From the IMG/VR virus record IMGVR_UViG_3300020044_008444, positions 1-47,092 of that record: a stretch of 47,092 bases of DNA; one strand, written 5' to 3'. This DNA is from a virus. Its lineage: Duplodnaviria > Caudoviricetes. The notes below the pieces were generated by a model that saw nothing but the letters and a program-made list of their open reading frames with translations, searched no databases and was not told the DNA's origin. Below are positions 1 to 47,092 of the stretch, piece by piece. Every line of letters starts with the position of its first letter. The stretch's first letter is position 1. The translations under genes were made by a program, and so were the position numbers.

Positions 1-100
1 TCAAACCAACCATTGCTTCCATCGACCCAACTTTCGATATCAAAGGTTAATCATGCCTACAACAAAAACAGCTCTGCAGTCCACCACAATCGGGCTCAAC
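1..100 (+). repeat. Direct copy of 5280..5379 (99/100 identical)
   Basis: Base-by-base match; only mismatch is G92 vs T5371. Confidence 0.95.
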
Positions 101-191
101 GGCACTGATGACTTGACGTGCGTAATAGCGTCTTCCAGCTGTACAATTGATATGCTATTGCCGGGAGTTGGATCTAAGCTGCCACTACTAT
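97..191 (-). repeat. Perfect 95-bp inverted copy of 1176..1270
   Basis: Reverse complement of 97..191 equals 1176..1270; the ORF track shows the same peptide SSGSLDPTPGNSISIVQLEDAITHVKSSVPL on both strands. Confidence 0.95.
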
Positions 192-219
192 TGACATTTG
201 ACAAACCAACTTCTACTCT
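191..219 (+). promoter_or_regulatory. Sigma70-like promoter
   Basis: TTGACA-N17-TACTCT upstream of the first operon. Confidence 0.55.
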
Positions 220-277
220 TCTCACACGTCCATAAGACAAGCTCATCGCAACTCACGAATAGAAAGGAAGGTGTACT

Positions 278-307
278 ATGAAACACGTCTACTACTTCGC
301 TATCTAA
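278..307 (+). CDS. 9-codon micro-ORF MKHVYYFAI (possible leader peptide)
   Basis: Strong SD-like AAAGGAAGGTG just before the ATG; lies downstream of the promoter; not in ORF track. Confidence 0.35.
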   Translation: MKHVYYFAI

Positions 308-414
308 ATATTATGCGTTCGTCATCGGCCTGAGCCAACGCCGTGGTGGCTAATCCACGGCACTCTTCTCACATGCGTTTGCGTCCGTCCCAATTCAGCT
401 CAAAGGAAAGCCTC

Positions 415-783
415 ATGTTGTCAATGAAACACAAGCTTCAGCTCATGCAATTCGTACAGGACTACAACAGTCAATGTACCGTGCCTACTCTGATTGCTGA
501 TGCTGAAGAATACCTATCAGCTCATAACAACGATCAGAAGATTAGTGTCACCACTGCTGATCTGAAGGAAGCATGTAAGAATGCTGACATGAAGTGGAGT
601 GCTATTTGTAGTACAGGTACGTCACCAGTAGCTTTGCTTCACATCAAGGTAGCAGAGCTGATTGCTGATAGGGACAGGTTGGAGTTCCAGCTGGATAACC
701 TGAAGCATGAGATTAATGATCTGAAACATCAGGTGCGTACATTGAAAGAGACGATGAGTCCTTTGCGTCTTGTACAACCATAA
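415..783 (+). CDS. Hypothetical protein with C-terminal coiled coil
   Basis: ORF 343..783; start moved to ATG 415 because AAAGGA precedes it; heptad-rich C-terminus. Confidence 0.75.
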   Translation: MLSMKHKLQLMQFVQDYNSQCTVPTLIADAEEYLSAHNNDQKISVTTADLKEACKNADMKWSAICSTGTSPVALLHIKVAELIADRDRLEFQLDNLKHEINDLKHQVRTLKETMSPLRLVQP

Positions 784-811
784 ACTATTTCTTCAGTAAA
801 GGATTGAGGCA

Positions 812-1000
812 ATGAGCGACAGAATACTTGTTGCCATAGGAACATACAAATCAATAGAGGGCACACATAATTGGTACGGTATGCCCTCCAAACTCGATGT
901 TGTATGGATTGCTTCTCGTCGTCCTCTACCGTGGTACGAAGTACAGATATGGTTTGATTACATGTCCACAGTTAAAGACCTTCTCTCAGCAGGATTTTGA
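812..1000 (+). CDS. Hypothetical protein
   Basis: ATG with upstream AAGGA/GAGG; packs between neighbours. Confidence 0.6.
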   Translation: MSDRILVAIGTYKSIEGTHNWYGMPSKLDVVWIASRRPLPWYEVQIWFDYMSTVKDLLSAGF

Positions 1001-1003
1001 GCA

Positions 1004-1273
1004 ATGCAAATATGCCCCAAATGCTATTCAAAAGAGTTCGAAGCTACCACAATGGGAATCCTTGGAGGTAGAAACACCAACTCAACTCGATGCTGTAAGT
1101 GTGGCTGGAGAGGAGAAGTATGGATGACTTCTATTGCCGGTTTGTTGTTCCTAGCTGAACGTGTATGTGGTCATCATAGTAGTGGCAGCTTAGATCCAAC
1201 TCCCGGCAATAGCATATCAATTGTACAGCTGGAAGACGCTATTACGCACGTCAAGTCATCAGTGCCGTTGTAG
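1004..1273 (+). CDS. Small zinc-ribbon-like protein
   Basis: CPKC...CCKCGW motifs. Confidence 0.65.
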   Translation: MQICPKCYSKEFEATTMGILGGRNTNSTRCCKCGWRGEVWMTSIAGLLFLAERVCGHHSSGSLDPTPGNSISIVQLEDAITHVKSSVPL

Positions 1274-1282
1274 GACAGAATA

Positions 1283-1774
1283 ATGGGTGCTCGTCGAACT
1301 AAGACTAAAGAAGAACTTGCTCTCTTTGGCAGGAAGCCTCAACAACCTCCCATATCTACTGTTCCCTCAGTGGTGGTTGAAGACATTCCTGTTCCTCATT
1401 TGATAGCTTCAGACGAAGGGAAGATGTCCTTATGGAACTTCATTTGTCAGGATTTAGCTAACAGACAGCTCCTGAATGTCAGCTATGTTCTGCTCATTGA
1501 GATGTTGATACACGATATTGCTATGTACCAAACTCTTCTACCTCAGTTAGAGGGTGAAGGCACAGTTTATAGCACATTCGACAAGATGGGGAATGAGATA
1601 AAGCGTCCCAACCCTATGTTCACTCAAGTCCATCTACTGAAGGCGTCAATACTTCAGAAGCTTGTCTCTTTGGGTATGACTCCCAGAGATATTGTCTACG
1701 TAACAAATCCAGCTGCTACCTCTCAGATAGAGGCTGTGGCTACAGAGAAGAAACGTATGAATTACTTTAAATAA
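1283..1774 (+). CDS. terS: Terminase small subunit, P27 family
   Basis: N-terminal GRKP and C-terminal PNPMF...LGMTPRD match the P27 NP...LGLTP.(S/D)R pattern. Confidence 0.75.
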   Translation: MGARRTKTKEELALFGRKPQQPPISTVPSVVVEDIPVPHLIASDEGKMSLWNFICQDLANRQLLNVSYVLLIEMLIHDIAMYQTLLPQLEGEGTVYSTFDKMGNEIKRPNPMFTQVHLLKASILQKLVSLGMTPRDIVYVTNPAATSQIEAVATEKKRMNYFK

Positions 1775-1785
1775 TTGAAGGAACA

Positions 1786-1962
1786 ATGATGCTGGTGCTG
1801 CGTAGAAGGAAAGAAGAAACAGTTGTGATCACGGTAGGAAATGATACAATCCGTATCAAGGTGATTGAGTTGAGAAGTGGAGATGTTAAGCTCGCTTTCA
1901 CAGCTCCCCCACACATTCAGATTGACAGAGAAGAAATTCACAACAGGAAAGAAGTAGTATGA
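1786..1962 (+). CDS. csrA: Carbon storage regulator CsrA/RsmA homolog (58 aa)
   Basis: Hand translation MMLVLRRRKEETVVITVGNDTIRIKVIELRSGDVKLAFTAPPHIQIDREEIHNRKEVV fits the CsrA pattern MLVL.R...E.I.I...V.L...AP..I.I.REEI; SD AAGGA; below the ORF-track cutoff. Confidence 0.9.
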   Translation: MMLVLRRRKEETVVITVGNDTIRIKVIELRSGDVKLAFTAPPHIQIDREEIHNRKEVV

Positions 1963-2321
1963 GCGTCACAGGTATACATTCTGCTGTTCTTGATTGGACA
2001 TTGTGCCAACCTCTGCCAATCACAATGCCTGAAGACGCTACAATACTCTCTGTGAAGTACCATTCCTACCATGATCATCTCTACTTCTCAGCAAACCCTA
2101 ATGGTAAGAAAGTAGTGAGAGAATTTGTCTGCGGAATGACAGGTAGTGTGTTCGAGCCAATACACGGTAAGGAGCATGTCTACCTCGGTACTACGATTGA
2201 TGAGGAAAGCAGAGCATGGCATATATTCGAGCTAGTACAGGTAGAAGTGAAAGCTCCTGTCACTAAAGTTCCTTCCCCAGCACGATCACAACCTCTCACA
2301 AATGGCCCAAGGAAACGATGA
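1959..2321 (+). CDS. Conserved phage protein (DUF7352-like)
   Basis: MPEDATILSV...MTG...YLGT...WHIFE pattern; ATGA overlap with csrA. Confidence 0.6.
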   Translation: MSVTGIHSAVLDWTLCQPLPITMPEDATILSVKYHSYHDHLYFSANPNGKKVVREFVCGMTGSVFEPIHGKEHVYLGTTIDEESRAWHIFELVQVEVKAPVTKVPSPARSQPLTNGPRKR

Positions 2322-2581
2322 TGGCTACACCACAGGAAATGTTTGATGTGCTATTCACTGGTCTCTCAATCTCTGATGGAGCACATGCAAAGGACGTTAA
2401 AGTTGTAGCAGAGGAAGCTGCTCGTATCTTGAAGAAGTATGACGTATCTGTCAGTGATGAGCAGCTCACCATAATGCCAACAGAGTGGAGACCGATTGCT
2501 CTAGCTTTACTCTTCACGTACTTCGCAGAACAATGTGATGTAATACTGAGTGAAGCCAAATCTTCAGCGGAGATGAACTAA
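2318..2581 (+). CDS. Hypothetical protein
   Basis: Coupled start/stop; SD AAGGA. Confidence 0.65.
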   Translation: MMATPQEMFDVLFTGLSISDGAHAKDVKVVAEEAARILKKYDVSVSDEQLTIMPTEWRPIALALLFTYFAEQCDVILSEAKSSAEMN

Positions 2582-2599
2582 CACCGGAGGTTGACTAGA

Positions 2600-2884
2600 A
2601 TGGTGATCAAGTTCCAGTTGCTAGGACAGGATGCAGAACTAATATTTAAGAAGCTGGGAAGGCATCGAAGTAAAGGTATGCCTGTCCGTGGTCTGTGTGA
2701 CCCTCCTACAACACAACCACGACAAATACTGGTAGATAGTCGGCTAGTTGACAAAGAACGCACGGAAGTGATAATACATGAGTGCCTTCACTTAGCGGGA
2801 TGGCACCTTGATGAAGGCTTCATATCGCAATTCGCGAGTGAGCTAGCCGACTTACTAGCACTGGCAAAGGAAGCTAATGAGTAG
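2600..2884 (+). CDS. Small HExxH (zincin-like) protein
   Basis: VIIHECLH motif plus downstream E; ATG 2600 follows GGAGG. Confidence 0.65.
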   Translation: MVIKFQLLGQDAELIFKKLGRHRSKGMPVRGLCDPPTTQPRQILVDSRLVDKERTEVIIHECLHLAGWHLDEGFISQFASELADLLALAKEANE

Positions 2885-3887
2885 AAAACCAGCACACAAC
2901 AGAACAGCACTAAGAGACGCAGCAGTTGAGTTGGTCAAGAAAATGCCAACAGCTCAGAACAGGACATTAGCTCGACGTTTGGCTAATGAGTTTAATGTAA
3001 CAATTGAACAAGCTAGAACAATCGTCAGAGACATTAAAGGGGCTAGAGGAGCAGCCAGAAGAGAACAATTAGCTGAATGTCCCAGCGAACTAGGTGTAGC
3101 AGGCACACCACCATCTATGCCCCCTTCTCTCGCTGAAGCATGGATGCCATTTGAGATGACTGGCAAACGTATCGCCATATTCAGTGATGAACATGTTCCT
3201 TACCACAGCGAAGTAGCTCTGAATGCCGCTGTAGCCTACGCAAAGAAGATGAAACCAGATGGTATTTTATTGAATGGCGACAGTGCGGATTTCTACACTA
3301 TCAGTAGATGGGAGACAAATCCAAAGAAACGAGACCTGCAAGCTGAACTCAAAGCACAGATTGAGTACACAGCATGGATAGCTGATCAGTTCCCCAAAGC
3401 TCGTAAGGTGCGGAAGAAAGGTAATCACTGTGAACGATGGGACACATGGTTGTGGAATCGTGCTCCTGAGATATGTGATATGGAGAGGATGCGATTAGAG
3501 AGTTGGCTGGAGTACGACAAGTATGGCTTTGAAATGGTCGGTGATAAACGTCCTGTAATGGTCGGTAAGTTGCCTGTATTTCACGGACATGAATTGGGAC
3601 GATCAGGTATTTCCAATCCAGTTAATCCCGCACGAGGTGCGTTCCTTCGTACACACCACAGTGTTTTGGTTGGTCACTCTCACCAGACATCAGGACATGC
3701 TGATACAAACCTTTGGCATGAAGAGACATTTGTATGGTCTACAGGATGCCTCTGCAACCTCACTCCTGAATACGCTCGTATCAATCGATGGAACTATGGC
3801 TTTGCAATTGTGGACGTAGGTGAAGATGGAGCATTTGACGTACTCAACCTGCGAATCAATAGTGATGGTGAAGTAAGACGATCTTAA
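2877..3887 (+). CDS. Calcineurin-like metallophosphoesterase with helical N-terminal extension
   Basis: Motifs DEH, GDSAD, GNH, HGH, GHSH. Confidence 0.9.
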   Translation: MSRKPAHNRTALRDAAVELVKKMPTAQNRTLARRLANEFNVTIEQARTIVRDIKGARGAARREQLAECPSELGVAGTPPSMPPSLAEAWMPFEMTGKRIAIFSDEHVPYHSEVALNAAVAYAKKMKPDGILLNGDSADFYTISRWETNPKKRDLQAELKAQIEYTAWIADQFPKARKVRKKGNHCERWDTWLWNRAPEICDMERMRLESWLEYDKYGFEMVGDKRPVMVGKLPVFHGHELGRSGISNPVNPARGAFLRTHHSVLVGHSHQTSGHADTNLWHEETFVWSTGCLCNLTPEYARINRWNYGFAIVDVGEDGAFDVLNLRINSDGEVRRS

Positions 3888-3912
3888 CGACGGCATTCAC
3901 CGGGCGTATACC

Positions 3913-3942
3913 AAACCCAGAAGTAACCCTTCTGGGTTTTTT
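3913..3942 (+). terminator. Rho-independent terminator
   Basis: AAACCCAGAAG-taacc-CTTCTGGGTTT running into a T tract, between convergent genes. Confidence 0.85.
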
Positions 3943-3990
3943 CATTTATCACCCTCCAGGACGCTCTGAGTGCTCAGGACGATAGAATGG

Positions 3991-4401
3991 TCATCCTACC
4001 CTATCCGAAGCTCTCCTGAGCTGTCCTAGACGCTGCAGGACAGCATTCCTGATGATGGTTAAGGCTCTATAGACACGATATTGGACCATTTCATTGGTCA
4101 GCCTTATCACCAGCACACCATGTGACGCTAGAACAGTGTCCTTGTGCTTGTCTCTACGCTTTACTCGCGGCCTAAGGTGTACCCCACCGTCTACTTCTAT
4201 AGCCACTCTTGCTTCTGCACAGTAGAAGTCAGGGATGTATCCACACACCACCTGTTGAGGTTCAAACTCGGCATAGGCGGCTCTCTTCAACCTTTCCCAT
4301 AAGAGATGCTCACAGCGAGTCATGTTTGCTCTCAGCTTATCGGCAAACGCTTCAGTGCTTACTCTTTTACGCTTTTTGTACGGCTGTCTGCGTCGGTGCA
4401 T
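3991..4401 (-). CDS. DUF559 / Vsr-like endonuclease
   Basis: LRANMT..E..LW.RL, YIPDFYC, IEVDGGVH, RD..KD..L...G..VIRLTN. Confidence 0.85.
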   Translation of the reverse strand: MHRRRQPYKKRKRVSTEAFADKLRANMTRCEHLLWERLKRAAYAEFEPQQVVCGYIPDFYCAEARVAIEVDGGVHLRPRVKRRDKHKDTVLASHGVLVIRLTNEMVQYRVYRALTIIRNAVLQRLGQLRRASDRVG

Positions 4402-4468
4402 AAAGAAGCCTTTCTGTTACGCATGAGTATAAGCGAACATGTCAATATAAAAAGTCAAAAATAGTGGA

Positions 4469-4496
4469 TTGACATACAAAATACCTGTGATATGAT
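4469..4496 (+). promoter_or_regulatory. Sigma70-like promoter with extended -10
   Basis: TTGACA-N16-TATGAT with TG preceding the -10. Confidence 0.75.
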
Positions 4497-4499
4497 GTG

Positions 4500-4680
4500 C
4501 GACGTGCGTGGGGAGAGGCGAGATCATAGCCCCGGAAGAGCGTACCGTAAACAGTCTTCCGGATAGTGACGAGGGTAAAACCTGAAAATTCAACCTCTTC
4601 TAACCTTCATATCTTTATGAGGGGAGGGGGAGGTTTTGAGGGTAAAGTAAATCACTATCACTAAGTATTGATATAAGGAT
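4500..4680 (+). ncRNA. Candidate structured 5' leader RNA
   Basis: Stems 4532-39/4555-62, 4562-69/4652-59, 4592-4601/4626-35 and 4604-11/4616-23, several with plus-strand G-U pairs. Confidence 0.4.
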
Positions 4681-4687
4681 ATGATAG

Positions 4688-5329
4688 ATGCAGACCACTG
4701 ATGATCTGGTTGTAACAGGTTCAGCTGTATTCAGAGGTGCTCTATCAGTTGGTCCTACCAGCGTTAGTGCTCAATCTCGCTCTACAGGTCTGGTACAGGA
4801 CAATAATGTTCGCTTCCCAGAAAAACTCACAGAGTTACGAGTATGGGATGCTCTTCAGACCAACCTTCCCGGTACAGCAGCTGCCGATGACCTCGCCTTA
4901 ATCAACGGAACTCTCGCTTCTGTTGCTCCAACAGTCCAGGCTGGAGACCTCAAAGCTGCTGGTGCCACCACACGATATGCAGGCTTCCTGTTGACAGTGC
5001 CTGAAAGTTATGTCTCAGGCGAGACAGTGCAGATTATAATGAGTTGTGGTATGCTCACCACGATTGCTGACACGTCCTGTACGGTGGATGTTGAAGCCTA
5101 CAAGCTCGACAAAGTTGGTGGTGTCTCTGCAGACCTCTGTGCAACAGCAGCACAGTCCATCAACAGCCTTGTATTCGCTGAAAAGACCTTCACCATTACG
5201 GCCACAACGCTGAATGCCGGTGATGTTCTCATCGTCCGCATCGCCATCACATGCACTGATGCTGCCACAGCAACTGCCGTCAAACCAACCATTGCTTCCA
5301 TCGACCCAACTTTCGATATCAAAGGTTAA
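4688..5329 (+). CDS. Probable virion structural protein (Ala/Thr/Val-rich, beta-rich)
   Basis: 213-aa ORF, first gene after the promoter, SD AAGGA; role inferred from composition. Confidence 0.55.
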   Translation: MQTTDDLVVTGSAVFRGALSVGPTSVSAQSRSTGLVQDNNVRFPEKLTELRVWDALQTNLPGTAAADDLALINGTLASVAPTVQAGDLKAAGATTRYAGFLLTVPESYVSGETVQIIMSCGMLTTIADTSCTVDVEAYKLDKVGGVSADLCATAAQSINSLVFAEKTFTITATTLNAGDVLIVRIAITCTDAATATAVKPTIASIDPTFDIKG

Positions 5330-5331
5330 TC

Positions 5332-5532
5332 ATGCCTACAACAAAAACAGCTCTGCAGTCCACCACAATCTGGCTCAACTTTATTCCCACAGTTATTACA
5401 GTGCTCACAGCTCTCAGCAATGATCAGATGATTGCTCAACACCCCCAAGCTGTAGCTGCAATTGCCACATCTCTGTTTGTCCTGAACATGCTCAACCGAT
5501 TTCGAACTGACTCCCCAATTAAGTTGAAATGA
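5332..5532 (+). CDS. Holin-like membrane protein
   Basis: 66 aa, two hydrophobic segments, basic C-terminus; S.TIWLN...RFRT.SPI pattern resembles small phage holins. Confidence 0.6.
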   Translation: MPTTKTALQSTTIWLNFIPTVITVLTALSNDQMIAQHPQAVAAIATSLFVLNMLNRFRTDSPIKLK

Positions 5533-5538
5533 GGTTAT

Positions 5539-5778
5539 ATGGGAAAGCGATACGATGACGAACCGTGTGAAGTCATGATGGCTGTTCATGACAACCTGTT
5601 CCTCGAAGTAGCTGAAGAAGACCTGTTGTTGGAAGAATACTTTGCAAGTGAAAGAGCTATTCCAACTCCATTAGAACTCGCCATCTTCATGCGTCAAATG
5701 CGTTCCGATCCGTCGTTCATTGCCCGTCACGAGAATAAGTACCTTTGTAAGAAAGCTTTCCTGCCATGCCCCAATTAG
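5539..5778 (+). CDS. Hypothetical protein
   Basis: SD GAGG; packs in operon. Confidence 0.55.
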   Translation: MGKRYDDEPCEVMMAVHDNLFLEVAEEDLLLEEYFASERAIPTPLELAIFMRQMRSDPSFIARHENKYLCKKAFLPCPN

Positions 5779-6143
5779 AAGTGTTCGGTTACCCGTTCCA
5801 ATACGTCTTAGGTGTGATTTTTATTGGTCTCTACTCTGTTGTGATGGGGAAGGACACGCTGCTTTCTTTCCTCAGTAAACTTCAAGCGGGAGAGGTTTTA
5901 CCAACAACAGATTCTCTAGAACCAGCTGTTGTTATTCCTACTCCTGCCAACTCTGACAAACCTGCTCCTAAAGGCACAGCAGAATACATCACTCTGGTCA
6001 AAGCATCCGCTCCTGATGCTTCTGACACGCTCAGACTCGACTATGCTCAGCAGGAGCTTACAGAGGCCCAAATCTTGCGTCAGGAAGTAACTCGTAAGCT
6101 TCCTCCTGTTCCTGCTCCTCCAGCTCCAAAGGTGCGAGAATGA
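5766..6143 (+). CDS. Membrane-anchored Pro-rich protein
   Basis: N-terminal hydrophobic helix YVLGVIFIGLYSVV; Pro-rich tail. Confidence 0.7.
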   Translation: MPQLEVFGYPFQYVLGVIFIGLYSVVMGKDTLLSFLSKLQAGEVLPTTDSLEPAVVIPTPANSDKPAPKGTAEYITLVKASAPDASDTLRLDYAQQELTEAQILRQEVTRKLPPVPAPPAPKVRE

Positions 6144-6484
6144 AACATGTTCTGTTCATTGTTGGTATGCTTCTGCTCTTCTTGCCGGTAGGCACAGATG
6201 TACCGCCCCCAAATCCTGATGTTCCTCCTGCTCCTACTCCTGTAGTACAAGACCTGTGGGACGTTGCTTCAGACAACTACAGAGTGCTGACAGCTGAAGT
6301 GTTCGAAGAACTCGCCACAAAAACATTCAACAGCGACGAAGAGAAGCTTAAACACATTCTTGACCACACTACAGCTGCTCGCATGGGAGCGTTCACAGAG
6401 GTCAATAAGCGTATCCAATCTGCTGCTAAGGATAATACCTTCGCTGATCTGGCCAAAGCCCTTAAAGAACGAGGATTGAAGTAA
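6140..6484 (+). CDS. Signal/TM-anchored protein with Pro-rich linker
   Basis: MKHVLFIVGMLLLFLPV then PPPNPDVPPAPTP and a helical domain. Confidence 0.7.
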   Translation: MKHVLFIVGMLLLFLPVGTDVPPPNPDVPPAPTPVVQDLWDVASDNYRVLTAEVFEELATKTFNSDEEKLKHILDHTTAARMGAFTEVNKRIQSAAKDNTFADLAKALKERGLK

Positions 6485-7350
6485 TGGTAACGAAGTTGCC
6501 CACACCAAACGGTCAAGCCTACGTTCCTGATCAGTGGTTCTCTGGATATGATCCAACAATTGAACCCAGAGAACTCCTGTTCGCCGAATGTATTGACTTC
6601 GATGTAAATGACCTGCTGGTTCAAGGAGACCTCCCTGACACTCGTGGTATTAAAAACATCATGCGTCGAGATGATCAGGGACGCATCAATTCATGCTCTG
6701 GATTCGGTATGACAGGAGCAGGAGAAGTAGCCTACTTCCTGCAGTCATCCAAATGGCGACAGTTCAACCCTATGTGGTCTTACCGTCGTGGTCAGGAAGT
6801 TAACAACATCCGTACCGACTCTGGTGCTACAATTCAAGGTGTTGTTAAAGCTGCTAAGGAAGTAGGATTTCTTCCTGAAGATATGGACGGTGATGGTAAT
6901 GTCGAAGTTCCATATCGCGAAGACTACGGTATGCGATTCCCAAGCAATGCAGCTGAAGTGGCTGCTAAATGGAAAGTCGGCTACTCAATCAACCTGAGAG
7001 GCTATGATGAAATTCTCAAATATCTTCAAGCCAATCAAGGTGCGGTTATTGTTGGCGGAAGTTGGGGCAATTGGCGTCCCAATGCAAGAGGTATTGCTAA
7101 TAATTTTGCTAGTGGTGGTGGCGGACATGCTCGCTGCTATGTCGATTGGATCACCATTGACGGGGTGGTATACCTCGTGGAATGCAACAGCCACTACTCC
7201 AGTTATGGAGACAACGGATTTGCCTACCACAGCAAACAGTTTGTAGACCAGCAAGCTGCTGATCGTTTCACTGTAACAATTGGTGTATCTGACCTCTCAA
7301 GCCCTGAACCACGATTCATCGATTGGAGCAAACAATGGTTGCTTGGATAG
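6484..7350 (+). CDS. Papain-like (C1 family) cysteine peptidase
   Basis: DQGRINSC (oxyanion Q, catalytic C), GGHA (His), ECNSH (Asn), YGDNGF. Confidence 0.85.
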   Translation: MVTKLPTPNGQAYVPDQWFSGYDPTIEPRELLFAECIDFDVNDLLVQGDLPDTRGIKNIMRRDDQGRINSCSGFGMTGAGEVAYFLQSSKWRQFNPMWSYRRGQEVNNIRTDSGATIQGVVKAAKEVGFLPEDMDGDGNVEVPYREDYGMRFPSNAAEVAAKWKVGYSINLRGYDEILKYLQANQGAVIVGGSWGNWRPNARGIANNFASGGGGHARCYVDWITIDGVVYLVECNSHYSSYGDNGFAYHSKQFVDQQAADRFTVTIGVSDLSSPEPRFIDWSKQWLLG

Positions 7351-8087
7351 TGATGTTGCTGGTGATGTTTGAAGAATACAATCCGGACTATTCTTTCGAG
7401 AAAGCTCGCGAAGCCTATAAAGCTCAGTTAATCCAGCTCGAACTGCAGAAAGCTGTTGTTGAAGAGAAGAAGCAGGTAGAGGTGTCTCTAAAATGGGACA
7501 CAATAACATCACAAGCTCCACAACAGCACTATCTGGTTACAGGTCCAAACTGTATCTACTGCGAACCTCGTAAGCGATATTTGAAGTCTCAGGGAATTGC
7601 CTTTACGGAAATCTCTGTAGAACAAGCCAGAGCTGCTCCATACAACAGGATTGTAACTTCAATTCCTGCTGAGTTTGATATGGCTCTTCCAACAACCACA
7701 GCTGTATGTGAAGCTTCCTGTGAACCAACCACACACGCAGCTCTCTCCATCCTCGCTAACCATTTACTCTCTCAACAGTCTAAGGAAGCAATGGGCAGTC
7801 TGCTGGAGTTCGACATAGACACACCTGACGCTCTTCCATCCATCATCACTCAGTTGATGACCAAACAGAAATGGACTAATGGTGTTGTCTCAGTAGACTG
7901 GTCTGGCAACAGATCAATCTCTGTTCAACCAGAAAAAATCATCTTCACACCCCCTCCATCTGTTCGAGCTGTGAAGGGTGTCTTCTCTTACAGCACTTCT
8001 CTGAAACAGATTAGTGTTCGTAATCAAGGCAAGCAACTTGAGATTGAGTTAACAACCTGTCCAAACCTCATCATCAACTTTAAGTGA
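7335..8087 (+). CDS. Membrane-anchored glutaredoxin/thioredoxin-fold protein with extra C-terminal domain
   Basis: Hydrophobic N-terminus; TGPNCIYC...YLKSQGIAFTEI...SIP (CxxC and cis-Pro motif); ATG 7335 follows GGAG. Confidence 0.7.
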   Translation: MVAWIVMLLVMFEEYNPDYSFEKAREAYKAQLIQLELQKAVVEEKKQVEVSLKWDTITSQAPQQHYLVTGPNCIYCEPRKRYLKSQGIAFTEISVEQARAAPYNRIVTSIPAEFDMALPTTTAVCEASCEPTTHAALSILANHLLSQQSKEAMGSLLEFDIDTPDALPSIITQLMTKQKWTNGVVSVDWSGNRSISVQPEKIIFTPPPSVRAVKGVFSYSTSLKQISVRNQGKQLEIELTTCPNLIINFK

Positions 8088-8094
8088 GGCTACT

Positions 8095-8424
8095 ATGCTC
8101 CTGACACTCAGAGAACAGAACAGCCTCATTTCTTCTATGAAAGCTGCTTTTGGTTGCTCTCCAGCAAACATCAAATTTTATGGAACAGTTGACAATCGTA
8201 AGAAGCTGAAGGAAGCTAAAAAATGGGATGCTGCCTGCGATAAAGTAGGCAGAGCTTTCTTCGAAGTTTGTAGTACGAAGCGTGTAAATACATTCGATCA
8301 ACTTCAGTCCTCAGTAGCTATCTACTTCGGATGGTTCGCATGGATTTTCATTAAGTGGGCAGCTCCACGAATCTTAGCTTTTCTGTGGGAACGCACACAT
8401 GACGTTCGCATGGATAATATTTGA
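8095..8424 (+). CDS. Hypothetical protein with C-terminal hydrophobic segment
   Basis: SD GAGG; VAIYFGWFAWIFIKW. Confidence 0.65.
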   Translation: MLLTLREQNSLISSMKAAFGCSPANIKFYGTVDNRKKLKEAKKWDAACDKVGRAFFEVCSTKRVNTFDQLQSSVAIYFGWFAWIFIKWAAPRILAFLWERTHDVRMDNI

Positions 8425-8448
8425 CATTTAACAACTTGCCTTTACACT
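8421..8448 (+). promoter_or_regulatory. Sigma70-like promoter
   Basis: TTGACA-N16-TACACT. Confidence 0.6.
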
Positions 8449-8469
8449 CCACCAAAAGGAACCAACATC

Positions 8470-8802
8470 ATGTTCTTGTTTGCTAACTCAGAAGTCACCA
8501 TTGACCACCTTGCTCCTTGGGGACAGATGACAGCATCAGCTGTAATGCTGGCTATGTTTGTCTGGATGATAACGAAGTGGTTCCCTCAGTTGTTAGAACG
8601 CCACGACAATACACAGTTGCAGACACGAGAACATTTCGAGAAAATCCTCGATAAGATCGAAGCCAACAGAGAGAAAGAGAACGTGCAACGCTATCAAGCT
8701 GCTAAAGACGGACATGACGCAGCCAAAGCTCTTTCTCATGCAATCGAAGATAACACCTCTGCAATCAATTCCCTCAGTAATAGTGTGAAGGCCCATGTAT
8801 GA
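8470..8802 (+). CDS. Single-TM plus coiled-coil protein (BhlA-type holin-like architecture)
   Basis: TM SAVMLAMFVWMI followed by coiled coil; SD AAAGGA. Confidence 0.55.
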   Translation: MFLFANSEVTIDHLAPWGQMTASAVMLAMFVWMITKWFPQLLERHDNTQLQTREHFEKILDKIEANREKENVQRYQAAKDGHDAAKALSHAIEDNTSAINSLSNSVKAHV

Positions 8803-9401
8803 ACGCTTACGAGAAAGCTCAACAATTGGGCATGACAGGTGATGATGCCTCTATCGTTACTCAGTTGCAAGCTACAGGTTTGACGCAATCAAAGATTGAT
8901 CTGGGCAGTTTACTTTTCGTAATGAACGAAAGAAATATGCTCACTCGTTTAGTGCGTCCAGCAGATACAGGCGAGAAGTGGTCTGGTACAGTTGTTAATA
9001 TGATTCTGTTTGTTAATGCAAATGGAACAGACGATCAGAAGTACGCAATCAACAAATGGTTCTCACACATCACTGGTGACCGCAACTCATATTTCGACAC
9101 AACTGACGTTTCTGTATCTGCTCCATTCTGGGCAATGCGTAACATGTTTGGTGGGCAGCAGACAATGCCGACACTGGCTGACTTCGACGCAGTCGCTGAT
9201 TTAGGTGGTGGGTGGTTGTTTGCAACACTCACAGAACAGCAATACTCAGCACTAAAAGCCGCAGCGGAAAAAGAGGCCGCAGTCGCAGCCGTGATCGTGA
9301 AATGCAACGCAGCCCGTGAGGCAGCCGAAGCGGAATCGAGATTGGCAGAATCGACGCCAATAACAATTGCAGCAGCTGCTGAAACAGCGTGGGGAGCGTA
9401 A
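8799..9401 (+). CDS. Hypothetical protein (probably virion-associated)
   Basis: 200-aa ORF coupled to neighbours. Confidence 0.7.
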   Translation: MNAYEKAQQLGMTGDDASIVTQLQATGLTQSKIDLGSLLFVMNERNMLTRLVRPADTGEKWSGTVVNMILFVNANGTDDQKYAINKWFSHITGDRNSYFDTTDVSVSAPFWAMRNMFGGQQTMPTLADFDAVADLGGGWLFATLTEQQYSALKAAAEKEAAVAAVIVKCNAAREAAEAESRLAESTPITIAAAAETAWGA

Positions 9402-9404
9402 CGA

Positions 9405-10574
9405 GTGCCGACGACCTCACCACTACGTCCAAACGCGACACTCAATTCCGGCTGGGGCGGAAGCAACCCGTTCACGCTGATTGATGACGCGACGACTCAG
9501 CCCACAGCAGGCGGAACGAGTGACTACGCATATTATTCAGGTGATTCGTCTGGTGCTCAGCAATACGGTTGTGCGTCACCGACAGTAACAGGGCTAATCA
9601 CCAGTGCAAAACTGTGGGTGTACCTCAAATTTGACAGCAACAGCGACGGCGACATCAGTGCGGTGCGAATCCGTCTCAACGGTGTGTGGAGATCTGGAAC
9701 ATTGACGGGCAAGCCGTCATCAGGTGCATGGGGGTGGGCATCATGCACGGTGACGGGTGAATATGGTGGGCTCAGTAGCTCAGCACCAGCGTTCGAAATG
9801 ACCTACACTGGGGCAACGCCTGACGGTGAAGTCTATGTGGACGTCGCGTACTTGGAGATCACCTACGATTCGATGCCGACACTGAGCGGCGCACCGGTAA
9901 TTGAAGGCGTTGCGGTAACCTACTTCTCAGCCAATCAAACAACACACACAGTCAACCTGCCGTCTGGCATCGCATCAGGTGACTTGCTGCTGTTGTGGTT
10001 CAACAAAGACGGCACATCAGGAACCATCACAACACCATCGGGCTGGTCTATTGCTATCTCCACAATCACTGCAACCGATCAGAGTATTTTGTTTTCAAAG
10101 ACAGCCTCAGGAAGTGAAGGAACTACTGTTTCTGTCACGACGTCTATCAGCGAATCAAGCACCTGCATTGCGTACAGAATCTCGGGATGGACTGAAGTTG
10201 TTTACGCAAACACCACCCTAAGCACTACAATGCCTTATTTCCCACCATCAACGATTGCGACAGAGACAGCAGGAACGATCGCGATTGCGATGTACTCCGG
10301 CACTGGTGCGGTTGCTGAACCTGCTGAATTAAGCAATGGACCAATCGCATGGACTGTCGCACTCGGAAATTCAGCCGATAGCGGCAACACCGTAGCAGCC
10401 TATTCACAGGCGGCAATTGTAAATGCGGTGGAAGGCGTAGAGGTTTATAGTTTCCCCTGGCGGTACGGATCAAACACATCTGGTAGATTAGTCTCAGTCG
10501 CAGTACACGGAACTGCAGCAAGTGGCGGTAGTGGCGGATTGTATAACACTTTGTCAACAGGGCTGGTGCGTTAA
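9405..10574 (+). CDS. Two-domain beta-rich virion/fibre protein
   Basis: Ser/Thr/Gly-rich; N-domain resembles repeats in the 27122 tail protein; C-domain VNLPSGIASGDLLL...TPSGW is common in phage virion proteins. Confidence 0.65.
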   Translation: MPTTSPLRPNATLNSGWGGSNPFTLIDDATTQPTAGGTSDYAYYSGDSSGAQQYGCASPTVTGLITSAKLWVYLKFDSNSDGDISAVRIRLNGVWRSGTLTGKPSSGAWGWASCTVTGEYGGLSSSAPAFEMTYTGATPDGEVYVDVAYLEITYDSMPTLSGAPVIEGVAVTYFSANQTTHTVNLPSGIASGDLLLLWFNKDGTSGTITTPSGWSIAISTITATDQSILFSKTASGSEGTTVSVTTSISESSTCIAYRISGWTEVVYANTTLSTTMPYFPPSTIATETAGTIAIAMYSGTGAVAEPAELSNGPIAWTVALGNSADSGNTVAAYSQAAIVNAVEGVEVYSFPWRYGSNTSGRLVSVAVHGTAASGGSGGLYNTLSTGLVR

Positions 10575-12373
10575 TGTTTCGTAACCTCACAGAAGACGCA
10601 ACCATTGAAATCTACTTTGAAACATTCGCGTCAACGGGAGCACCAGTTGCACCATCGTCAGCGTTTACAACCAGCGATTTTGCAATCTACAAAAATGGTT
10701 CTGCAACAGCCAAAGCTACTACCAACGGGCTAACTGTAACGAGTCCGTTCAACTCGGAAGCCGGTTGTCATTTGCTCGTAATTGATACCAGTAACGACAC
10801 GGGGGATACTGGATTCTGGACAGCAGGAGCACGTTATCAGGTCAAGTTCAACACCGCGAAAACGGTCGGTAGTCAATCCATTGATGGTGCGTCAGTGCCT
10901 CGTGGATCATTTGGGATTCAGTCGGAATATGAAGGTGCGAATGTAGTATCTTGGAGAGGTAGTACGCCGAATGCACTGACAAGCGGGCGAGTCGATGGAA
11001 TTGTCGGTGCTTACGCTTCAGGACAGGCACCATTACAACCAACTACAGCAGGCAGAACGCTGGACGTGACCGCGACGGGTGCCGCTGGTATCGACTGGGC
11101 AAACATCGAAAACGCCACAGCAACGAATCAGTTCAGCGGAAGTTACATCGCTCTGCAAAACAACCAAAACGTGAACCTGAACGACGGTGCAATCACTGCT
11201 GCCAAATTTGCAGCAAACGCAATAACTGCTTCAGCATTGGCTGCTGATGCTGCAACAGAGATTGGAGCAGCAACACTAGCAGCACTTGGCACAGGTACAT
11301 GGGCTACAGCCATCCCGTGGAACGCAGCATGGGATGCTGAAGTACAATCTGAATGTGCAGATGCGATCACAGCAGCTGGTGTTATGACAGGAACATACAC
11401 AGCTCCTGATAACGCGACGATAACGCTGATCAATGCGAAAACAACAAACCTGCCATCAGATCCAGCAGACGCATCAGATATATCTGCGGCATTCGGTACA
11501 GTGAACACTACTCTCAACACAATAGCTGAGTACATTGATACCGAAATCGCAGCAATCAAAACAAAAACGGACAATCTTCCAACAGACCCAGCAGATCAAT
11601 CACTGATCGTCGCTGCAACTGATGCAATCATATCCCGACTCGGCTCACCAGCAGGTGCGTCTATGTCAGCTGACATAGCTTCTGTAAAAACCGATACAGG
11701 CAACCTAGTCACTCGTATCCCCGCTGCTCTATTCTCAGGGATTACATCTCTTGCTGATTGGATTCGTCGTATAAGTCGCAAGGATGCTGGTACAGCTGGT
11801 ATGATTGCTGCTGAAGCTGAGATTGATACAGGAGGTACTTCTACCTTCACAGGAACCACAGATAGCCTGGAAGCTATCGCTGATGCCTCTGGTGGTGGAG
11901 GTGCTGGCGATGCCTCACAAACCACTCTGCTCGCTGTTAAAGCTAAGACAGACCTGATAGGTACGGCTCAAGGCATTACTTCTCTAGAAGCTGCTGCTGT
12001 TCTTGACGCAGGCACAATCTCTGGCTTCCCAACAGAACTGATTGTTGGAGATAGCTACGACTCTGACAGCGGTGAAATTGACGTTACCATCGTCGATGCT
12101 GAAGGTGATCCTATCACAAGTATGGGGAGTCTCAACTTCTCAGCAGCAACAATTGAGTTCACGGCCTACCGCACAGGCGATCCATCATCCATGCACCTGT
12201 CTGGTACGTGTACTTACGCCAACAGTATTGTTAGTATCACTCTTCCTTCTTCAGTAACAGCTCTCGGCAAACCAGAATTTACCTACGAAGGTAGATTGAA
12301 GTTCATTTGGACTGCTGCTGATGCTCAGAAGACATTCAAGACCACTCAATTTAAGTTTGTAGAAAATCCATGA
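10574..12373 (+). CDS. Fibre-like virion protein with KT(D/T)NLP.DPAD repeats
   Basis: Ala/Thr-rich; repeats INAKTTNLPSDPAD / IKTKTDNLPTDPAD; GAITAAKFAANAIT. Confidence 0.65.
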   Translation: MFRNLTEDATIEIYFETFASTGAPVAPSSAFTTSDFAIYKNGSATAKATTNGLTVTSPFNSEAGCHLLVIDTSNDTGDTGFWTAGARYQVKFNTAKTVGSQSIDGASVPRGSFGIQSEYEGANVVSWRGSTPNALTSGRVDGIVGAYASGQAPLQPTTAGRTLDVTATGAAGIDWANIENATATNQFSGSYIALQNNQNVNLNDGAITAAKFAANAITASALAADAATEIGAATLAALGTGTWATAIPWNAAWDAEVQSECADAITAAGVMTGTYTAPDNATITLINAKTTNLPSDPADASDISAAFGTVNTTLNTIAEYIDTEIAAIKTKTDNLPTDPADQSLIVAATDAIISRLGSPAGASMSADIASVKTDTGNLVTRIPAALFSGITSLADWIRRISRKDAGTAGMIAAEAEIDTGGTSTFTGTTDSLEAIADASGGGGAGDASQTTLLAVKAKTDLIGTAQGITSLEAAAVLDAGTISGFPTELIVGDSYDSDSGEIDVTIVDAEGDPITSMGSLNFSAATIEFTAYRTGDPSSMHLSGTCTYANSIVSITLPSSVTALGKPEFTYEGRLKFIWTAADAQKTFKTTQFKFVENP

Positions 12374-14748
12374 CAACTTCTGCCCCAAGCAAAGCTGTTA
12401 GGTACGACAAATTCCTGAGAGGTGGTAACAAGAAAATCTCTCAGGACGTACCTGTCCCAATCAGAAAAAATCACAGACTTGTAGGGTACGAATACAAGTC
12501 TGTCAGGCTTTCTGAACTGTTGCGAATGATTCCGATGTATGACGTTTTCCGTGAAGCGGAAGACTACTACTTCGATTTAGATGAGATGCACCAGTTTGTA
12601 GAGTTTGTTATCAATGAATGTGTCTACCCAGAAGGTGAACTAACAGGTTTGCCATTCATTCCAGAACTCTGGCAATGGGCAGTGTATTTCAACATCTTCT
12701 GTTGGAAGCACAAAGAGACAGGTTACAGACGATTTAAAGAGGCATTCATTCTGGTGCCTCGCAAGAACGGCAAAGCTCTAGACCTGAACACTAAGATACC
12801 AACACCAAACGGTTACGTATCTATGGGGGAAATCACTGAAGGTCAGACAGTATTCGATAAAGACGGCAGACAATGTTCTGTCACACATGTGCATGATGTG
12901 CTTGAATCTCCAGAGTCATATGAAATTGTCTTCTCCAACGGAGAGAAAGTCAAAGCTTGTGCTGACCATCAGTGGTATGTAATGTTCGGCGAACAACAAT
13001 CAGAGTGTGACGTTCTGTCAACAAAAGAAATTTACAATATTACTGGTGTAACAAACGTAAAATTCTCTGTACCAGCCCCTTACATTGATAGCGGACCCAA
13101 ACACGTAGATATTGCCAGTGTAGCACCGTGCGACCCTGTGCCTATGCGGTGCATCACTGTGGACTCACCATCCAGAACTTATCTGTTTGGCGAGACCATG
13201 CTTGCAACACATAACACGGTTTCGTTCGGAGCAATTCCAACGCTCTACATGTTTTACGTTGATAAGGAACAACGATCCCAGAATTTCTGTTGTGCTGCTG
13301 ACATCGAACAAGCATCGATTAACTTCCGTCATACAGCGTACATGATCGAGCAGAATCCAAACCTGCTCAATCGTCTACGTCAGAACAAAGTTAATAGATC
13401 CACAAAGAGCTTCGAACATGCTAAAGACGGCAGCATGTTTAAAGTGCTGTCTGCCATTGCTGAAACCAAACACGGACTATCCCCTAACTTTGCTTACGTA
13501 GATGAGGTACACGCACACAAGAGTAGTGAGCTTATCGACGTAATGCTGACAGGTACGGCAGCTCGTAGACAATCTCTCACAATCTACACAACTACAGCAG
13601 ACTATGACAGACCATCGACATGTAATGAATTGTATGAGCGTGCCAAACGCATTGCCTCTGGTGAGATGTCTGACGTTTCTTTCCTTCCAGTGATATATGA
13701 AGCGACAGTAGACGATGACTTTGAAGATGAACGTACATGGAAGAAAGCTAATCCAAATTACGGCGTCTCCATCTACGCCGAATACTTTGAACGCAACATC
13801 CGTCAGTGTAAATCAAACCCTGTTCTGTTAAATAGGTTCTTACGCCTCCATCTCAACATCCGCACTAAGACAGAAACAGTATGGATTCCTACATGGGTAT
13901 GGGCTAACGGCAACCACACCGAGAACCATTTATTATCAATTGACGAAATCAAAACTCTGCTTTATAATCATCGTCTGTGGCATAACTTTGCAGCAGACAA
14001 TGAATGGTTCAACAACAGTCAGATAGACCTCTACCTCACTGAGTTCCAAGGTTACTTTACATGGTACTTCAGAAAGCTTGAAGAACTGCAGGATGTCGAA
14101 TGTTACGGGGGTTATGATAACTCCTCAGTTAATGATATTGCTTCCTTCAGTTTGTACTTCCCCAGTGAAGGGGTAGTAATGCCGTGGTTCTGGGTTCCAG
14201 CTGAATCCATTTACAAACGAAGTGTTGAAGAACGTCTTCCTTACGACAGATGGTTCAAGTCAGGCCTAATCAATAATACTCCCCTCGCATCCATATCTGA
14301 ACGAGATATAGCCAAAACTCTGACAGGTGACGGTAACCAAAAAGGTATATGCACCTATTTCAGAAACCTTCAACTCGTCTGTTTTGATGCGTGGGGTTCA
14401 AACTTCATTTACGAAACTCTCTACAACGCAGGGCTGCAAGCAAAGAAATACCCACAGTCCTACGTAGGGATGAATGGTCCTTGTCGGAAGCTCCAAGCTG
14501 ATATAGAGAACAAAGAATTGTTTCACGGTTCCAATCCAGTCCTAAGATGGATGATGGGAAACGTGACAATGACAACAAACAACAATGATCAGATGAGACC
14601 AAACAAACAGAAGTCCACAGATAAGATTGACGGTGTAGTTGCATCGTTAATGGCTATCGGAGGGCACATGTATTCTGGTCAGCAAATGATCACAAACATA
14701 TCAGGATTGAGAGAAGCAAATGAGCTGGAATCCCTTCCGACGACGTGA
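12370..14748 (+). CDS. terL: Terminase large subunit (intein-containing)
   Basis: LWQW, VPRKNGK|T Walker A, YVDEVH Walker B, YTTTA, WKKANP, FDAW, DKIDGVVA. Confidence 0.97.
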   Translation: MTTSAPSKAVRYDKFLRGGNKKISQDVPVPIRKNHRLVGYEYKSVRLSELLRMIPMYDVFREAEDYYFDLDEMHQFVEFVINECVYPEGELTGLPFIPELWQWAVYFNIFCWKHKETGYRRFKEAFILVPRKNGKALDLNTKIPTPNGYVSMGEITEGQTVFDKDGRQCSVTHVHDVLESPESYEIVFSNGEKVKACADHQWYVMFGEQQSECDVLSTKEIYNITGVTNVKFSVPAPYIDSGPKHVDIASVAPCDPVPMRCITVDSPSRTYLFGETMLATHNTVSFGAIPTLYMFYVDKEQRSQNFCCAADIEQASINFRHTAYMIEQNPNLLNRLRQNKVNRSTKSFEHAKDGSMFKVLSAIAETKHGLSPNFAYVDEVHAHKSSELIDVMLTGTAARRQSLTIYTTTADYDRPSTCNELYERAKRIASGEMSDVSFLPVIYEATVDDDFEDERTWKKANPNYGVSIYAEYFERNIRQCKSNPVLLNRFLRLHLNIRTKTETVWIPTWVWANGNHTENHLLSIDEIKTLLYNHRLWHNFAADNEWFNNSQIDLYLTEFQGYFTWYFRKLEELQDVECYGGYDNSSVNDIASFSLYFPSEGVVMPWFWVPAESIYKRSVEERLPYDRWFKSGLINNTPLASISERDIAKTLTGDGNQKGICTYFRNLQLVCFDAWGSNFIYETLYNAGLQAKKYPQSYVGMNGPCRKLQADIENKELFHGSNPVLRWMMGNVTMTTNNNDQMRPNKQKSTDKIDGVVASLMAIGGHMYSGQQMITNISGLREANELESLPTT
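12775..13215 (+). mobile_element. Class 3 mini-intein (147 aa) in the TerL Walker A motif
   Basis: Starts Ala (ALDLNTKIPTPNG); block B ADHQW; block F MRCITVD; ends ATHN with Thr +1; no endonuclease domain. Confidence 0.9.
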
Positions 14749-16534
14749 CAACTCTATCGGCCTGCTAAGTCAGGTTTTGAATGCTGCTACGTCTGCTCTC
14801 TCCGGAAGAGACCTGTTCAGCTTCATGTGGCGTAGTCGTCAACACACATCAGACAGCAGCCTAAAGCTCTCTGCTGTGTTCTGTGCTGTCAACCTCTACA
14901 CAGGTTCAATTGGTAGCCTTCCTCGTACTGTCATTCGTATTAGTCCTTCAGGAAAGCCTGACAGGCAGCTCAATACAGCCGATCATCCTGCTGTCAAAAT
15001 CTTTCTTCATTACGCAAACCCTGATTACTCAGCTGATGCGATGTTGGGAGACATGATCTATGACCGACTCCTTGACGGCAACTATTACGCTATACGTGAG
15101 TTCGACAGTCAGGGACGCACATTTCGTATTTACCACGTCCACCCTTCACGTATACCTCGTGGCAACATCTACTATGCCGATGGTACAGAGCAGTTGGCTA
15201 CAGGTGCTGTAGCTCGCAAAGGTACGCTCATCTACCGCATCGAGACAGGCAGCACCAAAGAGGATGCTAATCCTGAATACATGCTGCTTCCTCGTGAGTA
15301 CATGGTTCACATCAAGTCTGACATTCCCGATAAACCAAACCATAGAGGTTTTGGTATCATCGAGAATGCAGGCAGGTCATTCAACATGTACGAAAACTCT
15401 GAAGAGTATGGCGTACACTTCTACAAGAACGGTCACAAGAATCAGACATATCTAACCACAGAAAACAGGTTAGCTCCTGATGTTTTGAAACGTGTTGAAA
15501 GCTTCTTTGAGTCTCACCCTAATGCAGCAATGGAAGATGCGTTCAAGACACGTATTCTTGAACAAGGTCTGAAGCCTGTAAACGTCGCCATTCCTATGCA
15601 GCAGTTACAGTTCATCGAGACCAGAGCCTTCTCTGTTGAAGATGTATCTCGCTGGTTCAATGTTCCTCCAGAGCTGCTTCATTCTCACATGGGCAGCAAC
15701 GGTAGCAGCAGCGACGTAGGTAAGCTCATCCACCTGTTCATTCAAACCGGCTTACATCCATTCATCAGTAGCTTAGGGAGACAGATTCGCAATGAATTGT
15801 TACCTCTCTCAAGTCAACTCCAATACAGTTTTGAATTCAACCTCATTTACTTATTCCGTACCATCATCAATGAATTCTCGCAAGCCCTGCGAAACTTCTT
15901 TGAAATTGGAGTTATGGACAGAACAGAAATCTGCAACCTACTCGGAATGCAGATAGATCCGACAGATGCTAACAACGCTCTGCGTTACGTACCTGCCAAC
16001 CTTATGACAGTTGACCACAGCATTGCTCTGCGTGACAAAGCTCTGCTGGCTAACGACATGATGGACCAACAGATTCGTAAGCTCACTCTCGACAACGACA
16101 ACTACATGTCGCCCAAAGAGTCTATGGAGATGCAGCAAACTAAGAAAGAGGAAGAAGTCAAACCACCTTCAGACTCTCTCGATAAGAGTCCTGATGATCA
16201 GAACCTCGATAAGAAGTTGCGTGTAGCTAAGAACGCTTTCATAGCTGTGGTGAATGGTCTGCAGGCTTACGAACGCAAAGTGTACGACCAGAAAAAATCA
16301 AAGTATTCAGATGCAGAAGAGTTCAAGTCTTCCATGTCTGAGTTCTACACCGACAAGTTCACACACAACTTGACCAGCACATTCAACGAATGGGCAGACA
16401 TTCTTCCAGATGTATCTCCATTCGCCACAGTAGACGAATTGATTGATTCGTGGCTCTACTCTCCTGTCAATAACATCCTGTCAAGTGAAGACGGGCACAC
16501 TCGCTTCCTTCAGCAAATCGGATCAGCACAATGA
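14720..16534 (+). CDS. Portal protein, HK97 family
   Basis: SAVFCAV, LLDGNYY, ILEQGL, QLQFIETR.FSVEDVSRWFNVPP; follows TerL. Confidence 0.95.
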   Translation: MSWNPFRRRDNSIGLLSQVLNAATSALSGRDLFSFMWRSRQHTSDSSLKLSAVFCAVNLYTGSIGSLPRTVIRISPSGKPDRQLNTADHPAVKIFLHYANPDYSADAMLGDMIYDRLLDGNYYAIREFDSQGRTFRIYHVHPSRIPRGNIYYADGTEQLATGAVARKGTLIYRIETGSTKEDANPEYMLLPREYMVHIKSDIPDKPNHRGFGIIENAGRSFNMYENSEEYGVHFYKNGHKNQTYLTTENRLAPDVLKRVESFFESHPNAAMEDAFKTRILEQGLKPVNVAIPMQQLQFIETRAFSVEDVSRWFNVPPELLHSHMGSNGSSSDVGKLIHLFIQTGLHPFISSLGRQIRNELLPLSSQLQYSFEFNLIYLFRTIINEFSQALRNFFEIGVMDRTEICNLLGMQIDPTDANNALRYVPANLMTVDHSIALRDKALLANDMMDQQIRKLTLDNDNYMSPKESMEMQQTKKEEEVKPPSDSLDKSPDDQNLDKKLRVAKNAFIAVVNGLQAYERKVYDQKKSKYSDAEEFKSSMSEFYTDKFTHNLTSTFNEWADILPDVSPFATVDELIDSWLYSPVNNILSSEDGHTRFLQQIGSAQ

Positions 16535-17220
16535 AATTTGTACTCAATAGAGACGTAAGCAATAAGGTTGAAACTGTTGTTAATGTCAACGGCAACACCA
16601 TCGAGTTGTACGACTACATCCTCGCAGAACGATGGTACGAGGATCAGGCTGGTGTCACAGCTAACGAGTTCATCGACGCTCTCAACACGATGAAGGGTGA
16701 CATCACTGTCCGCATTAACTCTCGTGGTGGAGAAGTGGGCAACGCTCTCACAATCTACCAGCGACTACTTGAGCACGAAGGTGAAGTGCATTGCATCGTC
16801 GATGGCTACGCCTACTCATGTGCTTCATGGATTCTGCTGGCAGGAGATAAGCGTACCATTAACATGGGCGGGATGGTGATGGTTCATAACCCTCAGATGT
16901 TTGCTCCTATCAGTCGAGAAGAAGACTTCGATGTAGTCCGCAACCAATGGACAGCTCATCGTGATGCCATTCGTTCAATCATCACCAACAGAACAGGTCT
17001 GAAAGATGAAGACGTAAAAGATATGATGGATAAGGAAACCTTCATGACAGCTAATCAGGCTATCGAGAAAGGTTTCTGCTCTGGTATTCAGGAAACTATC
17101 AAACCGTTCTCTTCATCAGTGAGGAATGCGATGCCTGTAGAAGTTATGAACATCTTCCCAGAAGACTGCTCAGACATCTATACCAGAGCACTACAAGCTC
17201 GTGCCAAAGCTCTCAAATAA
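16531..17220 (+). CDS. ClpP-like head maturation protease
   Basis: INSRGG, DGYAYSCAS, MVHNP, ETFMTANQAIEKGF. Confidence 0.93.
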   Translation: MKFVLNRDVSNKVETVVNVNGNTIELYDYILAERWYEDQAGVTANEFIDALNTMKGDITVRINSRGGEVGNALTIYQRLLEHEGEVHCIVDGYAYSCASWILLAGDKRTINMGGMVMVHNPQMFAPISREEDFDVVRNQWTAHRDAIRSIITNRTGLKDEDVKDMMDKETFMTANQAIEKGFCSGIQETIKPFSSSVRNAMPVEVMNIFPEDCSDIYTRALQARAKALK

Positions 17221-17224
17221 TTAT

Positions 17225-17252
17225 TTGACAGATTAGGCTTCTCTGTTAACCT
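17225..17252 (+). promoter_or_regulatory. Promoter upstream of the capsid gene
   Basis: TTGACA-N16-TAACCT with TG extension. Confidence 0.6.
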
Positions 17253-17328
17253 ACGCTCTACAGGCTAAAAGCAAAGCACATAATGCCTGCCAACCAGTTT
17301 ATATCAACCAATCCATAAAGGAACTGTC

Positions 17329-18768
17329 ATGCCTAAATCTCGTAGTAAGGAAGACTTCTCTAAGATGTCTTTCAATGAGCTGAAAGATGCTCGCACTGTC
17401 CTCACTCCTGTTGTCAACGGCTACTCTCTTCGTGTTGAAGAAGGTAACGCACTGAAAGCTGAAGAACGAGAAATCTTCAACACAGCAGTGACTGAACTCG
17501 AATTCATTAACGAAGTGATTAACGCCAGTGACGGCGGTATGGTTGAACGTGCCCACATTGCAACGATGCCTTCAAACGTCGCCAATGTTGCTAACGTATT
17601 CCACAACCTCACAGGAAACGTCAACGTCAAGCCAAATCATGAAAATGATCCTCGGTACGGCTACGCTCCTGATGATCAGGGTGGCGGTCGTGAATTCCTG
17701 TATGACGTTGCTAACGCATACAAGAACGATTGCAATCCAGAAAAAATCAATCCTCGTCTGCGGTCCATCGTTTGCAACGCAGTGGGCGATGACGAGTACG
17801 CTCGCGGTAACTGGGGTTCTGCTGGTGTTCTGATTCCTGATGCGATGATCAATCGTATTCTGTCTCTGACACCAGAAGCTGACTTCCTCACTCCTCGCAT
17901 GACTCAGATTCCAATGGCTACACCATCGGTATCTATTCCTGCACGCGTAGACAAAAATCATGCTACCAGTGTTACTGGTGGTACACGAGTCTATCGTACC
18001 AGTGAAACTCGTACAGCTGACAAGACGAAAGACGTATTCGAGCTGATCAAGCTTGAAGCAACTGAAATCGTCGGCGAAGCTGCTGCTACGAACATGCTGA
18101 TGAAGTACAGTCCTATCTCCATCCCAGCTCTCATCGAGTCCTCGATGCGTCTGGCAGCTGTTGACAAGCGACTGGACGAACTGATCAACGGTCAGGGTAA
18201 CGGAACTCCTCTGGGCTTCCTGAACGCTGCCAACCTTGCTCTTCTGTCAGTAGACCGTACAGCAGGTCAGGCTGATACAGTGATTGTTAGTGGTCGTGAC
18301 ATTGTTCGTATGACTCAGCGTGTCTGGGGCTACGACAATGCCATCTGGATTGCTAACCACGACATGTACGAAATCCTGTCTCTTGTTTGTCATGAATCGC
18401 CAAACAACGCAGGTATCGTCAAGATGTTTAGTCCGATGAATGATGGTGTTGGTGCCACTCTGTGGGGTCGTCCAATCTTCTTCACAGAATACGCTCCAGG
18501 CATTACTTCTGGTCAGGACGGCAATCAAATCAGCGAGTGGTCTTCTGGTATGCTGAGCTGTGTAAACATGTCTCAGTATCTGTACGGCGAACTCTACACT
18601 GAGTTCAATCGTTCGGTACATGTTCGCTTCTCTGAGCGTGAAGAAGTGTTCCAGTTTGTTACGAGTAACGATGCTCGTCCGTGGTGGAAGACAGTTCTTA
18701 CACCGAAGAAGGGTGTCACAACTCGCAGTCCGTTCGTTACTCTGACCAACACAGACGTATCCGGCTAA
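17329..18768 (+). CDS. Major capsid protein (HK97 fold)
   Basis: AGVLIP, INGQGNGTPLGFLN, TLWGRPIFFTE, SPFVTL; position after the protease. Confidence 0.93.
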   Translation: MPKSRSKEDFSKMSFNELKDARTVLTPVVNGYSLRVEEGNALKAEEREIFNTAVTELEFINEVINASDGGMVERAHIATMPSNVANVANVFHNLTGNVNVKPNHENDPRYGYAPDDQGGGREFLYDVANAYKNDCNPEKINPRLRSIVCNAVGDDEYARGNWGSAGVLIPDAMINRILSLTPEADFLTPRMTQIPMATPSVSIPARVDKNHATSVTGGTRVYRTSETRTADKTKDVFELIKLEATEIVGEAAATNMLMKYSPISIPALIESSMRLAAVDKRLDELINGQGNGTPLGFLNAANLALLSVDRTAGQADTVIVSGRDIVRMTQRVWGYDNAIWIANHDMYEILSLVCHESPNNAGIVKMFSPMNDGVGATLWGRPIFFTEYAPGITSGQDGNQISEWSSGMLSCVNMSQYLYGELYTEFNRSVHVRFSEREEVFQFVTSNDARPWWKTVLTPKKGVTTRSPFVTLTNTDVSG

Positions 18769-18860
18769 TAGTTAGTTAGCCTGCTTCCCCGGAGTTTATA
18801 CGTTCTCCTCTACCAAAAACGTATCCTTCTTTCCAAAATCTTCCATAAAGGAATCGTCAT

Positions 18861-19313
18861 ATGACTCTTCGTTACAATCATCAAGGCAGTACGCTGTACA
18901 TCGAGCCGCTCGGTGACATCACCATGACTGCTGGTCCAGATACGCTCAAGCGTATTAACCTGATCACTTTCGGTCAGATCAAACGTGCAACACTGGTAAT
19001 CAATGCAGCTACACTCACAGCAGCTGCAACAGTGATTGCTTACATCGGTACTACCGGCACAGGTGGTACGGACACAGCAATCGCCACCATCACCTGCCCT
19101 ATCGTTGCTTCATCTGCAGGTGACTACACTCTCGAAATTCCAGCTGAGCTTATTGCTCACTACGAAGATCGAAACGGTGGTCCGGGCACTGCTAAGTCTC
19201 TGGCATTCAAAATCGACGGTGCCAACACTGATACGATTCAGGCTGCCATCGTCATTGAACGTCTGCACGCTTATGTTGACCAGACTCCTGCTGACGTAAC
19301 CGCCACTACTTAA
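18861..19313 (+). CDS. Probable capsid decoration/auxiliary protein
   Basis: Immediately follows the capsid gene, shares its RBS motif, and is followed by hairpins. Confidence 0.55.
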   Translation: MTLRYNHQGSTLYIEPLGDITMTAGPDTLKRINLITFGQIKRATLVINAATLTAAATVIAYIGTTGTGGTDTAIATITCPIVASSAGDYTLEIPAELIAHYEDRNGGPGTAKSLAFKIDGANTDTIQAAIVIERLHAYVDQTPADVTATT

Positions 19314-19338
19314 TCTGTCAGGGCTTGCCTTGACAACA

Positions 19339-19380
19339 CCTGTGTCTGATTCTTGGGGCGTCAGGCACAGGTTATTTCTT
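19339..19380 (+). terminator. Terminator-like hairpin
   Basis: ACCTGTGTCTGA...TCAGGCACAGGT followed by TATTTCTT. Confidence 0.6.
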
Positions 19381-19393
19381 CAGGAGAATTTCA

Positions 19394-20071
19394 ATGCCGA
19401 TGGTGATTGACAGAAGCACTGAGTCAGCAATATCAACTCTGTTTGATGCTGACTTCATGAAACGCTTAAAGCAATACCTCGGCTTTGATCCTGACACTCC
19501 TAAAGACGATCTGCCTCTTGATGTTGATGATCTGCTTCGTCAGGCAGTTGGAACGTGTGAAACCGAACAATGGAGGTTCATTCTCCCTAAACAGGTTACG
19601 CTCTATCTGCCTTACGAAGCTTTCTGTGATTGGGACAAAATGGTATTCCTGCCATTTGGTCCTATTGTCCTGCCTCAGTCTGGTAATGCTCTTCGCACAT
19701 TCACATTCATCGATAACAACGATACAACACAAACCGTCACACAGACATCAATCCGTCGTTACAACGGCGAACCAATTCGTTTGTGGTGTGATGATTGGGA
19801 TGCCATTCTCCCAAACATCAAACAGAACGATCCATACCCCGTAACTATCACCTACTATGCTGGATACACCAGCTATGCTCAGGTGCCTTACTCAACAATC
19901 AATGCTCTGAAGATATTGTGCTACCACTTCAACACCTTCAGAGAAGCAATCGACGGTACAAAAACTGGATTACCAGAAGCGTACAAACACAACAGAGATC
20001 ACAACCTGCTCAATGACTACAGAGCTATTCGTTACGTAGCTGACGATTGGAAGAAAGTTAGCAGCAGATGA
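19394..20071 (+). CDS. Head-tail connector (gp6-like)
   Basis: LKQYL, VTITYYAGY...VP...ALKILCYHF...RE. Confidence 0.8.
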   Translation: MPMVIDRSTESAISTLFDADFMKRLKQYLGFDPDTPKDDLPLDVDDLLRQAVGTCETEQWRFILPKQVTLYLPYEAFCDWDKMVFLPFGPIVLPQSGNALRTFTFIDNNDTTQTVTQTSIRRYNGEPIRLWCDDWDAILPNIKQNDPYPVTITYYAGYTSYAQVPYSTINALKILCYHFNTFREAIDGTKTGLPEAYKHNRDHNLLNDYRAIRYVADDWKKVSSR

Positions 20072-20475
20072 CACGCAAAGAACGTCCCAACATAAACCGT
20101 AGATGTCGATTCTACAAATACGGTGTGGTTCTGAAAGACAGCGAACCTGTCACAAATGAATACGGTGAATTGAAACAGGAGTTCTCTCTTACAGCAATTG
20201 GACTGTTTGCAAAAGAGAAGCCTTTCAAAGCTCAGGAAGCTGAAGAAGGCGACAGAACAATCAACGAACAACGTCACATGCTGACAGGACGTTACACTAC
20301 TTCTCTCAGTAAAGTTACAGGGGATCAATACTGTTACATTCTCTCTGAAAGAAAGTTGTACGCTGTCCTCGGTAACGCAACAGATCCTTACGGAAACATG
20401 CAGGACATTCAGATTCAGATTGTTGACAACGTAACACAGGATATAGCATCAAAGTTCCCCGGAGCACCAGTGTGA
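20068..20475 (+). CDS. Head closure protein
   Basis: NEYGE motif; size and position. Confidence 0.65.
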   Translation: MTRKERPNINRRCRFYKYGVVLKDSEPVTNEYGELKQEFSLTAIGLFAKEKPFKAQEAEEGDRTINEQRHMLTGRYTTSLSKVTGDQYCYILSERKLYAVLGNATDPYGNMQDIQIQIVDNVTQDIASKFPGAPV

Positions 20476-21164
20476 GCAATGGCTTAATAAAACTCACGAT
20501 TCCACCTAGTCTTCGACCAGTAATCGAAGCTTTGGCACGTGAGGCTACACCAGCCATCCGAGCATCAATGCGAGCTGCTATGAGTCCTGCCAGAGCACAC
20601 ATGAAAGCTCTGATCAACACAGACACGATGCAGAGTAAACAGAGTACAGGAGCAACTTACAGAGCTGTAGTAAGTAAGCACGGACAGAGTAAGAAAAACA
20701 GAAACGTCTTCTACGCAATGGTAGGTGTTTCTCGTCGAGTATCAGAAGAACACTACCTTCCTTCTCATCCAGCTTCTCAAGGTCAGTCAACAAAGAAGAA
20801 ACAAGGCAAGGCAACAGGCAGAGGTTTGTATGCTTTGCAGGCTAAGTTCAAGAAGAACAAACGCCATCCAAGTAAGAATGTAATCAAGACAAAACAGGTG
20901 TTCTCTCGGATCAAACAACTTTCTCTCAGTAGTGCTTCAAAGAAACGTGGATTCATTCGGAGAACACCTAATAAGTACTTCCATCTGCTTGAAAGAGGAT
21001 TTGTCCACAGAACAGGCGTAGTGACCAGAGCTTACAGATGGAGAGAACGAACAGCCAACGCAACCAAAGATGAAGTGATCAGTGTGTTTAAGGAACGTCT
21101 AAAAGTTGCAATCACAGTAGCAATACTCAAACACATGCACAGGGCAAGTCGTGACGCCTCATAA
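20472..21164 (+). CDS. HK97 gp10-like neck/tail component
   Basis: Basic protein; TG.TYRAV, YFHLLERG; position. Confidence 0.65.
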   Translation: MSNGLIKLTIPPSLRPVIEALAREATPAIRASMRAAMSPARAHMKALINTDTMQSKQSTGATYRAVVSKHGQSKKNRNVFYAMVGVSRRVSEEHYLPSHPASQGQSTKKKQGKATGRGLYALQAKFKKNKRHPSKNVIKTKQVFSRIKQLSLSSASKKRGFIRRTPNKYFHLLERGFVHRTGVVTRAYRWRERTANATKDEVISVFKERLKVAITVAILKHMHRASRDAS

Positions 21165-21636
21165 CCTACGCAAATGTCTCAAATCATTCTTCGACACAAT
21201 CACGGTTGTGAAGAACTACTACATCGATGAATGCCCTCCATTCGATGCAGCTCCTAACAAAGAAGGATTCTTTGTATGGGACACTGAAGAGCACATGTTT
21301 CAGGAGTGTTCTGAAGGACTCGGATACTCTGGTGATGTAGGTGGAACCAACACAAACAACTACATCACCATCATGTTTCAGTTGGAAGTTACATGCTACT
21401 CAAATAGATTTGCTATCCGAGCTGACATAGCAAATCTTGTCTTCGATCTTCTGTACCCAATCGTCTCAGGTGTCCGAACCCCACTGAGAGGATTAGCCAT
21501 CACTAACGGGTTCATCAACCATGTTAAGCACGTCTCTACATCGGAGTTCGATGTTCAGAAGACAGGCCAATCAACTCCAGAAATGTCAGCAGCTGTGCTG
21601 ACTTTCGATTGTTCATTCTCAGTAAAGGAACTATGA
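21151..21636 (+). CDS. Tail terminator-like protein
   Basis: Position before the tail tube gene; size. Confidence 0.55.
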   Translation: MTPHNLRKCLKSFFDTITVVKNYYIDECPPFDAAPNKEGFFVWDTEEHMFQECSEGLGYSGDVGGTNTNNYITIMFQLEVTCYSNRFAIRADIANLVFDLLYPIVSGVRTPLRGLAITNGFINHVKHVSTSEFDVQKTGQSTPEMSAAVLTFDCSFSVKEL

Positions 21637-21637
21637 T

Positions 21638-22135
21638 ATGAGAGACGCAAGCCGTATCCGGATCAAACTACCACTCATTGATGACACAGGTGATGGTACG
21701 CCGACAGCCAGCACTAACACCTACGTCTGTGTTACAGGCAACGTATCGTGGTCTGGTTTTACACGTGATGTTGTGCGTACTGACTGCTCGGAAACCACTC
21801 TGGATGCCTTTGGTAATCTGATCAAAGCATTCATCGGCGGTAAAGAGCTTGACATGGGAGAACTCAGCTTTGATGCTGATTGGGATCCAAATATTTACAC
21901 CGCTGCTGGTGGTCGTCTGTACGCAGCATTCAAGTCTGGTCTTGTCGGCAACTACCTGATGGAATTTCCAAAGAATGCCACAGAAACTACTGCTGGACCT
22001 GTTCTGACAATCCCAGCGTGTGTAACCAAATTTACTCCTATGACTGCCTCCATGAGCACAGGTGACGAATCTCGCTCTCGATGCAGCATCACTCTGAAAA
22101 TTGCTGGTGACGTAACTGTCGCAGCAGGTTCATAA
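21638..22135 (+). CDS. Major tail tube protein
   Basis: FIGG...DMGELSF...WDP, SITLKIAG; position. Confidence 0.8.
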   Translation: MRDASRIRIKLPLIDDTGDGTPTASTNTYVCVTGNVSWSGFTRDVVRTDCSETTLDAFGNLIKAFIGGKELDMGELSFDADWDPNIYTAAGGRLYAAFKSGLVGNYLMEFPKNATETTAGPVLTIPACVTKFTPMTASMSTGDESRSRCSITLKIAGDVTVAAGS

Positions 22136-22161
22136 CACTTTCTGTTATAAGGATAGCCCCA

Positions 22162-22590
22162 ATGTCTTTCGATCTGTTCCAAGGTATGTTCAACGTACAT
22201 CCTCTCGGGAAGTATTGTTTGAAGGAACCGTCAACCCAGCTGTTCGTTCAAGCGGGACGTAAAGTAAAGCTCATCACAGATGCAGAAGGTACATACCCTG
22301 TAAATCTGTGGAGAACAATTTACGTCCTTGCTTCGATTCATATGTATGACGAAGAGACAAAACAATGCGGCCAATCAATTGCTGCAATGTTCTACAAATC
22401 TCTTCACCCAGAATCTATTCTGGACACAGCAGACCTGATCTTCGAAGTCATTCCTGACGACGAATTCGTTAAGTTCTTGGAAGCCGTTGCCGAAGCTATT
22501 CCTATCAGTAAAATGTTGGAATGGTCAGGCATCATCAATGACAAGCTCATCATCACTCCAGAACGTAAGGAAGCAGTAAAAAACTCCTGA
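22162..22590 (+). CDS. Tail assembly chaperone (gpG-like)
   Basis: Between tube and tape measure; ends at a slippery site. Confidence 0.75.
   Translation: MSFDLFQGMFNVHPLGKYCLKEPSTQLFVQAGRKVKLITDAEGTYPVNLWRTIYVLASIHMYDEETKQCGQSIAAMFYKSLHPESILDTADLIFEVIPDDEFVKFLEAVAEAIPISKMLEWSGIINDKLIITPERKEAVKNS
22578..22584 (+). other. Programmed -1 frameshift site A AAA AAC
   Basis: X XXY YYZ heptamer in frame; the -1 frame is open (LLTPNNDEWFI) into ORF 22617..22913. Confidence 0.8.
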
Positions 22591-22616
22591 CCCCCAACAA
22601 TGACGAGTGGTTCATA

Positions 22617-22913
22617 ATGCACTTGTCAACCCGTTGGGGGGTTCCGAGCTGGGTGATACGCAACCTGCCTGCTCAAGAATTCATTCGTCAGAAACTCTTT
22701 TGGGAAGCTCACTCGTGGGGAATGCAGGACGATCTTGCTGCCATGACAGCTTCCCAAATTCATTCTCAGCGAGTAGGTAAACTCCCAATTGATGCAAGAG
22801 ACATAAAGTCGATTGCTACCAGTGATTGTAAATTCGTTCCTTACATAGTCGAAGATCCTATGACTCTAAGGGACCAGATATTTAATGTTCTGCAAACGAT
22901 GGGGAAAGTCTGA
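22617..22913 (+). CDS. Tail assembly chaperone, frameshift extension (gpT-like)
   Basis: -1 frame relative to the upstream chaperone; abuts the tape measure start. Confidence 0.7.
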   Translation: MHLSTRWGVPSWVIRNLPAQEFIRQKLFWEAHSWGMQDDLAAMTASQIHSQRVGKLPIDARDIKSIATSDCKFVPYIVEDPMTLRDQIFNVLQTMGKV

Positions 22914-25708
22914 TGGCTGAAAGCATTCATGACTGGGCAGTGAAGTTGGGGATGGTTGTTGACAACGCATCCATCTCAGCTGCTGAAAAGCTGATGGACA
23001 ACTTCGCTGCCTCCACCGTCAAGAGCAACGATCGTATCAAAGCATCTAATGAAGAACGTGCTAGAGCTGAACAACAAGCTCAGAAGATGCGTGAGGGAGA
23101 AAAAATCAGACAGGCTAACCTGTCTATGGAAGACTCCACAGAAGAACGTAAGGTAAAGCTGGGCGGATTATTTGCAGCTGGTGCTGTCAGTGCTCAGTTG
23201 TTCGTTACCGAACTGAAGAACATCAACGCTGAATATCGACAGATGGCCTCTGTTGATACACCAGCTGTTGCTAAGTTTGGGGCAGGCGTACAAGCTCCCT
23301 CATTTGAAGCTGAAGCAGCTAGAGCTTCTGAGCTTGCCAACCTTAAAGCCGACATAATTGCTCGCAGTCGAATTGCTGCTCAACAGGCAGCAGATGAGCA
23401 GGTAGCAGCTGACAACGCAGCTCTACTCTCCTTCCAAGCAAACTCTATGCGTCGTCTTCAGGACGAACAGCAGTCAGCTCAGCAGCTGAGAGAGATGCGT
23501 GACTACTACAGAGCACAGGAAGTTGAAGCTGCTCGTACAGCCGCAGATCAAATTGCTGCTGCTGAAAATGCTGCTGCAGATCAGCAAGCTGCTCGTATTG
23601 CTGCGTACAACAGAGAAGTACGTAGAGAAAATAATGATCGATGGAAAGAGTCTGTCAACGCAGCTGCTACAGCATCAGACAGAGAACGTCAGATTGAAGA
23701 AGCGAACGCTGCTGCTTCTCGACAGCAAGCAACTCGAACAGCTGCCTTTGATAGAGAACAGCGTAGAGCAGCTAACGACAGATGGAAAGAGTCTGTCGAT
23801 AACGCAGGTAGAGCTTCTGCAGCAGATCGTGAAGCAGCTACGCAACGTGAAAATCTCGATCGTCAGCAGGCTGCAAGGACGGCAGCGTACAATAGGGATC
23901 AACGCAGAGCTGCTAATGATACGTGGAAGTGGCAACAGGATCAGATTGGTGCTAGAGCTTCCAATGCTCGTGCTGCCGCTGCAGAAGCTGCTCAGGTAGC
24001 CAGAGTCAATGCTCTACTCCAGCAGTATGGTAATCATGCCGAGAACGTAGCAGCAGACATTGCTTTCCTTAACGCTGCTCATCAGCGGGGTGCAATCTCT
24101 ACTCAGCAGCATGGTGTGGCTATTGCCGAAGCAACACGTCGCATGAATGCTATGCAGGGCGGTGCGGGCAACATGGGCTACGCTATTGGCGAACTTGCTC
24201 GTGGTGCTGAAGACTTCATCACAGTTATGTCTATCACAGGCTTCAGTGCCGAGTCTTTCGGTATGGCTGTGCGTGGTGCAGGCAACAACATCAGTCAGGC
24301 TACTAATCTGATTTCTGGTCCCCTTACTGGTGCTGCTGTGGGTATTGCTGCTATTCTCGGTGGGCAGTTAGTGACCTCTTTAATGAGGAGCAATGAAGAA
24401 ACCGGCAATTGGAATAAAGCTCTCAAAGAGACTACAGAACGTCTTGAGGCCATTGCTAAGTTCAAAACATCAGAGCTGGAAACATCTTTCGCAGTGCAGG
24501 ATGTGAGCAAAGATGATGTCTTCAAAAATTCTGAAGGTATCCGCGATGGTGTACGGGAGATGGAAATACTCAAATCGCAGATAAATGAAGGCGAAGAGAG
24601 TATGCGAGCATTCAATGGAGAAATGCTTAAAATAGCATTAGGCAATGGTGCTGCTCAAGAACTTGAAAATGCTTTTAGTGACTTAGGTGAACTAGGATTT
24701 GGCAAATTAGAAACAAAATTCAGAAATGAATTTAAGAACATATCTGATGTTATGGCTGATCAGATAAATAAGGGCATTGCTCCTGACGCAGCATTCGGAA
24801 CATTTAAAGAACGAATGCGTATTCTTACTACTGATTTGAGTAATGAACTCCTTCCGAAAAAGCACACTCCGGGGCAAGAAGGTCCAGTCTTATTAGCAAA
24901 TAATCCTGCTGATGTTCAAGCTCAGATCGATTCTTTGAAACAGGTAGCTGAGTTGGACGAAGATGGTAAGTCTCGCCTTAAAGAGTTGATTAAACTTCGA
25001 CAAAACCTTGATGCTGTTGAAGCGATCCAAGCAGAAAGACAGGCACAACAAGCTAAAAAATTAGCAGAGTTTGAGTCAAAACGTGACATAGACCACTGGC
25101 GGCGATTAGCTGTAATCAATGCCACATCTCAAGCTGAAAAAGACGCAGCGGAAGACTCAATTAGATTTTACAAAGCTATAGACGAGTATAGAGAGTCTGG
25201 AATGGGACATCTACAATCCATCCGACTTGCCACAACTGATCGAGATCAAGCAAAAGAATTAAGAGATGCAGAACGAGAACGGGCATCCTTACAAGAACAG
25301 GAAGTTGAAAACGCCAACACACTCAAATCTCTTAAAAAAGACTTGATGGATGTCGATGAACTTGCATTGCTCCAACTCATGACAGCCGAAGAACGTAAGG
25401 CTTATGAATGGGCTAAGAAGCGTGCTGAGATAATGATCACAGGTGCTGCCAGTCCGGGTGAGCTTGAAAATATATTTGCTCAGCAAGCCAACTTCCGAAT
25501 GGCAGAGATTGATCAGGAGTTCAAGAAGTCTGCTCCAGCATACCAGACAGCAGGTAGCAATTTGGCTCAGACAACAGCTTCTATGAATTCAGAGATTCTT
25601 AGAGGTATGGGACAAACAAAAGATAAAGATATGATTAGTGAGTTGAAAGCAATCAAAGAAGCTCTCACTAATCCTCGTGGTGGTATCAAGTTAGTAGAGG
25701 TGGACTGA
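22913..25708 (+). CDS. Tape measure protein
   Basis: 931 aa, Ala/Gln/Glu-rich helical protein with a central hydrophobic segment; position. Confidence 0.88.
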   Translation: MAESIHDWAVKLGMVVDNASISAAEKLMDNFAASTVKSNDRIKASNEERARAEQQAQKMREGEKIRQANLSMEDSTEERKVKLGGLFAAGAVSAQLFVTELKNINAEYRQMASVDTPAVAKFGAGVQAPSFEAEAARASELANLKADIIARSRIAAQQAADEQVAADNAALLSFQANSMRRLQDEQQSAQQLREMRDYYRAQEVEAARTAADQIAAAENAAADQQAARIAAYNREVRRENNDRWKESVNAAATASDRERQIEEANAAASRQQATRTAAFDREQRRAANDRWKESVDNAGRASAADREAATQRENLDRQQAARTAAYNRDQRRAANDTWKWQQDQIGARASNARAAAAEAAQVARVNALLQQYGNHAENVAADIAFLNAAHQRGAISTQQHGVAIAEATRRMNAMQGGAGNMGYAIGELARGAEDFITVMSITGFSAESFGMAVRGAGNNISQATNLISGPLTGAAVGIAAILGGQLVTSLMRSNEETGNWNKALKETTERLEAIAKFKTSELETSFAVQDVSKDDVFKNSEGIRDGVREMEILKSQINEGEESMRAFNGEMLKIALGNGAAQELENAFSDLGELGFGKLETKFRNEFKNISDVMADQINKGIAPDAAFGTFKERMRILTTDLSNELLPKKHTPGQEGPVLLANNPADVQAQIDSLKQVAELDEDGKSRLKELIKLRQNLDAVEAIQAERQAQQAKKLAEFESKRDIDHWRRLAVINATSQAEKDAAEDSIRFYKAIDEYRESGMGHLQSIRLATTDRDQAKELRDAERERASLQEQEVENANTLKSLKKDLMDVDELALLQLMTAEERKAYEWAKKRAEIMITGAASPGELENIFAQQANFRMAEIDQEFKKSAPAYQTAGSNLAQTTASMNSEILRGMGQTKDKDMISELKAIKEALTNPRGGIKLVEVD
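23582..23950 (+). repeat. Three 141-nt (47-aa) repeats in the tape measure gene
   Basis: QQA.R.AA(Y/F).R..RR..ND.WK starting at 23582, 23723 and 23864. Confidence 0.85.
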
Positions 25709-26751
25709 TGGCTGCAGGCATTAAGAAGATTCATGGCTTCCTTCAGGAAGAGCAGGATATTCGTCCTTTCTTCAATCGCACTGAGATTAAAGAAGTAGTT
25801 CGTGTTGAAATGAACACGACTAACTTTGGTCTTCAGGACAATGCGATTGATATGATTGAGTTCCTGCCTTCCTTCGCCTCTGGTCCGGGCGATCCAAGTA
25901 TCAATCCTCTACAGATCACGTTCACGTTGTACCAATCGCCTCACCCCAAAGCTGCGAGCTTAGTTCTGCTCGAATGCTCCGGTATCAAGCGTGTCTCAGG
26001 TAGTGGTACGTTCTATGACGTAACATTAAACTACGGCAACTTCATTCCCGGTGAAATCACCACCGTAGAGAACTCCAATAGCCCTAATCCCGGCACACCT
26101 ATTGTTAGTCCTCTGCAGCAACCACCTGTATGGTCTTCCAGCAGCAACATTGTCCAGAAGCAGACAATGACTAAACCAAATGGAGATCCTATTATACATG
26201 AGAACGGATTAGCTCTTACTTCGCCTATAACCTACGAAGAATCTCATACAGTCCATACATGGAGCTTTAATGTCAACTACACCAATATTAACTACAGCAG
26301 TGACATTGCTTCTTACGTTGGTTTTGTAGGTAAAAAAACAGACACATTATTCGGTATTAGAGCTTCCTATTGGAAGTTCACCGCAGCTTCAGCTCAGGAA
26401 ATGCGTGAAAGCTATGGAACAGGTAAGCAAAGAGTTAAATTCCACTACTTAAAATGCCAAGTAAGTTTTGAGTACAATCCAAGTGACTGGGTAAATGATG
26501 CAAAACTCTTTTCTCGAAGCACCTACCAAAGAGTGAATGGTAAGCTCATCCCAATTAAAATCAATGACTTAGGAGACAGAGCACAAGAACCGTGGACACT
26601 ACAGATCAAAGAACCTGATGGCGACTGTTTTGCTGTACCTTATAACGTAAACCCCCCCGATACGAGTCTGTACGCTGAACTTAAAACAGGCTACCCACAG
26701 ACAGCAAACATCGGTATTGTTCCTTCAACTTATGGATTGAGCATACCATGA
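25708..26751 (+). CDS. Tail tip / distal tail protein
   Basis: Directly after the tape measure gene; beta-rich. Confidence 0.6.
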   Translation: MAAGIKKIHGFLQEEQDIRPFFNRTEIKEVVRVEMNTTNFGLQDNAIDMIEFLPSFASGPGDPSINPLQITFTLYQSPHPKAASLVLLECSGIKRVSGSGTFYDVTLNYGNFIPGEITTVENSNSPNPGTPIVSPLQQPPVWSSSSNIVQKQTMTKPNGDPIIHENGLALTSPITYEESHTVHTWSFNVNYTNINYSSDIASYVGFVGKKTDTLFGIRASYWKFTAASAQEMRESYGTGKQRVKFHYLKCQVSFEYNPSDWVNDAKLFSRSTYQRVNGKLIPIKINDLGDRAQEPWTLQIKEPDGDCFAVPYNVNPPDTSLYAELKTGYPQTANIGIVPSTYGLSIP

Positions 26752-27113
26752 CACAAGAATTCGGTGTATATGACCCGGCTACAGCAAAAGAGATCAAACG
26801 TCGTGTAATGGGGGACTCTCGCAGCACAAAGCTCGGGTACGACTCCGAATCAAGACCTCTACAATCAGAATACTACGGCGTACTTACTGAAAATTTAGCA
26901 GCAGCTACAAATCCTTACGCTGGTTGGACAAAAGCAAATGTTAGAATTCTTATGTACTCTGACTACAGTGCTCGTAACATGGTGCCTGCAAGCGGAGATG
27001 AAGCGTTAATTGAAGCAGTGAACAGGTCTACAAGTTTGAGTGCGTCTTCTGGTAAATTCGTCATAATTAAACAAATTATGAACGAATGGGCTTTTATTTG
27101 GGTAGATTGTTGA
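26748..27113 (+). CDS. Tail-associated protein
   Basis: Coupled to the upstream gene; ends WVDC. Confidence 0.6.
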   Translation: MTQEFGVYDPATAKEIKRRVMGDSRSTKLGYDSESRPLQSEYYGVLTENLAAATNPYAGWTKANVRILMYSDYSARNMVPASGDEALIEAVNRSTSLSASSGKFVIIKQIMNEWAFIWVDC

Positions 27114-27121
27114 GGTGTACT

Positions 27122-30100
27122 ATGGGCAGACCTCCTGCGTGTCATTGTATCTGTGGTAGTGAACTGTGTTCGGGCTGTGATATCAATTCTAACTTATCAA
27201 AAATTGAGATAACATGTAACGGATCTTTCAGCTGGGGCGTAACCGATGCTGTTGCTACAGATGTGAACTACGTACGGAGTGGTGTGGCATTAGTTGCTGC
27301 GAGAATTGAACAATACGCTAGTGACCTGTCTGTTTTTTCAGGCACTATAACTCTGTGGAAAAGACAAAATCTCACAGATATAGCTCTGGGTAATGTGAAT
27401 TTTATATCCGGATACCCACCGCACACGTGTATGTGGTATCAAGATTTCCCAAGAATGTTTCACTACGCATGGCACAACTCAATAAATCCGGACAGATTTC
27501 CAAATACAGCAAGCACTGTAGGTCCGGAGTTAGAAATGCTTTTGGAGTATATCCCTCTAAATGAGTTAGATAGCGAAGACCCTTGGAACAGAGAGATAAT
27601 AGTCAACATCGATCCTGAAGGTGAAGAAGAAACAATTACTTTTACAGAGACCGATGAATTTCTAGTTCCAGAAAATGTTGTTAGATTGACAGCAGAAGTG
27701 TGGAGTGGTGGAGCTTGTGGTGGCGTTTACGAAGCAGAACGATCATTTTTACCATCAGTAGATGTTACAAATGTGGGTTTGTGGATTGCAGAAGGTTCAT
27801 CACCTTTATGGCAGTGCATAAACGAATTGCCGGTATCGAATTCTGATTACATCTATTCCCCAGCTAATGCTGTATGCACTTATGAAACTAAATTAAGTAC
27901 GGGTTCTTTATTCCCATCTCCAGCCGAAAATAACTTAACCCTACATTATAGAATGTGTAAAAGTGATAACGATGGTACACACTCTATTGACGTACAAGTA
28001 GAGACATCTCGCCCATCCGGCAACATCAACTCTGAATGGACTGTACCAACTGCTTCAAATATAGACGACGTTATTTTTGCTCCTAGTGCTGGTGACGGTA
28101 ACGTTTGCTCAACATCTCCACCAGCATCTTTCATTGTTCGTGCAGCAGACTCCGAACTCGATGAAGTAGTTACACAACCATCAGCCGGAGATGGAACTTA
28201 CCTAAGTTTCTCAGACCCATTAGCTCCCAACACCAACGTCTATACATTTGAGTTACAGACAGCAACAGAAACTTCAATCCCAACTAACATCACAGCTTGG
28301 ATGCTGCTTCGATACGACTCAAACAGTGATGCAGAAATCACACAAGTACGTTTACGCTCTGCTGGAACATTTTACACAGGAACAATCAGTGGATTGCCTG
28401 ACTCTGGATTATGGGCATGGGTAAGAGTTGATTTTTCAGGCACATTCACTAATCCGTCAGTAGCAGACTACGCGATTGAAATAACCACACATTACTATAC
28501 CGTCGACGGTCGTTTGGATGTGGACGCAATCTACATTGAGTGTGATGGCGGAGAACCGCCATTTACAAGAGTGCAGCAATGGAGCATGTCTACAATCGAT
28601 GTAGCAGCTGTTGTTAACCAGTACGACCTCTACATTCGCTGGAGAGTTGATGTTGGAAATCTCAGCAATGTAACATCAGTTCGTGTTCGAATTAACGGTA
28701 GTTGGTTTGTATTTACAATGGATAACCTACCTACCAGTAATACATGGGTGTGGGCACACGGTGTACGTACAGGTAGTTTTTCTTCAGCGTCTACAGCAGA
28801 CTACGTGCTAGAAGTGACAGCAGTTCATAGCAGCACAACAGGTGTGGTGGAGATTGATGCTGCGTACCTACAAGCTAGCATAGAAGGATCTAGAATAGCT
28901 ACTACAGTTAGTTTACGCACCAGTAGTGCGACAATATTAACCAACACACACTTTCTAACAACCCACCCAACAGACTACGCAATAACTCTTACTGACGCTC
29001 AAGTTGCTCTCCTTACTTCATTAAATGATTTAAGAATTAGATTCCTTACAACCGCTTCAGGAGGTACAGGCAGTTTCCAACGTGGATGCTCAGTATTTGG
29101 AGCTAGATTAACCACTACAACTAATTACGTCGGTACTGGTGGTGGAGGTGGTGGTGGTTATAATAAATCGTTTATTGGTGTGGCCGCAGAAACAGTATAC
29201 ACTGTTACCGTTGGTGCGGGCGGAACACCAACCGTTCCTAATGGTGGAACATCATCTTTTTCTACCATAGTAGTATTAGGTGGAAAAACAGCAAATAACC
29301 TAATTGGTGGAGCAGGCGGTTCGACATCTACTTCCAGCCCTCCAACAACTAAAAAATATTCAGGCGGTAACGGTGGTACAGCATCTATCACTGGAGGTGG
29401 TGGGGGATCTTCCGCTGGTGTATTAGACCCCGGAACAGCAGGTGGTGATGGAGATGGACTAGGAGTAGTGCCGGGTAGTGGAGGTGTAGCCCCAACAGGA
29501 GGCGGAGATGGTGGAGAAGGTGGAGACACTACTGCTCCATCCGATGGTGAGTTCCCCGGTGGTGGTGGTGGGGGACTTGGCAGTTTAATCACAGATCCAG
29601 GAAATGGAGCTAACGGTAAAGTAACACTAACTTACCAACCGTGGGGTAGATGTGGTAGGTGCCTTGTTGATACTTTTCCAAATCCATTCACTGGAGAAAT
29701 TGTATGCACTGCAGGAGAGTTAAGTAGTTCTGTTGTGTTCACATGGCAATGTGCAAACATATATCTTGACACATCGATAAATCTTTATTTATCGTGGGGA
29801 TACCCTCCCAATACCAGAACTACATGGGAAGCTGTCAGGGGTATCACAACAAGAACAGGCAGTATTTACTACGCCCCAGTTCCCTACTCTCAACAAAGCT
29901 TAGTCACAAATAAACAAAAATTTTGGGTTCTGGATTTCACCTACACTGTTGCTCGTGCTCTGCTGCTGCAAGAAAACGCTTACCCATTACGTAATCCTTT
30001 AAGTGCAGCAGAAGACAGCTACGCTCCTCCTGTTCCTTTAGGAGGTTTCGACCCAAGAATACGAGATACATCGCTGCCTGATTATAATCTGCTCCCGGCA

Positions 30101-30283
30101 ACATCAGGCGTAAACCATATAGTCCGCTATGCCAAAGTGGTAAATTGTGAAACAGATGTAGCTGGTGCTGAGATCGAACTGCAATTTAATAACTACCCAT
30201 CTAGAACAGTACTATTTAATCCAGACATTCCTCAAGCAGTAACATCTTCTGTCCCAACTTCAGTTACAGTGAAATTACTATGA
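27122..30283 (+). CDS. Large tail tip / receptor-binding protein with a glycine-rich domain and nested beta-sandwich inserts
   Basis: ORF 27086..30283 with likely start MGRPPACHC (27122, after GAGG); Gly-rich TVTVGAGG...GNGANGKVTLTY. Confidence 0.75.
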   Translation: MGRPPACHCICGSELCSGCDINSNLSKIEITCNGSFSWGVTDAVATDVNYVRSGVALVAARIEQYASDLSVFSGTITLWKRQNLTDIALGNVNFISGYPPHTCMWYQDFPRMFHYAWHNSINPDRFPNTASTVGPELEMLLEYIPLNELDSEDPWNREIIVNIDPEGEEETITFTETDEFLVPENVVRLTAEVWSGGACGGVYEAERSFLPSVDVTNVGLWIAEGSSPLWQCINELPVSNSDYIYSPANAVCTYETKLSTGSLFPSPAENNLTLHYRMCKSDNDGTHSIDVQVETSRPSGNINSEWTVPTASNIDDVIFAPSAGDGNVCSTSPPASFIVRAADSELDEVVTQPSAGDGTYLSFSDPLAPNTNVYTFELQTATETSIPTNITAWMLLRYDSNSDAEITQVRLRSAGTFYTGTISGLPDSGLWAWVRVDFSGTFTNPSVADYAIEITTHYYTVDGRLDVDAIYIECDGGEPPFTRVQQWSMSTIDVAAVVNQYDLYIRWRVDVGNLSNVTSVRVRINGSWFVFTMDNLPTSNTWVWAHGVRTGSFSSASTADYVLEVTAVHSSTTGVVEIDAAYLQASIEGSRIATTVSLRTSSATILTNTHFLTTHPTDYAITLTDAQVALLTSLNDLRIRFLTTASGGTGSFQRGCSVFGARLTTTTNYVGTGGGGGGGYNKSFIGVAAETVYTVTVGAGGTPTVPNGGTSSFSTIVVLGGKTANNLIGGAGGSTSTSSPPTTKKYSGGNGGTASITGGGGGSSAGVLDPGTAGGDGDGLGVVPGSGGVAPTGGGDGGEGGDTTAPSDGEFPGGGGGGLGSLITDPGNGANGKVTLTYQPWGRCGRCLVDTFPNPFTGEIVCTAGELSSSVVFTWQCANIYLDTSINLYLSWGYPPNTRTTWEAVRGITTRTGSIYYAPVPYSQQSLVTNKQKFWVLDFTYTVARALLLQENAYPLRNPLSAAEDSYAPPVPLGGFDPRIRDTSLPDYNLLPATSGVNHIVRYAKVVNCETDVAGAEIELQFNNYPSRTVLFNPDIPQAVTSSVPTSVTVKLL

Positions 30284-30600
30284 TCTGCCCATTCAACAAC
30301 TCCGGTATATGCACCCATTACGCAAAAGCAGGGTACAGAATAATCACACAGCAAGACTGTGATGTGTGTACCCTCGTAGATACTAGAAAAGCTTCTTGCA
30401 GCCATAAAGGATCTGCAAGAAGCTGCTGCGTGGACCTACATATATGTAGGAAACTAAAGAAAGATTGTGTCGAATCTCTAATTCGATTTACACAATACGC
30501 AACAGAAACAAAACATCCAGAAGAGTTTGTGGAACGTATTGTCTGCTGCGAAACCTGCGAGCACAACTCTACACTTCAACTTCCTTCTCAGGAATCCTGA
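30280..30600 (+). CDS. Cys-rich small protein (12 Cys in 106 aa)
   Basis: ATGA coupling to the tail gene; CxxC and CC motifs. Confidence 0.65.
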   Translation: MICPFNNSGICTHYAKAGYRIITQQDCDVCTLVDTRKASCSHKGSARSCCVDLHICRKLKKDCVESLIRFTQYATETKHPEEFVERIVCCETCEHNSTLQLPSQES

Positions 30601-32128
30601 CGTACACAAGTTTGTGAATAGCTCTTGTGATAGCTACAAACTTCAGATTCCATTCCTGCTTCTTAGCCTCAGCTGTCTTAGCCAGAACATGTGGTACGTT
30701 CTTAGGATTGAAGAAATACACATTATCAGCTTCCAATCCCTTAGCTCGATGAATGCTGCTCAGTCGAATTGACTTCACATCACTGTCATTGAAAATCTGC
30801 TGAATAAAACTCACAACTTCAGTGCTTGTTTTGCAGTTGGTTGCGACAGTGGCGATGCAGTCAGCCTGATCACCAATTGCAATCTGTCGACTCACAGTGT
30901 CGTATTTCTTCGTCTGCAGCAACTTAATCTGCTGGTCTCTCCAATCTTCCAGCAGCTGACACAACGTCACAGAATCCACTTCCTGCTTGTCTGTCAGTTT
31001 GTTGATGAGTTTAACTAAACCTGCTCCAATGCTGCGTCCTACAACCTGACAAGGCTTTCCAGCTTTGACCAGCTTCCATGCCAGTGACATGAGTGGAGCA
31101 TTCACTCTGCTCACCAGCATATCCCCTTGCTGCAGGTCCATGTCAGCTTCATCCAGATAAACAATTTCACCTTCTGGATTCGTACTGCCAGCATTGATTG
31201 CGTCACCCACAATCTTCTGAGCTTCAGCTACGATAGCTTTGCCACAACGGTATGTGTAACTAAGAGGCAACACTTCCACTTCATCCATTGCTTCAGCAAT
31301 CTTACTGAAGCTGTCTGTCTGTGCTCCAGCGAATGCAAAGATAGCCTGATTTGGATCACCAACAAATACAAACGTAGTACAATCCTGATTTGCAATGAGC
31401 TGGAGCTTGCCAGCTGAGAGATCCTGGGCCTCATCTGCTATGATGCAGTCAGCTTTAATCTTCCATCCATATCGAGCAGGCAGGTAAATCATATCATCAA
31501 AATCAATCTCCATGCCCTTCACAGGCTTAGCTTTACCAAATGCTGAAGCCCTTCGTTCTTCTCGAACAGGCAGTGTGCTTCCTTCTTCCAGCACATACTT
31601 GACAGGCAGCTCACATGCTGAAGCTGATGAGCTGAATGTATATTCATTGTCGATAGCCAATCCTGCCAATGATGATTCTGTGATGTCATCCTCAGTGAGT
31701 ACAGCATCTTTACAATACTTCACCAGTTCTCTCACATCATCAAGAATTGCTCTCTGAGCTTTCGACAATTCTTTGACACTCTTCACCTGACAAAACTGCT
31801 GATACAGATTTGCTGTCTTCCATGTGTCGGGCCTGCCAATACGAATTCCATTCTCTCTCATGATGCGACAACCCAGAGAATGAATTGTTGTTGCTGATCC
31901 GAATGTCAGACGTTCTTTCAATTCTGTTGCGATTGCATTCGAGAACGCACACACAACTACTTCATCTTCAGAAGTCAACTCAGCTTTCAACCAATCCCAA
32001 ATAGCCAGCTGCTCTTCTGATGGTTTATACTTCAGTTGTTTCTTTCCCGCTACCATTGACAGTCCGTCAACGATGGTGGTGGTCTTTCCTGATCCCGCTG
32101 TGGCATTTACAATCAACGCACGTTTCAT
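30569..32128 (-). CDS. UvrD/Rep-like superfamily 1 helicase
   Basis: ATAGSGKTT, TIHSLG, DEAQD, VGDPNQAIFAF, TYRC, SIHRAKGLE, FVAITRA. Confidence 0.95.
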   Translation of the reverse strand: MKRALIVNATAGSGKTTTIVDGLSMVAGKKQLKYKPSEEQLAIWDWLKAELTSEDEVVVCAFSNAIATELKERLTFGSATTIHSLGCRIMRENGIRIGRPDTWKTANLYQQFCQVKSVKELSKAQRAILDDVRELVKYCKDAVLTEDDITESSLAGLAIDNEYTFSSSASACELPVKYVLEEGSTLPVREERRASAFGKAKPVKGMEIDFDDMIYLPARYGWKIKADCIIADEAQDLSAGKLQLIANQDCTTFVFVGDPNQAIFAFAGAQTDSFSKIAEAMDEVEVLPLSYTYRCGKAIVAEAQKIVGDAINAGSTNPEGEIVYLDEADMDLQQGDMLVSRVNAPLMSLAWKLVKAGKPCQVVGRSIGAGLVKLINKLTDKQEVDSVTLCQLLEDWRDQQIKLLQTKKYDTVSRQIAIGDQADCIATVATNCKTSTEVVSFIQQIFNDSDVKSIRLSSIHRAKGLEADNVYFFNPKNVPHVLAKTAEAKKQEWNLKFVAITRAIHKLVYVRIPEKEVEV

Positions 32129-32183
32129 GATTCTTTCCTTCAGTGAATAGATGAATGCAGCTCATTGCTGCGTCACGCTTTCA

Positions 32184-32212
32184 ATTATACACATTCACTT
32201 CTTCAGTGACAG
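32184..32212 (-). promoter_or_regulatory. Promoter for the helicase (divergent)
   Basis: Minus strand CTGTCA-N17-TATAAT. Confidence 0.5.
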
Positions 32213-32247
32213 TGTGAAACGATCAGAAAAATATTTTAAAATAATCA

Positions 32248-32275
32248 TTGACTCTGCTGGACAGCTTGCTAAACT
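32248..32275 (+). promoter_or_regulatory. Promoter for the replication module
   Basis: TTGACT-N16-TAAACT with TG extension and an AT-rich upstream tract. Confidence 0.65.
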
Positions 32276-32285
32276 CCACCTGTCC

Positions 32286-32480
32286 GCTGGCAAATGTGTT
32301 GCGTCAAGGAAAGAAAGTGCTCCTAGTTAATTCTGTCTACGCTTGTCGAAGAGATTTGACAGAACAAATACAGGGTGTTGTTTTTGGTCATTTTCGTCAA
32401 CACAAACTGATATTTCCGAACTGTTGCACATACTACCTCCAAAATCACTGCATCAGTTCCGACGCAACATATTTGCCAGC
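32286..32480. repeat. 20-bp inverted repeat enclosing 155 nt
   Basis: GCTGGCAAATGTGTTGCGTC (32286-32305) / GACGCAACATATTTGCCAGC (32461-32480); 19 Watson-Crick pairs plus one G-T. Confidence 0.9.
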
Positions 32481-32515
32481 TGCTATTCAAATCAGTCCCA
32501 AACAAAAGGTGCCCC

Positions 32516-33832
32516 ATGAAACTTATCACAGCTCTGAACAAGAACAAAGTTGCCGACAGCAACATCAAGTCTGTCACATGTGAGATTGACTCTGAAGCTG
32601 CTCTGGAGATCCTCAGCACATTTAACACAAACAACCGACCTATTTCTAAGTCGAAGGTCAATCTCTACGCAAACGAAATGCTGCGTAACAAGTTTGCTCT
32701 GAACGGTGAACCTCTCATCTTTGGTGAAGATGAAGAAGGCAACGAATGTCTCATCAGCGGTCAGCATCGTCTACTCGCTCTGGCTCGTGCTCAGGCATTG
32801 TACAATGCTGATACAGATAAGTACCCTGATGCTGTCAGTCCTCTGACTCTGCACACTGTAGTAATTTACGGTGTTGCTTCTGACACAGCCGACACTGTGG
32901 ACCAGCTCAATCCTCGTTCTCACGGTGATGTGCTGTTTCGTGATGATTGGATTAACGAACAGATTGCACCAGAATGGAAGACCAGCGGTTCAAAGCGAGC
33001 TACGTGGTGCAAAGCTCTCGGTGGTGCTGCTCGTCTGGTATGGTTGCGTGCTGGTGGAGCAACTGTCTCTTCAGCTCCAAAGTTCCTGACCAGCGAGATG
33101 CTCGACTTCATCAAGAACAGTCATCCTGATTTGTGCAAGTTCGTCAGTGAAGTATTGACAGCTGCCGATGGTAAAGAGAACACTGGTCTGCGAATGTCTC
33201 TGCCATACATTGCAGCTCTGTCTTACATCGCCTGTCTCGAATTCGATGAGAATGACGAACAGGTTGTCAACGAAGACAAACATGAAAAGGTCAGTCTGTT
33301 CATCTCTCAGGTAGCAAGCGGTACAGGTTTCGCAGCTGGAAGTCCTGCTCATGCTATCACTCAGTATTGGAACAAGCTGACAGCTGAAGCAGGCAGCAAA
33401 GATCGTGACCTTGAATGGGTAGCCCCATTCGTTAAGTGCCTCACAGCTCTGGTAACAGAAGCTCCCTGCAAACCTTCAGACCTGAAGCTGACAAAGAAGG
33501 AAGCTGATAACTACCGCAATGTACCATGCCTCATGCCGGGATGGGATACAGCGATGTTTGAATATGCTGCCTCAGTGTCGGCTATGTCGGCTGAAGAGAA
33601 AGTGAAAGAAGCTGAACGGAAGGAAGCTGAGAAAACAGCAAAAGCTGAAGCCCGAGAAGCTGCTAAGGTAGTTAAGGCTGAAGCAGCAGAAAAGGCTAAG
33701 GCTGAAAAGGCCGAAGCTAAAGCAGCAGAGAAGGCAGCTGATAAACCTACCCCACCTGTAAAAGCCCCCACAGTGGTCGGTAAGTTTGTAAAGCGTAAGC
33801 CAGCTCCTGCTGCGTCTACAAAAGCGTCATAA
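32516..33832 (+). CDS. ParB/Srx-like (DGQHR-type) N-terminal domain protein with Ala/Lys/Glu-rich tail
   Basis: NNRPIS...YANEM...NGEPLIF...LISGQHRLLA; low-complexity KAEAAEKAK C-terminus. Confidence 0.75.
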   Translation: MKLITALNKNKVADSNIKSVTCEIDSEAALEILSTFNTNNRPISKSKVNLYANEMLRNKFALNGEPLIFGEDEEGNECLISGQHRLLALARAQALYNADTDKYPDAVSPLTLHTVVIYGVASDTADTVDQLNPRSHGDVLFRDDWINEQIAPEWKTSGSKRATWCKALGGAARLVWLRAGGATVSSAPKFLTSEMLDFIKNSHPDLCKFVSEVLTAADGKENTGLRMSLPYIAALSYIACLEFDENDEQVVNEDKHEKVSLFISQVASGTGFAAGSPAHAITQYWNKLTAEAGSKDRDLEWVAPFVKCLTALVTEAPCKPSDLKLTKKEADNYRNVPCLMPGWDTAMFEYAASVSAMSAEEKVKEAERKEAEKTAKAEAREAAKVVKAEAAEKAKAEKAEAKAAEKAADKPTPPVKAPTVVGKFVKRKPAPAASTKAS

Positions 33833-33933
33833 TCTGCCTCTCGACTGGCTACCGATCCTTTCCTCGGTAGGGAACAAGGAAGACGCACCTTACACAGTTC
33901 TGGACTCCCGTAACCAGATTTAAGGATGGAAAC

Positions 33934-34197
33934 ATGTTCTGTGAGGCATGGCAGACCTATAGACCGCATGAAGGACATGTAGGGGAAGAAGAATGTGACC
34001 ATACAATGCCCCCACCTTCAGCAGAAGCTGGAGAGTATTGTATAGCTGATTCTTCAGGAATACGTACACTCTGCAACAACTTAGTGTACCGACTTCTCCC
34101 TTACATGAAAGAAGTTAAACCACCAGAGAAAGTGTGTAGACAGTGCAAACGTAACGGCAAAGCATGGTGGATTTTGCGGAACAAGAATAAGAAATGA
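33934..34197 (+). CDS. Small Cys-containing hypothetical protein
   Basis: SD AAGGA; CRQC motif; ATGA coupling. Confidence 0.6.
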   Translation: MFCEAWQTYRPHEGHVGEEECDHTMPPPSAEAGEYCIADSSGIRTLCNNLVYRLLPYMKEVKPPEKVCRQCKRNGKAWWILRNKNKK

Positions 34198-34556
34198 GAC
34201 GCCCCAAGACTAACAGAGTGGAAAGAACTAGAGCTTCAGGACAATGGACTGAAGCAGCGTTCTTCGGATTCCTTCGTTCAGGATTGCGACAGTTATCCTT
34301 ACGATGGCCTCCAATCCACTCTGTTCTTCTTCGTGTACGAGTTCCCTACGTCGGACCTAACAAGCGTCAGAAGTGGTCCTACAAATGTGAGTGGTGCAAC
34401 AGTTTATTCTCCAGAAAGGAAATACACGTAGACCACATGGAAGAGTGTGGTAGTTTGCGTTCAATGAAAGACATAGCCCCATTCGTTACAGCCTTGTTTT
34501 GCGAAGAGGATAAGCTCCAAGTCCTCTGCCACAAGTGCCACAATTGGAAACATTAA
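34194..34556 (+). CDS. HNH endonuclease
   Basis: CEWC, HVDH, LQVLCHKCH. Confidence 0.85.
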   Translation: MRRPKTNRVERTRASGQWTEAAFFGFLRSGLRQLSLRWPPIHSVLLRVRVPYVGPNKRQKWSYKCEWCNSLFSRKEIHVDHMEECGSLRSMKDIAPFVTALFCEEDKLQVLCHKCHNWKH

Positions 34557-35519
34557 ATGGCAAGAGAAGTGATCAATCCGTTACACAACGGACTCAGCCT
34601 GTCAGCTCTGGAACTCTGGTTAAACAATCGTGTTGCTTTCGAACTCAGTTATTTCCGTGACCTCGAAGCTGTTGAAGAATGGAATAAGAACACAGCTTAT
34701 GGTAGTTTGTTTCAGGCAGGTATTGAAGGATTCATCAAGACCAAAGAGCTACGAGGTCACAGCAAGTTCATCCAGAATGAGTTTGAGCGTCAAATCAAAT
34801 CTCATGGAGAAGCCATTGATGAAATACTGTGGTGGTCAGCGTTAGCAGAGAAGCAAGGTAGAATATTCCTTCAGTATTACGCTGAAGACCTTGCTAAATG
34901 GAGCTTCACCAAATCTGAAGCTCGTCACTCTGCAACCATCACTCTACCATCTGGCAGACCAATAAAACTCATAGGCTACATAGATGGTGAGAACGACACC
35001 TGTATCATGGAAAACAAGTGTCGTGCTGATTGGAACCCGGAAAGGATTGCTAGTGAAATTGACCTCAACCTGCAGTTCAATTACTACTGCTTGATGTGGT
35101 ACGCCAATCATGATGTATTGCCAGATAAGGTGTGGTATCAGAACATTCGTCGTCCAGGTGGATTCGCTTATGCAGGTCCAGTGAAGAAGAAGACAGAATC
35201 AAAGGAAGACTACCAGACACGATTGGTTAAGTACATCTCTGAGAATCCAGAGACACACTTCTACCAATTCATTGCTCGTCCTCACATGAACAGGTTCACT
35301 CGTTTCCTCCACATGTGTCTCTACCCAATGCTGGAAGCGTTCCTCGATTGGTACGAGTACATGACACACCCAAAAAGAAAGGATCAGGTTAACCGCTATC
35401 ATTGGATGACTCCCTACGGACTCTACAATCCGTACATGGAAGGAACAGATGAGCGTTTCCGTAACTACGCTCTCACAGGAAGTACATTAGGTTTGCGTCC
35501 CAAACAAAAGAGGTACTAA
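34557..35519 (+). CDS. PD-(D/E)XK nuclease (RecB/Cas4-like exonuclease)
   Basis: LSLSAL, YGSLF, LIGYID...IMENK, QFNYY. Confidence 0.8.
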   Translation: MAREVINPLHNGLSLSALELWLNNRVAFELSYFRDLEAVEEWNKNTAYGSLFQAGIEGFIKTKELRGHSKFIQNEFERQIKSHGEAIDEILWWSALAEKQGRIFLQYYAEDLAKWSFTKSEARHSATITLPSGRPIKLIGYIDGENDTCIMENKCRADWNPERIASEIDLNLQFNYYCLMWYANHDVLPDKVWYQNIRRPGGFAYAGPVKKKTESKEDYQTRLVKYISENPETHFYQFIARPHMNRFTRFLHMCLYPMLEAFLDWYEYMTHPKRKDQVNRYHWMTPYGLYNPYMEGTDERFRNYALTGSTLGLRPKQKRY

Positions 35520-35830
35520 TGGATATTCTATCGCGTCAACGAATAAGCAAAGTAGGCATTTCTCCACAGTTTAGGTTTGCTGTTCAATTCCGTGAATATG
35601 ATGAAGTACGAACAGTTGAGGTGTTGGCCCGAACAAAGAAGAAAGCTCTTAACTACTTCAGGAAACACTACCCCGGATATGATGTTACAGTGATGAGAGT
35701 GTACTCCCCAAAAGAAAGAAAGCGTCATGCCCCCGAACTTCAAAAAACCTTCGCTACCGACGAAGCCAAACGTATCACCAACGAAATCTTCAGCTCCAAC
35801 AACGAAAGCTCTGCCCAATCCATTCAGTGA
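35519..35830 (+). CDS. Hypothetical protein
   Basis: TAATG coupling, SD GAGG; 3' end overlaps the next gene by 104 nt. Confidence 0.5.
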   Translation: MDILSRQRISKVGISPQFRFAVQFREYDEVRTVEVLARTKKKALNYFRKHYPGYDVTVMRVYSPKERKRHAPELQKTFATDEAKRITNEIFSSNNESSAQSIQ

Positions 35831-36653
35831 TAGCAGCACAGAGATTAAGAAGGAAGGCAAGTTCATTCTCATCTACTCCCCTCCCGGAGAAGGTAAGACA
35901 ACTCTTGCTGCTCAATTTCCTGATCCCCTCTTCATCATCACTCATGGTGAGACAGGTATTCATTCAGCAAAGCGTAAAGGTGTCGCTGCTAAATCGATTC
36001 CAGTGATTGAACTCGAACCTCTCTACTCTCAAACTGAAATACCTGTAGGTAAGGGACATGTTGGTTGGGACAAGTGTATCTCTAACGTCGAACAGTTTGC
36101 TAAAGGTAAGCACGACAGAAGAACACTTGTCATCGACACAACCAGCGGACTTGAAAGCCTGTGTTTTCAGCATTGTGCTTCTCTTCAGTTTGATGGTGAC
36201 ATGCAAAGTCGTGCTCAGGATTGCTGGAACCATTATGCTGCTGGACCTCGTAAAGCAGCTGAGTCATATTGGAATGGAGAACTCCTAACCCATTGCATCA
36301 ACGCCGTAGGTAACGGTCTGAACGTCGTTATGCTTGGACACAGTGCTTTACGGCTTCAAGCCAATCCTAACGGTCCGGACTACAATGTGTTCAGTCCTGA
36401 GCTTCAGAAACAGGTGTTCCTGTACACAAACAAAGTACTGCACCATCTGTGGTTCATGGGACGGTATCAGGAATTCACAACAGAAAAAGGAACTCGCAAA
36501 AGAACAGTAACAAGTAGTGAACGATTTATTGGTGTCCAGACTGAGACGTGGTACACGGCTAAGAATTGGGACAACATTCAAGAACCTATCATTTGTGGTG
36601 ATAGTGCTGCGAAGACGTTTGCAGCAATCAACTCAGTAATTCCAATCGATTGA
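35727..36653 (+). CDS. AAA_24 / Sak4-like ATPase
   Basis: YSPPGEGKTTLAAQFP, LVIDT, MLGHS, AKN. Confidence 0.85.
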   Translation: MPPNFKKPSLPTKPNVSPTKSSAPTTKALPNPFSDSSTEIKKEGKFILIYSPPGEGKTTLAAQFPDPLFIITHGETGIHSAKRKGVAAKSIPVIELEPLYSQTEIPVGKGHVGWDKCISNVEQFAKGKHDRRTLVIDTTSGLESLCFQHCASLQFDGDMQSRAQDCWNHYAAGPRKAAESYWNGELLTHCINAVGNGLNVVMLGHSALRLQANPNGPDYNVFSPELQKQVFLYTNKVLHHLWFMGRYQEFTTEKGTRKRTVTSSERFIGVQTETWYTAKNWDNIQEPIICGDSAAKTFAAINSVIPID

Positions 36654-36663
36654 AAGTAGTACA

Positions 36664-37446
36664 ATGGCTGAACAGAAGAGTGGTGGTTTGTTTGCAGCGA
36701 TGAACAAGAATGCTCGTCTGCGTAAGAACATGCAGAAAGCAAAGACAGTACAGGCGAGTAGAGAGTTCTCTGGTCCTGATGGTGATTATCCTTGCGTCTT
36801 CAAACGGTTCTCTACCTACGACAAGGACGGTGTAACTAACGTAGTCTTTGAGTTTCGTACCACAGAAGACACAGGTGAATACGCTAACGAAAAGATTACG
36901 TTCTTCATTGCTCTGAAGGATGGTCCTATCAGATCAGCTGAAGAAGAGCAGGCACACATGTTTGAGATGATCCAGCTCATGGGGGTAGACACAACTCTTG
37001 ATGATGCTCAGATTGAAGCTGCTCTTAATGAACTGATTGCTTCTGAGACCATCATCACTGTCAGGATGAAAACCTCAAAACCAAACAAGGACAAACGAGT
37101 ATTCAAGAACCCCAGCATTGTTGGTGTAGCTGCTGAAGGTCAGAAAGACCCTGACTACTCTCCTGCTGGTGCCCCTGATGATGCTCCAGCAGAAGATGAA
37201 TGGCCTGAAGCTGACGAGTCCCCTATCGCTGCAGAAGAAACATCAGAAGACGAATGGGGAGACGAAGAAGCAGCTGAAGAATTCAAACCTTCAGATGCTG
37301 TTGGTCAAGAATGTCTGTTCAAAGGTAAGAAGTGTATTCTGGTGAATGCTAACAACGAAACAGGCAAGTGCATCATCGAAGATCCTAAGACAAAGAAACG
37401 TCTCACATCAATTGATTGGGACAAACTGGAATGGCCTGAAGCATAG
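36664..37446 (+). CDS. Single-stranded DNA-binding-like protein
   Basis: PDGDY motif, acidic tract, position after the Sak4-like ATPase. Confidence 0.6.
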   Translation: MAEQKSGGLFAAMNKNARLRKNMQKAKTVQASREFSGPDGDYPCVFKRFSTYDKDGVTNVVFEFRTTEDTGEYANEKITFFIALKDGPIRSAEEEQAHMFEMIQLMGVDTTLDDAQIEAALNELIASETIITVRMKTSKPNKDKRVFKNPSIVGVAAEGQKDPDYSPAGAPDDAPAEDEWPEADESPIAAEETSEDEWGDEEAAEEFKPSDAVGQECLFKGKKCILVNANNETGKCIIEDPKTKKRLTSIDWDKLEWPEA

Positions 37447-37475
37447 CACCACAACTTCAATTTGATAGCCCCTAT

Positions 37476-37504
37476 CCCTCCTGTAGAAATGCAGGAGGGT
37501 TTTT
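37476..37504 (+). terminator. Rho-independent terminator
   Basis: CCCTCCTGTA-GAAA-TGCAGGAGGG-TTTTT. Confidence 0.85.
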
Positions 37505-37517
37505 CATCCAATGAGGA

Positions 37518-39539
37518 ATGTTTATGATCAGCATAGACACCGAAACAACAGGACTTTGGTTTAAGCATGGTTGTGAAACATTTGCTGTAGGTATGTACGA
37601 TGGATCTGAATTCAAGAGTGCCGACGTACCAATCAACCCTCTCACACGAACACGTAAGACACCATTCAGACAAGGTGTAATTCAGCTAATCAGGAAGCGT
37701 ATCACCGATGCTGATTTGGTGTGTATGCACAACAGTAACTTCGATCTGAAAGCTCTCTGCAACATTGGCGTCATCAATGAGCAGGAACCATCAACACCAG
37801 ACTTCTGGGAACGTATCGTTGACACAACCATTCTGTCACATCTTCATCACAACACAGATGACCGTTCTCTTAAAGACCTGTCCAAACAATACCTCGGTGT
37901 AGACTACGCTTCTGAGAAGAAGCTGGATAGTCTGATATCCAAGTGTCGCTCATTCGTTCGTTCTCGTGCTCCTGAATGGTGGATAGCAGACAAGGTTCGT
38001 AGACATCCATCTCTCATCCCAGCAAGCAAGTCATCACGCTGGGGCAAGATGGATATGTGGTTGCCAGAAGCTGTACGTTCTTCTTTCTCAGTAAAGGAAT
38101 TGGAAGCCTACTTCTGCTACGATAAGAAGATTCGTAACGACTTCAACATCGACACACTTCGTACAGCAATCATTGACTATCTTAAAGAAGACTGCGTATA
38201 CACATACGAACTTGCTCAGGGTATGTTTGCCTCACTAGTCGAACAGCATGGAGCAGACGTAGAACAGCTCATAGAGATTAACAATCAGGTACGTCATGTC
38301 GTGTGGAAGATGGAGACCACAGGTCTAACACTTCACAACTCTGAATGGTCTGATGCTGTCGATGTATGTCGTGCTAACATTTCTCATCTCAGTAAACTGT
38401 GTACAGACTCCAGTGGACTAACTGAGTTCACTCCGAACAATCTTAAATGGCTTCTCTACGATCAGTGGGGCATCCCTTGTCCGAAGCAGACTAAGACAGG
38501 CGGAGACAGTACAGATGCCGACACGTTAATAAAACTCAAACAAGAATGTGATGACAATGACTTTGAGCCGGGAAGTATATTCCTTCGCTATCTCCTAGCT
38601 CACAGGAAGTACACGAAGAAACTCGAATACCTCGAATCGTACAAGCGAGCTTCCGTATCTGACAAAATTTATCCTTCGATGAACATCGTCGGCACAGATA
38701 CGACACGGTTCAGCAGTAGTGACCCAAACGAACAGAACATCAGCAAAGTTAAGAACCCATTCGAGAAAGGCTTTCAGGACGTATCAGCTCTGCTTAAAGA
38801 CAGTCCTCACCTACGAGGTGTATTCGGTCCAGCTGATGGTAATTGGTGGCTCAGTAATGACTACACGCAATTGCAGCTTAGAATATTTGCTGTAGTCACT
38901 GATGAGCAGGAAATGATAGACAAGCTTAACAAAGGTTATGATGCTCATGACATTACAGCTCGACGTATCTTCAACCTACCTGACAAACAACATCCGAGTG
39001 ACATTCAAAGACGTATTGCAAAGAACGTCAACTTTGGGTTTATTTTTGGGGCATCACCAAAAAAGATTGAACAGACAGCAGGCGTAGCTGGTCTGTGGGA
39101 CACGGTTACAGAGATGTTCCCTAATGCTCATGCCTACATCGAACAGATTAAGGAACAAATCAAGTCTCAGGAGTATGTCACAACATTAGGCGGCTATCCT
39201 CTGGACGTACCATTGAAAATAAACAAATGGAAAGGTACAATGGAGAAAGCAGCTCACGCAGCCGTGTGTTATATTGTTCAAGGAAGTGAAGGCGTCATTG
39301 TCAAACGTGCTATGCGTCTATGTGATGACTATCTAACTCAGTATTATCCTGAAGGCCGAATAGCGATGCAGGTACATGATGAAATCAATTTCGAAATGCC
39401 TGCAAGGTTTCCACGTAAGCACGCAACCAATCTTAAAGAGCTTATGGAAACAGCAGCTCTGGAGTACGGTGTAGTAGCTCCTGCTAAGTGTGAGCTGGTT
39501 ACACATTCATGGGCAATCAGAAAGGAACTTGTGCTGTAA
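37518..39539 (+). CDS. polA: DNA polymerase family A with 3'-5' exonuclease
   Basis: IDTETTG, HNSNFD, TTRFSSSDPNEQN, DYTQLQLR, RRIAKNVNFG, VHDE. Confidence 0.96.
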   Translation: MFMISIDTETTGLWFKHGCETFAVGMYDGSEFKSADVPINPLTRTRKTPFRQGVIQLIRKRITDADLVCMHNSNFDLKALCNIGVINEQEPSTPDFWERIVDTTILSHLHHNTDDRSLKDLSKQYLGVDYASEKKLDSLISKCRSFVRSRAPEWWIADKVRRHPSLIPASKSSRWGKMDMWLPEAVRSSFSVKELEAYFCYDKKIRNDFNIDTLRTAIIDYLKEDCVYTYELAQGMFASLVEQHGADVEQLIEINNQVRHVVWKMETTGLTLHNSEWSDAVDVCRANISHLSKLCTDSSGLTEFTPNNLKWLLYDQWGIPCPKQTKTGGDSTDADTLIKLKQECDDNDFEPGSIFLRYLLAHRKYTKKLEYLESYKRASVSDKIYPSMNIVGTDTTRFSSSDPNEQNISKVKNPFEKGFQDVSALLKDSPHLRGVFGPADGNWWLSNDYTQLQLRIFAVVTDEQEMIDKLNKGYDAHDITARRIFNLPDKQHPSDIQRRIAKNVNFGFIFGASPKKIEQTAGVAGLWDTVTEMFPNAHAYIEQIKEQIKSQEYVTTLGGYPLDVPLKINKWKGTMEKAAHAAVCYIVQGSEGVIVKRAMRLCDDYLTQYYPEGRIAMQVHDEINFEMPARFPRKHATNLKELMETAALEYGVVAPAKCELVTHSWAIRKELVL

Positions 39540-40286
39540 ATGCAATTACTGAATCATCTCAACATCCAATACTCCCCCCACAACAAAGACATCAAATGCG
39601 AATGTCTCTGGTGCGGCAAAGACTCCCTATCAATAGAAGAAGAAGCTCCACATGTCTTTCAATGCTTCTCCTGCAAATCGTCAGGTAATGCTTTCACCTT
39701 CATCCGAAAGTGGTATGAAAATCTACCAGCTCTCACAAAACAGCAAGCCCTTAATCTCTGCAGCCTCAAACAAGGGATCAAACCTCTCACACTCCGAACA
39801 CTCGGAGTCCGCTGCTACGGATCTGTTTACATCATTCCTGTATACAACCAGAAGAACGATTTAGTAGCTGTTCATAAATTCGTACCAGACACAAACATAG
39901 TTTACAACGGTCCAAAGCCTGTAAGCTATAGTGTGCTCGGTATGCAGAACATTTCCAACAACGACACAGTGTATATTGCTGAAGGTCATTGGGACTACTA
40001 CACGCTCTATCCACTCATTCAGCAAGATGATTATGACCTGTTGGGCAGTTGTGGCAGCTACTTCCCTACAAACCTTCTACCACATCTGAAAGATAAACAT
40101 GTCATCATGCTCTTTGACAACGATGAAGCCGGTAAGAACGGTGTGGACTACGTAGCCAAACACATCAAGACAACAGGCTTAGTAGTTCGCAGCATCTCAT
40201 ACCTCGACTGGTCAAAAGTAACTATTCCTTCCGGTGCAATACCTAACAAATTTGATGTGAGAGACCTGCACAATGTCTTTGCTTAA
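39540..40286 (+). CDS. DNA primase (Zn finger + TOPRIM)
   Basis: CLWC...CFSC, IAEGHWD, FDNDEAG, DVRD. Confidence 0.88.
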   Translation: MQLLNHLNIQYSPHNKDIKCECLWCGKDSLSIEEEAPHVFQCFSCKSSGNAFTFIRKWYENLPALTKQQALNLCSLKQGIKPLTLRTLGVRCYGSVYIIPVYNQKNDLVAVHKFVPDTNIVYNGPKPVSYSVLGMQNISNNDTVYIAEGHWDYYTLYPLIQQDDYDLLGSCGSYFPTNLLPHLKDKHVIMLFDNDEAGKNGVDYVAKHIKTTGLVVRSISYLDWSKVTIPSGAIPNKFDVRDLHNVFA

Positions 40287-41643
40287 CATTATCAACAATG
40301 CTCTCACTCGCATTGATCTTGATACAGTGGTGACAGTTAAGGCTAAAGCCTGTCACAGATTCGAAGAACTCATTTCCGTCTACAAAGAAAACCTTGTCAT
40401 CACAGACAGCTTTGTAGACTGTCTCGCCATCTGCTGTGCCGTACACATTGCTGTACGCCTAGAAAGTGACCCATTATGGATTTATCTAGTTGGTCCCCCC
40501 AGCTCGGGCAAGTCTACGATATGCGATTTGTTATCAAGCGACGAACATCACACACGGGCATTAAGCAAGTTCACAGGCTTAGTGTCTGGAAGCCGTCAAG
40601 GTCAACATTTAATACCTCTACTACAAAACAAGTGCGTCATAGTCAAAGACGGAACGCTGCTATTGGAGTCTACTCCTCAGCAGCTGGCGAACGTCTACGG
40701 AGAATTACGAGATATCTTTGACGGCAGCTTGGAAGCTCGCTACCGAAACGGTGTATCTGCTTCCTTCAGTAACATTTCATTCGGCATGATTATAGGCATC
40801 ACCGAACGAATCTACGGTATGAACATGTCTGCTCTCGGTGAACGCTTCCTGCATTGCCGACTAGAGACAGACAGAAACAATGAAATCCTGCGTAACAACT
40901 CAGCCATAACTTCACTTCTTCAAGGAATAAAACTCAATGTTGCTGAAGGTAATGATGACGGGGACGCTAGAAGTTTCCCTAAGCAGCGAGCTGTCACTGC
41001 CGGATTCCTTAATCATCTCCATAGCAGACTCAGCAACGAAACAATACTCCTGCCGAAGTATAAACCTGAAGACATTACGCTCATTCAAGCCCTCGCCGAT
41101 GTCATTGCTTGCAGCAGAGCTTCAGTCCCTCGTCAACGTAATGAAGATATCGCCTACACAAGCAGACCTGAAGCGTCTACAAGAGTCGCTAAACAACTTA
41201 CACGATTGGCTGTCTGCCTTTGTTACGTGTACGGAACAAATGGCTTTACAGAAGCAATACGAAACAACCTCAGAAAAGTAGCCCTAGATACTTCCTTCAG
41301 TAAACAACATGAGCTAATTCGGTGCGTAGCTCTCTCTGCTAACGGCCTCAACAAATCATCTCTGGCTGTTATGGCTGAGATGAACATCGACACATGTACG
41401 AGACGTATTGAAGACATGATCAGTTTGGGCATCTTCAACAAAGAGAAGGAAGCCAACAGGAACGGTAGAGGTCGAAAGCTCCACGTCATTACATGTCCAG
41501 ATTGGATTGTGTCATCTTTCAGGATTGCATACCATGCCACCAAAAGCTCAAATGATGAGGGTAAACCCACCCCGTCACCATCCAAGTCTTCAGTATTTCA
41601 ACCGAAAGGACAACTCCGGTTTAAGAAAAAAGACACTATCTAG
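40273..41643 (+). CDS. AAA+ ATPase, MCM-like putative replicative helicase
   Basis: GPPSSGKST, GERFL arginine finger, STR..KQL sensor-2-like motif, C-terminal wHTH-like segment. Confidence 0.7.
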   Translation: MSLLNIINNALTRIDLDTVVTVKAKACHRFEELISVYKENLVITDSFVDCLAICCAVHIAVRLESDPLWIYLVGPPSSGKSTICDLLSSDEHHTRALSKFTGLVSGSRQGQHLIPLLQNKCVIVKDGTLLLESTPQQLANVYGELRDIFDGSLEARYRNGVSASFSNISFGMIIGITERIYGMNMSALGERFLHCRLETDRNNEILRNNSAITSLLQGIKLNVAEGNDDGDARSFPKQRAVTAGFLNHLHSRLSNETILLPKYKPEDITLIQALADVIACSRASVPRQRNEDIAYTSRPEASTRVAKQLTRLAVCLCYVYGTNGFTEAIRNNLRKVALDTSFSKQHELIRCVALSANGLNKSSLAVMAEMNIDTCTRRIEDMISLGIFNKEKEANRNGRGRKLHVITCPDWIVSSFRIAYHATKSSNDEGKPTPSPSKSSVFQPKGQLRFKKKDTI

Positions 41644-41818
41644 AGATTTATACATTTGTCAGCATTGTCATGAGCCGTACCCCGAGTACAATTTGGAGTG
41701 TGACCACGTAACACCCTTGTTACAAGGTGGAGAAGACAACCTCTCCAACACACAAACATTATGCGTCAGTTGTCACAGCACTAAAACAGCGTCAGAAAAG
41801 GAAAGAAGTTCATGCTGA
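41534..41818 (+). CDS. HNH endonuclease (HK97 gp74-like)
   Basis: RDLYICQHC, DHVTPLLQGG, NTQTLCVSCHSTKT; likely ATG 41534. Confidence 0.85.
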   Translation: MPPKAQMMRVNPPRHHPSLQYFNRKDNSGLRKKTLSRDLYICQHCHEPYPEYNLECDHVTPLLQGGEDNLSNTQTLCVSCHSTKTASEKERSSC

Positions 41819-41985
41819 TGTTCACATTAGGCTTCCTATCAGGAAGCTATATGGCATACGTAGTAGCGTCCTACATCACCGTCACTATCATCAACATCGA
41901 ATCTTCAGTGTATAGTAGGGTGATGGAAAGTATCTTGTGGCCTTACCATTTGTTATCAATGTTGTTCGGAAAGGATGAAGAATAA
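41812..41985 (+). CDS. Small membrane protein (57 aa)
   Basis: Hand translation MLMFTLGFLSGSYMAYVVASYITVTII...ILWPYHLLSMLFGKDEE; SD AAGGA; TAATG coupling; absent from ORF track. Confidence 0.65.
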   Translation: MLMFTLGFLSGSYMAYVVASYITVTIINIESSVYSRVMESILWPYHLLSMLFGKDEE

Positions 41986-42305
41986 TGATAGTCCATATCA
42001 ATATAGTTGTTTGGGGACCGGAAACTGTTTTTAAAGATGGATCGTCTACTGCGAGTCAAGCAGCATACTATCGCAAGACATACGATCTACCATTTGCACC
42101 GTTTGTAGGACTGAGATTTAAACTAAATGAACTATTAGACGAACACGAACAAGATCTGATTATTGAAGAAGAATATGGTATTGACTACAACTTGAGCACA
42201 CACGAATTTGATGTTTACATACATGATCAAAATTCATTTGAAAATTCTCACGAAGTATACCTTGCTGCCGGTTTTGTAGATGTATTGAAGGATAAACAAC
42301 AATGA
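41985..42305 (+). CDS. Hypothetical protein
   Basis: SD AAGGA; coupled. Confidence 0.7.
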   Translation: MIVHINIVVWGPETVFKDGSSTASQAAYYRKTYDLPFAPFVGLRFKLNELLDEHEQDLIIEEEYGIDYNLSTHEFDVYIHDQNSFENSHEVYLAAGFVDVLKDKQQ

Positions 42306-42583
42306 AGCTTCTAATCCTAATGAACGTCCACACTACCAAAGAGCGTATTATTACCTACCGTAAAGTACACTCGATACCCGGCACAGATATGGAGCAGATA
42401 GTAAAAGAACTCTTAGACAACCCAACCATGATGTGGCAGCATACAGGCACGCATTACGATTGGGACAAACAAATATCTACAGTTTCCTTTGATCACACAA
42501 ACCCAGCAGATGATTTTCACCAGTCTTACATCAAAGCAGGATACAGACTGCTCTACAAAGGTATAAAACCATGCGATATGTAA
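42302..42583 (+). CDS. Hypothetical protein (likely paralog of the upstream gene)
   Basis: SD AAGGA; shared YRK...P and H..Y..AG(F/Y) motifs. Confidence 0.7.
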   Translation: MKLLILMNVHTTKERIITYRKVHSIPGTDMEQIVKELLDNPTMMWQHTGTHYDWDKQISTVSFDHTNPADDFHQSYIKAGYRLLYKGIKPCDM

Positions 42584-43587
42584 TTATTCACGATGCTGAT
42601 CACGATGGTTATGCCTCAGCATGGCTCATGGCACGTCATCTCAATCCAGAAGGTGTGTACATCACAGCTGAGACTCTCACCTACCCTATTCGAGCAGGTA
42701 ACAATGACTTGCCTGAACTGATGGAAGGTGACCATGTCTACATCCTCGACAGATCATACCCTATTGATGTGTTGCTGACGATGTCCACAAAGGTTGCTCA
42801 TGTGATGGTGATTGATCATCACAAGACATTCATGGAAGCTGCTGCTAATGTGTTCCGTAACAACGGCAGCATCTACCGTGAAGACTTCCACAACGCATCA
42901 CCAGTACGAATTGAATGTGGCTCAGAGAATCTGGAAATCATTGTTGATACGAGACACGCAGCCTGCTTGCTCACATTAGCTTTCTGTGACACACGATCAG
43001 ACCGTTACAGGAACATGATTGCTCTTTCAGAAAACTATGATGACCTATGGTTCATCAAATACATTGGAGACAGAGACACATGGAAGTTTGAGCTTCCTAT
43101 GAGCAGAGAGATCAATGCCGGCATTCATTCGTTCAATTTGTCCTTCGATGATCTGACTAAGATGTACAACGGTGATATAACGATTGAGCAATGCGAAGAG
43201 CGTGGGATTGGTATCCTCACCTACCAGCAAACCCTCATGTCATCTATGCTCTCAGTGAGCCATTCAGAGACAGAAAGTGTGTACAACAAAATTGTATGGC
43301 ATGATGGTGTAGTGGTAGCTCAATGTCCGTTCACTCCACTCATCAGCGACTTTGGTAACTACCTGCTCGAAGAGACTAAAGCTGTTGTTGCTGTCCTGTG
43401 GTATCTCATTCCTAACACCGACCCTCTTACGCCTCAGATGTACCACTACAGTGTTCGCAGCAAGGTTGATACAAGTAAAGTTACGACAGCTCTAGGTGGT
43501 GGTGGTCATGCTCTGGCTAATGGTTTCCGTACACACATTCCACCAACTCATATAGCAAAGGAATTCACCCATGTCGCAGAAGTTTAA
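42571..43587 (+). CDS. DHH/DHHA1 phosphoesterase (NrnB-like)
   Basis: HDADHDG, YILD, IDHHK, DRDTW, YSVRS, GGGGH. Confidence 0.9.
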   Translation: MRYVIIHDADHDGYASAWLMARHLNPEGVYITAETLTYPIRAGNNDLPELMEGDHVYILDRSYPIDVLLTMSTKVAHVMVIDHHKTFMEAAANVFRNNGSIYREDFHNASPVRIECGSENLEIIVDTRHAACLLTLAFCDTRSDRYRNMIALSENYDDLWFIKYIGDRDTWKFELPMSREINAGIHSFNLSFDDLTKMYNGDITIEQCEERGIGILTYQQTLMSSMLSVSHSETESVYNKIVWHDGVVVAQCPFTPLISDFGNYLLEETKAVVAVLWYLIPNTDPLTPQMYHYSVRSKVDTSKVTTALGGGGHALANGFRTHIPPTHIAKEFTHVAEV

Positions 43588-44029
43588 TGTTGGTGACACA
43601 GTAAGGTGTATCCGAGACGAAGGATGCAATCTGCACCGTAATACCAGCTACACGGTAGTAGAAGTAGGACGACAATTCATATATTTAAATGGTCCGGGAT
43701 TGTGTGCCGGGAGTAGAAATGGGTACTTAGCAAATAGGTTGGAACTATGGACAGAACCAACAGAAGTACATTCAGGTGGTCCTTACGTCTGCATCTCTGT
43801 CTACAACGAATTGAAGAAACAGAATGAAGAACTGAAGGCAGATTTGGAGCATATGAGACGCAACTACAACAATCGTTATATTGAACTCACAGACCTGCAG
43901 ACAGAGAACGCTGAACTGAACAAGACTATTAACACAGAATTAGTCAGGATTAGAGACAGACTAAACCTGTTAGAAGGACTGTCATGGATAACTCCACCTA
44001 CACATCCACTACATGAGAACGTACAATAG
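43571..44029 (+). CDS. Hypothetical protein (small beta domain plus coiled coil)
   Basis: KFNVGDTVRC start; heptad-rich C-terminus; SD AAGGA. Confidence 0.7.
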   Translation: MSQKFNVGDTVRCIRDEGCNLHRNTSYTVVEVGRQFIYLNGPGLCAGSRNGYLANRLELWTEPTEVHSGGPYVCISVYNELKKQNEELKADLEHMRRNYNNRYIELTDLQTENAELNKTINTELVRIRDRLNLLEGLSWITPPTHPLHENVQ

Positions 44030-44074
44030 ACAGAGTTGGACCGAAAGCCTTCACGAAATTAAGAAAGCATCAAC

Positions 44075-44530
44075 ATGAAGTTCTCTACCATCATCGACAA
44101 CCACATTAAACTCGTAGCTGAACGAAACAAAGGAACTAATCAAGCTCCTTCAATTGCTCGTAAAGCTCGCTCTATCATGGATGGTCCGGGCCATCGTGAC
44201 GAGGTACATCTCACAGGCTACCTAGTCATTGGTCAGGTGTTGAAGCCTCTACATCAGTTCAAAATCTATCTCAACAACAAACTGGAGACATACAACAAAA
44301 CCAATCTCATCGTCATCTATCGCATTCACGCTATGCACGAAGAGTACACCTACCCAGAACATCCTGAAGAGGATGTACCTCGCTGTGTAATCGCTGTGTT
44401 CAGAGATGTTGAATGCGACCAGATTCTTTCTTCAGTAGGCTTGTATCAGGTGGTGCCTACAGCTACAATATCTCAGCTCATGCTGATAGCGTGTCAGTGT
44501 GAGACAGTGGGACGAGTTGATGTGAGCTAG
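44075..44530 (+). CDS. Hypothetical protein
   Basis: 151-aa ORF continuing the plus-strand operon. Confidence 0.65.
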   Translation: MKFSTIIDNHIKLVAERNKGTNQAPSIARKARSIMDGPGHRDEVHLTGYLVIGQVLKPLHQFKIYLNNKLETYNKTNLIVIYRIHAMHEEYTYPEHPEEDVPRCVIAVFRDVECDQILSSVGLYQVVPTATISQLMLIACQCETVGRVDVS

Positions 44531-44560
44531 CTAAATATAGGGTGTCAATTTTTTTTCAAA

Positions 44561-44606
44561 AAAGCGGAATAGGAACCTCCCCCCATGGATGGACCTGTTC
44601 CGCTTT
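44561..44606. terminator. Terminator-like hairpin, possibly bidirectional
   Basis: AAAGCGGAATAGG...CCTGTTCCGCTTT 13-bp stem after the last plus-strand gene, preceded by an A tract. Confidence 0.5.
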
Positions 44607-44629
44607 CTCTATTGATGCTCGCCAGCTGA

Positions 44630-45600
44630 ATAAAACTCATAGCCTGAGATTGATAGCTCATTCACCCTCACAATCAACAGCCTGATACACTGGCTGGAAA
44701 AGGGTGAATTTCAACTAGAGCATATTGCCCATTTTCACTGTCATTTTGGCGTAGTCACTTTGATGACAACTATGGTGTCATCCGATCGACTACGCCAGAA
44801 CGGCAGTGTAGTCAAATTGATGACACACATGCCAGAATGACATTCTCAGTTTGATGACATAGGGGATTACCCACATCATCAACTGTCAGGATGTTCATCT
44901 ATTGGCTGGCCGATGTTCTCCCGGAACATCGTACGCGACCGTCAATCCCCTTATATACTCATTCCTCAGTAAACCCTTCCCACGTCGATTCTGCCAGCCT
45001 TAAAATCTCCGGACGATCAATACCATTCCCAGAATTTAAGGCCCGTATACGTCATCCTGTGTGATTTTAGACCAGGTGATATATTGTTCAGTGTTTCAAA
45101 CTAAACGGTATAGTTTACTTCTTACCGCCATTCCCTGAAGCTTCTCACGTTCCACTACAGCCAATAGAAAACCAGCTGGTGCATTGTGCTCCAGCTGGTA
45201 GACGCAAGGTCTGAGAAGCTTCCCAAACCGATTAGATTGTTATTCGACATGTCATCAGACACGAGCACCAATGGTTCAAGGCTATCCCCACGAATAGGGA
45301 TAGCCTTGAAACGTTGATGACGCCATCCCGTCATCCGGACGCTACACATTGTGCAGCAGATGTTCCAGCCGATTACAAATCGTTATCAACACTCAGCCAG
45401 TATGTCACACACAACACAAACGTGAGAGAAATGACAGCTGTCGTTACACTCAGAGTCAATAGACAGAACTCGCTTACGTCAATCGTCATCATTATTGTCC
45501 TCATCTGGTTCAGGCATTGTAAATGCCTGAATTGTTGGTTCACCTATTCGATAACTCAGGATGCACCCTAGCTCCTCGTATGGATGGACCTGAACGTATT
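44630..45600. other. ~1 kb hairpin-dense non-coding region (ncRNA, origin or genome-end candidate)
   Basis: At least nine inverted repeats and a repeated TGATGACA motif; no convincing ORF. Confidence 0.55.
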
Positions 45601-45621
45601 CCGGACACGATAGTTTCATCA

Positions 45622-47091
45622 TTAGTAGAATCCCCCTACGCTTGCGAGCTGTGATGAGACAGCATTATACGCCGTATCAATAGCCTTCAGAAATAACGTA
45701 TTTGCTTCCCACTTCTTTTGTTGCCATCTACGGAGAATTGTCCGTGCGTCCATGCGGATTGATTCCCAGCTGTTCGGAAGCGTTATACCCAAATATTGTG
45801 CCCCAAATTGACGTGTCCCAGCGAGGCAATTCCCTGCACGTTGAGAGTCCAGCATAGTGATATATTCAATCCTCAGGAGCTTCCTCGCATACGCTGCAAT
45901 TTCTCTCCGTTTCTGTTCAGCTGTCAACACGGTGTTTCTCACATATCGCATCCGTGACTGTACTCTCTCAATCACCTCAGCATTGCCCAACAATTCCTCA
46001 TCATGATACCAGTCGATTGAATTCAACTGTGCATCAATGCGACGATCCCCACATCTACCCAAATACCAGGCATAACCCTTCCCCTCCCGTTCAGAGTAAC
46101 AGTCAATTCGATAAATAGGAATCATTGTCCCGATGAATTCAACAGCTCCAATTCTCTCCGGTCTGGATAGTGGTATCGTTGAAACATACGGTTTAACGTT
46201 TAACGCTGTCAGCTCAGTAAGCTTAGTCAATGCGGGAGACGCTCCGTCAATGTGTCGCAGCTGAACATTCATCTGAAACACCGTATTATGATTAGCACCA
46301 CTACCTACGATTAGCTTCATTCGATTGTAGAATTTCGGATGTTTACAGTCCCGAACACACAACCACCGATAATATTTCTCACTACTATCGATATATGGTG
46401 ATTCACGATAGCCCACAACCTGTTGACCACGAAGGACAGAAACACGTTGTCCCGCATGTTTAGATTTCTTTCGTTTACGTTTCAACAGCTGAATTGTATG
46501 GCGTAGTCCGTCAACACAATCGCGATTCAACAAATTGCCATTTATACCGCCGTCATGATGGTAGTCTGATTTCGATCCTTTCCACTTATCATGTGGAATC
46601 GACGCCAACAAAATACACTGTGCAGAACGAATTGCCTGATCCCTTGTCGTAATGTTCAACAGACTGTCACGGACATCACAAAAAGCTTTAGCCCATTGAT
46701 CCCACAATGGACGTAGTTCAGAATACTTCCGACACAACTCTTTGTACCCGTCAACGACATCATTCGGCACAATGTGTTGAGACGACACAATAGTAGCTGG
46801 AAACTCACAAACCCACACAGATTCGGCGTGTTGTGACGTTCTGCCAAATCCGCCCCGCCAGTGCTTACGTCGAGACTCTTTCTTTACATCTGGTTCTGTA
46901 GTCCGGTGCATTGTTCGTTGTCGTCTCAATACGTCCTCGTACAGCTCAACAATCCCTTTCCACGATGTTCGCAATTCCAGCAACAAACGCAGTGCAGCTG
47001 CAAACCTCTGAGACTCGGACAGCTGAACATTCTCGGCACGACGACACAAGTTTTCGAACAAACTCAAGCTAATCATTTCACCATTCTCCAA
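45622..47091 (-). CDS. Large hypothetical protein, probably truncated at the window edge
   Basis: Open frame of 489 codons reaching the window end; C-terminal DSQRAGNCLAGT..F motif. Confidence 0.7.
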   Translation of the reverse strand: MENGEMISLSLFENLCRRAENVQLSESQRFAAALRLLLELRTSWKGIVELYEDVLRRQRTMHRTTEPDVKKESRRKHWRGGFGRTSQHAESVWVCEFPATIVSSQHIVPNDVVDGYKELCRKYSELRPLWDQWAKAFCDVRDSLLNITTRDQAIRSAQCILLASIPHDKWKGSKSDYHHDGGINGNLLNRDCVDGLRHTIQLLKRKRKKSKHAGQRVSVLRGQQVVGYRESPYIDSSEKYYRWLCVRDCKHPKFYNRMKLIVGSGANHNTVFQMNVQLRHIDGASPALTKLTELTALNVKPYVSTIPLSRPERIGAVEFIGTMIPIYRIDCYSEREGKGYAWYLGRCGDRRIDAQLNSIDWYHDEELLGNAEVIERVQSRMRYVRNTVLTAEQKRREIAAYARKLLRIEYITMLDSQRAGNCLAGTRQFGAQYLGITLPNSWESIRMDARTILRRWQQKKWEANTLFLKAIDTAYNAVSSQLASVGGFY

Positions 47092-47092
47092 A

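Follow-up and report, generated by a model that had tools for sequence, protein, structure and literature searches.

The gene at positions 27122-30283 (+) of the window, i.e., the whole 47,092-base virus record analyzed here, very probably encodes a phage tail-region protein with four nested in-frame insertions, likely a host-attachment fiber bearing predicted sugar-binding-type domains. Along the ORF the order is Cys-rich host [ Gly_rich_2 [ A [ B [ C ] B ] A ] Gly ] host. Every interrupted host has an uninterrupted homolog, colinear with both flanks of the split and with no real gap between them (4/4 levels), bearing out the initial annotation, which had described four levels of domain-in-domain insertion. 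Its boundaries agreed with ours to within a few residues, apart from that between C and the second part of B, which we place near 28555. The nesting is four levels deep by sequence and three levels deep in the predicted structure.

Pfam matches to terminase, portal, and capsid genes mark the window as that of a tailed phage. Residues are counted from the ORF start at 27086 (P0001, 1065 aa), and model coordinates equal the residue number minus 12. The true start is likely M13 (27122), where 4/4 full-length homologs begin (55-91% identity, among 8,000 scored candidates), and the product from M13 has 1,053 residues. Immediately upstream lie a 931-aa tape-measure-like ORF and ORFs of 347 and 121 aa (22913..27113, +), to which roles are assigned by size and order, none having a significant Pfam or PHROG name. 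Directly 3' is a small Cys-rich ORF (30280..30600, +), a conserved partner gene. Pfam detected a single partial domain of the five present in the nested protein (Gly_rich_2, model 32-225), which is why HMM-based annotation overlooks such proteins, and PHROG gave a weak tail-fiber match (E 0.007). Searches of viral contigs with the whole protein and of cultured phages returned nothing useful; the ESM Atlas yielded weak, unnamed clusters, and none for the outer C-half.

The outermost host is a Cys-rich protein whose N-half (27122..27631, +; aa 13-182) matches P0019-P0022 and the proteins of two viral loci, L068 and L069, and whose C-half occupies 29636..30283 (+; aa 851-1065). A profile of the N-half, searched over 1.84 billion proteins, gave six matches: four zero-insert proteins of 280-354 aa, P0005, which was itself part of the query, and P0023, a repetitive protein that was dropped. 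An HMM of the four zero-insert homologs matched P0001 at 21-177 (model 6-159, E 4e-23) and again at 851-1063 (model 147-312, E 3e-11); since these homologs had been picked via the N-half, only the second match is independent. In pairwise comparisons, the outer C-half exceeded 200/200 shuffles for 4/6 zero-insert proteins (z 11.7, 10.1, 7.4, and 4.4) and was not above chance for the other two (z 1.9 and 0.3; 200 shuffles). P0022 likewise scored above every shuffle when compared with the middle of P0001 (632-709, z 4.9), probably because of glycine bias. A search for shorter homologs of the C-half found none among 947 candidates.

Gene order added to this evidence. At L068 and L069, zero-insert genes of 283 and 379 aa occupy the same slot, i.e., after the tape-measure-like gene, in a setting whose upstream order resembles 22913..27113 of the window, and each is followed by a homolog of ORF 30280 (36%, E 7e-4 in L068; 35%, E 3e-8 in L069). 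Overall, zero-insert proteins ranged from 280 to 379 aa. The L069 protein aligned to P0001 in two BLASTP blocks, 6-171 and 852-1037. Taken with the matches above, this makes the cassette an insertion midway into a conserved protein. At the sequence level, the zero-insert HMM and the syntenic orthologs uphold the earlier view that the Cys-containing outer halves enclose the glycine-rich domain. It is conceivable, if somewhat unlikely, that only three true domain-in-domain levels exist, the outer host being two domains with the Gly cassette in their linker. In its favor, a Cys-x-x-Cys motif opens each outer half, and neither half is folded confidently in the model; against it, the halves have no profile similarity to one another (hhalign probability 0.1%), so that no repeat is detectable and we rejected a tandem-repeat origin, and the N-half, by eye, lacks the terminal strands of single-domain Cys-rich slot proteins. 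Two of the latter (L040 and L053) were tried as relatives of the host and set aside, as they aligned significantly to neither half.

The cassette enclosed by this host is a polyglycine domain that is itself split. Its C-part (29132..29635, +; aa 683-850) was recognized by Pfam PF21722, Gly_rich_2, at P0001 679-850 (29.1 bits against a cut-off of 24.3, E 1.2e-6, model 32-225); a genome search with PF21722 gave no candidate within the window. We built a separate HMM from three intact domains, which located the missing model positions 2-32 at P0001 184-214, i.e., in the N-part (27632..27724, +; aa 183-213), and positions 32-211 at 677-850. The N-part was found in 5/5 full-length proteins (cE 8e-4 to 4e-7), as was the C-part, weakly in P0006 (cE 0.011), consistent with the proposal of a glycine-rich domain split around A. 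Assignment to PF21722 rests on the score above the cut-off and on the predicted model, in which the beta-sandwich and polyglycine bundle were matched, N-terminal strands included. The insert, 469 aa comprising three nested domains, lies in the Gly_rich_2 loop following the first glycine run.

Domain A, which had been regarded as the least certain level, proved to be well supported. An intact A in L055 aligned through residues 7-82 with P0001 223-302 (31/76 identical, z 19.6) and through residues 84-159 with P0001 600-670 (30/71 identical, z 19.2), defining an N-half at 27725..27991 (+; aa 214-302) and a C-half at 28883..29131 (+; aa 600-682). A second intact A, from L042, gave z scores of 7.1 and 11.6 against A-N and A-C, respectively. 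Homology of A to B/C was not significant by profile (probability 0.2%), and A and B/C appear to have only the predicted fold in common. The L042 gene (L042:217-3411, -) encodes a 1065-aa slot protein that has an intact A N-terminally and ends in two Gly_rich_2 domains, both intact; it is the same parts kit in another arrangement.

For the innermost level, we built an HMM from six uninterrupted N-domains of the type found in ORF 9405, whose own B/C-family domain lies at 9405..9869 (+; 34% identical to C, E 1e-17). It matched P0001 three times: at 306-347 (model 4-45, E 2e-8), corresponding to the B N-part (27992..28123, +; aa 303-346); at 358-485 (model 24-148, E 4e-27), corresponding to a contiguous C (28124..28555, +; aa 347-490); and at 494-596 (model 46-148, E 9e-19), corresponding to the B C-part (28556..28882, +; aa 491-599). 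The joined halves of B are colinear with the ORF 9405 N-domain, as had been noticed initially; against ORF 9405 by itself, the match is weak for B-N (z 3.7) and strong for B-C (z 19.8). C has a first strand of its own, starting near residue 347, and one loop about 12 residues shorter than that of B. Its family-HMM match and a contiguous CBM-like fold in the model agree with its description as an intact paralog lying inside B. The order of B/C parts is N,N,C,C in 5/5 full-length proteins, an arrangement that simple tandem duplication should be unable to explain. Elsewhere, intact members of the family make up whole proteins of 171-174 aa, form the N-terminal domain of others, or lie within a tail-slot protein that is otherwise unrelated. 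Stand-alone members at L045:7578-8093 (-) and L043:5241-5765 (-) are encoded ahead of the terminase region and end in an identical short hydrophobic tail.

To examine the fold, AlphaFold2 was run on the full protein with a 12-row alignment (mean pLDDT 51.8, pTM 0.34); single-sequence AlphaFold of aa 183-851 gave a mean pLDDT of 36.6 and no usable fold. The full-protein model rejoined the halves of Gly, A, and B, and did not fold the outer halves confidently, so the expectation that separated halves pack together was realized in part. Values of pLDDT fell below 50 in both outer halves, in most of A-N and B-N, and over the initial 25 residues of C, and no fold-search row covered the outer host. 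The extended stalk with C at its tip that the initial annotation had proposed found no support in this model (pTM 0.34). The 30-residue Gly N-part had pLDDT 70-90 between low-confidence flanks, and both Gly halves together (model 167..841) superposed on the Pam3 fiber 7YPX (Z 20.5, rmsd 2.0, 175 aligned). The A halves together (model 205..669) superposed on CBM15, 1GNY (Z 10.0, rmsd 3.0, 133/153), with a bias at that level, since the folding alignment contained two rows of intact A that span its split. For the Gly and B splits there was no such bridging row; intact-B or zero-insert rows were misaligned by MAFFT and kept out. B is discontinuous in the model (310-317..587-589), with Z scores of 7.3-8.1, the best on furin 4OMC residues 451-574 (Z 8.1, rmsd 3.0, 109 aligned, model 317..589), and Z scores of 7-8 are within the range common by chance for beta-sandwiches. 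C is contiguous (model 335..477) and resembles CBM4-2, CBM61, and MAM domains (Z 7.5-9.0). Together, the superposed ranges trace the four inner layers. In the model, the case that the halves form a single structural domain appears strong for Gly, alignment-aided for A, and modest for B.

A, B, and C are predicted to be CBM-like jelly rolls, a fold seen for all three in the model only. Intact A, intact B-family proteins, and C matched no named CBM family in Pfam at the cut-off; the best match, PF14741 (E 0.025), fell short of it. Neither Pfam nor PHROG nor PDB sequence searches named A, B, or C at threshold. The jelly rolls are just 5-14% identical to CBMs, and glycan binding is proposed from the predicted fold. 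Together, gene position and predicted folds make an adhesin function likely. The Cys-rich part would dock on the tail tip, the polyglycine domain would act as a spacer, and the jelly rolls A, B, and C would display glycan-binding surfaces, with C outermost, as an arm projecting from the tail tip. The Gly, A, and B halves are predicted to refold into a polyglycine sandwich and, with C, three CBM-like jelly rolls; because the topology is nested, the chain runs in to C and then back out. An alternative that accepts the nesting, and that we consider doubtful yet worth weighing, holds that the jelly rolls serve as spacers in the structure or decorate the virion, host binding being left to the polyglycine domain or to another protein. 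Fold matches do include non-binding proteins (furin 451-574, FlhE, and ephrin receptors), the same modules occur stand-alone (171-174 aa) and in genes away from the tail, and the zero-insert orthologs have none of them. However, the best matches were CBM15, CBM16, CBM22-type, CBM4, and CBM61 domains, and the inner layers seem to have been swapped between relatives, as host-range determinants would be.

The pairing of the B and C parts bears separate consideration, since an N,N,C,C order also permits a crossed or strand-swapped arrangement, in which B-N completes the first C-part and C-N the second. MAFFT places the first 20 residues of intact domains on B-N and the remainder on C, and both N-parts are of low confidence in the model. 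We nonetheless judge a crossed arrangement improbable, as the two halves of C occur together within a differently split B in L035, and the model has C contiguous and B discontinuous at the positions given above. At L035:116-3121 (-), aa 88-375, a B-like domain is interrupted by a C ortholog at another loop (model 72/80). Its host is a larger tail-slot protein, beta-propeller-like by eye, and constitutes a second, independent nested architecture. Both halves of the L035 C are 52% identical to the C of P0001, compared with 24% and 34% to the halves of B; B-N (aa 303-346) is 51% identical to the N-part of the L035 B-like domain, and in a tree of C-terminal parts the L035 C grouped with the P0001 C (support 97/92). 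By these comparisons C, nested contiguously inside B, travels as a unit, and the C-in-B arrangement most likely arose twice. Its occurrence at a different loop in L035 shows that nesting recurs.

The initial annotation had also proposed that the protein grew by insertion into loops instead of end-to-end addition. Intact hosts at four levels, syntenic zero-insert orthologs, and three pairs of halves rejoined in the model all favor this. A search for homologs with fewer inserts at the same loop had been suggested; zero-insert forms were found, and our searches for forms of the Cys-rich host with one to three inserts returned none, only 0-insert and 4-insert forms being seen. Pre-assembled cassettes could have moved together. 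Since the N- and C-termini of each module are adjacent in the predicted structure, a module would be graftable into a loop, and since docking through the Cys-rich part would need both ends intact, internal insertion would be favored over terminal addition. The insertions may have originated by rare in-frame illegitimate recombination among phage genes with common modules, relatives later exchanging inner layers by homologous recombination. P0005 is 95% identical to P0001 in C and 46/30% in the outer halves, whereas P0004 is 58% identical in C and 78/75% outside; such layer-by-layer differences suggest that inner layers were exchanged. No target-site duplication was found at the junction pairs, where the longest common strings were 6-9 nt, the 9-mer lying in glycine codons, and blastn detected no DNA-level similarity between ORF 9405 and the nested gene, so the insertions probably date far back and were not left by a mobile element. 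That the layers are footprints of an intein-like or transposon-derived cassette is extremely unlikely, since the one point for it, the same C module at two different loops, stands against this lack of target-site duplication and the lack of any Pfam intein or endonuclease family match in the nested protein.

More speculatively, and with tentative confidence, loop grafting may be the main way in which this phage group builds adhesins, closed-ended modules (Gly_rich_2, A, and B/C) being grafted recursively into themselves and into unrelated tail proteins to give telescoping single-chain fibers and recombinase-free host-range cassettes. If so, the concentric layout would allow an entire inner arm to be replaced through a single double crossover in the halves that flank it, and the swapped arms would amount to a host-range cassette system operating without any recombinase.

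Each component has known counterparts. The predicted fold of the Gly domain is the same as that of the cyanophage Pam3 fiber (7YPX), the mycobacteriophage Bxb1 tail tip (9D93; Z 14.6-14.8), and PF21722, and it is likewise encoded in a tail-region gene; a fold likeness extends to the ALK glycine-rich domain (7NX3 and 7LIR, Z 8.2-8.5). Unlike these phage polyglycine domains, that of P0001 holds a 469-aa insert and is itself inserted in a Cys-rich host. A (Z 9.6-10.0), C, and B are predicted to fold like CBMs of the galactose-binding-like jelly-roll class (CBM15 1GNY, CBM16 2ZEW, CBM4-2, and CBM61). Polyglycine-rich domains beside CBM-like domains have been described in phage adhesion devices (10.64898/2026.07.24.740622; PMC13243795). 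In evolved distal tail proteins (Dit), a CBM inserted in a galectin-domain loop is proposed to bind host glycans (PMC9692632). P0001 resembles these in that a predicted CBM-type domain occupies a loop of a siphophage protein probably located at the tail tip, and differs in having four levels where that account gives one (PMC9692632). Its host had no Dit family match in Pfam or PHROG.

According to a 2026 ECOD survey, single-level insertions dominate, deep nesting is a minority, nesting reaches six levels in the cyanobacterial RNA polymerase beta-prime, and inserts are small and require close termini (PMC13114784). The nested cases as presented there follow the same A1-B1-C-B2-A2 logic as P0001; compared with them, P0001 reaches depth four in the product of a phage structural gene, has a paralog inside its own family, and has relatives among phages in which the host of each level is intact, and the word 'phage' is absent from the main text of that survey (PMC13114784). 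Searches of an open-access literature library showed no description of P0001 or of any phage tail protein nested to four levels. P0001 is an extreme and unusually clean case of the known principle of nested insertion. Few proteins are deeply nested, and structure alone is usually the basis for calling them so; the hosts of P0001 are also found uninterrupted in related phages, and one of its inserts recurs at a second loop. It offers a clean natural test case for the inside-out folding of nested domains and for how attachment proteins gain reach and binding sites with their anchoring ends untouched, and it points to loops in polyglycine and jelly-roll scaffolds that tolerate insertion.

Several further observations were made outside the nested gene. 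The large terminase of the window (12370-14748) carries a Hint/intein-like insert (weak Pfam Intein_splicing match, E 0.06), and the near-identical terminase of L043 is about 140 aa shorter at that place. A UvrD-like helicase gene encodes 519 aa in the window (30569-32128) and 818 aa in L046, where some 290 aa are inserted internally and may be an intein. At 6484-7350, a papain-like ORF (Peptidase_C1, E 0.16) lies amid small membrane-type ORFs, a region that is possibly a lysis cassette ahead of the head genes. Finally, G001, G002, and G003 are phages with 94-97% identical ORF 9405 domains, yet their head and tail modules and slot proteins differ, revealing strong module mosaicism.
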